From: Fimicolochytrium jonesii
Taxonomy: Eukaryota
Direction: 5' to 3'
Length of the DNA stretch: 64,000 bases
NCBI RefSeq assembly: GCF_025526975.1
Contig: NW_026515679.1
Coordinates: 434,001-498,000 of the forward strand
The translations under genes and the position numbers were made by a program. Under the pieces are notes generated by a model, which was not told the DNA's origin, made no database searches, and was given only the letters and a program-made list of their open reading frames with translations. Positions 1 to 64,000 of this stretch are shown piece after piece; the stretch's first letter is position 1; each line of letters starts with the position of its first letter.

Positions 1-3000
1 TCTCCTTCGTGTCACCGTATCCTCGGCCCGGCTGCCGACCTTATAGTCGAGATTCAGCTGTCCATCCCCGGATTCCAAAGTCACGATAACAGACGTGATC
101 TTCAGATCCATCCCTTCGCCAGGCGTAATCACACCCTCCAGGACCTTGGTCGTTCCAGGCTGGAAATTCAGAGCCGCCTGCTTCGTCCACACCTCCTCAT
201 TGTCTAGACCGGTCAGCTGGCAGTCCGTACAGTCTTGCCAAAGTACGGATCCCGTCGCCTGGTGTTCGCTGGCACCGGAGTCTACGATCACATGGTCGAA
301 GCGTGGGTCGGAGAAGGCGACGCGAATGCGCGCAAAGCGGACGGGGACCGGTGGCGATGTCGACGACGCAGCAATCAGGGATACCTGGAACGCTGCCGGT
401 GCACCCACGTACGTGCTGTGTTTCCGGAACTGGACAGTGCAGCGAAGGAACGACTCAATCTGATCCATATCAACTGCAACCCTGTTGCTCTTCCCAAGCG
501 TTTCTCCCTGCTGCAAGACCGAGAACAGCTCTTGAAGGACCGCTTCTCGCTCCGATGCCCCGGCTGGTCCCGGTGTAGAGATCCGGTCGCTCAGAAGCTC
601 GATAAGACACTCGGCAACGATTTCCCAACGTCCCAGCGTCCGGGCGCACTGTGCTGTGCGCCTCAATACGTCCTTCAGAATGCTAGGCCACTGGTCCTTC
701 CTGTATGTCTTGCCGATCCGCTCAAAGAACTTTAGAGCCATGTCGTACTTTCCGCTCATTTCATACACCCGAGCGATCTCGGAAGCAAGGAACAGTGTCA
801 TTCGACCTGCTCGGTGCTTCTTGAACTGCTCATACGACTTTGTGAGCAATTCAATAACAAGGGTTGCAAGATCCACGCCGTGTTGACTATTCGAAGAGTC
901 TGAAAAGTTGCTTGGGGGAGGTTGAAGCGATGGAGAGAACGGTGAAGTCAACGAGTCAGAAAACGAGCCTGTACGAGTCTGTGACATTCTGCGGACCGGC
1001 GCAGTAGCAGCCGAAGGAGGTGGAGGCGGCGCAGTCAGGGTGGCCGCCTCCGACTTCCCAAATGCATTCCACCGCTCCTCTGCGCAGGCGGCGGCCATGA
1101 AGTAGTAGTATCCAGCATGTTGAACAAGGATCGATGGATTTGTCGCGCTCATTGGGCCGAAATGTATTGGGGTATTGTCGGAGACGGACAGTGAGTTTAG
1201 GAGAGCGTAGGTTTGCGCAGAGTCCGCGGCGTTGACTGTGAGTGCTCCAGAGGGGGGAAATGGTAGTCGAAGTCCGGATTTGCCAGTTGCAAGCTCAATA
1301 AGCTCTCCAAAGATTCGATATCTGTTGAATTGTGCATCGCAGTGAGCTTCTCATTAGCTTCCTAAGATGGGAAGGAAATACGTACTGAATGGCAGCCCAG
1401 GTCCAAAACTCCAGTGAGCCACCTGCCACCATTGCCCTCAGTCGTGCAGTGCTCGGTGATATGGGCCGTGTACCGAGTGTCGGTGGGCCAATGAACTCCG
1501 GAAAGCTTCTGCAATTTCCAATATGCCGCTCCATCTGCTTCCAAGCCGGGATAGGTCTGTTCGAATATAGCTGCAGCTTGCACATCTGACGGGCATTGGC
1601 CAACGTCAGTCCCATGTCTCATCTAGCGCCACCGAAAGATCCTTCACCTTCAGACTCAGACAGTCGAGCAACGTCCTAGCTTCCGTCCAGCGTGCACTAT
1701 GAGGTTGCAGGAACTCGTTCCCAAACACGAGCCCACCTGATGCCACACTTGCATTCATAAGCTCTATCAGTAGCTGGTATGTTGTGTCATAGTGCCTGTT
1801 ATAATACGTCAATGGTACGCTCAATGATGGAGACCTGCAATGCATGTTTACATACTTCAACGCATTCTCGACATCTTGGCGGAACTCGGCAAATACCCCT
1901 AACTTGAACTCATATCGCAAGTGCCATCCCGCAGGTGGCAGCGGTTTCGACTGCGACCCTTGAGCCACCGGGCTCAGCGATCCAGTGCTGCTAGACGCAA
2001 AGTTCGACCGGTTTGCCGAAATGGGAGGCAGTTTTGCCTTTTTCTTCCGCACTCTCTTGTCGTGATCTCGGTAATAGCTCGCAGCCTGGTCCGTCAAAGC
2101 CTTTTGCAAACTGCTCCCTTCAGTAAATGCCTGTAAGACAATATGATGGCTACGCGAAAAGCTTGACTCACGTTGAGACAAAAGCTTGTGGATCTGCCGA
2201 TCTGGCATGTAGAACGAAGAAAGACGAGCGCTGGTCTAGACTGCATGTCCGCCGTATGAAGGACAAACGATCCTCCACATGCGAGTCATCTGATGGAAGT
2301 GTCAGGGTTGTGGCACGAAAAGAGTGGCCATATCCAACATAAGAAGAAAGTATTACTCACCAAGTGCACTGGTGTTGAGAATAATCGTCACGGCAAAGCG
2401 GATCCCTCTCTCTCCTGCGTTCCGTCTGAACATTCCTGGTTTAACGTCTCTTCCCACGGACACCGCCCTCCGCATCCTGCCCAAACCTACTTCTTCTCCG
2501 TGATCTCCGAACAAAGCAACAGATCCTTCTCCCTCTCGAGACTCAGTGCTTGCTGGGCTCCCAACGGATCCTGTGAGTCGATCGCTCCCTGCCGTTCCCA
2601 GAGCTCATAAAACGCGACAACAACGGATGGGCGAGTCTCCTTATGTCGTTGCACCCAACTTGGGTGCATTATCCCTTCTGGATAGAGCAGCGAGTCGGGC
2701 GTGAGGGGTGATAAAGGAGAATGCTGCTGGGGAACTGGCGGGCGGACAGGCTTGCGTGGTGGGAAGACATGTGTCTTTGGGGGAAGGTCCATTAGTAAAG
2801 GGGTTTCTATCAGGTTTCGCTCTGATTCCCACTCGTCCGCTCAATAGACGCCAGGGCTCCATCAGCCGGCAATCTGACACCTCACATCAACTATGCCAAA
2901 CCTCGAGCAACGTTCGCGTTCCGGCGGCCCGCCGTCCTACGGTCCAAGATGATGCCCGACCGTGGGGGATTTTCGACGCGATGGAAGGGCCCAAGATACC

Positions 3001-3327
3001 ACACACCGAGTCCAACGTATTCCCACGCTCCATTTCGCCTCCATTGGTGTCTCCGTATGTCTTCATTCCCGACAAGCCTTCGTACTCAACCCTCACCTTG
3101 TCTAAAACAGTAACATGGAAGAAGGCTGCATCCTTCTTTGCCGCAGCATCCCAGATGCTGGTGTTATTTCTCGCCATAAGGGTCGATAGCAGCGAGTTCT
3201 TCAGGTTACCGCCTGTCCTTGGGTCCTGTGGTGTCTGAGTGTCGGAAGCTGGATGATCTTCCAGTAGACCCAGCACGGCCATGAGCGGCATGTGATGGAG
3301 GACATATTCGAGCGGGTATGACTCCAT
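1..3327 (-). CDS. TRAPPC11: Trafficking protein particle complex subunit 11 (Foie gras/Gryzun family), multi-exon, 3' end runs off the window
   Basis: N-terminus MESYPLEYVLHHMPLMAVLGL. Downstream exons encode SPLSPLTPDSLLYPEGIMHPSWVQRH..PSVVVAFYELW, ASYYRDHDKRVRKKK, GWHLRYEFKLGVFAEFRQD and HAGYYYFMAA, motifs typical of fungal TRAPPC11. Exons are joined by GT-AG introns (e.g. about 3096-2775). Confidence 0.88.
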
Positions 3328-3866
3328 GTTAGTCGACTCTACTGCACTGTGGTATCGCCGCTTGGAACGAAGAGCCTATTAAGATTCTCACTCTGTCGAA
3401 GTCTTTCGAGCGAAGGTTACCTTTCCTGGGATGTCGCCTGGAGGACTGGAGGACGAGGAACGGCAATGTCACGGCATTATGATGTTGCAATACTGCGGGG
3501 AAACTGTTTTTGAGCAGCACTAGAGAGTTGCGCCGAACAGTTACGCCACAGCTGCGAGCACATGGTAAGAAACCGACTCCAGACTCGGGAGATAACGGAG
3601 CCGAACAGGAGATGGGAGGGAGGAGCGTCATCGCGAATGGATTCCACCCGCTTCACTCTTCATCAATTGAGTCACAATCAGCGCGTTCACCTTGTCCGTC
3701 CCTTTTGCCCCCCCCCGAAAAGGCAACCCCACGTCCAGAAGTAGCCCCATTTTCCCGTCTCTCGCATACACACTCTGTATCTTGAAAGCAGTACGATACG
3801 TAGATTGGTAGCAGTAACCTCTCGCCACTTCCTGAGGGACGACATACGTTCAACTGCAAAACAGCA

Positions 3867-4622
3867 ATGCCCACCCCTCTCATCTTATCCTCAGCCGGAG
3901 TGGCGGCCGGTGCAGCAATGGTTGCAGTATACCATAGACGCCAGAGTTTTTCCAGCCAACAGCAAACCTCTCAGAGCGACGCAAGCTCAACCTCACAACC
4001 AGCCGACTCAAAAGCCACCATCAAACCCTTACCGATACCAAACGCCCGCTCCCCATTCTCATTCGGGACCCACTCAACGACGCCGCCACGGTCAATGTCC
4101 ATCTCATCCTCGTTATCCTCAAACCACTCCTACCTGCCAGACTCACCTCCTTCACTCTCCGGATCTGTACCGTCTGGACAGCCTTTACCGACGCCACCAC
4201 CTTCCTCTTCCTTCCTCTCATCGTCTCCACTGGCCTCGCTTGCCCTCTTGGCGAAAAGCGCACCTGTCGGTGGCGGTGGCGGCGGCACGGGGACGGCGGG
4301 CGCCTGGGGTGGGCGGATACCTGGTAGCGGCAGGAGAGACACCGTAGACAATCCTCGTCCTGGGAAAGATATCAGGGAGGAGGAGGAACTGGGCTCGGGA
4401 AGTAGGCAGTGTGTAGGTCTGGGGAGCGAGCTTGGCGCGAGCGGGGATGTGAAGGTGCGGTCGCATAGCTTCTCTGGTGTCGTTGACCAGGCGCCAGCTG
4501 CGGTGATCGGTCCTGGGATGGCTGCGACGGAAGGCACCAGGTTTGCGATGGCAAAGGGAGGCTCGAACATCAAGGGCCCTGACACAGCGAATGCAGAGTT
4601 CTGGAAGGAGACATTCTTCTGA
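3867..4622 (+). CDS. Hypothetical Ser/Pro/Gly-rich protein with N-terminal hydrophobic anchor
   Basis: 251-aa ATG-initiated ORF divergent from TRAPPC11. It starts with the hydrophobic MPTPLILSSAGVAAGAAMVAVY and is followed by an AT-rich 3' region. It is low complexity with no recognisable domain. Confidence 0.45.
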   Translation: MPTPLILSSAGVAAGAAMVAVYHRRQSFSSQQQTSQSDASSTSQPADSKATIKPLPIPNARSPFSFGTHSTTPPRSMSISSSLSSNHSYLPDSPPSLSGSVPSGQPLPTPPPSSSFLSSSPLASLALLAKSAPVGGGGGGTGTAGAWGGRIPGSGRRDTVDNPRPGKDIREEEELGSGSRQCVGLGSELGASGDVKVRSHSFSGVVDQAPAAVIGPGMAATEGTRFAMAKGGSNIKGPDTANAEFWKETFF

Positions 4623-5048
4623 TCATTCCCTTTGGGGTTTTAGTCAGATCGTAGTACTAGCACGACCTCATTTTTCAGTTTTTTGGTGCTTCTCATGTCA
4701 GGAGTTTCATAATGGGTTTCCGTTTTCGTTCAGAACGAGAGGCCTCGTTTCCACACCGATTTTCACTTCCATTTCTTCGTGTATATAATGCTTTTTCTCT
4801 TGAGCCATGCTCATCGTATCTTGTCAATAATATCTGGTAAAGACTTGCTTGCAGACAAATGAAAATGTCCAGACTCTAACGAGTTTTTCTATGAAAAATA
4901 TGTATATATGCACACGACGGTTCCCCAACAAAGCGTCGGGTAAAGGCTCAGAAAGTGTTTAACAGAAAGAGTGCGAGACAACACAACGGAAGTGAGAAGG
5001 GAGAAAGTATGGACGCGCTCAACATATGGCCAAAGCGGGTCTAGCATC

Positions 5049-8000
5049 TCAAGCATCCCTTAACCTCCTAAACTCATCCGCCGCCTTCTCCAACGCAGCA
5101 ATCTCCGCCTGCAGCCCTTTAATCTTTGCATCATTCGAGTCCTTGATCTCCTGCCTGACGCGCTCCTCGTACCCATCCACTGTCGTCTTTTTGATCCATG
5201 AGGCGAGGTTGTCTCGGACTTTGTCGACTTTTGAGGCGATTTTGAGCAATTCCGCGTCAAAGTCCACGAAGCCCTGTTGATGTAAGGGAAAGATGGTCAG
5301 CTATTGGAAGATATGGAAGATGAGGGGAGTAAGACTGGAACGTACCTTGACGAGGAGGTAGACGTTGACTTCTTCGGAAACGTTATTGATGGCGCATCCG
5401 GCGGGCACAGTCTCGTTGGCTCCCAGGACCTTGAACGCGCCACAGCCCTTCAGCATGGACTTGACGATGGGGATTTGTGACTCTAACAGTTGGCGTGTCT
5501 CGTATGTCGATGCGGTCAACAAAACTGTGGAAGAAAAGCACGTGTGAGAACCATTCACTTGTACACCTTTCCGCCCAGTCTCAGCTGTACATACCAGTAG
5601 CATCCTTGATGATATAGTCCGTCAACAAACTACGAGCAGCATGCACAACATGATTCACAAGATCCCAGTCCGCCTCGCTCTTCGCATTGTCCCACTCAGC
5701 CAGAGCCTCAGGGTATCGCGTAATCATGATACTCGGCACCTTGTCATCCGGCCGTCTCGGCAAACGCTGGTACAGCTCCTCAGTGACAAATGGCATGAAC
5801 GGGTGAAGCAGCTTGAGACCAGCCTCAAGACAGATGTAAAGCACATCCTTCGCAGAGTCGCTGGCGGCAGCGTCGGCGCCGTCGATGATGGGTTTCGTAG
5901 TTTCCAGGTAGACGTCGCAGAGCTCGTAGAGCCAGAACTGGTACAGCGCGTTGGTCGCTTGCATGAAGTTGTACTGGGCAAGGTTCTCGTTGGTCTTGCG
6001 GATGCACTGGTTGAGCTTTGCGAGGATCCACCTGTCCGCCAAAGACTCCTTGCCCGTGAGAGCAACGTCCTTGCGGGGCTTGTAGTCAGCACCCAGCTTC
6101 ATCAAGGCAAACCGGGTGGCGTTCCAGAGCTTGTTGCACCACTTGCGGTATCCCTCAACACGGCTAATGTCGAGGTTAATGTCCGATGCTCCGGACGTGT
6201 AGGCGAGGAGGGCGAACCGCATCGCGTCGGTTCCGCATTGGGGGATACCGGCTGGGAAATCGCGGGACTGGCCATCTTTGGCTTTTTCGACTTCGCGGGG
6301 GTCGAGGTTTCCGTCCTCGAGCCGTTTGTGGAGCTCTTCTAGGGAGATGCCATAGATGACGTCGATGGGGTCGATGACGTTGCCTAAACTCTTACTCATC
6401 TTGCGACCGTGTGCGTCACGGACCATGGAATGGCAGAAGACCTGCAAGCATAACGGTGTCAGCTGTGATTCCTCCAAGTCAAAAACATATCGCGAAAGGT
6501 CCTAACCTGCTTGAACGGAACGGTGCCCGTCAGCTTTATTCCCAACATCACCATCCTAGCAACCCAGAAGAACAGTATATCCTTTCCAGTTTCGAGCAGG
6601 TTGTGGGGGTAAAAGAGCTTGAGATCTTGTGTTTTCTCCGGCCAGCCCATAATAGAAAATGGCCAAAGCCCCGACGAGAACCATGTGTCGAGGACATCCT
6701 CGTCTTGCTCCAAGACAATATCGGCAGGTTTGACATCGGGGAACTTCTCCAGAGCCTTCTGCCGGGCCTCTTTCTCGTTGCGGCCAGACACCCAGTACTT
6801 CCCATCGATACGGTCGTTCTCTTGGTTCTGAATCTTGATGAAGTATGCAGGGATACGGTGGCCCCACCACAGTTGTCGCGAGATACACCAGTCCTCAATG
6901 TTCTCCAACCATCTGAACCACTCCTTCTCGGACGTTTGCGGAAGAATCTGCAGCTCTCCAGTCCTCACGACCTTCATAGCCTCTCCCGCCATATCCTTGC
7001 AGTTAACCCACCATTGCGGTTTCAGCATCGGCTCAACGATGTTGCCCGTACGCTCGGAGATGGGCAGAACCATCTTGTTGTCTTTCGTCTCGATGTACAA
7101 TCCTTTCTTCTTCAGCTCCTCCAAGACCGCAACCCTAGCGTCGAAGCGTTTGAGCCCGGTGAACGGCGCTCCCGCCTCGTTGATCTGCCCCTCATCCGTG
7201 AAGATGTTGATGAACTCGAGCTTCTGACGCTTTCCGACAGTGTAATCGTTGGGGTCGTGGGCGGGTGTGATTTTGACGGCACCGGTTCCGAATGCGGGGT
7301 CAACGTATTCATCGGCGACGATGGGGATGCGGCGGTTTTGGAATGGGTGGATTACGTACTTTCCGTGGAGGTGTTTGTAGCGCTCGTCGGTGGGGTGGAC
7401 GGCAATCGCTGTGTCTCCCAGCATCGTTTCCAAACGGGTGGTGGCGACAACGATCTGCTCGGTCGAGTTCTCGATCGGGTACGCGAACGAGATGATGACA
7501 CCAAACTCGTATTTCTTCTTTGGGTCGTGATCCGGAACAGTCATCAGCGTCCGGCCAGGCAACTCTTTCTGGTCTACTTCCAGGTTCGAAAGCGCAGTCT
7601 TTAGCTTCGTGTCCCAGTTGACAAGACGGTTGTCACGGTAGATGACACCATCCTCATGTAACCGGACGAACGCCTCGTTGACAGCCTTTACCATATTAGG
7701 GTCCATAGTGAACCTGACACGGTCCCAGTCCATCGAACTTCCAACTTTCCTCAATTGGCTGTAGATACGGGTGCCGTATGCCTCCTTCCACTTGAAAACC
7801 TCCTCCAAGAACTTCTCCCGTCCCAAATCATGCCGGGTGATTCCCCTCTCCTTGACCAACCGCTTCTCAACCACAACCTGCGTGGAGATACCGGCGTGAT
7901 CGCACCCCGGTACGAACAGGGTGGTCTTACCCTGCATTCGGTGCCATCGGGTAAGGGCATCCTGGATCGAGTTGGTCAGGGCATGTCCCAAATGAAGTGC

Positions 8001-8678
8001 GCCTGTGACGTTCGGTGGCGGGATTGGGATAGTGAATGTGCCCTCGGGGGCTGGTGCCCCGTCGACAAGCTGGGGTTTGAAGAATCCAGACTTTTCCCAC
8101 CATGCGTACCATGCTGCTTCGACAGCGATCGGGTTATACGCGGTGGGAATGTCGCCCTGCAACACCTTCTTCTCGCCTTCGGGTGTGTTGTCCACAAACT
8201 CGGGTTCGGGAACGGGCTCCGCTTTCACTTTCGTCGCCTTCTTCTTTTTTCCAGTAGCGTCGCTCGCAGCGGCGGCGGCTTGAGCAGCAGCCTGGGCAGC
8301 CAATTTCGCTTCTAGTTTGGCGGCCTTCGCTGCCTTCGCTGCCTTCTTCGCCTCCGCCTTCGCATCGTTCTTCGGGCCATTGGCGGACGCTCCGTTCGCA
8401 GTAACGGGCCCATCAGTTCCCACAACCTTCTCCTCTTTACCCTTCGTATCGACGGTCATTTTCGGTTTATGTTTGTCCGACGTCGAAGTCGAATATGTGT
8501 TCTTTGAGAGTGGAGACGAATTCCAAGGTGTGGCTTGTCGGTTCAAGTCGGTAGATCTAAGACCCGGACGAAGAAGGGCAACCCTCGCAAATGAAGTTGC
8601 TCGCCTCCTGAGTGAGTAGGTGTTCAGAAGAGGTCTTCCGTGGTGTGCAGGAGATGCGCCGAACAAAAGTGCTCTCAT
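5049..8678 (-). CDS. VAS1: Valyl-tRNA synthetase (probably both cytosolic and mitochondrial forms), multi-exon
   Basis: [13 protein letters not shown] (HIGH), [41 protein letters not shown] and [10 protein letters not shown] (KMSKS), plus the anticodon domain [13 protein letters not shown] and a C-terminal coiled-coil exon at 5049-5275. In-frame ATGs lie at 8678 and 8459. Confidence 0.97.
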
Positions 8679-8943
8679 CGACCTTGTAAAGCGCAAGCCG
8701 TCGACTTCATAAAACCGGCGAAGTCCACAAAAGTCCGCTCGATCGAAGTTGCGATTTCTGACGGGAATGACTCATGCTGGTCATGTGACCCCGTCCCTCA
8801 AGTGGATGATCCTTCGCATGATTCAGAAAACAAAACTCATGTACTATGCAGAATAACTTATGTGCAATATGATAAATGAACTGATGATGCTTGTATCGAT
8901 ACTTGTGCAATACTGCCTCGGCTCTCTAGGTGGCCCCGATCTA

Positions 8944-11900
8944 CTATCGCTTGATGCGCTTAGCAACGGTCTGCTTCATCTTCCCCTTCGCAAACTCCTC
9001 AGCCTTCCTCTTCCTTCCCCTCTTCTTGATCTCATTTTTCTGATTTCGTCGCTTTGCCCTTGCTTCAGGGTCAAGGACTGCCTGAATGGACCTCTGAGCG
9101 CGACGCTCCTGGCGGAGCCGTTGCACCCGTTGCTCGGTAGCACTGTAAAGCGTAACGTAAGCTTCTGTGCCAATGTGCTTCTGGAGAAGCTCAAGAACTT
9201 CAGAAGCGAGGAGACGAAGCTGATCTGCAATGATAAGGAAGGGATGGTAATGTGAGCTTTCGCGGATCATCATAAAAATGCATCAGATCATTCGGGTGAA
9301 CGCACCTGCTTGGGCTCCTCTAGAAGTGTCATCTTTTGAAGTATGATATAAGGCGGCCATAATTGGTGGTAAGTAAGTCCTGATGTGATCTTTTGGTATG
9401 TACTGTATCATGGCTGCAAACCATTGGAAAACACTTTGCCTCTGCAAATTGACGCAAGACATCAGGCACTCTCGTTTGAGATGAAATTACAGCGGTGAAG
9501 ATGTATCTTACCAACAACGGCCCTCGCTTCTTAGCAGCGTCGGTTCGAGCAAGGTAAGACAGGCGTCGACAAAGGGAAAGCAATGGTGACTTTGGCGCCT
9601 TGCTCTTGTCTTTCTGCGGAGTGTCGTCGCCATCTTCCTCAACCTCTTCCTCCGGTTCGTCTTCATCGTCCTCTACCGCATCCTCTGAAATCCCATTGAG
9701 GATTGGCTCTCCATTGGCCTCCCGTTGAAGATCCATATGCAGCATGCACTTGCCGATGAAGAACAAGTTTTTCACGACTTGCTTCGCTGCATCTGCGGTC
9801 AGAACGGCGGACTCGAGCTGCGCCGATACGTTGTTAACAAGCGACACCATCGTCGGTGTGTCAGCGAGCAAAAAGTGCCGCTGTACTGTTTTGCCCATCT
9901 CCGTCGTTACGACAGCTCCGGTCTCCGCGTTGATCGTCTCGAAAAGCATTCCCAGCAACCGACTGCAGACAGCTCGGACCCATTGGTGTGGGTACAGCAG
10001 GAGTGCCCGCACGTATTTCCAGATCTCTGTTGTCGTAGGAGAATGCTTGAATGCATTCGAAACGCTAACGACTTTGGAGAATGTCTTGAGGGAGTAGTAT
10101 GCGAGTTCCCAAGATGCGTCACCGTCGTCTTCCATCTCTTCATCGATGTAGGCGGCCTCCTCAAACCTGTCAACAACTGCACCCAAAACTGACTCGAGCT
10201 GACGATTCAAGGTCGGGATCCACTTCTTCTCCCGTTCACCAACAGCTTCAAGAACAAGACCAGCGACTTGAGCTGCGGTCCGTTGCATTTGCAGTTGCTG
10301 TCCCTGTCCGAACCAGGTGTCGACAAGCTGCAGAATCTTTGACGCACGATTCGAGTCCAGCCGTGTTAGAAGCTTCTTGATGAGCGTGCCGGAGTGCTCA
10401 CGACACTTCGATGATGCGTCGTTGACTAAACACATGACTAACGATAGAAAGAATAGCTCCGCAAACTCATTCAAGGCATCATCGCTGAGTTTGTCCGTGA
10501 GGCTGTCGAAAACCGCCAACACAGATTGTCGACCGGTCTCATGCTCATACGACAGATTTTTGACGAGGTAGGTGATTTGCTTCTTCAGCCTTCCAGGCCC
10601 ATGCGGGTAGTCGAGCAAGAACTGGATATACGCATGTCGACACAATTCTCGAATCTGTGAGCTCTGACTCGTGATCATGGTCTTCGAGACGACGTCCATA
10701 ACTTCGTACATCTCCTTGACGACAATCTTCCTGCTCAGAATGGCGCGGATGAGCGAGAAGGCTGTTCCTTGGCGATCGGTTTCCTGGTTTTCGAGATCGG
10801 GACGAACAATGCTGGCGGCTGCTACGAGCTGTTGTTCACTGATGGTCACATATTTGCAGTCACGGATGATCGTCGTGAGCAGTCGGAACGTTGCTTGCGT
10901 CAGCTCCTCACTGGTCGCATGCTTCTTGGTGAGGATGTCGAAAAGACGTCTGACTACAACGGGCATGCTCTCCTTCAACTTGGGTAGTGGCGAGTTTCCG
11001 ATCATCGTGAAAATTCGCAAGGAAGCAACGGTTGCCGACGTGTGCTTCGAGTATAATCCGCGTCCAAGGAGTGGCACTAACGGATCAAGCATCGACAAAT
11101 GCTGGGTGTTGCGCAGGCTGATTCTCTCCGATTTCAAAGCATTCAGCAGTAACGATAGACCAAAGTGAATGAATCTGAAAGCGTTCGCTTGGAAGGTTTT
11201 CAGTGTCTCCTGCGCTTGAGTACTCGGCCGCTTCAGATTAACCATGAAGTTCTTCTCTTGAACAGATCGTTCTTTCGCCGGCGCAGATGCCGGTTGTGAC
11301 AATGGGAAGTTCTCGGTGAGAAGGTCGTGCACGAAAATCATCAGATCATCAGGTCGTACTGCGGTGTTGTTGTTGATTCCAAGCGCAATCCTCTTCAGAA
11401 TGTCGTCGACTTTCCTCATGACCTGAGCGTTCGTGGTTTCGATCATGAAGCCCTTCAACGGTGTGAGCATCTTGATCGTCTTGTCAAACCCGACGACTTT
11501 GCTGATAAGTTCGAAAGAGTCGAAAGACTTCGTAGTCTTGATTTCTCGCATTTTCCCGCGAAGCTCCTGAACCTCCCTTTCTGCGCCTGCCTCACCGAAG
11601 ACATCGGCGGTGCACATACGGACCAGATCTTCTACGCAAATGTCGATTTCGCCCGGTTGCACGATCTTCACGAACTCCAACAGGATCGAGTGAATGGTGT
11701 ATCCGAGCACGTGTAACTGGTATCCACGGGTGAGGGCGCCTTCCAACTCCTTTAGCACAAAGGGAAGGTATGCGGGGCCGAGTGAGCAGGTGATTTTCAC
11801 CAAAGTATCTCGGGTCGTGTCTCTAGCTTCTTGTCCACGCAGTCGCAAAAAGTTACACAAGGTGGTGATCAGCTTTGCTAGCGGAGCTTGACGTGTCTTC

Positions 11901-14900
11901 TCGGAGAGACGCTTCAATAAAGAAGCGACCGCAACGGCAAGGGGCACACGGGTCGGGAGGCTATCGTTGTCGTCCTTCTCGATGTACGCTTGCAAGGTAG
12001 GAAGTACCTTTCGTAGCACAACATCTCGTACTTTCGTGGCCGATGTGACACCAGCGCTTGGGGCGTCCTCCGCGTTCAGCTCCTCAGCTTCGTCTGCCGC
12101 GTCTGCCTCGTCTTCCGGGAGAGTCGACTCGTCCAGCGGTATATCCACATCCATCGGCTCAACGACGACATCCGCGGTCACCTCACCATCAATCTCCATT
12201 GGCACATCGTTTTCGTCCGCAACGGAGAAATGGAAAGCGTCCAACAACTGAATGATCAACCTGTTCAGCGCCTTCTCCAATTCAGGGCGCCTTGGGAGGG
12301 CGTTCAGAAATCGCTTCAAAAGCGCCCAGTACTGTCCCCACTTCAACACCCTTGAACAGGCAGCAATGGTTGCAATCGCCTCATTGATCAGATTGTGATC
12401 TTGTGACCGATCTGACTCGAAGATGAAGTGTGCGACTAGCGGGATGAAGATATTGGCGGTACTAGTAGCGCCCAGCTCGCCTTCCAGACATTCTTGAGCG
12501 AGACGTTTCATAGCGCGCATACGTCTGTGAATCTGCAAGTGCAAGATGTTCCCAAAAAAAGACGCCTCGTCGTCCCCATCGGCAAGAAGACCCGTCATGT
12601 CGGAAACAAGCGACATGTCCGGAAAGGTGACAACAAGCTGGCCGAGGATATTGATGAACTCCTGGCGAACGGCGATCGATGTGTGATTCATACCGCGCTT
12701 GATGGCTGGGAACAAGACGTGAACGATCATGTTCAAGAACTCATCGAGAGGAAGCTTCTGTTGTCGGTCTTGAAGATCGGATCCACTGGCGCGACGGATA
12801 AACACAGTGACGCTGTGTGACGCACTAGTCCGGATGGCAAAGTCCTCACGCTCCTGCACGTAGAACAGTAGGTTATGCAAGACGGGTAACCATTGTGTTG
12901 CGGTCAGCGTTTGGTAGAGCTCCTGGTTAAGTGTGGTGAATGCACCGAACCGCTTGTCGAAGTCCGGCTCGTCCAAACGGGTAGTGGAATAGGCGTTCAG
13001 AGCTTCAGCGAGATCCGCCACAACGGTGATGGACGAGTCCAGTTGCGCAAGTCTCTTCGTTATGCTAACCAGTTCAGCCCGCGCTTCCCGCGTTTCAAGA
13101 GTTCCGAATAGGTGTGCTACTAACGAAAAGTACGGTGTGTCGACAGGCGACTGTCCTTTGAGCCCTGGCAACATCGGAACGAAGTTGCTGAAAATTCTCA
13201 GGATCTCGACTTTCACCGATTCCGGTACCGCTTTCGGAGGGCGTTTGGCGTACGGCAGGAGCATGCTCAACAGCTGCTCAGCTTGTTCACCGTCCGAGAC
13301 ATGTTCGGACAATCTGGCCAAGATACGAATGACGCGAGCTGGGATCGAGTTTCCAATGAAGACCACTTTCTTCGTCTCGACAGAAATCGAGATGACGGCA
13401 TTCAGGTTCGTTAGTATGGAATCGACGTATGGACGCAGTAGTGTTTCGAAAAAGGCCTCGCCATCCTCTTGCATACTAGCATCGCAAAGGTCCAGCAAGC
13501 CTTCCGTCATCGTTAGCACAGCTGCTATCACCGGTGGCCTGACTTTCTTGGACGAAATCACCGCTACAACTTTGGGGATCAAATCGGGAGCTTCTTTCAC
13601 GAGATATGGCGCGTAGCGGGGGTTCTGCGACCATGTGACGAACAACTCCATCAGCGAACTCGGCGACTGGGAGTTCTCGGTGGCAAATCGAGGCAAGCGA
13701 TCGGTAATGCTGAGCCGGAAGATGGTAGGCAAGTAAGCGTCGAAATCGAAATCCAAGCCCAAGTCGAAAATCTCCTTGAGACGTCGTATGCTCAGCATTC
13801 GAGCCTCCTTCGACTGCTTTTCCAGAAAGGTCTCAAACGATGCTCCATCGTCTACAACCTTATCCATGGCTGTCGACGCGGTTGACAACCTCTGTTCCGC
13901 ATAGTGCAGTACATACAGCACTGCTTTGACCAATTTCGGTAAGAAGGGTTGCAGCAGCGTTCTGAGTTGCTTGATAGCATCCTCAAGCACGTGCAAGAAT
14001 CCGAGCTGTCTCTTGATGGACAAGTGAGGGTCGAGCGACTCATTGAGGTAGAAATTCCCATCTGCGTCGAAATCCGGCTGCTCGTTGATCAACGCAAATG
14101 GCTGAATCATCAAGTTCACTAGGTTCTCCAGCATGGAGGAATCTGCACTGGTGAAGAACGCGAAAATGGCCACTCGACGGGCCTTCAGACCGGCGGCAGT
14201 GGTCCGCCCACGTCTGCTGATGAGCTTTCCATATAGAATCCGAGCGACGATATCCAATAGCGGCTGAATATTGTTCGACGTGACATTCGCGCGCATATCT
14301 TCGATGTTTAACGTGGAAAGCCTATCGCGGAAAGTGTCGTCCTGGCAAAGCGCTTTGAAGTGCTCAGCGACGAAGTCCATGCCAGCAATCTTATAGGCGA
14401 TGAGGCAGTCAAGGGATAGTTGCTGCAGCTTGTCATCTCCATTGCATAGCAATTCCAAGTAGATCTGCTGCAGAGCTGCGGATCGTTGCAGGCGCTCCGG
14501 TCGATGGACCTTTGCGAATATGGAAAGGAAATCTTTCACCTTTGACCTTCTTCCTTCCTTGATTTCCGCACGCACGTTTGCCGCCGTCACGTCAACAGTT
14601 TCCAAGTTCTGGAACAGATCAAAGAAGAGGGGAACGATGTCGCCAGAGTACTGTTCCACGATATGTGGCAGGTCTCCCAGGATTCGAAGAAGCTGAGAAT
14701 GGAACCTATTGGCGTCGATTTGAGAACCACCCGCCGCCCCCGCTTGCGTTGACCGCTCCTGAATAGCCTTGTTGACATTGCCGAAAACAACCCTCGCAGC
14801 AGGAATATCTTTGACATCGGCTGCCGACTCCTCCGACCCAACTATTTTCTCCTCGGCCTCAAGAGCCTGGGCCAAATCCCCTTCAGGATGCTCGTCGTCT

Positions 14901-17494
14901 CCCTGGTTGACCTCCGGAGTGGTACCCAGAGTCCCGTTGCTCGACCGCAACAAGTAATCCTTGAACACAGGCCAGAAAGCACCCAGGTCAACTTGCGCAA
15001 TGACCTGCAGGGTCTTGATGGCCTCAGTCCACAAAGGCGTAAATGGCACGCTCAGAAGCGCCATCAAGTACCGAGTGAGTCGTGGAAGGTAACCGACGGG
15101 TATTGTATGCGACCGAACAAGCGAGTCAATCTTGCGGAATATCACAGTTTTCTGCCGCAGGGTGTTCACCGAATCTGGAATATCCTCCAAATCCAAGCAT
15201 AGGTTGTAAACTGGACACGACCCTGTGAAGATCGTGTCTTTGACCGGTTTCAGGTTGTGTTGCTGGAAGGAGCATATGATGCGCAAAGTCTCTCGACGGA
15301 CTTGCGCATCCAGATCTCCTACGTTGTCCCCGATCAAGGCAACCACTCCTTCCAGATGCTCGGAGGCAAGGCCTTTGTGAGTTTTGCAGTGCGACCGAAG
15401 GCAGGCAAGATATTCGGCGATGCCATGTAAGAGGACCGCATTGCGATGGGACTCCGAAATCAAAACATTGCGGACGATTTGGCTGAGATCCTCGAATTGT
15501 CCTACGTCGTTTGACCTCGTGGCGCATTTGGATAACGCACTCAACGCCGATCCAACTAAAGTGAGATAAGAGTGTCGTTGCTGTCCCACTATTCTGTCCA
15601 CCCCGCTTTGACTCAACGCCTGGCTGTACGACTCAATGACGGTATACAACGCTTGGTATACCAAGTCGAACGGCAGTGCGATCCGAGAGACACAGCTGCA
15701 CACGCACCCCATCGTCCCAAGCTTCATCTCTTCCGTTTCGTCATGAGCAAGGAGGGCTTCCCACGGCACAAGCGTGGATAGCCAGTTTCGTGCCATTGTC
15801 GAGCTACCCTGCGAGTTCGCCGATTGTCCCGCTATCTTCAGCAGGTTGTCCTTCGTTTTGAGCGAATGGGGTATCCGTAGAAGCATTTCCTCGAAGCTTT
15901 CCTCGAAAAATCGCGCCATAAACAACAGGAATGCATTGGGGTTGCTCGACCAGTGCTTCTGCATGTACCCAATGAGGGATGGCAACATGAGTTGTGGGAA
16001 GTGTTCCCAACGCTGCAGCCGAAGTGATTCACAGAGGAGTAGGAAAGGCAGAACGAAGCCGTCAGCGACACAGACTTTGTCCAGAAGTGACTTCCCTCGC
16101 AAGTATACTTCGGTGCTTGGCGAGCACACCAACAGGGCGGCAATCAGTTCGACATAAACTCCGGTAATGGAATCAATGAATGACGTGGAGGACTCCGACG
16201 CTTGTGCGAGCGATGGGACAGCTTCCTCCAAAAGTGTGAAGAGCGCCTGCCTATCGTGCACCCGAACACCCCTCCTGAAACGCAGCCACATGCGCGCAAT
16301 CTTGAAGAGCTTCTGCAACCTCCACAGCCGCCCGACTGATGGCTCCGCGGAAGCCTTTTGGAGCTCCGAGCTGATCTCCGCCATCAGTACTTCCCACATA
16401 GGCTGCAATTTATCTGCTGTGCTGTGTCCGCACATCTGGAAAACCAGACTGTCGATCACTTTCTCTCCACCCGTCTTCGCCTCCGCCTTTCCACCGATTC
16501 CAAGCACCAAAAGCCACTTCAGCACTTGCGGAGCACGGGAGTGTATGTTTCCCTTCACTTGCTGGATCGCTTGGAAGTACACAACTCCGACTGCTTCCAC
16601 CAGATTCTCGTTCGTCGAGGTGTTGACTTTCTCCAAAATGTGTGTGTGAACCGACTCACTTGAAGCGCTCGGAACCTTTCGCAAGAACGGGCCAAATGCC
16701 TCTGCGGCAAAGCGTCGGATATGCTCTTTGCCATGTCCCAGTAATGGACACAGCCGATCGAATGTGAGTATAATATCATCCAGTAGCTGCTTTCCAAGGT
16801 ACTTAAACAGATACGCCATGCAGCTGAAAACAGCCTCCAAGACTTTCAGGTCGACATGATTCGCCAGCTCAATCAGGACCTCCAGGGTATCTTGGAAGCA
16901 TTCGTAAAACTCATCCTGAATGTCGCGTGCTAGTGCGGCTACCAGACTGTGGAGCACGGGCTAGTCAGCTTGCAGCGCGTAGTAAATCGGATACGGACAA
17001 ATGACTTACTCAAGTAAAGGTTCCAAAGCCAAGCTACCAGGCTCTTTCAAGTGCTTCAGCATTACTTTCACAACTGCATTTTTATGGTACAGTAATTGGA
17101 CGAGCGACAAGGCGTACGGTCGCACATCCCTCAGAAAGAGGGCAAAATGCCCAGTGCAGTTGAGCTCCTGCCATTTATTGATCCCTTCGATGAAGTACGA
17201 CCCTTCCTCATCCTAGGGTGGCTTCTGCAGTGAGTGACTATGGTCTAAAGTAACTGGTGGCTGGAACACAATGGCAGGTTTAACATACCGTGAGAACGTC
17301 ATGCGATTTTAGTACTTTGTGCGCTACGTCGATATTCACAGCCTGCACTTTCTCCCGGAAAGTTTGGAACTAAAAAAGCAATGCAATACAGCTTGTTAAT
17401 AGTGAGCACGACACACCGTAGCATTGCTAGCACTCACCCGAAAACGGTTTAACCCTTCGGTCGTATTCAATTCCTTCACCGTACTGTCACCCAT
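8944..17494 (-). CDS. UTP20: U3 snoRNP/SSU processome HEAT-repeat protein Utp20
   Basis: Very large helical-repeat protein (2542-aa ORF, one giant exon of about 7.4 kb). N-terminal small exons read MGDSTVKELNTTEGLNRFR|FQTFREKVQAVNIDV and WQELNCTGHF. Other motifs are LDEPDFDKRF, LTRGYQLHVLGYT, LLDYP..RLKKQI..LSYEHETGR, and a basic C-terminal exon (DPEARAKRRNQKN). Confidence 0.93.
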
Positions 17495-17761
17495 GGCGGA
17501 CACAGTCACCCTTCCAAGGTACGCAGTATCTGCTCCTGTACAGGGAAAAGGCTCTTATTCGTCCCAGAGATACCCGTCTACACCGGAGTTCTTGTTTGTG
17601 AGACTTTGAGGCCTTTCGCCTTGGTCCTAATCCAATTGCAAGCAAACTATTTCGTCCAGTTCGCCGCTTATGTAAGCATCATTCGCGCACTTTTAAATTG
17701 CTTCCCGTTCGCATGACCTCACGCGCCTCGGCAGTGAACTTTAGTCCCGAAATTCTGACAT

Positions 17762-17786
17762 CACAATTGACACAATTGACACAATT
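17762..17786. repeat. Tandem CACAATTGA 9-mer repeat (about 2.8 copies) in the UTP20/UVDE divergent intergenic region
   Basis: cacaattga cacaattga cacaatt is read directly. The two full copies contain the CAATTG palindrome. Confidence 0.6.
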
Positions 17787-18002
17787 TCCATTCCAACATT
17801 TTCCGCATACATCCAAGTTTTTACCCGTTCGCAGAAAGCAACGCATAGCAACTTTTTTCCCCTGGGGATTTAATCCTTCAAAAGGGAGAAGCATCAAGAA
17901 CTTCCGTCTCTTGGAAATACCGCCGTTTTTGGTAAATATCTTCTTTGCATCCTCATGCGAATCTTTCAACAAACCATTAAGAAAACCCTTCGAAGAACAG
18001 CG

Positions 18003-19706
18003 ATGGCAACTTTATCTGCCGAAGGCGCCGTTGCGCTTCCTAAGAGGTCGATGTCTAACCTGACGACAACATACCACGGGCGACTTGGATACGCCTGTCT
18101 GAACACCGTTCTCCGAGCTCAGAATCCAGCCATCTTCTGCTCTCGTACCTGCCGTTTAGCCACCGCGAAAGAGAAGGGACAAGACTACCTCAACGCATTA
18201 TGTCTAGCCAACGCAAAGAACATTTTGCCGATGCTCAAATGGAACGACGCTAACAGCATAAAGTTTATGCGGCTGAGTTCGGAGATGATGCCGTTCGCAA
18301 GCCATCCGGAGGTCGGATACAGCATTTATGATGTTCCAGGATTGGTCGAGGTGTTAGAGGAGGTCGGAGCATATGCGAAGGCGAAAGGCCATCGTCTAAC
18401 TTGTCATCCAGGGCAATATTGTCAATTGGCGTCTCCGCGAGAAATCGTGTTCGAGAACGCCCTTCTAGAGCTGCGGTATCATTGCGATATGCTGGACATC
18501 ATAGGATTAGGGAAGGAGAGCGTGATGATCATACACGGGGGAGGCGTCTACGGGGACAAAGCAGCAACGCTCCTCCGGTTCCGAGAACGATGGAAGCTGG
18601 TTCCAGAAGACATCCAGAAGCGCATCGTTCTCGAGAATGACGAGATGTGCTACTCGGTCGAGGATTTGCTACCCATCTGCGAAGACCTTGACATCCCACT
18701 GGTGCTGGACTGGCACCATGCTGCCATCAACCCATCCGAGCATCCGTCCACCCACTACCTCCCCCGCATCGACGCGATATGGCACCGTCGCGGGATAAAA
18801 CCGAAGCAGCATCATTCCGAGGGTCGTCCAGGTGCGGAGACCATGCAGGAAAGAAGAGCACATTCAGCTCGTATCGAGCGGTTGCCTCCTTGTCAAGATA
18901 ACGTTGACCTAATGATCGAGGCGAAAGACAAAGAGCAAGCGGTTCTTCAGCTGTTCCGTCAATATGGCCTCCAACCCGTCGCTGACGAATACCCGATCTC
19001 TCTCGAACGGCAAGCGGAGCTCGCGAAGCTGGCCAAAAGGGCGAACGCGAAAATCACGTTGGAGGTTGATCTGAAGGTAGAGGTGGATGAAGGCGGAAAC
19101 GAAATCGCGAAGCCCAAATCGCCGCCGAAGAAGCGGAAGGCCTCGATCAAGAAGAGAGTTCGGGTCACGGAGGAAGAGGAGGATGATGTAGACGAGGAAG
19201 AAAGGACAATTAAACCTGTACGCAACCCACGGAAGAAAGTCAAGGATCTCGTGATTGAGGAGAAGACGGAGGTTGAGGAGGGACCGACGCAAACTCGGGG
19301 TGGACGCACTGTAAAGAAAGTGGTGTACACGGAGAAGATCGAATTGGATGAGGAGGAGCAGGCCGAAGTTGCTAAAGCAGCCCCGAAGCGAAGAAAGGTG
19401 GCTACGAAGGCGAAAACGGTCGGGGCAGAGACTCCGGAAACCAAGACTGGTCCCGCGAAACGGAAGCGTGGCACGGCGAAAACGCCCGCATCGGAAGCAG
19501 ACGGCGAAGCAAACATCGAAGAGTCTATTGCATCCACCGACCCGAAAGCCAAGAAGGTTGCACCCAAAAGGGCTAAGCCCGCACAAGATGAGGAAGCAGC
19601 TACCATTCGGGCAGCCGCGCCGGTCAGGCAAAGCAGAAGGCTCAGCAAACCCAGAAGTCCTAAGCTTGATGGAAGGCAAAGCAGAGGAGCCAACATCCGT
19701 GCCTGA
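18003..19706 (+). CDS. uve1: UV-damage endonuclease (UvdE family) with long charged C-terminal tail
   Basis: GRLGYACLN, FCSRTCR, FMRLSSEMMPFASH, RLTCHPGQY, IIHGGG, RIVLENDE, LVLDWHH, KPKQHHSE, RRAHS and DLMIEAKDKEQAV are canonical UVDE TIM-barrel motifs. Single uninterrupted ORF. Confidence 0.95.
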   Translation: MATLSAEGAVALPKRSMSNLTTTYHGRLGYACLNTVLRAQNPAIFCSRTCRLATAKEKGQDYLNALCLANAKNILPMLKWNDANSIKFMRLSSEMMPFASHPEVGYSIYDVPGLVEVLEEVGAYAKAKGHRLTCHPGQYCQLASPREIVFENALLELRYHCDMLDIIGLGKESVMIIHGGGVYGDKAATLLRFRERWKLVPEDIQKRIVLENDEMCYSVEDLLPICEDLDIPLVLDWHHAAINPSEHPSTHYLPRIDAIWHRRGIKPKQHHSEGRPGAETMQERRAHSARIERLPPCQDNVDLMIEAKDKEQAVLQLFRQYGLQPVADEYPISLERQAELAKLAKRANAKITLEVDLKVEVDEGGNEIAKPKSPPKKRKASIKKRVRVTEEEEDDVDEEERTIKPVRNPRKKVKDLVIEEKTEVEEGPTQTRGGRTVKKVVYTEKIELDEEEQAEVAKAAPKRRKVATKAKTVGAETPETKTGPAKRKRGTAKTPASEADGEANIEESIASTDPKAKKVAPKRAKPAQDEEAATIRAAAPVRQSRRLSKPRSPKLDGRQSRGANIRA

Positions 19707-20155
19707 AGCCACAACGAAGCCGAAGCCTCCGCGGACCCGGGCAAAGCAAGTCTAGCAGTATATGGAATGCCAATAATTCGTGAAGCAGAACTGCGGGGCT
19801 GTCTCTTCGAGGGGCCTTTGAGTATGACCCCCGCTTGGCCTTTGTTGCTTTTTGGAGGTGCACTTCCTGTTGTTTTTGATTGCATATCTTTATAGCGTAC
19901 CATTGAGGACCCCGGCGTCGTAGACAGACTGCCAAAATAATGGACCATCAGATCGAATTCAATGTTGACTAGAATGACCAGACGTACTGGTATAAATATA
20001 TCGAACGAAGCTATGCTAAACCACCCAAAAACGCGGAAATGGATCAAGCACAGAGTAACGCTGCATATACACTCGCCCATATCGAACAAGCCAGGCCTGC
20101 GCCATTGTTTGCCACCATTTGCTATTCGCTTTCGCGCTCGAGGCCCCAAGCATCC

Positions 20156-23100
20156 CTAACCGGAAGCCTTCCCTCCCTCGGTGTGCTCTTCATTAGGTTT
20201 AATCTGCACAGCGCCTTCAGATGGCCCCGATCCAATTGGTCGCGAACCCGACGCCTGCGGTCGCCTCGGCGCTCTGACGGTCGGTGACTCCAGATCCAGT
20301 GAGATTCGACGAGGCTGAATTGGCTGCCAACTCGATGTCGGCGGTGGACTCCTTAAATCTATTGGTCGCCAGGAATCTAGTTGCCCCCGTCTCGGCTCGC
20401 TGGGGGTCGATCGTTGTGAATGCGACGAGGTAGGTCTCGGATCTTTGTCGATTGGGCGGTGCTTCGAACGCGAACGCTCGCTTCCTTCTTGGTTGTTTCG
20501 CAATTCCCTTGTATCCAATCCATCTTCCCGTGCATTTCGGCTTTTCTTAGCCGGCATCCCCTTATTCGCCTTCTCCCGCGCGATCCGCATATTCTTAACC
20601 ACCTTGTCGTGGTATTCCTGATCTATTAGCACGACATTCTCGCGCGCAATCTTTCTCTCCACAGGTACGCCAGTGTTGACGCCAAACGAGAAGCGCACAT
20701 CGACGGAGCTAACAGTGGAACCAGTAATAGTTGCTGGCAAGAACTGGCCGCTGTTGTCGTGCTCGTAGATCGACCGTGGCATCCGCGCGAGGCATTTTGA
20801 ATTGGGTGCTGGGATGGAAACAAATTCCACGGGATCGGGAAAGATGACAAGGCCTGAAACCGACACTTCGGCGGGCTCTTCCACGTCGAGGAACTTGACG
20901 CGGTAAGTTTTAGGTGTGTTGCGGATCACTTTTGCTTCGTAGAACACGTTATTCCCCTGCCAACATGCGAGGACGGTGTCCCCTGCTTTCGGTGGAGTGT
21001 ATCGAAGTATGATTTGATGCAGGTTCATTGTAGATCTCTGCGATCGTCGCACTTGAGCACTGCATCTGTCGCATCGGCCATCCAGAACGAAGGCGTCGCA
21101 GCATCGACAGAAGGAGATATGCTCGCTTAGCTTACGGCGGAAGAAATCCCCAGCCAGCTTCGTCGCGATGGTTCCGAAGTCCATTGGGTGCTTGACGGCA
21201 ATGGGGTAATGAGGGGACGAGCCCAGTCTGAAGATCTCCTGCAGGTCCCAAGTTTGAGACATCATCAAGGGAAGCGCTACCTTTCGGCGGCAGCGGAGCA
21301 GTGTTTTCAGGCGGGTTCGCACGTTCAGTGTCTTCTGTCAGTAATGTTGTCAGATCTATAACTTGAACGCCACCGTTCTGTCGCGGGACCGCCTCTCTGT
21401 CGATTGGTGGTGACGCTGAGAGGGCATCTCCCTCTTCGACCATAGACACAGTAGGCGACATTGTCTGCACAGTATCAATCTGAGACGGCGGGGCTGCGCT
21501 CTTTGCAGGCGGCCGATGCCCACTTTCTGCAATGCTGGATGGCGGCGAGGCGGGACAATCTACAAGGCGAGAGGTGCGTTTCTCCGGCGGCGGTGGACCT
21601 ATAGGCGGGCTGACAAGTTTTGCAGATCGCTTGGACGGTACACTTTGGACGAGAACGGAACCGTTGTGCAGTGGCGAAGGTGCCGACTTGGCAGGCGGAT
21701 TCTCCACACCTCCTGTTGTCTCCGCCAGCGAATTTGCATCATCAGCAGACCCCGCTGGTGGTATTACTGATGGGGGATTGTGAGCAGAGCTACCAGCTTC
21801 CAACAACTGAAGGGCCGTCGCTGCAGACGAATCGCCAACCTCATCAGCGTTCGATGGCGCTGAGACATGATTAACGGGAGCAGCGTGATCCTCCAGAGGT
21901 TCCGCCGCTTGTGTCATCTTCGCAATCCACTCCCTACGCCCTTCCGCGGTATTTGCAACGCTTTTCAGCCCCTCACTGATACTCCTTGCGTTCATCAGCG
22001 GGCTTATAACCTCTCGGATTCCCGTCAGATCTCGCCGTATCTCATCCTTCTCCTTGTTCGTGATAAGTTCCCCGAGTTCGGCCTGTCGAGCGCTGAGGCG
22101 ACGCAGTGCCATTGCAATGCCGAAAATAGTCTCCGCGAATGGTTTCACAGCTTCATCCACCAATCCGTTCACCTGGTCATCATCAACATTAATTTTGCAC
22201 AGACTCTCCCAGTAATCTGCGCCATAATCGAGGAGTAGTTCATCTCCTGTCTCGATCTGCGCGGTGGCTTTGACAAATATGTACGGCCACCCATGAATCA
22301 CCGCTTCCACCAGTGCTACATTGTTGTCTGGGTTCAAATCTTCCAGTGCGTTGGAAACATCGTTTCTGTAGTCATTCAGCTCGGAGACCCAGTTGAATGA
22401 CCCTTTCGCCTCGACGGTATCCACTCTCAAGTGGCCTATGCGGTACGGGCGTTGTGCTTCATCCACAAAGCTCTCTAAACTCTTTGTCGAACTGTGTTCT
22501 TCCCTCCACCACTCCGATGATTTCGTTCTTCTTCACGGCTCTTATCGCTACGACTTTGTCTCGGCCTCGGAGTTTCGTTCTCGGGTCATCAATTGACACT
22601 TTCGCCACCTTGCAGGTCTCCATGAGAGGCCAAGGCTCCGGATTATCAGTTGCATTCCCAGTCTTGATCACTTCCAAGGATGCCCCGTCATACGTGTGCG
22701 TCACGAAAGCTTCGAGGATCTCTGGCCAGCCAGACAGAATCGTTTCAGAACCAGCTTCAACGATACGGGCAAATGCATCCTGATCCGCAGCGAAGTGAAT
22801 AATGAATTCATCGCTGGCCCAGTCCCGCTATATTCAAAGATGGCAGTTGAGGTAAGAGTCTTTACGTGTGCTGAAGTGAACAGGGCGCGTACTGTACATA
22901 CCATTCTTTGCATCCTGGCTTCTCTCGCTAGAGCCGACAGATTTAACTCGTCCTGCTACTTCCCCGCCCACCAGTCCAGCCATCGTTGCTTACTGCTAAA
23001 TTGGCGTAACAAAATAGTTCGAAAGAACCGTACAAACGGGTCGTGATGAGTCTTGCGGTGGCGAAGGGCACCAGTTTCGATGGGGACCGGGACGGCATGT

Positions 23101-23254
23101 CATGCACGGGTTTACACCCAGCAGGTCAGGCATTCGCTCTCTATCTAAGCCAAGTCGGGAGGCGAACATTCCTCTCTTCATCACCCTTCTTCCCCTCCGA
23201 ACTCAGCTACAACAATGGACTCCTAACCTGCCTGATATCTCCGAACTCGAGCAT
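20156..23254 (-). CDS. Putative chromatin protein: SET domain + low-complexity linker + bromodomain-like fragment/Cys cluster + tandem Tudor-like domains (contains apparent frameshift(s); 5' exons uncertain)
   Basis: SET motifs VVAIRAVKKNEIIGVVEG, ELNDYR and IFVKATAQIETGDELLLDYGADYW. PHYPIAVKHPMDFGTIATKL is bromodomain ZA-loop-like, followed by CRCC..CDRC. Tudor-like segments are GDTVLACWQGNNVFYEAKVI..YRVKFLD and NSKCLARM..FLPATIT..VDVRF. Confidence 0.6.
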
Positions 23255-23736
23255 GAAGACCGGTCGACCTGTTAAGAAAAGGTTGGTGAGACTTTTGCAA
23301 ACGACATTATAGAGTGGCGAAGGACCAAAGATCGTCAACCGTTCAACGGCGTCAGACTCTCCCGACCTTACGTACCGTTGGGGGAAGCCTGCGAAAGAAG
23401 GCTGGGTCCTGGGCTGGGTCTGTCGAACCTGGGCCAAAACGAACGTCGCGCACATGGACTTGTCGGGGCGAACCGGGGCAAAGGGGGGGCGATCACCAGC
23501 AGACGCGTGAGCACATGCAATTCTATCCGAAGTGAATCCAGAATCCTCTCCGTTAGTATTACGAATTTAGGACGCTTTGAAACCCCCAAACATCTCATCA
23601 GGCTCAGCCAAACATTCCCACGGCATCACCCAGCTCAGCTCACTTACGCACAGTCGCATCCCAAGGGAACCCACGATAATACAACCAAATAAGAGCACCA
23701 GGAACTCAGAATCTCAAAGGGAAGAAGCAACACAAA

Positions 23737-25235
23737 ATGGCGTCGCTCACACCCTTCGGAAACGCGACAGCGGGTGCCTTGGGTGCTCTATCCGCAAACT
23801 TGGCCGTCTTTCCGCTCGACGTGTAAGTGTAGACACCGCAGCCTCCTTTCTAAACTTTGGAGGGCACTGCGTCAAAGGAGTTTCATCGGTGGACATGAAT
23901 AAACCGGTGCAGGGATAAGGGTTGGGAGAGTGCTTGTCGGCGAACCGGGGGAGAGACGAACCCGAGGAGAACTGTCGAGTCTTTAGGAGGATGGCGTCGT
24001 GGTTAATCCAGCGACCAGTCATGTTCTGTCACGCCCGTGCTGTCGGATGTTATTACCGCCTTTGCTGGAGAGCCTCGTGAGGGCGAAACTCAGGAAGAAA
24101 GACTCTGATTTCTGCTTTCTCTCCTACTTTAAGGATCAAAACTCGTCTACAGGTTCAGACCAAGGAACTGAAAAGCTTGAACCCGGATCAGCACTATAAT
24201 TCTGCCATTGATGCCTTCATGAAGATTCTCAACACAGAAGGACCAGCCGGCCTCTACGCTGGGCTTGGTGCCGGCTTGTTCGGAACAGTAGCGAGTGCAT
24301 TTTCCTACTTCTATTTCTACTCTTATGTTCGAGGGGCATACCAGAAGAGAGTGTCTCCAGACATCTCGACAGGCATGGAGCTGATATTGGGAGCCGTTGC
24401 TGGCGCCTTGAGCCAGGTCACTACTTTGCCAGTATCGGTGGTCACAACAAGGTAGGCGTTGGATCGTCTTAAGTTTCGAGCACATATCGCTACCTTATAC
24501 TGACGCCGATGTTCAGACAGCAGACGGCAACAAAGGAGGAAAAGCTCACCTTCATTGGCACGATGCAAAGGATCATTCGTGAAGAGGGACCGGGTGGATT
24601 GTGGAGGGGTCTGCAGGCGTCTCTCGTCCTCTGTGTGAACCCAGCAATTACGTACGGGTCGTTTGAGAAGATGAAGAATAGTTATCTGGAAAGGTCAGGG
24701 AACCCGAATGGACGCTTGACGGCGGGTCAAACATTCATTATCGGCGCGTTGTCCAAGGCTCTTGCGACCATTGTCACTTGTAAGTTTGAGATGCTGTTGT
24801 TGGCCTAATCTGTGGATTCCACGGCTTGAACGTCAATGGTAACGACTCCGTCCATTTTTGTAGACCCATACATTATGGCCAAGGTGAAGATGCAATGGAA
24901 GCCACCAAAGCATGTGCAGAACCTCAGTGAGAAGGAGCGAGAGGCTGTCACCTACAAGAGCTCAATCGACATCTTGCAGAAGGTTCTTGTTCGGGAAGGG
25001 CTTGCTGGGTGGTACAACGTGAGTGCCCGAGAACCCGAAGTCGGCTTATCTCTGGTACATCGGCTAACGCTCGCTTTGCAACTCCCAGGGGCTTCAACCC
25101 CAAATCATTAAGGCCGTCCTGTGCCAAGCGATCCTATTCGTATCCAAAGACCAGTTCACCATCTGGACTATTCTCTTGTTCCGCTTCTTGACAAAGGCGA
25201 AGGGTCTAGGTCCGAAACTCGATGCCACCGCATAG
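23737..25235 (+). CDS. ANT1: Mitochondrial carrier family protein, peroxisomal adenine nucleotide transporter (Ant1/PMP34-like)
   Basis: Spliced: MASLTPFGNATAGALGALSANLAVFPLDV|IKTRLQVQ, EGPAGLYAG, FSYFYFYS, TLPVSVVTTR|QQT, LVLCVNPAITY and YPYIMAKV. These are three carrier repeats with peroxisomal-subfamily signatures. Confidence 0.85.
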
Positions 25236-25393
25236 ACTTTGATCCAACACGTCTATGTACACATTTCGTTTGTAGCATGTAGAGCGTTGCCACACCCGCG
25301 GTGTAGAAGCAGAATCCCTTTGCACCATCACAGTCCCCTATCTATGTAGATTGCGAGAAATAGACCACTTCTGCATATTCACTTCCCACCTCC

Positions 25394-26083
25394 TCATGGC
25401 AGAAAATCTGCTGCCAGCACAAGCGGCGCACCCTCGTCAGTGTCAGTCTGACTTCCAATCTCCCCGCCGTAAATCACCACCTTGTGCACCGACACGAACG
25501 GGCCGTGGCCTTTTGTGAATATGAAACGGATGTGCCGTGCTGCTACTTGGCTTTTGGGTAATGCGGGGGTTATCATTTGGAAGGATTGGTCTGTGTCTTC
25601 TACGTCTGGTTGCATGTTCATCGTTAGTCAGGCTTTGAGGATGTCCATTGCGAGTCGCAAACAGACCATACCTTGATCAGTTAACCTCTCAAACCCCGCC
25701 GGTTTCTCCGCTGTCGAAACTTCCGTCGTCACATGTGCCACTGGAAACCACCGAAAATATCAACAACCCCATCACCAATCCTCCCATGCTCCACTTGATC
25801 CATACCTTTAGTACACGTAACAGCAACCCTCTTCAGATTAACAGTCTTAGGCAACGAGACAATCAATTCCTGCGGATACAGTCCCGTCGTCACCCAGAAT
25901 GTTTTGCTATTCCTGCAGATGTATAATCACGCGTTAGATGTCTCTTCGATGTGTGTTTTGCGATGAACGATATGAGACATACCCGTCAATGACATTCTGA
26001 GCGGGATATTGCGGGTGATATGAGGTTGCGAGCGAGACTTTGGCTCCGCTTGAGGCGGTTGCGAGGTTTTCTTGGGCTGGCAT
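25394..26083 (-). CDS. IFT25: Intraflagellar transport protein 25 (HSPB11)
   Basis: Spliced: MPAQENLATASSGAKVSLATSYHPQYPAQNVIDG|NSKTFWVTTGLYPQELIV...HIRFIFTKGHGPFVSVHKV, matching the IFT25 galactose-binding-like fold signature. Confidence 0.88.
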
Positions 26084-26450
26084 TGTTGCCGTGTGTGTGT
26101 GCGAATGGACGGATGCGATGCTGGGAAGGTTCTCGGACACAGCGGCAGGTGACGCGTCAGTTTCGCGTTGTTTAAGGCCAATGTCGTCTGAAGCCACAGA
26201 CGGCCGGTCGAATAACCCAAGTCGATTGAAGCTTCTCCGGCAAACGTCTATAGCTGAATCTGGAAGTAAGCGAGGGTGGGGATCTCGACCTTCACTGAGG
26301 GGGTCACCCCCCAAGGCAGGGGTACTCGTATGCACAAGGTCTACTAGTTTTTTTGCTCACTCTTCCACCTCATATGTATATATACGTATTATTTGGGGGG
26401 ACTACGCTACGACGACGGAAGCTTCGGGTGCATGTTCGCTAGGTTCTACC

Positions 26451-29400
26451 CTAAGCACCCCTGAATACCTTGATAAGCTCGGCCACCATGCCCGAGGTGT
26501 CGCTCCCCATAAACCCCGAATCGGCACCCGTGAACGAAACGCCTGACATCGGTGTTATCGGGGTCGTCGGATTGCAGCTCGGGTTGCCTGGCGCGGCCAT
26601 AGCTAGTGCATCGTAAAGACGACGGAAGTTCTCGAGCATCTCAATCACGGCTCCGAAGGATTGCTGATGATGTGTCATTGATGATTTTGCTAAAGCCCAG
26701 CTTTTCGAATCGTGCTGGATGAGAAGGCCAAGGACCATGGTTGCTTGTCCGGTCACCATTGCGCTGTTTGCCTCCTAGGAAACGAGAACAATGAGTATGA
26801 CGCATCGCAGGCCAGAGCTTGATGAACGTTTTACCTCGCTATCTTTTGCAAGTCGCTCATTGATAAAATCGGCGATGCACTTCACAGCTACTTGCCGTGA
26901 TGCACAAGTGCACCGCTGCATACAAGGAAGCCGGCTTGGACATGTGAGGGAGAATTCTAGAGGGTTGCCATGTCAGTGGGTAGTCAGGATTACAAAGGTA
27001 TCGTCGCGGGATGAAGCCCTCCACTGATCCTTACCATAGCTCCTTAGGTGCTTCTGAAGCTGTGGACGCTTGTGCGCAACGTTGGCAAGCAACGCGATGC
27101 CCAGCATCATAATGGCAAAGCTGTCCGTTTTCTCCTCAGGGGTTTCTTTCCCACGAGTATCATGTTCAGCATTCCACTCTGGAATGGCCGAGCCAACCGG
27201 GGAATTCTCCAACGTTGGAAGTAAATCGTTCGGCAGAAACCCGCATTTGAAGATCGATCCTAGCCATGGACCGCGGGCTATGCTTTCGGCGCATGTTGTG
27301 CTTGCATGCGTGAGGTTTATGAGCAATGCGAGCATGGCGTGGAGAAGTATTGACGCTGAGGAGGGACGGGTTAAGGCTTCGGACATCGTTATGATATACG
27401 ACGGATAGTTTCGCATACCTTCCTGGACATGAGTTTCATCCGCACGGGCATACACTACGAGAAACGTAGAGGGTCAGATCCCAATGCCAAGAACGCAGAG
27501 AATAGTACACATACCTGTCAACCAGGCCAGGGAAGCCATCAATTCGTTCAGGAATCCAGCCGTTTCGAGCAGCGCGACCGCATCATCACCGCATCTCATG
27601 GTTGCAAACTGCAGGATTCTCAAAGATGCCACCGTCAGACTTGATTCAGAGTACCAAAGTTTTTCGAAACTCGAGATGATGCTTTCGTCTGAGCCTTCCT
27701 CTGCGACGCTGTTTGCAACGCGCAAGAAGGTCGCCATCCTTTGGCTTATCAGCAGCCCGACGCCGTTCTCCCACAATTGGTATTGCAACCGGGGCACATT
27801 CAGCGGCTTTGCCGCAATTATAGCGGAAATCGCTCGGATAGAAAGGCTTTCCAAGCTCTCAACCTCGATGTTGGGTATAAAGGGTGCACATCGTAATGTT
27901 TTCTTGAGATCGGCGATAAATCTTCTCTCGTATTTGCTTGCTCCTCCGATCAAAGGATCGGGGTTCAACCTCAATGCTTTTGCAAAGTGTTGGATCAGTG
28001 CTGGATCTTGACTGAGGTCGTCTACATTGCGGCGATTTTGCACGAGTGCGCAGAGAATAAAAGTCACCATGGTGATGAGAATAGGATCTTCGATCGCCCG
28101 CACGAAGTCCATGAACCGCGCAAAGAATCCATGCGCCTTGACGTTCTGCACGAACTTTTCCGACAGTACTTTTGTGCACAACCTGAGGCAGCTACTCCGT
28201 TTGACTCCAGCAGGCTCTTCCGGGCCAAACCCACCCATGATGTACTCCATCTCATCGGCGAACCTCTTGGCTTCTCCAGCCTCACGGAGTTCGTGGATGC
28301 CTTTGACTTCTCTCCGATCTTCTTCGTCGTCGCTGCTTTCCAATCCCTCGTCTTTCCGTCGCTGAGCATCGGAGACGAACTTTGGCGCAAACAAGTCTTC
28401 TTCGGATTCGATATAGCTCCGCGTTCGGGCGTACGTCATTCCGGTCATGGCGCGTTTAACGTACGTTTCATCCCCTACGCTGGTTTCGATGCTCAGAGAC
28501 GAGTACAGGACCCGCTTCTCCGTCACTGACGAGATCGGCTGATTACTAAGATCGTCCGGATGGAGAACCAGTTCAGGAACACTGCTTTCCAATAAGTTAA
28601 CTGGCCCGTTGAGGGTGTTGAGAATGTGTGATTGTGACAGGAATGCCGAAGGGTCGGTGTCCATATCCACAGAAGTTCTTCTCGTCGGCGTACCAGGAGG
28701 CTTGCCTGAGGTCTTCATCCGAGCAACGCGACGCGTCGCTCTCGGTGAATCTCCCCGCAGGGGCCCGTTGCTTGCGTCGCCGCTGAAGGACAGCGCGCGC
28801 ATAGCCGTGGGGCCGCTGATGTCTGGTAGCAGCGCGGAAATGTCATCCAGAATGGAGAATGGCGGTGCCGACACCGACTTCTTCAGTGGAGAAGGAGATG
28901 TTGCATGACATCGATTACTCGAAACGTCAGATTTGGCATGCGGCAACGAAGGGGCACCTATTGTGCGCAACAATCCACTTCCGCGCCGTAAATGTTCATT
29001 ATTTGCTGGTGATGGGGCGGAATATGAGAAGGGGCCGCTGTCTTCCCCAATGGTCGATAGCGGGTTGGAGACACCTCCGAGGAGAAGACCGCCATCCTCC
29101 ACACCTGCCTCAGTCGGGGAATCCGTACCAAAATGCGCCTTCGATATATTGGGGAATGATCTCGGATCCGGCGTTGGTTTGTGAAGTTGTCTCCTTTTCG
29201 ACGGAGTTGCCTCTTCCGTGTATTGCTCGTCGACACCTCTTCCATTGTTCCTAGATTGGGTGGCCGAACTTTTTGATCTTTTCGTGCTGGGAGACTCCAC
29301 AGGCGTGCCATAAACGGATGCCAATGATGATTGAGACCCTTTTGATAATGTGTGAGGAGTTGACTCGGAAGGAGGATCCGAATGAGTTTTCGTTTCAGGG

Positions 29401-29891
29401 GTTGAAGCACTCTTCGCTTTCCTGGGCGACCTTCGCACCGGCGGTGAGGGAGGAGACCGGGGACTATTCGATCTGCTAGGTATGGCCTCCTTCTTGGAGG
29501 CTGCAGTGCTCGGTAGTATCTTTCGTCGTTTCTCGCTCCTAACTCGCTCCTCCCACTCAAAGGTGATAGTTTCGTCCTCGGACACCAGTTCGTCAAGCTT
29601 TTCCTTTGACGGTTGCCCGACACCTATTGGCAGCAATCGAGATCTCTTCCTCTTGGGTGGTGAATCCTGCTCTTCCAAAGTGAACGCAAAAGGGTCGCTT
29701 ACGGGCGAACCCTTACGGCTCGGACCCAGGGAACGACTCGCAGGACTTTTTGAGGACATTCCTACACTTTCTCCGTCAGTCGGAAATAGGCTAGTCGGCC
29801 ACGCTTGGTTTGACAACCCCGACGAGGCTCGCTTGACAGAACGCCGACTATAAGTTACGACCTTCTTGCGGAAACTCCCCTGGGAACTCAT
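26451..29891 (-). CDS. WAPL: Wings apart-like cohesin release factor (Wapl/Rad61)
   Basis: Long disordered N-terminus followed by TYARTRSY, VKGIHELREAGEAKRFADEMEYI and VKRSSCLRLCTK. C-terminal helical exons include LLINLTH, MLGIALLANV and VLGLLI. Confidence 0.85.
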
Positions 29892-30235
29892 CGTCGCGTC
29901 AGGAAACCCCCAGGGTTTTCGGAGAAGCGTCAAGCCAGGCACATCCACCGGGCCGCACAACCAGATACTCTTGAAACGGAGGAATGGTTTTCTGACCCAC
30001 CGTTGCCTGGCTTGTCGCTGTGCGCATATGAGGTCAGCTCTGGGAAAATTCAGGGTTTGGGGCCTGCGCAATGGTCCAATATTTCCAAAGACTTTTGCAA
30101 GTTTTAAGGACGCGAGGTCTCTCGTTTGTCACAACCCATGTTCCTCTCGTTTCCTCTCAGGTTTCCCCTCCTCTTGCACGGGCGTACAAAGACACAGCTG
30201 CCGAGTCAATCCCAACGTTGCTCCCAGTCGGTACC

Positions 30236-31376
30236 ATGATGGCTTCGTCGCCAGCCTACAACAGCTTCTCGTCCGACTCTCCGAGCAACTACGACCTTGC
30301 GCGGACGCAACCCAGGCCCTCAGCTCCTACGCCACCGCCAGCGTGGGGTGAGCAGCAGGGCGGTCGCTTCATCACGCCCTACTATTACTCCAAAGCGGAT
30401 TTGGACAGCCACGCTTTTCGGAATGGCTTGTCCAAAGAGGAAGAAGCCGAGGCTGTCGCTAGAACGACGACAGTCCTAGATCGAGTCGCGAGAAGGCTAA
30501 AACTGTAAGTGGGCGGAAACCGAGACCCGAGGTTTTGAGCCCAGAGCTTGAAGACTGAGTCGTCAAAAAATCAACAGACCAGGAAGAACATATGCGACAA
30601 CTATGCTGCTGCTTCACCGGTTCTACGCTGTTTGGCCTCGACGGAGTCCTTACTATACGGAAGAGGAGATAAACGTGGCGATAGTGGACCTCGCTTGTAA
30701 ACTCCAGGAAACCCCAGTGCGCCTGCCGCCAATATCCATACAGGTCCTGTCAGAGAGCAGAGGGGTCAGAGTAACGGATGACATGGCAAAGTCGACTATG
30801 GATCAGAAGTTAGCCCCGCATCAGCAAAAGATACTTGAAGGAATTCAGTTTGATACCAAGATTATCCTCCCATTCCACCATCTGGCGGTGTTCATCAAGC
30901 AATTGGACGACGTAGTTTTCTCCGCGATGGAAGCATTCGATGGCACACCTCAGGAGCATCTTCACCGTCTCTGCAGTGGGCTCGTATTGGACATGTACCG
31001 GGGTACTTTATGCATTCGATACCCGTCACACATCCTTGCTATGGGCGCACTGTTCCTTTCTGTTCGACTTGGGCTCGTTCGGCTACATCCAAAGATTGAG
31101 GGGGACTTCCTGGAAGATTGTGGATGTCCCAGCGATCTGGTGGAAGGTATGAAACCCTTGGTGATTGGGCCGAGGTGTCGAGGCGCATACTGACTCGTTC
31201 TCATAGAACTTGCCATCGCCGTACTTGAAGCATACAATACTGGATCACCTGATCGCCTGTCTGCGACAATGCTCACTGCGGTTCAAGGTAATCTGGAGAG
31301 TCTTCGATCTGCCAGGCACGCTATAGCAACGGCCCCGATCGCAAATGGTCATCGAGAAGCAGCTGTCAGCCGATAG
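30236..31376 (+). CDS. Transcriptional cyclin (cyclin K/T, Ctk2-like)
   Basis: Spliced: VARRLKL|PGRTYATTMLLLHRFY, LACKLQET, ILEGIQFD..PFHHL and LCIRYPSHILAMGALFL, giving a tandem cyclin box. An upstream in-frame ATG at 30071 is also possible. Confidence 0.8.
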
Positions 31377-32335
31377 ATTCCTCAAATTGAGCTGCAGTAG
31401 GCGTCGGTGATCTGCCGCCGATTTCCCGTCTTGATTGGCAAGCTCTGTGCACTCGTACACCAAAATACGTGCAAATCACCCCGCGATCGCTAGGCTCCTC
31501 CCCGGTTCACGACGAAACCGATGCCAAGATGCGCCACCCAGCCTGGTTTAACGGAGGCACGTCCTCTCGAAGGCTGGTACAAAGAGACGCTTCGATCGGC
31601 AAGCTAGTCTTCACGTCGCTGCATTCACCGCTTTCAGCTTCATCACGAACACCTCGTCAGTTGGAATATCTCCAAATCCGCTATGTCAACGCAACATCTG
31701 GTGATAGGGAGTTCCCCAGTTTCAACGAACCTAGTCTCTTCCGTGAAGGCTTTGAGGAAACTCGCTGACCACATACTCAATTGTTGTCTCGCGCGCATAC
31801 CTAGGCAGTAACTGAAAGGGCGTCACGTCATATGCAATATATTGATCCTGATGGCTTGCACTTGTAGATACAGTACATAGCCCAATATATAATTCCGGCC
31901 CATCAGTGCACAAGAGTATGGGAGGGGCGGAAGCGGGTTGGTTTCGCTGTGTGCATAGATATGTGAGTGTGGAGCCCTCGGTACGCGGCCAACGGCTACT
32001 ACAACCGTCCGAGGTGGACACCATGACCGTTCCCAGGCACCTAATGCTTGAGGCTAACTTGGGGGACCCGACCTGCAAATATTTCCAACGGCAGAAAGTG
32101 ATCGCCATTCAACCCAGATATCCAACACACCCCAGATAAATAGTTGCCAGATGGATAGCCTGGATAAAACAGATACGAGGGGAACGTACTTACCGCTCCT
32201 CCAACGGTACTGTAGTTAGTCCCGCGGGTCGGTCAGGGTGAAGTCAACAAAGGCAAGATCAAAGGTGGGCTCGAATGTGAAAGGTGTACTCCAAGTGAAG
32301 TCCACTGAGCGACGCAGAATCCCTCCACCCGACCA

Positions 32336-33769
32336 GTGAAAATATCTCCCCCGAGACGCCAGCTTCAAGAGTCCGGCAGAGTGTCAGACCCTGTCTTGGG
32401 GGTCCCCTTCCCAGCCGACGGAGGTGGGCAGCTCCAGCTCATATGGAAAAACCCTCGCGTTGACTGGAACACAGTCTTTGTGCAGCCCGATGGACAGATA
32501 CGCCGTTTTGCTGGCAATGATCCTGGACAGAAGACTCAAGCTACGGCTGTATGGAGTGACATTGCACAAGAGGCAGCGGTGGCAGCTTTCGAAGACCGAG
32601 ATCTGCCAGCGAGAAATCAAGCAATTGTTGAGGTATCGGGACGCCAGTTATCGGGTCAAAAGCAAGGCCACCTGGTTCCAACAGAAGATGCGGCCCGTCA
32701 TTCGTTCGACCAAACGGATTGATGAACAGATTCGGCGGTTGCGCGGAAGTGAAAAAACCTTACACGGCACGGGGCTTCGTGAAGCCCTGAACTACTACAA
32801 TGTCGCCTACAAAGGATTGAAACGAAGGTAAATACATGCGTGGACATCTGCATTGCATCGTTTTTTGTGACTTGGAGTCTCACCCATTCTTTCTCATACA
32901 TCGTAGGCGCTGGGGGATGCGGAAAACATTCCAAGGTGTTGCCTTTGCAAGATGGCGGCTGTTCAGATTCGTCCACTCACAACGAGCCCTCATGGACGCT
33001 GCCCTGTACTCAATGGGCCGGATTACGCACCAACGCTGGGCTTCAACACGAGCACTCGGCCACACTCACGGTATCAAGCGGGGCGACGGAGAGTGGACGC
33101 GTTCGCTGAGACGGAAGGGAAGATTGCGCGGCCTGCTCCAGTACCAGTTCAATCGAAAGACGGGCGCAAAGCGAAACTTGCACCCTGAAGACCAACGAGC
33201 AATCTCTCTCGCGCGTCAACCTGTGTTTGCCTTTGGCTCTGGCGATTTCAGCAGGAAGCCAGGCTGGCGACGACCACATCCTGCTGTCCCTGTCAAGGCT
33301 CTCGCATACACTTCGCCGTTGCCGGTGCACCACCCTTATCATGAGCGAGCGGGGCAGCTCCATCAACTGTCATCCGGCAATCCAAGGGTATGAGGTCTGG
33401 CCTCACAAACCAAGTCCTGCTTTCCCTGACGACTACATGCACAAACTCAAGCACATTGAAATGCAGTGGTTCAAGTGCAGTCACCAGAAGCGCTGGTACC
33501 GACGACACCATGAACCGGGAACACATGCGCTGCGCCACTACTGTACCTCGAAGATGAAGACCAATGGGTGCCACGAACGACGCCTCTACAGCTGCACTAC
33601 CTGCCCCATCTATCGAGCTCCGACAGCACCCATCATCCTTGGGCGAGACATTCAAGCCGGTGCAAATTTTCGCTTTCTGATCTATCAGTACTCTCGCTAT
33701 CCAGGCCATAGACCTGTTTGGAACCGCGCACCAACTGTCCCATCACCGTTTCCTCCGGGTCTATGGTAG
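32336..33769 (+). mobile_element. Fanzor (TnpB-like RuvC, OMEGA RNA-guided nuclease) gene, intron-containing, frameshifted; N-terminal part degenerate
   Basis: RuvC-I FAGNDPGQKT (D at 32519-32521). Bridge/REC region ARWRLFRFVHSQRAL and PVFAFGSGDF..PAVPVK. RuvC-II LIMSERGSSINC (E at 33347-33349). Zn finger CTTC. RuvC-III ILGRDIQAGANF (D at 33647-33649), then a C-terminal RPVW. A GT-AG intron at 32828-32906 restores frame exactly. Two +1 shifts occur near 32639 and 33300. Confidence 0.85.
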
Positions 33770-33796
33770 TTTAGATCTATCTAGAAGGAGTAGTTG

Positions 33797-33825
33797 CCCC
33801 CCCCCCCCCCCCCTCCAAAAAAAAA
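33797..33825 (+). repeat. Poly-C (17 nt) followed by poly-A (9 nt) tract downstream of Fanzor
   Basis: Homopolymers read directly. Confidence 0.85.
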
Positions 33826-34645
33826 GCGATGGCACGTTAAAACACGTGCATATTATATACGCGGCTCACCTCCGAGTGGGCTGTGATGCATGCAGAGCTC
33901 ATCCCACCCAGCATCCCACAACGCGTAAGGACTGCTCGACCAATTCGACAGCGCTTTGTATAATCCTGGATTTGAAGTCCGTTTGATCGGACAGAGGACT
34001 TCGTCCAGTTCATTCGCGCACAATCAAGCCACATTCTGGTTCAACTCCCGATCAAAAAGTGCAGGGGATATCCCCCGTCAACCCTTAGAATCCAAGTCAT
34101 CCGACAATATCATATTATGAGCTGAACTCAAATGGAAGTTGGCATGAGTTCCGATCTTCAAACAATGTGAATCGGTGCCGTTCTGCTCCGATAACGTTCT
34201 CGATTTAATTTCCTGCGATGAATCCCACCAGTGTCACAACATCGGCGGAGGCGGGGGAGCCCACCGCCGAATATAGGCAAACTGGCTGATTGATGTTGAG
34301 GACTGTGAGGTCGTGTTTGAACTGATGACGGCGACGCGTTGGAAACTGGGGTGTCTTTTCTGGAAAACCGCCGCCTTATGCATACATTTGAGCACACACA
34401 CCAGAGAGGAAGCCAACGCAGATACTAGACGTGCATGGACATCGTATATTGAATGGCACAGCAGCATTCGGAATATCTGGCCGCCGCTCGGTATCTTGTA
34501 TGAAAAACTTCGTTTGGCGAACGCCGTCGTTCAGAGCACGACCACCGTCCTTTTCGCCATTCCCACTGAAATTCGAAACATCTCTTGAGGACTCCAGGGC
34601 CTGCGAGCGGCTCTCGCGCGTGGTCTCAGGAGCTTGGAGCATCCG

Positions 34646-37600
34646 ATGAAGCATCCTGAGGAGACCTCCAGTGGACACACAGCCATGCCCGTCCGCCGGA
34701 CTAAAAATCCCTCAAAGGGAGCCCTACAGGGGGCTTCCACGCAAACATTGACCACCAGGTCTAATGTCAGCCAGCCATCGTCATCGTCACTGCAATCCGG
34801 ACAATCAGAGGGCAGGTCTCAAAATCTGAAACACATGCCGGCCACGGGCAAGCGGAGTAAGGCCCTGATGGCTCGGGACTATTGGAATTGGAACAAGATG
34901 CAAAATGAGTTCCGGCCCTCCTGGAAAAACATCGTGTTGTTGCTATGGCTGCTGCCAGGAATCGCGGTAAGTCTAAGTGATCGGGGCTCGTGTCGCTTCT
35001 AATTCCATGTTGCTGATTTGCTTCGAATGTAGATATCGCTGGTCATCCTCTTCCTGACCAGGAGAGCATCAAGTGCTGCTGAAAGACAGCCGCTCCATTC
35101 CGATTGCCTCTCAACGGCCGCCGGCTTATCGAGCGCTCTACAACGTAAGTACGTTTGCTTGCTTGAGATACTTTGTTTTCCGAAGCTGACACTCGGCTGC
35201 ACATATAGGACCCAACACACAAATGTGAGCTCCACCTATGAATGCCTGGTGCAACATCTAATCCCTTCCCCAAGGTCTAACATCATTCCTTCAATAGCTA
35301 CGCTTACAGATGGTACTTCGACTCTGGTGTCCTTGTGGACCAGGCATCTTACCAGCGGTTCAGCGATGCCAGAATAGAAGACAAATCGCTGGTACTATTT
35401 TTCTTGTCACGTAAAGTTTCTGAAAGGGAGCAGTACACTCATACGTTTCTTCCAGGTGCCATGGGTCGGCTACGCTCTTTACGTCAAAGATCCCGAGAGA
35501 GCAGCTTGGGAGACAGCACATAACAGCACGATTTCACAATTCCGCTCGAACGATGACATATCGCAGGCCATTTACAGTAACTCGAACATGCCTGTCCGGG
35601 CCCGAGATGCCGTTGATTCCTATTTCCCAGTGCAATTCGTGCCAACGGGGAATGACTCGTTGATCGGTCTCGACGTAGGAAGTGGGCAGTCACTTCAGCA
35701 AACAATCTTTCAAGCGACATACAGCAAGTCCTTGAGCGTCAGTCCTCAGGTAAACACGCAAGTCGACTTCTGTGAGTCCGTCTCAGGCGTACTCCGGTGT
35801 ACTAAATCTCTCGTTGCAGATCATTGTCAACCTACCATCTGGAACAAGCCAAGCATACCAATATGCACTTCCGTGGCCCGGTTTAAACAGCGGTTTAAAC
35901 AATAGCCGTGAAATAATCGAAGGGGTATTCTTTGGGGTAAGTGTGCGCTCGGCGAAGTGCCAAAGTGGGTAGCAAAGAAGTGGAAAGTTAACATCTTGCT
36001 TCCGAACAGCTTATAGTTGTCCAGCCGCTCATTGACGACGTCGTTGAGGCAACGACGAGAAATGTCAGCGTGGCGATCCGAATCTTGGACGCCACTGACA
36101 GGAACAATGTCATCTACACGTATCCAAGGTATGCGTTTCATTGAGCTGTTCTGGTTTCTCACAAGAGTAAAGTGTATCTGGACTCGGAAACTCACATTCG
36201 TTTCCTTTTCTCATAGCGGCAATACAGCGAACGACAACACCGTCGGGTACTACAACATTGCTTTTGCGGATCGAAGATGGATCCTGCAGTGCTCAGGACG
36301 TGCTCCGGTTCTTCCGGGCCCATATCTAGCGTTTGGTGAGTTGCAAGTAAATACTAGAGACACTGGACTCTTATACTAACTTTTGTTTCCTTCCACAGTG
36401 TTCTCAATGCTCTTCTTCTTAACCTCAGCCCTCCTGACGCGTTGTTGCATGAAGAAATGTGCCATGAGGCGCGACAATGGGATGTTAATCGAGAACCCTA
36501 GAATGAGCGAGCGGCAGATTGATTGGATGCGATCCAATGCATTCTCCATCTTGAATGCCATTCGCGACCCACTATTCATCATCGACAAAGAAGGCTATAT
36601 CATCGACTCCAATGATGATGCCTACGTTTTGACCAAGTACGGAACTGAAGACCTCATATTCGGCATGCACATATCCAAGGTGTTTCCGGGGATCCTGGCT
36701 ATCAAAGCCAAGGAGATCAAGAAGGAGAAAGCTCAACAACCGAAGCTGTCCCATCCTCCCGGGCCTTGGGCAAGCAGTTACGCCCTGGAAAATGGGGCGC
36801 ATCACTCCGGAGGCGCATCAACACCTGAAATGCAGCAACACGGGGTCCCGCCCCATAATCATAGCGCGGATAGCGTGGTGGTTGAGATTGACAAAACGTA
36901 TCTGGAAATTCCGGGTATAACGCAGGGGGAGCGTGAACGTCCGGCTGCTGTCGACAAATCAACCGCGGAGCTGATGCCGCCTGGAGTCGCCGAAGCCATT
37001 CTGCGAACAAAAGATGGAAGGGAACTCTACGTCGAGGCGAACTTCTCGCCCATCATCGATTGCCAGGACGGACGAGAGAAGATCCAAATCATTATGTTCC
37101 GTGATATCACCTCGTGGAGAAACCAAGTACGAGATGCAGTGGAAGCTAAGGAAGCTGCAGAGCTAGCACGGAACGAAAACACGGACTACTTGTCGTTTGC
37201 CACCCATGAGTTGAGAAGTATGGACATACTCGCAGCATTCTCCTTCTCGCCTGCTCGTTGTGCTGACATTCCTGATATTTTGCAGATCCTTTGCACGTCA
37301 TCGTCGGCCTTAATGGCATTCTGATGCAGTCGCTGTCGCAGACACTCAAGGGGCTAGACCTTGATTCAAGTGGTTCCAAGGATAGCAGCTCCAGAGATCT
37401 CACCAGAAGTTTATCGGTTGCTTCACCTCAAGCACTGTCACCTCAGGCGTTGTCCCCCGCGCTTCCCCCGACTTCGCCCGGCATTACTAGGCCCTTGTCA
37501 CCTGGACTGATCGGCCAGCCTGGTGGTATTTCTTCGCATAGTGCCAACACATCGCACAGCGAGGCCTTAGACCATCTAGCATCTATATCGGACGCTACTC

Positions 37601-39618
37601 GCGTGATGCGATCTATCCTGAACGATACTCGCATGTTGTCGAAGGTCGAATCCGGAACAATAGAGTTCCAGAAAACCGCGTTCGACCTGAAAGACTTGCT
37701 TCAGCGAATCTACAAGTCGCAGATGGTCTATTGTGAGACATACAAAGCACAAAAATTCGCTTTGGATGCAGAAAATTCTGCAACGGAAACAGTCAAGAAC
37801 GTCTCGATACAATTGGAGCTGAAAGGCCTCGAGGAAGAGGCGCGAATCGGGTCATCGGAGAACATTGCCGGGCTTAGCTCCACTGACAACGCAACAGACA
37901 CTACCTCGTTGAAGGGCTGGTTCCCTACCAACATCAAGGCAGATCCAGCGCGCCTGGCCCAGGTTTTGACTAGCCTCATCAACAACGCTTTCGAACACAC
38001 CGAAAAGGGGTCCGTCACTCTCCGTGTTATTGTCGAAAATGTCCGGCAGGTAGGTGAAGGACCTCGCAGTCCGGCCTCCGTTTCCAGGAAGTCGCGGAGT
38101 AGGTTGGATATGAATCGACCGCGCGCTCAAGTCCTGGTGCGTTTCGAAGTCGAAGACACTGGGCGTGGAATGCCTCGTAGCGAGATGCCTAAGCTTTTCA
38201 AGTCGTATGCTCATGGCTCCGTCGGTAAGGTAGTCTCTCGGAAGTCGTCATACAGCATGCATCTCTGCTCATTCTTGTGAACTTCGTAGATCGCACATTG
38301 GGTTCGCGAAGCATTTCCCTCAATGTGGCCTATGCAATGCTTGCGCTCATGGGGGCTGAGCTTCAGGCCTTCTCAACGGTCGGACAAGGGACAACGATCT
38401 GGTTCTCACTGTGGTTCGACGTTGCCGAACAGTCCTTACCCAGGACTGGTTCTTACGAGGATATGGAGGATCCAGACTCAGCCCTGAAGCCGATTGGTGT
38501 CGTCAACCCGAATATGGGCATCCGCGAGGCGCGGAGGGAGATATCCATACCACAAGAAAAGGAAAAGCTCGCAGTCGATGACTTCGATGGTGCTGAGACC
38601 TTGCCGGGTCCGGTCCTTCGCACGACAGAACCTCCGAGCATTGGAGTGACCACAGGCCCTACCAACCAGTTCGAAAGCATCACAGGTGGATCAGCTCCCG
38701 GCAATAAGGAAGCGAAACCCCAACCACGTAAAGGACTGGAACAAAGAGCCCAGACCTCGATCCGGCGAAGCCGCAGCGGTGCAGATGAACCAAGTTCGAA
38801 AGAAGTATTGCTACGATCGAACACGACAATCGGAACTGCAGTGACCAAACAGCCGAGCGAAGAGCCTCAGGAACAGGAAAAGGGCAACGATGCTCCGAAG
38901 GGAGAGTCATCCAAACTGCCCGCTCGAAAGTCTACCTCCGCCTCGAAAACCGCAAAGAAGCCGAAGACTGCTGCCCGCCGCCTGGGGACTCATCCTTCTA
39001 AGGACAGGGCTATTCGTGTGCTTGTGGTGGAGGACAACGAAGTCTTGCTCAAGATTGCTGGAACAACCCTCGCCCGTGCCGGATTTGAGGTGCAGCAGGC
39101 TGTCAATGGTGAACAAGCCATAAACAAAGTCCTCGAGCTGGGCGACAAGTACTTTGATGTGGTGCTGATGGTGAGCACCGACAAGCGTGGTCCCTCTTAC
39201 CTACATGTCACTAATCATTGACTGCTTTGTTTCTTCAAATAGGATTTGCTTATGCCTGTAATGGACGGTTTCCAAGCTACAGAGGAGATCCGTCGCCGTG
39301 GGTGGACCATGCCTGTGATTGCATTGACAGCGAAGACTCTGGAATCGTAAGTGCAACCTATGTGTGATTACCCCCCCCCCCCCCCCCCCCCGTAGATGAA
39401 GGCTAATTTGCTGTCGCACCCACTCCGTACTTTACAGGGACCGATTGAGATGCTTCAAGATCGGGTTCAACTACTTCATGACCAAGCCGTTCCAGCTAGG
39501 TGACATCGCGACTGTCATTCGATTTATGGTTGGAGCGGAGGCAGAGCAACAAGCTCAAACCCCGGGTGAAGGCCCGGTGCAGCCCACTTATGGTGGTCCA
39601 TGGTCGAAATTCGCTTGA
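34646..39618 (+). CDS. Hybrid histidine kinase: TM-CHASE-TM-PAS-HisKA-HATPase-receiver
   Basis: [20 protein letters not shown]-like [76 protein letters not shown]-box [18 protein letters not shown]-box [12 protein letters not shown] and G1 [42 protein letters not shown]. Confidence 0.9.
39371..39391 (+). repeat. Poly-C tract (21 nt) inside last intron of histidine kinase gene
   Basis: Homopolymer read directly. Confidence 0.9.
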
Positions 39619-40154
39619 GGACAAAAGTAGGCATGGCGCAGGCATTTTGAGGGCGTTTTGAGGTGGGCTTTCATGCCCGCGCTTTCTCGGACCTTCAGGA
39701 ATTTTGGGACTCTTCCTCTCATCGTTGACTTCATGACGAGGACATTTTTTGGACGGGTTTCAGCGGTCCGACGGAATGCTTGCATGGTGGTGTCGTTGCT
39801 TGACTTCTGTGGGCATTTTTTTGGACAGTATATGGAAAGACTTCTACGCACGATTGTAATATACATTTTGGGTCTTCGTTTGTCCGCATATTCACATTCA
39901 TGCTCTTGGGTAAAAGAACGACGGGAAGCTCATAATGTAGAATGTCACTCGGAGTTGTCTTTCTCACTAATCCCGATTTCGACAAGCCGCCCGTGATTGA
40001 CGGCTTGCCGCCGTTGCCACCACCTTTGTTTCACGCCTTTACTGTGGAGGCGTAGTACTCACACCATGATATACATCCTTCCCGTTCTCCAGGTGCGCTG
40101 ATCCTATGGCGTTTGATTAGGTAGGTGGTTTTTTTGGAGTCGGCCTTTCGTCAA

Positions 40155-41376
40155 TCAATCATCTTCTTCAAGAGATAGCTCGCCGTCCTCCAACGCAGCT
40201 GAATCAACCGTGCTGGCTTTTGGTACATGGTCCTTTTTGGGCCCCACTTTCGTCGAATGACCTTCGTGTACCCCCCCCGAGTTCTCCTCTTGGTCTTCCC
40301 CAGTGGAACTCATAGCTCGCCAGCGTGCCATATCCGTGATCAGCAGATAAGGCTTTACAGGTATTACCCTGATGGCCCACAAGGCAGTGGTTCTCAGGGA
40401 GGAATCCTCAAAATCCGTCACTAAGGAAGCGAACGCGGAGATGATGTCGTATGCGACGAAAAGCCCCACTCGAAAGCAATGCGCGAGCACAAAATAGATA
40501 TGCTCTCGTCTCCCACTTTTAGAGCGCGAGGCGATTCGGTATAGCCTGATAAAAGCGGTGTTTTAAAGTTAGTTCACGGAGCTATGACGCTAGCACATGT
40601 CCACTTACGATTGGAAAGTGAATGCGCCGATGAGACAGTCAATCACCATCCCGTATGCTTGAAGAAAGGAAGAACCGGTGCAATAGTTAGGCATATTCTA
40701 GTCCACGCCCCTCAAAAGCCCTGTCGTATTACCCCAATCCAACGTAACAAGACCAAAGTTATACCACGAATCATAGTTGTCCTGCCTCATCGCATATTCG
40801 ATTGTTGGAATCAACTCTACAAGAAAAGAGAGGGTTATAGCAGTCAGCTGAGTTGGGATGGGGATTCCAATATGAGAGGCCCTCACCGTTCGCTAGAGTA
40901 ATGGGAAACTGTAGGAAGACTGCGACCCGAAATGTCCGGGAAACCCAACGGGGCAGGAACAACGAAGCAGCCTGCTCGACTCGCCGATAGTTGAGGTACA
41001 AGACCGTTTGTGTCTTAAGCGCCGCAAGGGCAGACCTCACGGTGTAGTACACGACATTCGCTTCGTATCCGTGTTCTCCGTATTCGTCCAGCCATGTGCC
41101 AGTGTTTGCTATATATTGCCAAAATGCTGCCAGAAAGTTCGCGGCAACTGCGGCAAAGAAAACATACAATGTCGCCCGGTCCTTCAGGAGAAGGATCCTA
41201 TCGCCGAGAATCGCAAGCAAATACGCATGTAGCGCAAAGCAAACGATCTGGTTTGACATGTAGATAGTCAGACCTACATTGGACAAGGCCAATTGAGTCG
41301 CTTCCTTAACAGCTTCGTCCAAGTTCGATTGAGTGTAAAGCAAGGCCCCCGGATCCGCCATCGTGGCGTTATCCAT
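40155..41376 (-). CDS. Seven-transmembrane (GPCR-like) membrane protein, 4 exons
   Basis: The hand-spliced product has seven hydrophobic segments (LTIYMSNQIVCFALHAYLLAIL, LYVFFAAVAANFLAAFW, VVYYTVRSALAAL, VAVFLQFPITLA, FGLVTLDWAYGMVIDCLIGAF, IYFVLAHCFRVGLFVAY, ALWAIRVIPVKPYLLI), an N-terminal NAT sequon and an acidic C-tail. Confidence 0.65.
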
Positions 41377-42055
41377 CCTATCAATCTGGCTGTCGATGTC
41401 CCAATTTCAGTTGTAAACAAGTCGTCGACATCGAAGGTTGATGGTCACAGGAGAGACGAGGTTGAGATTGTCCCTATAGGCCCGGAGAGGCCATTAGGCA
41501 CACTCAAGAGGGGTGTGTGATGGCTACGGAGGTCTTCCTGTGCTGTCGGGAAGTCAGTTTGGGACTCGGCAATTCTCGCACTGGCAATGGCTGGCAATGG
41601 CGAGGGCTCCCGTCGGAGTGAGGACAAGGCGTGAATCTGCGGGCGTTTCTGTGCGCGTATCCGCGTTGCCAAGCACTGTCAAGTTGCGCTAACTACAGTA
41701 CGTATGGTGTCCTGATCTTCATTATTGAAGAAAGCTTTCAGGAGCCCCTGTCAATCAAATGTAGGGAACGGCTTACGCAACCACTTTTTGACGGCTTTCC
41801 AGATGTAGCGAGCATGATCGGGGGTATTGGGAGCAGTTGACCATACATACCTTCTTTATCCTGCTTTGTCTTGCCTGTCCAGCTTATCCTCATGGCCGAG
41901 GACTCATATCATGAACTCTTGGGACTCCCTCCTCTCCGGGTGCGGGAGACGGTTGAGCTCAACATCCCGTTACCGCCAAGGTACTGTCAATTATGGAGTC
42001 CAGAGATGTATAGAATGCCGACTCGGGCCTCATGTTTTTCCTTTTGAAAAGTCAA

Positions 42056-43299
42056 ATGGTGCAGGATGACGCCGCTTTAAGGATTCAGAGAGGATGGAAA
42101 GCGTATGTCGATCGACGGACTTTCGGGTGGTTGAAGGAGAATCTATTACGAGCGGTGAGTGCTCCTAGTTACTTCAGCGCCATATCGGGAACTTTGACCA
42201 CTGAAAGGTGTTCCCCTCCCCCCCCCCCCCCCCCCCCCTCCCTCCCTCCCGGGTATCAAGGAGCGTTCTATGACGATGGAAATCTTACGCAGGCTTGCAC
42301 CGAAAGAAGCCGAGCTGATGCGCGACCCTGTGTTTGAGGCTAGGATCAGATTCCGGTGCGTTGGACATTATGGCGTTGGACGCAATGCCCTGAAACTCAC
42401 ATCCAAGACGCACCACAGCTTTGGAGGCACTTCCTTCCCACCGACCATCATGTATAAGATTTATACGAAAAGCAACAGCGTGCATTACTACAGCGGAAAT
42501 CGTGTGATCCAGTCTCATACGCAGGTGAATATTGATCCTGCATTAATGTGTCGCCCCGAACGGCACTATCGCCCCGGGCGTGTCTTGGCGATGTGATCTT
42601 CTCGCTTACAATATGTGTTTGTTCCATGCCAGACAGGCGGCCGTTGATTCCTGCACGATCATGGGTGTTCGCTTGTATGCAGAGAACCTGATTCGGACGG
42701 AGCAACAGAATCGGGCTTTGAAGATGCCACATTCTGATCAGGTGACGAACCGGCTGGAGTTCATACAGGTATGTTTGTAAAAGCACCGCGGGAAAGGTAT
42801 ATGATAACGGACGTCTTGACACCATAGCACATGAGCTCCCTGGACCAAAAGCCTGCATACATGGGTGGCCGCAACAACGGGTGGCGGGAGATGAACGTAA
42901 CGCGTAAGTCACCCGCTGTCCTTTCCTTGCATTGACCTGGACCCCGTTGCTGAAGGATATCCGCATGAATTGCAGCATATGCAGGGCTATCTGAGTGTGT
43001 TTTCGACGTTAGAAGGAGAGGAGGTGTGCCGGAACGGAGAGCTTTGCCGTGGAAACGGAGGTGAGCTTCTTGCCAAGATCCATCGCCAAATCAGGTCCTC
43101 ACTGAAACGGACTCCTTCGCAGACCACAAAAACCGGGAAATTGCGGTAAAGGGCGGAATGAACCACGGTTCGGAAAAGCGGGGGATGATCGGCAAATGTA
43201 CAAACATGAAGACGATCTTTGGGAAGACGACGACTTTGATCCATTGTTTGCGTGGACGAACAACCTGAATCTGGAGTCGCTGGTGGACTATGTGCTTGA
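42056..43299 (+). CDS. CXorf58-like protein with N-terminal IQ-like motif (3' end uncertain)
   Basis: Spliced: AALRIQRGWKAYVDRRTF..|ERSMTMEILRRLAPKEAELMRDP..IRFR|FGGTSFPPTIMYKIY..|LDQKPAYMGGRNNGWR, resembling the CXorf58 family of ciliated eukaryotes. Confidence 0.65.
42218..42238 (+). repeat. Poly-C tract (21 nt) inside first intron of CXorf58-like gene
   Basis: Homopolymer read directly, flanked by CCCT repeats. Confidence 0.9.
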
Positions 43300-43608
43300 G
43301 GAATAGCTGTCACTTGTGAATATGAAGTTCTGTACGGCGAGAAGCTAGAACGCTGCATCGCTGTTAGTGCCCGGTGTAAACATCCCCCGCCGTATGTCGT
43401 GCAACTGATGCATACCCATGCTTTTCAGGGATCAATCTAGGTAACAGGCGGTTCAATCTTCCCAGAAACAATCAGACTCTACATATGATTCAGATTAAAT
43501 ACTACAGGTACAGGTGGGCACGTTAACGCACGAGAGGTGCGATGACTGGCAGTGTTGTGTGATGAAACGGGCACTGCAATACGGATGCCAATGAAGCGAC
43601 ATAGTCGT

Positions 43609-44231
43609 CTATGGCTTGAAGGTCTTCTTCGCCGTGAACGGATCCCACACTGGCTCAACACCCTCTCCCCCAGTACGTCCGGCAGGTATGACCGGCTGTC
43701 CACTAGTAAGCTTCTTCTCTTGGCCATCCCTACTGTCGCACAAAAACCCAAGCTTCTGCTCGATCTCTCTGGGAGTGTCGTGCGAGCAATCCACCACCAC
43801 TTTTTTTCCAGAGGCATATTGCGCAACTAGCGCCGGTTTTCGATATAAGTCTGGCCGGACACATATCTCGACATATGGCCGTGCTTTTGCGATATGTACT
43901 ATCCGGTTTTTGATGAAGTCGACCATCCCGGCGCTGTTTCCCCCTGCGCCGACCCGAGGATGGCAGTAGTGGACTGTGAGCTTGTTTATCTGCGGGACAA
44001 AGACCCCTCCAGCTCCATTGTGACCGTGGGAGCTCTTGTCCTAGTAAAGGGAGAACATTAGACAGCGGACACAGAAGCAACGAAGGCACCCATCAATTTC
44101 AGCTTCGCCTCGGTTCGCTCTCCTCGCAGGTGATGTTCACCTGTTGTCCCGCTGCTTACATTTGGTGGTAGGATTCGTTTCTGCAGGCCAGCGTCTTGCA
44201 GCTTCTTTATCAGTTGCCGTGCTGCCGACAT
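43609..44231 (-). CDS. MRPL51: Mitochondrial large ribosomal subunit protein mL43 (L51/S25/CI-B8 domain)
   Basis: Spliced: MSAARQLIKK..PPN|DKSSHGHNGAGGVFVPQINKLTVHYC..GGNSAGMVDFI..P.LVAQY.SG..VEPVWDPF. Confidence 0.8.
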
Positions 44232-44834
44232 AGTGATTCGATATGCTCCGACCGGTTGCAAGCACAGCAAGAGGCCCTAGTGTGATTTATGGCTATCGGG
44301 TAACGGAAAACCTGGCATCAGTGCTGTGCTTGAGGGGTTGCCTGGCCTGCCAGAGCAGTTCTCACCGATTGACTTGAACTTACCAGAAACTCCCTAAAGT
44401 GGTGATTCGCGGTGCACACACTTGTTTTTGAACCGTCTCCGCTGGAAGTATCCTCTTGTGGTAAGGGAGATTTGAGTCTCTTGGCGTGGGTTAGCTGCTG
44501 TTGGCAGTGAGAGATCGTCGTGGTCGCACTTCAGGTTGCAATTGTTGACGAGGAGTGGCCTAGTGGCTTTCTGAGTTCTCGTCGTCGCGTTCGCCCAGGT
44601 TTTTCGCATTTGCAATTGCAGTACAGTGCTGCAATCCCCGTCCACCGACAACGCCTCGGAGGCAGCGATATCTATACGGTCCTCTTCGGGTTAGGACCGA
44701 CCGGGACGCCGCCTCCAACTACGGAATACTTTCCCATACTTCTTTGGTTGCTTCTTCTGCATCCAGTCGTTACGACCATTGTGAATTACTGGGCAATCAC
44801 CACGACGACGACAAGCTTAGCGTTGAACGGCAAA

Positions 44835-46127
44835 ATGGGTTTCTCGAGGTTAGCACAGTCAGGGTGTCGCCAGGCAATCCAGTCATCCGGCTTCTCCAGC
44901 GGGAAAACATTACGGACGACAGCTTCCACTCCGCTCCGCACGACCGACTTTTCGACCAGAGCGGCTCAATTATGGCAGCTGCTGAGGATCCCTGGGAGAT
45001 CGTGCTCAACAGTACCAAAATTCCCACGACAAACTTCACTGCGAACCACGGCCGTGATGGCCGCCCCTACTCGCAGTAGCCATCGCTCCCAATATACCTC
45101 TGTAAAGCCGACGAACCTGGAACCACACCACGAGCGCCTTTTCATCATTGTCGCTTTGATCGGAGTAGCAGTAACAGCCGGCGACATATATTACATCCTC
45201 TACATGCACGAGCCGATGCCCGCCACCTTATCACCCGAGAAATTTCAAGCCTTCAAACTCCAGGAAATCATCCCATTAACCCACGACACCTCCTTATTCC
45301 GGTTCGCCACCCATTACCCGCAAGCGGATTCGCCGGCGGGAATACCTGTGCCGTCGCATGTGGTCGTGAAGGATGATACCTGCCAGGTTGCTAGGTCATA
45401 TACGCCGATCACGTATACGCGGACACACTTTGATCTGCTTGTGAAGAAGTACGAGGGCGGAAGCGTGAGCAAGTTTTTGCATGCGACACCTGTGGGAGAC
45501 AAAGTGGAGATGAGCGGGCCTATGGTGACTCTACCATATGAGCCAAACCTCGTTTCGGAGATTGGAATGGTATGATGATGGGTGAAGCCGCCTGAGCGCA
45601 CATTCCCGATGTCTCAATCTCGCTATCCGTTTCTGTAGATCGCTGGTGGAACCGGAATCACGCCCATGTACCAACTTATCAAACGGATTCTGCGAGACCC
45701 CAATGACCACACAAAGATCTCACTGATCTACGCCAACCGAAGTGAAGACGACATTGTTCTCCGTCAGGAGCTTGAGCTTCTTGCGACTTCGAGACCGGAT
45801 CGGTTGAAAGTCGTTTACACCATCGATCAACCAAAGACTCCTACGTGGACAGGAAATGTTGGGTTCGTCAATGCGGATATGATCAAGAAATACCTCCCTG
45901 CTCCTGGTCAAGGGACGGAGGCTGCGATTCTCATTTGTGGACCTGATGGGTGAGTCCTATTACCTCTGATCCGGAATATTGGAAGTGCACGGTCATTGAT
46001 CTTGATGTCTACCCTTAGTCTTGTTGCGCATGTGGCAGGGGCGAAGAAGAACGACGAAGAGCAAGGGCCATTGGGAGGCATACTGCTGAAGTTGGGCTAT
46101 CAACAGCGACAGGTCTTCAAGTTCTGA
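44835..46127 (+). CDS. NADH-cytochrome b5 reductase-family flavoprotein, mitochondrial (Mcr1/Cyc2-like)
   Basis: Arg/Ser-rich presequence plus TM, then LTHDTSLFRF, ARSYTP, LLVKKYEGGSVS, GM|IAGGTGITPMYQ, LIYANRSEDDI, ICGP and LGYQQRQVFKF. Confidence 0.88.
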
Positions 46128-46399
46128 GGCGTATGCGAGTGTGCGGGCGGGAACGCCCCTTTTAAGTTAACTAGATCAAGACGCGCAGAGCAAGCGTACG
46201 TAAGATCTGAACGTACAGTAGAACTGCTCTGGTAAGCAGCTGGGACGACAATACGGACATCAATTATACAGATGTGGATATGTACAGGTGTCTCTGCCTT
46301 CTCACGTAGTGTGCATAACATAAGATTCCCTACACTAGACGGACGTTCCTTAAGGAAACGGAACGGCTGATCCGAGTATGCTGGCGAAGAAAATGCGCT

Positions 46400-47852
<1,453 letters not shown>

Positions 47853-47932
47853 TCACTCGCTTCCAACAACGACCAGCTCCCTCCATGTCCACTTGACATT
47901 GCTCCAGTTTCCCCACCACTGCTTCATCCAGA

Positions 47933-49599
47933 ATGCCTTCCAAACAGCTCGCAAAGAACGTTTACATCGGTACGGTGCCTTCCCCACATCGTTATGCGCG
48001 TCGCCTCGTTGTTCTGTACTAACAGTCCTTTCGCGTCTTACTCCTCATCCCTCACGATCGCACAGTCGCGGCAAAGCGGACGGTATGTACAGCATCTTAT
48101 CTTCAAATCCTCAGTGGGCTCTGCATGGAAAGAAGGGCGGTGATTCCGGTCAGCTCAACGTACGAATCATTCTTTCATCTCAACTTCTAGCCATTCGGTG
48201 CCTTTGGTGGGAAACTCGTCAACTTTTCGGCAACTGAGCTAGGAGGTCTTGCGTCCGTTGCCGCAGTGAAAGAGTTGCCAGACGGGGTTAAGATAGATTC
48301 CGTCATTTACGGAAATGTTTTGCAAACGTCTGCTGGTAAGGACTTCGGCGATCAGTTCCACTTTAATTATGCGGCTTCCAGTTAAAACCCTTACCTTTCC
48401 CAGATGCTGCATACCTCGCCCGTCACGTCGGCCACCGCGCCAATGTCCCAATCGAATCTCCCGCACTCACCATCAACCGATTATGTGGCTCTGGATTCCA
48501 GTCCGTGATCAACGGCGCCCAGGAAATCATCTTGGGCGAGGCCGAGGTCGTGTTGGCGGGTGGAACGGAGAGCATGACCCAGGCACCCTATGCGCTGCGT
48601 AACGCGCGCTTCGGTACCAGATACGGCGTCGAGTAAGTGGCTGTTGTGCAATCATTGTCTATTGTGAGTGAATGTCTGCTGATGCGTTGAGCGTAGCCAG
48701 AAGCTGGAAGATACTCTAGCCCACGCCCTCGTAGACAGCTTCCCAGAGAAGACACCCATGGGTATCACAGCTGAGAACCTCGCCAAGCAGTACGGCATCA
48801 CACGAAAAGAAGCCGATGAGTTTGCTTTGAGGTCTCAACAGAACTACGCCAAAGGTGATAGTGCTTAGCTCTTGGCGCTCTGTTCCGTTCTGTATCTGAC
48901 CCTCAGTCTGCAGCGCACGCGGCTGGCATATTCAATGCCGAGATCGCACCAGTGGAAATAAAGACCAGGAAGGGCACCGAGTCGTTTACAGCGGATGAGC
49001 ACCCACGGGGATCAACAACCCTGGAAACCCTGGCAAAGCTCCAGTCTGTATTCATTAAGCAGACGGGCACTGTCACCGCTGGGTAAGCACCATCCAAGTA
49101 TTCATATACCTTCCACACCTATCCTCGGCAACTAACTATCCATCTCCCCAGAAACGCCTCCGGAATCTGCGACGGAGCAGCATCTTTGATCGTCGCCAGT
49201 GAATCCGCCATCAAATCTCAAAACCTCAAACCCCTCGCCCGCCTCGTGAGCTGGCACTACACCGGCGTCGACCCCAAAATCATGGGCATCGGGCCCGTCC
49301 CCGCCGTCAAGGGTGCCCTCAAGAAGGCTGGGCTCACATTGAAGGATATGGACATCATCGAGCTGAATGAGGCGTTTGCGGTGCAGGCGCTGGCGGTCTC
49401 GAGGGAGCTGGGGTGGGATATGTCGAAGGTGAATCTGGCGGGTGGGGCTATTGCTATTGGACACCCGCTTGGGGCTAGTGGGGCGAGGATTACGGCTCAT
49501 TTGGCGCATGAGCTGCAGAGGACTAAGAAGCGTTATGCGTTGGGGACGGCGTGTATCGGCGGGGGCCAGGGCATTGCTCTTATCTTGGAGCGGGCTTAG
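47933..49599 (+). CDS. 3-ketoacyl-CoA thiolase (ACAA2-like), 7 exons including an 18-nt micro-exon near 48065-48082
   Basis: MPSKQLAKNVYIV|AAKRT|PFGAFGG, TINRLCGSGFQSV, GGTESM, MGITAENLA, VTAG|NASGICDGA, ELNEAFA, GGAIAIGHPLGASG and ACIGGGQG. Confidence 0.93.
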
Positions 49600-50130
49600 G
49601 GCAGCTATTAGATTTGACGACGTCGTTGGACTGGAAATCTTCCGAGCAGGTAGCCGATATAGGAAAAGGCAGGTAGATAGGTTCGAAGCACCTTCAATAT
49701 ATGATGTCTATCGACAAGTTTGGAACCGGCGTTTTAGTACCATATCTGCTGGAAGCAATCCGATAATCAGGCTCGTCGCCGACCCCGGCGACCTCACCCG
49801 GCCCGCTCGCGATGGCGTTGTCATCGGCGTCGTTCTACTCGTGCCCACCGTCGCGCGAAGACGGTTAGTGTCTGTTGACTACCGCCCGTTGACGCTTCGC
49901 AGACAAACAGGAGGATGAAAGAACTGTTCTTGACAAGATGCAAAAGACTGTGTATGCTACGGTAGGAGGGTACAAAGTTGAGGAGCGAAACCTATTGTAT
50001 CCTAACACCATTACGCCGACTATGTCGAGGATTGTACCACTCCATACGACTGAAAAGACGATTCGAGGCCGTCGCCCAATGCCATGCGACACCAGACAAT
50101 AGACTGTGATTGTATGAAGACCTATCCATC

Positions 50131-52188
50131 CTAATGATTCACCCCTTCCTTGGCCACCCCCCTAACCCCCAGCAAAGCCTCACTCCACAACTCCCTTGCA
50201 TGCGCATGCATCATCGCATCCCCAAACCTCGCCAACTTAATCGTATTACTCAGCCCCGGCCAGACATTATACGTCCCCGCGCAAAACACGACCGCCGAGC
50301 CCTTTTCCAACCCAACCTGGTCGGCCACATCCCGCTCGGCTAACGCGTAGACTTGGTCGGTGTTGGCGAAGCCGCGGGGTGGGATTGCTGCGGGGGAGGA
50401 CGGATTGTTCCAGTGGGCGAGGGCGGTGCTGATGACGGGGGTGACGCCGTGGATGAGGGCCATGCGCCGGTAGGCGGAGAGGGTGGCGCCGACGCCGATG
50501 ATGGGGAGTTTGGGGCGGCGTTTCGCGACGTAGGTCTATGTAGGGCAGGAGATTAGGTTTGGGGGATGAGGGAACATGAGGGGGTGTGGGACTTACGGCC
50601 ATGTCGCCGAGGGCGCTGAAGACGATGATTGATGAGCCGTTGACCTCTTTGGCTGCAGCTACGGCGGCATCGGCGATAGGATGGATGAATTCCAAGGCCG
50701 CCGTTTTCTGTGGCCGCTCACGCTGTTGGATTTCCGCGACTTGCATGTAAGCCGCGCCGTCTTCGGCCATTTCGCATACTTTGCCCATCTGCAGTGCGTT
50801 GGATTAGAGATCAAGGTTTCAAGGGCAGTGTGCCTCACTGCGATGTAAAGGAGGGAGATCCGACCAAATCGAAATCATACCATTGTGACCGTCTCGACAG
50901 GGAACCTGCCCGTCGCGCACTCCGCAGACAGCATGACGGCATCGGTTCCATCAAACACGGCGTTGGCGACGTCACTGACTTCAGCCCTAGTCGGTACGGG
51001 TGAAGTGATCATAGACTCCAGCATCTGGGTCGCGGTGATGACAGGCTTGTCTGATTGCAGGATCGCGGGTCAGGTTTCTCATACTATATCAACAAGAAGC
51101 TCGGCAGCCGTGAGGCATCCCAATCAGACCGACTAACCTGCAGCATTGGTCTTCCGAATCAACATCTTCTGAATGACCGGCACCTTCTCCAAACTGACTT
51201 CCACACCCAGATCTCCACGAGCCACCATGATCCCGTCGCCAATTTGGATTAAATCATCAATACAGTCCAAAGCCTGCGGTTTCTCAATCTTGAGAATAAT
51301 ACGTGGGCGCCAGCCCCGCTCAATGGCTGCCAAATCACCGCCGTTCGTCTGCGGGTTGTCAACCTCCGTGTCATCCTTGGCCCACACTTCCATCAAGTCC
51401 TTCAATTCGCGCACATCCTCGACGCGTTGGACGAAGGACATGGCGACATACTCCAATCGCTTTTTGAAGATGTATCGGGCATCCTTCTTATCTTTCTCTG
51501 TCAGTGCCGGGACGTCGAGTCGGATGTCAGGAACGTTGATGCCCTTGTGCGGTTTCAGCTCGCCGCCGGCCATGACTTCACACGCGAGCTCGGTCTCTGA
51601 TGTGCGTGAAGAGACTTTGAGGCGGATGTTGCCGTCGTCCAGGAGTACGCGGTCGCCCGGCTTCAGTTGAGCGACGATACGCTCGATCTTTGTGGTGATA
51701 AGACCGTCGGCGCCTGGTCCGTCTGAGGCGCGCAGCTTGACGGTTTGCCCGCGCTCGAGGTAGATGGAAGCTTTGGGTTTGAAGTCGTTGCACCGGACTT
51801 TTGGTCCCCCTACAATTTGCATACCGAACTAATCAGTCAGATGTGATGGGCGATGCGGCAAAGCAAATCTCCAGTATTCATCAAACTATCCCACCGAGAT
51901 CACCCAAGATGGCGACGGGAATGTTGAGTTCCGAGCTCCATTTGCGAATCTCGTCAATGAGGGAAGTCTGTTGTTCTGGATCCTCAATATGGCTGAAGTT
52001 CAGTCGGAATACATTGAGTCCTGGTAAACAAAGCGACTCAGTTCAGCTATGTTTCGTCGGTTGCACTTCGCCAGATATCACCGTCATATACCTGCTTGGA
52101 TTAGTTCCTTGATGAGCGGCTGGGAGGCGGGCCCAAGTGTGCCGACTATCTTTGTTTTCCTTTTGGGAGTGTGTAGTGAGTTTGCCAT
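50131..52188 (-). CDS. Pyruvate kinase, multi-exon
   Basis: [101 protein letters not shown] and NTIKL. Confidence 0.95.
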
Positions 52189-52487
52189 GGCTAGTATGCT
52201 GTACTGCGACGAGGTGGGAGAGGCTGCCGAGGGGAAGAAAGTGGTGGGCACATGAGGCTTGCTCCGATGGGCGTCTTCCCCCTCCGTTTCCTGTGCTGTT
52301 CACGTCACAGACGAGTCGGGACGCGCCGCACATGGCCGCTTGGACCTGGCTTGGAACGTTGCGCACTTCCTCACATAAAAGCGCCCCACGTTCCCACCAA
52401 CCGGCAGTGGCAACGGGATCGCAGGGTGTCCAACTACTAGCAGCTGCGGAGATATCGAGTGTACTATATATATAGGCCGTTGGGCTT

Positions 52488-54475
52488 ATGGGGACTCCAC
52501 CACGAGCAAAAGCTCGCTCCAGCCATCTTGCGCAGCGCCACGACAATCGAATCTCCAACGCTATGCGCGACGACGAAAACCTCTCTCCTTCGCGGCAATC
52601 CGACGGGGGCGCCTCGGGCGGACGAGCCAGTCCATATGCCAGCTGGCCTGGGAGCGCAACGTCCAGTGGCACGTATTACGACACCGGAGGCACCGTTCCT
52701 TCCGTTCAGCAAAGTCAGACGTCGCCTGGGGTGTCACCAAAACGAAGCGGTTCCTCCCTGGGCTTCTTGCGCTCCTTCTTTATATTCAACCCTCCGAGCA
52801 ACCTGCCGTTGAAGCAGACTGCGGTGACGCTGAGCACCGTCCTCCCGGAGATCATGATACATCACATGCTAACGCCAGTGAGTGCCTCGGCTTGTCGCCT
52901 GTAAACCCACTATTCGGGTCTGACCCCGTTCCCAAAGTTATACCCTTATATGACACGCGCGCTCCTCCCGGCGGAAAAAGCGTCGAAGGTGGGATACTAT
53001 GCGGGTCTCCTGCAGTCCGCATTCGCATTTCCGAGTACTTTCATGGACGCCGTCTGGGGACAGCTGTCCGATTCGTTCGGCAGAGCGACAATCCTTCTCG
53101 CCGGCCTCGTCGGGTCAGCACATAACTGTACATTCAGCGCATTCTTGCGTGTTCATATGATTCGAGTACTTGAGCTCAATGGTATCTTTTCAGGTACGGC
53201 GTGGGAACGATGCTGCTGGGATTGAGTATGTCCTATTGGTTGTCGGTCATGTCGTTAGCGACGATGGGCTTTTTCTCGAGCAATTCGGTGGTCGCCAAGG
53301 GAATGATCGGTGAGGTACCTCAATGCGGCACGACGACGATGTTTCGCAGCTGTTTGTGACACTCTGACCTCGGCCTTGTAGATCGCGACGGACGATTCAT
53401 CCAGAGCATGGGCATACAGTGCTTACGGGGTGGTATTCAGTTTTGCTGGTATCCTGGGGACGTTGGCGGGAGGCTTCCTTGGAGACCCAGCCCTTTTTGC
53501 TGGAACTCAGTTTCTCCATGATCGGCCGTACTTCGTTGCCTGCTCGATTGGGGCCTTCCTGGCTGGGGTATGTCTATCTCCGATACTTGTGGCCGTCCGA
53601 TTCGATGACTAAACACTTCTAAACACGACATGCAGGTAGGTGTTCTCGTCACCTTCCGATATCTCAAACGATCAATCCAGCGAGCGCCATACACGGCACT
53701 ACATCCCGCAACAGCCAACACCGACTTCAATACCAGCATCGAAGACGCGGTCCCATTAGAATCCATAGGCCTCTCACGGAGTTCCCAAACCCGTGACCGC
53801 CCCCGCCTCGGCCTCGCCTGGCGCCTAACCCCCCGTATCCTCCGCCCCTACCTCTCCATCATCTCCGTCACAACCATCGCCCCCATCGTCCTCGCCACAA
53901 CCTACAAACTGAGCCACAGCCTCTTCCACACCGCCCTCCCCCTTCTCGCCTCAAGCCCTATCGAAACAGGCGGGTTCGGCCTCCCACCGAAATCAACCTC
54001 GTTCGCCATGACGCTCGTCTCTGTCGCCAAACTGCTGCTGAAAGCGAGTTATTTTCCGATTCATGGGAAGGTGGGCACGACGTGGTCTTACGCGATCGGA
54101 TGCGCGCTCATCATCCCCGGCGCGCTCATACCCCCGCTTTTCGGACACGTGGCATTGTGGCCATCAATATACATGTCCAGCGTCCTCATCGGCGCGGGTG
54201 AAGGGCTGTGTTACCTCGCGTCCATCATGCTGTTAACGGACGCGGTGTCCCCGGCGCATTACGGTTTGATACATGGACTGGCCGGCTGTGCAGGGTCGGT
54301 GATGAAGACAGTGGGACCGACGATTTCGGGCGCGGTTTGGGAGTTGGGTGTGGAGTGGGGATGTCGGTGGCTTATTTTTGGCGTAGTTGCGGGTGTGGCG
54401 GCGTTGGGCGGTGTGCTGAGTAGGAAATTGGATGTGCGGAAGTGGGAGTGTGGGGGTGATGAGAGGGATGATTGA
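52488..54475 (+). CDS. Major facilitator superfamily transporter (ZIFL/DHA1-like)
   Basis: Spliced: LYPYMT..VGYYAGLLQSAF..WGQLSDSFGRATILL (motif A), VVAKGMIGE|I, GTLAGG and KTVGPTISG, with multiple TM segments. Confidence 0.88.
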
Positions 54476-54794
54476 AGTTTCTGGCCGGTGGGGGTGGACG
54501 TTTGTACCCTCTACGGTTTATGTGGGGGTGGACGTATATATCCTGCTTGCCGAGTTCATGGTACATGTAATATCGGAGGCAGTCATGCGTTTATTAGGGG
54601 TAACTCGTCTAATGGGATCGCAATGGGCCATGGATTGCAGCATAAAATGGTTTTCAGTCCTGATGGCCCATGAGCTTTATCAACGCCGTTCTTCAATCCC
54701 ACTTTCTATTCAAAGGTTGGAGGAATTCAAACCCAAACGTATCCCCCAAATCCCGAAGCTGCCGCCCTCACATGTCTCCCCCGCAAACTAGCCA

Positions 54795-55798
54795 TCAATC
54801 AGCCCCAAACCTCGCCCTCAACGCCCCCAACTTCTTCTCCTTCTTCTTCTGCTTGAACATCTCCAACTCCTTCTTCGTCAGCTTCTTCTGCCTCTTGCCT
54901 CCACCTTCGCCACCTTCCTCGCTCATCTCGGCCATCCGCTTCGCCGCCCTTTCCTCCTGGTACTTGTCGTAATCGAAATAAAAACTCATCTGGCGGGCGG
55001 CTTTGGTGTTTTGGTTAAAGTATTGGTCTGGGGCGGCGAAACGTTCGTCCCGGTCCGGGTTTTGGAAGCGGCCGGTGCGGGGGTTGAAGGCGCCTGTTAC
55101 TGTGTAGTCTATCGGAAGGTTACAAGAAGAGTCAGTCTCCATCTCGGACGTAGGAGACCCATTTGTTCACCAAACCAACCTGAGTCAACACCAATAACCC
55201 CCGGTTTCGTTCCATAAGCCGTCGATATGCCATACCCCCCATACGACGGCTGCGCATCCGATGGAGCGCCTGCCACCCCGGCTACAGTTCCAGCCGCTTG
55301 TGGCTGGTACGTGGAGTAGTACCAGTTGTAGTATTCTTCGGAATTGTAGTAGTCTGCGTGGGCGGTTTGTGATGCTTCTGTTCTTGTTGCATCGGCTGGG
55401 AGAGGGTTTGTGGAGTCAATGGAGGGTGCGGTCGGTTCGGGTTTTGGTTCTCCTTTCGGTGTACGAGAGGGTGGCGAATCGGTGCCTTCCACAAGGGCCT
55501 CCCCCTCACTTCCCTCCGGCACCGTAACAGTATCCTCCTTCGCCGCATTATTCTCTTCCCTACTCTCGCCCTCCTCGGAATCCACAGCCTCCCCACCCTT
55601 CTCGCCAATAGCGTCCCCACTCTCAACTTTCACATTCTCCACACTCTCGCCTTTCACGTTCTCCAAAACCTCCTTCGGGTCATCCCAGCTCGTCTCGTTA
55701 GTGACGGTATTCCACCAGTAGTACAGCTGTGTGCTTTCATCGTATATCGGCTGCCATGGCGACGCCGGAGGGGTGGAGGTTGGTTGTAGGGTTGACAT
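54795..55798 (-). CDS. WW-domain protein with conserved fungal C-terminal domain
   Basis: SPWQPIYDESTQLYYWWNTVTNETSWDDP (WW) and YYNSEEYYNWY. The last exon reads YTVTGAFNPRTGRFQ..KAARQMSFYFDYD..KKLTKKELEMFKQKKKEKK. Confidence 0.8.
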
Positions 55799-56189
55799 TG
55801 AGGAAGGGAATAGCGTTGCTTTTTCCTTTTCCAACCAAGCCACAACGTTTTGCTGTGCGCTGGGTTGAGGGGAGGAGTACTGCTAGAGAGGGGTATCCTT
55901 ATATCCGGATCTATATAATATACGTGGGATCTGGAGGTTTAGAAATGAAGGTCTTGAGGGTAATGTCCAGGATGGGCGAAAGAAAGTGAGAATGCTGCGA
56001 CATGGAAGACGGGAGATCGCTGTCATGGACGGAAGCCTGCGGGACGTGTTCTCCAGTGGCACGCGCTGTCGCTTTTCGTTGTTGACGACAGGCTGACGAC
56101 AGGTCCCGACGCCGATGTCTTTGAGACACCGGGCCACATATCGAGCTGAACTCTCACATTCGTTTTCTTCCTTCCTCGTTACCCTGCAA

Positions 56190-58107
56190 ATGTCAGCATC
56201 GAACGGTCCCAATGGGGGCACCAGCGGCATCCGCCGGCTCTCAACAGCACCAACAAAACTGACAGCCCCAGGCTCAACACCCTTGCGACCTTCAATCACA
56301 GCGCTCAAAAAGGTTTCTAGGTCGACCACTGATGTCTCCACCCGTAAAATAACCAGCAGCAAAAGCCGCGGCCATGGCTCCACCGCAGCCACATCCGCCT
56401 CCGCCCGCACCACCACCACCACCACCACCCGCAGGTCCTCCACCGCCCCCTCACGTCCAACCCGCAAAACCCTCCCACGTCTCCCACCGCCCACCCGCCC
56501 GTCCCTTCCAACCATCGGCGGCGGCGCAACCCTCCAATTAACCCACACCCCAGTCAAACTCACCCACTCAACCTTCGACCTCTTCACGCGCACGACGGGC
56601 GAGCCGATGCGCGCTACCGATCCGTATGCGCAGTTCTTGATGGGACCGAGACGTGTGAAACTCCATGTGCCGAGTTATAGGGAGTTGGAGGAGATGCAAA
56701 AGGAAGGGAGGGTGGAACGGGAGCGGGAGCGGGAACGGAGGGCGAGGGAACGGAATCGGGTTGCGAAGAGGGTGTTGGAGAGTGTGCAGAGCGCGAGGGC
56801 AGATGCGGCTGTGGGCGGGGGGCCAAAATCGGCCGTGTCGAATGCGGCAATTAGTGTTACTGCTATGGCGCAGGGGTTGACGGTGGGCAGAGCGACGAGC
56901 GGATTTGCGAAGCGCGCAACGTCGGCTGCAGCCGGTCATCGTCAGCCAAGGAAACCGGCAGGGAAGAAGCGGTTTAGGACAATGACGACGTATCAGTACC
57001 GGGCAGATATGATGAGCAAGTGGGAGAGGTTGGAGGATATGCGCATCAAGTATGATTTCTGATGCATGATTTATTGATATTAGGTTATGGTACTAATCTT
57101 ATTGGCTTTCTGGACACTTGAAGAATCGTGGCGAGGATGCAGTCTCTAAGACACTGTCATGGGGAGCTGCAGTCGTTGTGAGCAATCATTTCAGCATGGA
57201 AGGCCCGTCATTCTCGTACTTTGTCTGATTTATTAACAAATTTAGGAAACACAAGAACTCTGAACTACGAGAGCAGTATGCCACCCTCACCAGATCAACT
57301 GTACGTAACTCGTTACACTCTCGATACCTTTCTCCGTGTGAGTGCTAATGTCATTGCACTTATCAGAATGCAAAAGTAACGCGGATCCTGCTCGCCACAA
57401 CTACACAAAATGATTCTCTGACGAGTGCACACCGAGACCGGAAACGGAGGCGGTATGATGCCATTTGCGAGATGAAGGACTTTGATGCGGCTTGGGGAGA
57501 TCGCATCAACGGTGAGGAAGAGGTCACTCTGATGATGCAACCTGTGCCCACTAGGAAGCACATTCCTAATCCAAATACTTTCAATGCAGGCGTAAACTCA
57601 ATCCTCCTCAAACGCCGCCGCGAACTCCATGAAGTCGAGCGCGAACTCCTTGCCCTTCGGAACTTCAAAGCGCAAGCCACCTCCGACCCGGCCCACCACC
57701 GCGCCCAGCTCGCCCTCCAACTCCGCCAACAATCCGCGCTAAACCAACACCATCAAGACCTGCTCGCGCAAGCTGAACAAAACTCGCACGCCCAAAGCGT
57801 GTCACATTTGTCGCTGACGCATAAACATCTCGATACGGTGATCCAAAGGGCATATGGGACGCTGGATCCGCAGCCGCGCGCGGCGTTGGAGGCGTCATTG
57901 AAGGTGAATGGGCGGTTGAAGAAGGAGGTTAAGTGCCATGAGGAGTTGGGAGTGGTGCTACGGGCGGAGATTGATAGGCTGAATGCGGAGATTCAGAGGA
58001 GGAAAGAGGGAAGGCGGGCGGGGAGAGATCGGCGGCGGGATGTTCTTGTGTGGAAGAGGAAGGAGGGGAAGGCGGTGAGTAGGTTGGTCGATGAATTAGG
58101 GGCTTAA
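56190..58107 (+). CDS. Hypothetical protein: Thr/Ser/Arg-rich N-terminus + long coiled coil, 4 exons
   Basis: ORF 56190-57049 joins ORF 57472-58107 in frame through small exons (57124-57170, 57246-57300) with GT-AG introns. The C-terminus is heptad-rich (RRRELHEVERELLAL, LEASLKVNGRLKKEV..LRAEIDRL). Confidence 0.65.
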
Positions 58108-59517
58108 AGGCATTAGGTATTGAAACGGGATTTCATGATTGCGATATAATCTGCACATATTTTTCTGGAAATCGGACTTGCGAAGTCGGCAGGCACTGCA
58201 TTTGAACACCAAACGCTTCAGTCCCCCTAGCCTGTAGAAAGCAACAACAGATAGGCGTCCTCTCTCGAAACTACGCCATGCTGACACCGTCGGAACGTTC
58301 GGGGGGAATCTCCTTTGATCCAACGTCCGCGAAGCACACGAATCCATCTCCGCCTGTAGGCCAAATTGCCGCATGTCGATCCCAACGGACCTGACACGCT
58401 CACTGATACGCCGCCAGAGCTTCTCGAATCTCGTAGACAGCTCCGCTTCTCCCTGCTTTAGTATCCCAACATCCTTACTAATAGCCTCACGTCGTCGTTG
58501 AGATGTGTACACTGCGTGCCCGGTGTGCAGAACACTGCTTCGTTGAATTCCAGGCTGCGAATCACCAGCCTACCGGAATAGCAGACCGTTCGCCGAGTTG
58601 TCGTTCTTGCGCACAAGGTGCCCTATCGGTGAAGGACCTGCTCGTTCTCTACCCACCCACTATGCTCTCTCAGCATTCCTTCTTCGTTCTGATCAAAATC
58701 CTCCTCGGCAGTAACCGGTCCAGGACTTCTTTCGCTAGCTTCGAAAAGGAACAGAACGTGTCGTCGGTGCGCGAGCCGGGCTGCAAATGATGTCCGTCTC
58801 CAACTCCGCTGCTGCGTGAGAGCATGGGGCGGAGTGCGCGGACAATTGAGGCTTCGGTCTCGGGCATCGTTATGCAATCTTGAAAAATGGACCGTTCGGG
58901 AGAGGCAACTAATAAGGCAGGGAATGAAATTGTCCAAGAAAGCTTGTCGGAGATGGCAACGATAGCGGACGACCTGAGCAGCCTTGATAAGCTGCCCGAG
59001 CACGGAGGCTGTTTGGAAGCCATCTTCCAGCTGTCCAATGCCATTGGACATTGTGACGGACCATTTGTGGAGTTTTGGGCGCGTTTTTCAGGTGTCCGAG
59101 GATGCACCGGTGGATGTATTCGCAGTCAACCTTGGTACAGCCGGAGCCGTAATTGAGCGCGTAGCATTTTCGGTCCTGGAGGTCCTGGCGGCGAATCGTC
59201 CTCGTACGCGAGCCCGAAGGCGCCGTTCGCGGTGCGGCCCCATGGCGATCTTGCGAAGCCCGTTTGCGGATGATATAGATAGGGTGGGGCTGATGTGAAA
59301 GTGAACCAGTGTTGTATCCGGCCTCTTGTCTTCACACAACGATGCACCGCACCTAGATACACCATGAAGTCACATATGAAGAGTGTATCATGATCAATCA
59401 TTCGATTTAGAGACCATCTACGCCTGAATGTTCGCAGGAAATGGACGATCTCAGTGTCCACATGAGTAACTCTACAGGACAAGGTCCCAGTCCCCAAACT
59501 ACCAACACCGCCGCTAT

Positions 59518-62500
59518 CTACAACCGAAACGTCTGCTCCACGAAGCGGATGTTCTCGTTCTCCAACTTCCTCAACATCGGCTCGTAGATCTCCTTGGTCA
59601 TGGGCGCAATCACTCCCTTGCCGCGTAATTGACCTACACGAAACCCCAAAAGAAAAAGCCATGAGTTCCCACTCCTGCGCCAAAAAAAATCCATCACACA
59701 CTTACCATCCAAAAGCATCTCGGCTCCAATAGCAGCCGGCAGTCCGACCGTCTTGGCCATCGCAGTGTATCCCCCGACCTCGCCATACGCAAACAGCGTG
59801 GAGGTGCGCTTCTCGCGCGAGCCGTCCCGCCACTTGATGCCGAACTCGTGGTGCATGGCGACCATGTCGCGTTCGGTGGGGGCGTAGACGAGGCGTTTTT
59901 GGAGGTGGGCGCAGAACGCGTCGAGGATGGTGGAGGAGGGGTGGAGGGGGGTGTGAGGAGAGAGCATTTCCAGCCTGCGTGTGGGAGAGATGTGAGTTCA
60001 AACCTCGACCCGGGATGAACGCGGTGAATGGCAACTGATGGTGCCCTTTCCGTAACGTACCATTGGAGTGCAGACACGACAGTGTCGAGGTGAGCTTCCG
60101 ATGGGGATTTGCCCTTGGAGGCTAGGACGTTGGCGATGGCAGTGCGGACATCGGAGCCTGCATCGATGCCGAGAAGCTCGTTGGTCAAGTCCGCCTGCGA
60201 CAATGATTCAGGTGTAAGCGTGGAACACAAATCACAACTCCTGGAAAACGCGCAACTTACCCACGACACCCCGCTCTTCAGATCCGTCCGTTCCACATCG
60301 TTGAACAATCCAATGTCTCGGAAAGTGGCCATGAGATCACAGTATCCCTATAGCAAACGACTTTTCATTAGAACTTTCGTCAACTTGCAAAAGGCCAATC
60401 GACCAGTCACATTACCGTGTATCTCAGCGTTCCCCTGAACATCGTATCCAGGTCCGAAATGTCTCCCAAATTGTACAGATCGACATATTTGAGCGAGTCA
60501 CGGTTGGGAATGCCCTCGAGCGCAAAGCCCTTGGCGATGGAGGCGGTCGTCCGCGATTCGAACAGCTGTGAGCCGGGGACTTGGATGATCTAAATAAAAC
60601 ACATGCTAAATTAGAGATCAAGTGGAAGGAGATGATGTGCGAAAGGGAGAGGGTAAGTAAACAAACCTCGCCATCCCTCTTGAAATGCGCCGAGTTCAAT
60701 CCAGCGAGAAGTACACCCTTCGGGCTCCAGCTGAACTTGTACCCCAGCGGGTTGTTTGACGCCTCCGGCGCGGGGAGACCACCGCACCATGACACGAACG
60801 ACGTAATTTTGCCTCCTTTCTCCTTGACCTCGTCGAAAAGTTGCATGGCGGTGAGGTGGTCGATTCCGGGGTCCAGACCGACCTCGTTGAGGATGGTGAG
60901 GTTTGCGCGCTTGACTCTGGGAAGGTGTCAGATGTCAGTGCTTCTAGCTCCCGCACATCCGGGCAAGGTACACCGGATTTTTACCTGTCGTTCAAAGCTT
61001 GCATGGCGGGGGAGATGTAACTGGCGGTGACCATGTTCTTGCCCTCATTGATGCAGGCCTCCGCCACAGTCGGATGAAGGGTGGCCGGAACAAAGCTGGA
61101 AAAGGTGTTGGTCAGGTTGTTCAACTTGTGCAACAACTTCATGCAACCCGCCTACCTGACAACAACATCGTGCTTCGCCACAAGTCCAGCTAACGCCTCC
61201 TTGTCAGCTACGTTCAGGCCCGTGACGGGTGCATTCGCCCTTCCATTCGCCAGCCTCGTCGCTTCCTCCGCGCTATTGCTCGCTATCGACATCCAAACAT
61301 CCATCAGAGCCAGAAAGAGAAGAACAAGGATTGTTTCCCTTTCACATACCAATTGTGACAGACCGATGCGGTGCCCTCAAGAGGTAATCCACCAGCGGCG
61401 CCGCGACAAATCCGGACCCGAGCAAAAGCACGTTCTGACTGGCGGTGACCTTGGCTCCTTTGCCGTACTCGTTGAGAATGGGTTGGAGGTTGGATCTAGC
61501 AGGCGCGAGCTTGCCGTCGGCGGTCGCGATGGTCGCGCGTTTCAGGACCGGGTGGTCGACGTTGCCCATTGCCTGCGAAACATGAATGGGGCGCGGGTGA
61601 GATCCGAGTTCACCGGGCGAGCGAAACGCAGTTTCCTTACCAGTTGGTTGACGTAAGGGAACAAGGCGTTGCTGAAGTATTCACTGGCCTCAAGTGGCAG
61701 TTCCGTGGGCAGGTTGTCGATGGACATGATTTGGATCCCTGCGCCTTCCATGCTACGGACGGTAAGTAATTGATTCCATGGATACATCGCATGAGATTTG
61801 GAAAGTACGTACTTATCGTGAGTGGTCCGCGTTGCTGGATCGTACATGTAGAAAGGACTGTCGATGGTAGAAGAGTGGCTCATGAACTCCAACGACCCCT
61901 TCAAGACAATGTTAGACTGAATTCGTGCGTAAACTCTTATGGCAGTCATCTCCTTACGTTGATATCGCAGGAGACGTCGGCAATGGAGAGCATGCGTAAG
62001 CGATGCTCGTTCGCAAGCTGGGTTGCTTGTTCGGATGTCAGCAGCCGAGGGTACTTCTCGTCCCAGAAGATGCCATTCACTAGGACGTTTGTGTATGGCG
62101 CGATCTTTTCGAAAGCGGGACGTCAGTATCAGGCAAGTTGAAGCACTCTGGAGATGACCAACATGATGCGCACCTTCTCATGGAAAATGGACATGTAATG
62201 CTCCGGGTGCTCGCGGTAATGGTCCCTATTGAACTTCCAGCCATCTTTCCGCACTAGATAGTCAGATGCTGTGACCTGGCACGCGTACACTCGGTGGTGG
62301 CTCCAGCCTGCAAATGGAGGATGTCAACCTTCGGGCTCCTCCGGATCGGAAGAATCGATCTACCCACTCTGAGTCTTGTACAGGTCGCGCAGCTCATCTG
62401 GGCTGACCCATTCATGCGGCAGACACTTGAAGACGTGCATTGCTCCCTACATCCCGCATAATGAGTTCCAGCTCAAGACGTCCGCAACCATCTTCCACAA

Positions 62501-63476
62501 TGGAACATACTCTGGCAACATGTCCGTCTCCCGTGAACACGAACGACATCGGCCCCATCTGTCTGGGCAGCCCGTCGTCCATGATGACCTGTCCTGTGCG
62601 CGTCACATCCAAACGGGCGTCCGCAAGGGTTCTGTACATGTAGGACATTCCAATCGCCTGCATACACACACGAGAGATAAGAACATTGGACTCTTGGTGA
62701 AGTTCCTTTTGCCTGACACCCACCAAGAAAGGGTTTCCGTAACCCAGGGCCAGCAGTCGGTGACCCAGCCCATGCATGCTGTCAATCATCCCCGCATAAC
62801 CGGCAAAGCGGCTGAACTGGACGACACGCCGCTTGGTGTCGTCTGTCATGAGCTCGTAATCTATCAATCTGATGCGCTGTGACACGAACATTGGAGTTTG
62901 GCATCGACGAGTGGCGAGTGAGATTTCATGACAGGAAACACACCCACCTTGTCCAAAACCGCCTGCAGCAATGGCATATTGTACTTCTGCCCCTTGTGCG
63001 TATGCGAGAAGAACAGGTACGTCTTGTCGGCGATGAGCTGTTCTATTGGCACCTCCTTGACTCCAACAATCACATCCGCGACAGACAGGTCCTCAGCGAT
63101 GATCGCTCCCGCCTGGTATGGAACGACGTAGCTTCGTTAGCACCATGTTTTATGAGGGTTCGAAGCTGATGATGTTCAGCCTACCCACCTGCCTATACTT
63201 CTCGTCCGGCACAACTCGCTTCGTGCTCGGCTGCACATACACCTTCGTCCCCGTCTCCTTTACCAGCCGCTCGACATGCTCCGGCATCAACGGCACGCGC
63301 CGCTCCCATCGGTTTTTCTGCTCTGCACGGATACCTATGGATAGGCGGGCTGAAGTAGAGGTGGCGGACGCCGCCACCATCGCCGTTTTCGAGAACTTTC
63401 GCTGGCATTGGTGCAGACACTGCGGGTGCCGCAGACGGGCGTGGGACTGCGACCGGAAGGCTAGCATGGTCGACAT
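59518..63476 (-). CDS. AASS: Bifunctional lysine-ketoglutarate reductase/saccharopine dehydrogenase (alpha-aminoadipic semialdehyde synthase), mitochondrial
   Basis: Presequence, then LKR motifs [48 protein letters not shown] and [21 protein letters not shown] motifs are [43 protein letters not shown] and AMAKTVGLP. Confidence 0.93.
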
Positions 63477-64000
63477 GCTGGGCTGGGGGCCGGGCAGTGT
63501 TGTGGATAGCTAGTTGAAGGGGCTCTGCTACTAAGGACGAGCGATCGCACAACGCAGACCTCAGGGATGCCAGCTGGGGGGTTTTATTATTTGCGCAAGA
63601 ATGAGGACCTCCTCGGCCCCGAGGAAACAATCGAGCGAGAGAGAGAGAGCGCATGGGGGCCCTCACGCGGCCCTTCCACGCGTCGCGCCCTATTACTGCA
63701 GTGGGAGTGACCAACCAGCCACGTTTCACTCGAGGCGGGGCCTTTTTTTTCTGTGCTCACCCTCCCTCAAGGCTCACACACACCCAGTCTCGGTGTCGAC
63801 AGGTCACGTGCCGCGGTCACTTCCAACCCCTCACCTCATGCGGCTGTCCGAACGAGCGAGCGAATGGATGGATGGATGTCCGAATGGGAATGCGAGTCGC
63901 GTCGCTTTCCCTTCTCCCTTTTGCCTTTCACTCTTCGCTCAGGCTCCCTACTCCTACTGTACGCCTCCGAGAGGACGACGCACACTCCACCCGTTCCTTG

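What the first reader, a model, noticed from the sequence alone, without database searches (positions are those of the whole stretch)
32336..33769. Hidden Fanzor (eukaryotic RNA-guided TnpB-like nuclease) split over four ORF fragments
Seen: four consecutive + strand ORFs (32336-32722, 32424-32831, 32836-33393, 33227-33769) carry motifs in the expected order. These are FAGNDPGQKT, ARWRLFRFVHSQRAL, VFAFGSGDF..PAVPVK, LIMSERGSSINC, CTTC, GRDIQAGANF and RPVW. Known: this is the RuvC-I (DPG) / RuvC-II (E-x-x-S-S-x-x-C) / zinc finger / RuvC-III (RD-x-x-A-x-x-N) layout of TnpB/Fanzor, and the FG-x-G-x-F...P-x-K segment and C-terminal RP are typical of Fanzor1. Fanzors are known from chytrids (SpuFz1 of Spizellomyces). 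All three catalytic acidic residues are retained (D 32519, E 33347, D 33647). Inference: a divergent Fanzor family member, about 450 aa reconstructable, inserted between the cyclin and histidine kinase genes. Intact relatives may exist elsewhere in the genome.
Basis: partly seen in the sequence, partly recalled or inferred. Interest (0 to 1): 0.9.

Follow-up and report, generated by a model that had tools for sequence, protein, structure and literature searches.

The report
Broken, highly divergent chytrid Fanzor gene
This is the frameshifted, intron-split back half of what is likely a Fanzor1 gene (an RNA-guided DNA cutter of eukaryotic transposons) in a chytrid fungus; it is probably dead, and its main interest is that it differs far more from known relatives than they differ from each other.

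Summary
All motifs and the three acidic codons are at the stated coordinates. A database gene model over two of the frames names the species Fimicolochytrium jonesii and supports an intron at 32828-32906.

No Pfam, NCBIfam or PDB sequence hit was found, and phmmer against 1.84 billion representatives returned only the protein itself. A Fanzor1 profile built here does recognise it. The read-through scores 10.2 bits, above all 2000 shuffles. An eight-block chain scores 41 against a null of 3±5. So it is likely Fanzor1-derived, but much more divergent than 32 references (69-522 bits).

A probable further intron (33388-33466) explains the zinc-finger 'insertion'. No REC/WED lobe, in-frame ATG, TIR or transposase was found.

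Best reading: a recently decayed (no stop in 458 codons, under about 5% divergence), 5'-truncated relic of a divergent Fanzor1 lineage. Structure tests were inconclusive. Intact copies could not be sought because no genome is held.

The parts
32309..32575 (+). Frame A: linker and RuvC-I strand with DPG (Asp codon 32519-32521); no ATG upstream of it in this frame
   Evidence: colinear profile alignment; hhalign places DPG on RuvC-I (E 0.29)
32537..32600 (+). First +1 frameshift (A to B), exact base not fixed; a 61-nt GT-AG 32549-32609 would restore the frame but lacks a branch signature and would remove conserved sequence
32577..32827 (+). Frame B exon: WQLSKTE strand and the helices after RuvC-I
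32828..32906 (+). 79-nt GT-AG intron joining B to C in frame
   Evidence: spliced out in database model P0005; GC dip to 42.5%
32907..33309 (+). Frame C exon: bridge-helix-like RWRLFRF..QRAL, an insert of about 60 aa, FAFGSGDF strand, PVK lid
33305..33311 (+). Second +1 frameshift (C to D) just before RuvC-II
   Evidence: D frame matches RuvC-II (E 0.008), C frame does not (E 0.77); no plausible intron spans it
33311..33387 (+). Frame D: RuvC-II E-x-x-S-S-x-x-C (Glu codon 33347-33349) and first zinc ligand
33388..33466 (+). Probable second intron (GTATGA donor, CTGAC branch 33427, TGCAG acceptor; an AAG at 33451 gives the same frame). It joins frame C to frame D in frame and equals the stretch gapped in all 21 homologues
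   Evidence: not tested by RNA
33467..33769 (+). Last exon, frame D: Cys/His-rich TNB region, CTTC, RuvC-III RD (Asp codon 33647-33649), RP, stop
   Evidence: E 0.0014
33706..33785 (+). 11-bp stem closing at the base before the stop codon, plus a 6-bp hairpin; candidate guide-RNA scaffold (untested)
   Evidence: (5 such stems in 64 kb)
33860..34008 (+). Two further hairpins (33860-33885, 33966-34008); candidate 3' end or guide-RNA structure (untested)
   Evidence: z -2.9 and -3.1, on windows chosen after seeing the folds
31377..32308 (+). Upstream stretch where REC/WED would lie; no detectable match, as broken as random DNA
   Evidence: (7 breaks vs 8.2±2.0)

Best explanation
This is likely a dead, 5'-truncated relic of a divergent, intron-bearing Fanzor1 gene in a Spizellomycetales chytrid. 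Shown: the motif order, one intron backed by a gene model, two frameshifts and no in-frame stop. Inferred from the family: the ancestor bound a guide RNA made from the element's 3' end, opened a DNA target next to a short motif with its REC/WED lobe, and cut it with the D32519/E33347/D33647 RuvC triad. The present copy is predicted unable to do this, because no plausible transcript reads all three acids in one frame and the recognition lobe is not detectable. The large distance from known Fanzor1s is inferred to be mostly old lineage divergence rather than decay.
For: Reference profile validated on solved Fanzor1s (SpuFz1 1e-44, PpFz1 2e-40, GtFz1 7e-25). Read-through 10.2 bits, E 1.1e-5 for one comparison, above all 2000 shuffles (best 5.0) and the reversed sequence (-1.2). 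Eight-block chain 41.0, next best 1.2 on the + strand and 5.8 on the - strand, null 3.0±5.4 with maximum 19.4 in 60 shuffles. With the FG block as anchor, the five blocks not in the element-derived retrieval pattern rank in the top 0.11% of anchor positions. Colinear alignment from DPG to SSxxC. E, C, C, C, D and P invariant across the D frame and 21 homologues. Each of four pieces aligns to its expected motif, in order. The D-X(125,275)-[TS][TS] spacing of PMC3627910 is met at 253. No stop in 458 codons; P(0 stops) is 0.035 at 5% neutral divergence.
Against: No hit in Pfam, NCBIfam, PADLOC, PDB sequences or the Atlas, and only two chance-level PHROG rows. The narrow 109-sequence profile gave -0.8 bits, below shuffles. 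No single block stood out in tiled frames, and unanchored the independent blocks were at null level (13.6 vs 13.4±4.0). hhalign probabilities were only 0.2-32%. Part of the reference set was retrieved with a pattern drawn from this locus, so the FG/PxK/RuvC-II score is partly circular. Structure searches were weak even with a Fanzor alignment (Foldseek E 5.9, VIA Z at most 3.0). D-to-E spacing 251 exceeds the 146-227 range of 121 references.
Confidence: 0.8

Rival explanations
1. The gene is intact in the organism: the frameshifts are assembly errors or one broken allele, and the 5' lobe is encoded in unrecognised upstream exons.
For: No nonsense codon in the core; canonical intron ends kept; all three catalytic codons kept.
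Against: A 2543-aa frame and an 884-aa frame in the same window are unbroken. Neither break lies in a long homopolymer. Only 932 nt separate frame A from the upstream gene's stop, with 7 breaks and no REC/WED signal, whereas full-length references hold 281-522 aa before RuvC-I.
Confidence: 0.07
2. A domesticated, nuclease-dead derivative: a transcript from ATG 32490 with both introns spliced gives a continuous 373-aa frame that bypasses the RuvC-I Asp and RuvC-II Glu but keeps the bridge helix, lid, CxxC and RuvC-III, and would act as an RNA- or DNA-binding protein.
For: The database model starts at this ATG. The candidate intron joins C to D in frame. The locus sits among host genes without detectable TIRs.
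Against: No orthologue among 1.84 billion representatives. The model stops inside the putative donor, so its makers did not splice there. The RuvC-II strand would be read in the wrong frame. Two frameshifts compensate by chance about half the time.
Confidence: 0.06
3. The motifs are a chance assembly, or belong to an unrelated broken host gene.
For: No library, homologue or structure hit; weak scores for single pieces.
Against: Chain, shuffle and anchored tests; correct order and near-family spacing of eight blocks.
Confidence: 0.07

Closest known systems
SpuFz1 of Spizellomyces punctatus (PDB 8GKH; PMC10432273)
   Same: Same fungal order; DP-type RuvC-I, late RuvC-II Glu, RuvC-III RD and terminal RP in the same order; lid-to-Glu spacing alike.
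   Different: SpuFz1 is one 638-aa ORF between 30-nt inverted repeats, in 42 loci with 19 full-length. This locus is split, lacks REC/WED and detectable TIRs, and has longer spacings (D-E 251 vs 158; E-D 100, or about 74 without the second intron, vs 65). No direct sequence hit between them.
PpFz1 of Parasitella parasitica (PDB 9CF0; PMC11423790)
   Same: Has an insertion of about 100 aa in RuvC (FRI domain). The profile match to it breaks in the same general interval as this locus's insert.
   Different: The insert here is about 60 aa and no likeness to FRI was tested; some metagenome Fanzor1s also have long inserts there (19-88 aa between the blocks).
Intron-containing Fanzor1, e.g. CRe-1/2/3 and CrFNuc of Chlamydomonas reinhardtii (PMC3627910, PMC10530073)
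   Same: Fanzor1 gene broken by spliceosomal introns.
   Different: Those are multi-copy Helitron2-borne elements with EST support; here no carrier transposon, copy or transcript is shown.
Metagenome Fanzor1s L105, L082, L146 (contig ids)
   Same: Best pairwise scores to the read-through (9.5-11 bits), sharing the FG..F..AP/VPVK.L segment.
   Different: The scores are marginal and the loci were retrieved with a pattern drawn from this locus, so no clade assignment follows.

Membership tests
Fanzor/TnpB (Bao and Jurka motif) | D-X(125,275)-[TS][TS]-X-X in the C-terminal half | tested here: met
   Spacing 253 in the read-through, across two frameshifts
Fanzor/TnpB (Bao and Jurka motif) | C4 zinc finger followed within 5-50 aa by RD | tested here: inconclusive
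   First Cys, CTTC and RD (13 aa later) present; the second ligand lies beyond the probable intron, not at +3
Fanzor1 | Significant match to a Fanzor1 profile | tested here: met
   Diverse profile E 1.1e-5 for one comparison, chain and anchored tests; the narrow profile failed; the score is far below references
Fanzor1 | Rearranged RuvC-II: Gly/Pro at the canonical site, alternative Glu downstream | tested here: met
   FG strand and E-x-x-S-S-x-x-C align with the invariant G and E of the references; that this Gly is the canonical site is inferred
Fanzor1 | D/E/D triad superposes on a RuvC active site | tested here: inconclusive
   Only the D frame could be folded (pLDDT 63 with a Fanzor alignment); Fanzor and Cas12 rows rank high but at E 5.9 and Z at most 3.0
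Fanzor1 | N-terminal REC and WED lobes (protein mostly 600-700 aa) | tested here: not met
   No match in 31377-32308; read as truncation of this copy
Fanzor1 | Continuous reading frame holding all catalytic residues | tested here: not met
   Two frameshifts, at least one not explained by any plausible intron
Fanzor1 | Guide RNA from the 3' end | tested here: inconclusive
   Hairpins at and after the stop; no Rfam match of note; no copies for covariation
Fanzor1 | Carried by a transposon (TIR/TSD, Helitron ends or transposase) | tested here: inconclusive
   No TIR or second copy in the window; ends cannot be defined from one copy; some Fanzor elements lack TIRs
Fanzor1 | RNA-guided DNA cleavage | not testable with these tools
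   Needs a bench assay
Fanzor2 / IS607 TnpB | Closer to IS607 TnpB, with a serine recombinase partner | tested here: inconclusive
   No Pfam, NCBIfam or plasmid TnpB hit and no recombinase among the neighbouring frames scanned; no Fanzor2 profile was built

The most novel reading that the evidence does not exclude
The locus is not simply dead: it is a host-retained, nuclease-dead Fanzor derivative, expressed as a spliced 373-aa protein that bypasses two catalytic acids and binds a hairpin RNA from its own 3' end, and it marks a deeply divergent chytrid Fanzor1 lineage missed by current surveys. The milder half of this (a divergent, recently active lineage with intact copies in this or related genomes) has about even odds and would merit about 0.55.
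Probability: 0.07. Interest if true: 0.75.

Novelty: new member of a known kind. Interest (0 to 1): 0.35.

Why it matters
Fanzor1 nucleases are sought as compact genome editors, and chytrids gave the best-studied one. A copy that decayed recently yet has no close relative among 1.84 billion representative proteins suggests that intron-split or mis-annotated Fanzor1 lineages escape protein-based surveys: here the public gene model lacks all three catalytic residues. The locus itself is probably unusable. Its value is as a probe for intact relatives in Spizellomycetales genomes.

Tried and rejected
Sequencing runs: none was listed, so neither frameshifts nor splicing could be checked on reads.

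Homologue searches with the locus's own pieces: 0 of 31 candidates; 1 of 243, its own gene model; only itself among 1.84 billion; 0 of 7 and 0 of 1 viral stretches; 1 of 174 prokaryotic stretches, a 19-aa match taken as chance (L162); one plasmid row at E 6. Atlas: no usable hit.

Single-sequence AlphaFold gave pLDDT 33. The alignment-guided model is circular and its fold searches were inconclusive. Codon-usage profile uninformative.

A 28-, 37- or 61-nt intron from 32549 as the cure for the first frameshift was rejected: too short, or purine-rich without a branch signature, and it removes aligned sequence. Weak upstream look-alikes of WED motifs (31829; 32077-32225) were not significant. Three viral matches to the 3' stem were not at Fanzor genes. 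L041 and 25 of the 26 loci were not Fanzors. One frameshifted reference (L060) was dropped from the block tests. No tree was built. The planned rescoring with the second intron removed did not run, so its effect on the profile score is unknown.

Print check: searches for Fanzor with chytrid, Chytridiomycota, intron or domestication terms, and for the genus name, showed no description of this locus in their listings. The supplements of PMC10432273 lack the genus and accessions while holding Spizellomyces (file 2 unreadable). The search of the PMC10530073 supplements also missed the positive control and says nothing.

Full report
Observation. A search with frame C returned 1 of 243 candidates: a 274-aa uncharacterised protein of Fimicolochytrium jonesii, identical over the query. 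The species belongs to Spizellomycetales. That model starts at ATG 32490 in frame B, splices 32828-32906 (79 nt) and ends at the stop of frame C, so it holds none of the three catalytic residues. Neighbours are a WAPL gene and a CHASE/PAS/HATPase histidine kinase. The gene directly upstream looks cyclin-like from recall, but its tested exon had no Pfam hit.

Standard searches fail. The pieces hit nothing relevant in Pfam, NCBIfam, PADLOC, PHROGs or PDB sequences, and phmmer of the 274-aa model against 1.84 billion representatives returned only itself. This is weak evidence against the family: a genuine viral Fanzor1 also found no Fanzor in the PDB by single-sequence search, and 3 of 6 references tested had no TNB match in Pfam.

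A reference set was therefore built. Degenerate motif scans gave Fanzor1-like frames in viral contigs. Their profile retrieved 218 proteins, of which 120 were listed. A metagenome scan added divergent members from 117 matched stretches. Profiles of this set match SpuFz1, PpFz1 and GtFz1 in the PDB, so it is a Fanzor1 set.

Family test. A read-through with X at the two frameshifts (461 aa) scored -0.8 bits on a narrow 109-sequence profile, below shuffles. On a 32-sequence diverse profile it scored 10.2 bits (E 1.1e-5 for one comparison), above 1000 residue shuffles (best 3.7), 1000 block shuffles (best 5.0) and its reverse. A chain of eight blocks scored 41.0 here, at most 5.8 elsewhere in the window, and 3.0±5.4 (maximum 19.4) in 60 shuffles. 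The metagenome pattern was drawn from this locus's FG, PxK and RuvC-II motifs, so the other five blocks were tested apart. Unanchored they were at null level (13.6 vs 13.4±4.0 in 40 shuffles). Anchored on the FG block they ranked in the top 0.11% of anchor positions, and higher still with a profile of 17 proteins not retrieved by that pattern (neighbouring anchors are not independent). A full-length profile aligned the read-through colinearly from DPG to SSxxC. MAFFT placed the D frame's E, three C, D and P on columns invariant in 21 homologues. In hhalign each of four pieces landed on its expected motif (E 0.29, 0.00076, 0.008, 0.0014). Structure gave little: pLDDT 33 alone and 63 with a Fanzor alignment, with Fanzor and Cas12 chains near the top but at Foldseek E 5.9 and Z at most 3.0. 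I put Fanzor1 ancestry at about 0.9.

How divergent, how old. Left out in turn, 32 of 32 references scored 69-522 bits, against 10 here (the references were selected by similarity). Yet the core has no stop in 458 codons, which a neutral simulation allows with probability 0.035 at 5% divergence and 0.003 at 7.5%, and it needs 2 frame changes against 9.5±2.1 in shuffles. The inference is that decay is recent and most of the distance is lineage divergence. The D-to-E spacing of 251 lies outside the 146-227 range (121 of 146 references measurable); E-to-D 100 lies within 36-120 (133 of 146).

Gene anatomy. Both breaks are +1. The second (about 33305-33311) is real in this assembly: the D frame fits RuvC-II and the C frame does not, and no plausible intron spans it. 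The first could formally be bridged by a 61-nt GT-AG, but that stretch has no branch signature and holds aligned sequence. This signature occurs 13 times (9 distinct donors) in the window against 2.5 expected, and several of the others lie at frame junctions of neighbouring genes. It coincides with a GC dip to 47.5% and with the 33-column gap shared by all 21 homologues, and frame C ends inside its donor. I rate it about 0.7 a real intron. Spliced, it joins frame C to the last exon in frame. A 373-aa frame from ATG 32490 is then possible that skips both the RuvC-I Asp and the RuvC-II Glu, and the ancestral frame would need a third small lesion or the acceptor at 33480. Upstream, 932 nt remain before the neighbour's stop; they need 7 frame changes (random 8.2±2.0) and match no REC or WED block. 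SpuFz1 has 382 residues before its RuvC-I Asp.

Ends and guide RNA. No TIR or second copy was found in the window, and Rfam gave only a chance-level row. An 11-bp stem closes on the base before the stop codon; 5 such stems occur in 64 kb. Two more hairpins follow within 240 nt. GtFz1's guide overlaps its last 17 codons and SpuFz1's lies just after the stop, so the position fits, but over wider windows the folding z-scores are only -0.7 to -1.9 or positive. This remains a lead.

Mechanism. Shown: motif order, spacing, one supported intron, two frameshifts. From established knowledge of Fanzor1 (PMC10432273, PMC10530073, PMC11423790): guide-RNA-directed cleavage by a D/E/D RuvC centre, with target-motif reading by REC/WED. 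Inferred: the ancestor worked this way inside a transposon of unknown type; this copy lost its 5' lobe and its frame and is inactive.

Novelty. Fanzor1s in chytrids, introns in Fanzor genes and RuvC inserts are all in print, and earlier notes of this scan describe similar dead fungal fragments (unchecked). This locus was not found in the searches named under Tried and rejected. It is a new, unusually divergent, broken member of a known kind.

Papers seen. PMC10432273: abstract, sections 5, 7 and 10, supplement searches. PMC10530073: passages and a supplement search. PMC3627910: passages. PMC11423790: passages and section 4. PMC13533422 and PMC12247965: passages. Others: search listings only. 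Supplements not seen (file 2 of PMC10432273, those of PMC3627910 and PMC11423790, and bioRxiv files) could hold closer Fanzor1 relatives.

Noticed in passing
window 33797-33826, 39372-39391, 42216-42243: Long C runs; the first is followed by an A run just 3' of the Fanzor stop.
   Followed up: no
window 31776-32193, - strand: Strong donor-like sites (GTAAGTAC 32193, GTATGC 31800, GTATGT 31776) and short protein-like frames on the minus strand of the upstream stretch; possible unannotated or antisense transcript. No Pfam hit.
   Followed up: partly
window 27477-30128 (-) and 35378-38277 (+): WAPL-domain gene and a CHASE/PAS/HATPase histidine kinase, both ordinary fungal genes.
   Followed up: yes
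L061:26-2839 (+), L133:1-657 (+): Fanzor1-like proteins with HD in place of RD at RuvC-III; L061 is a 938-codon frame, the lowest-scoring reference.
   Followed up: no
L066:335-2851, L070:1304-2851, L077:127-2538 (+): Large Fanzor1s (up to about 840 aa) with long RuvC inserts and a reduced second zinc-ligand pair.
   Followed up: no
L049 and L081, - strand: Fanzor1 genes split over several frames, probably by introns, in metagenome contigs.
   Followed up: no
literature on the species (PMC13533422): An isolate of this species carries a lone giant-virus capsid gene on a fungal contig, a conceivable past route for Fanzor entry; no link to this locus is shown.
   Followed up: no
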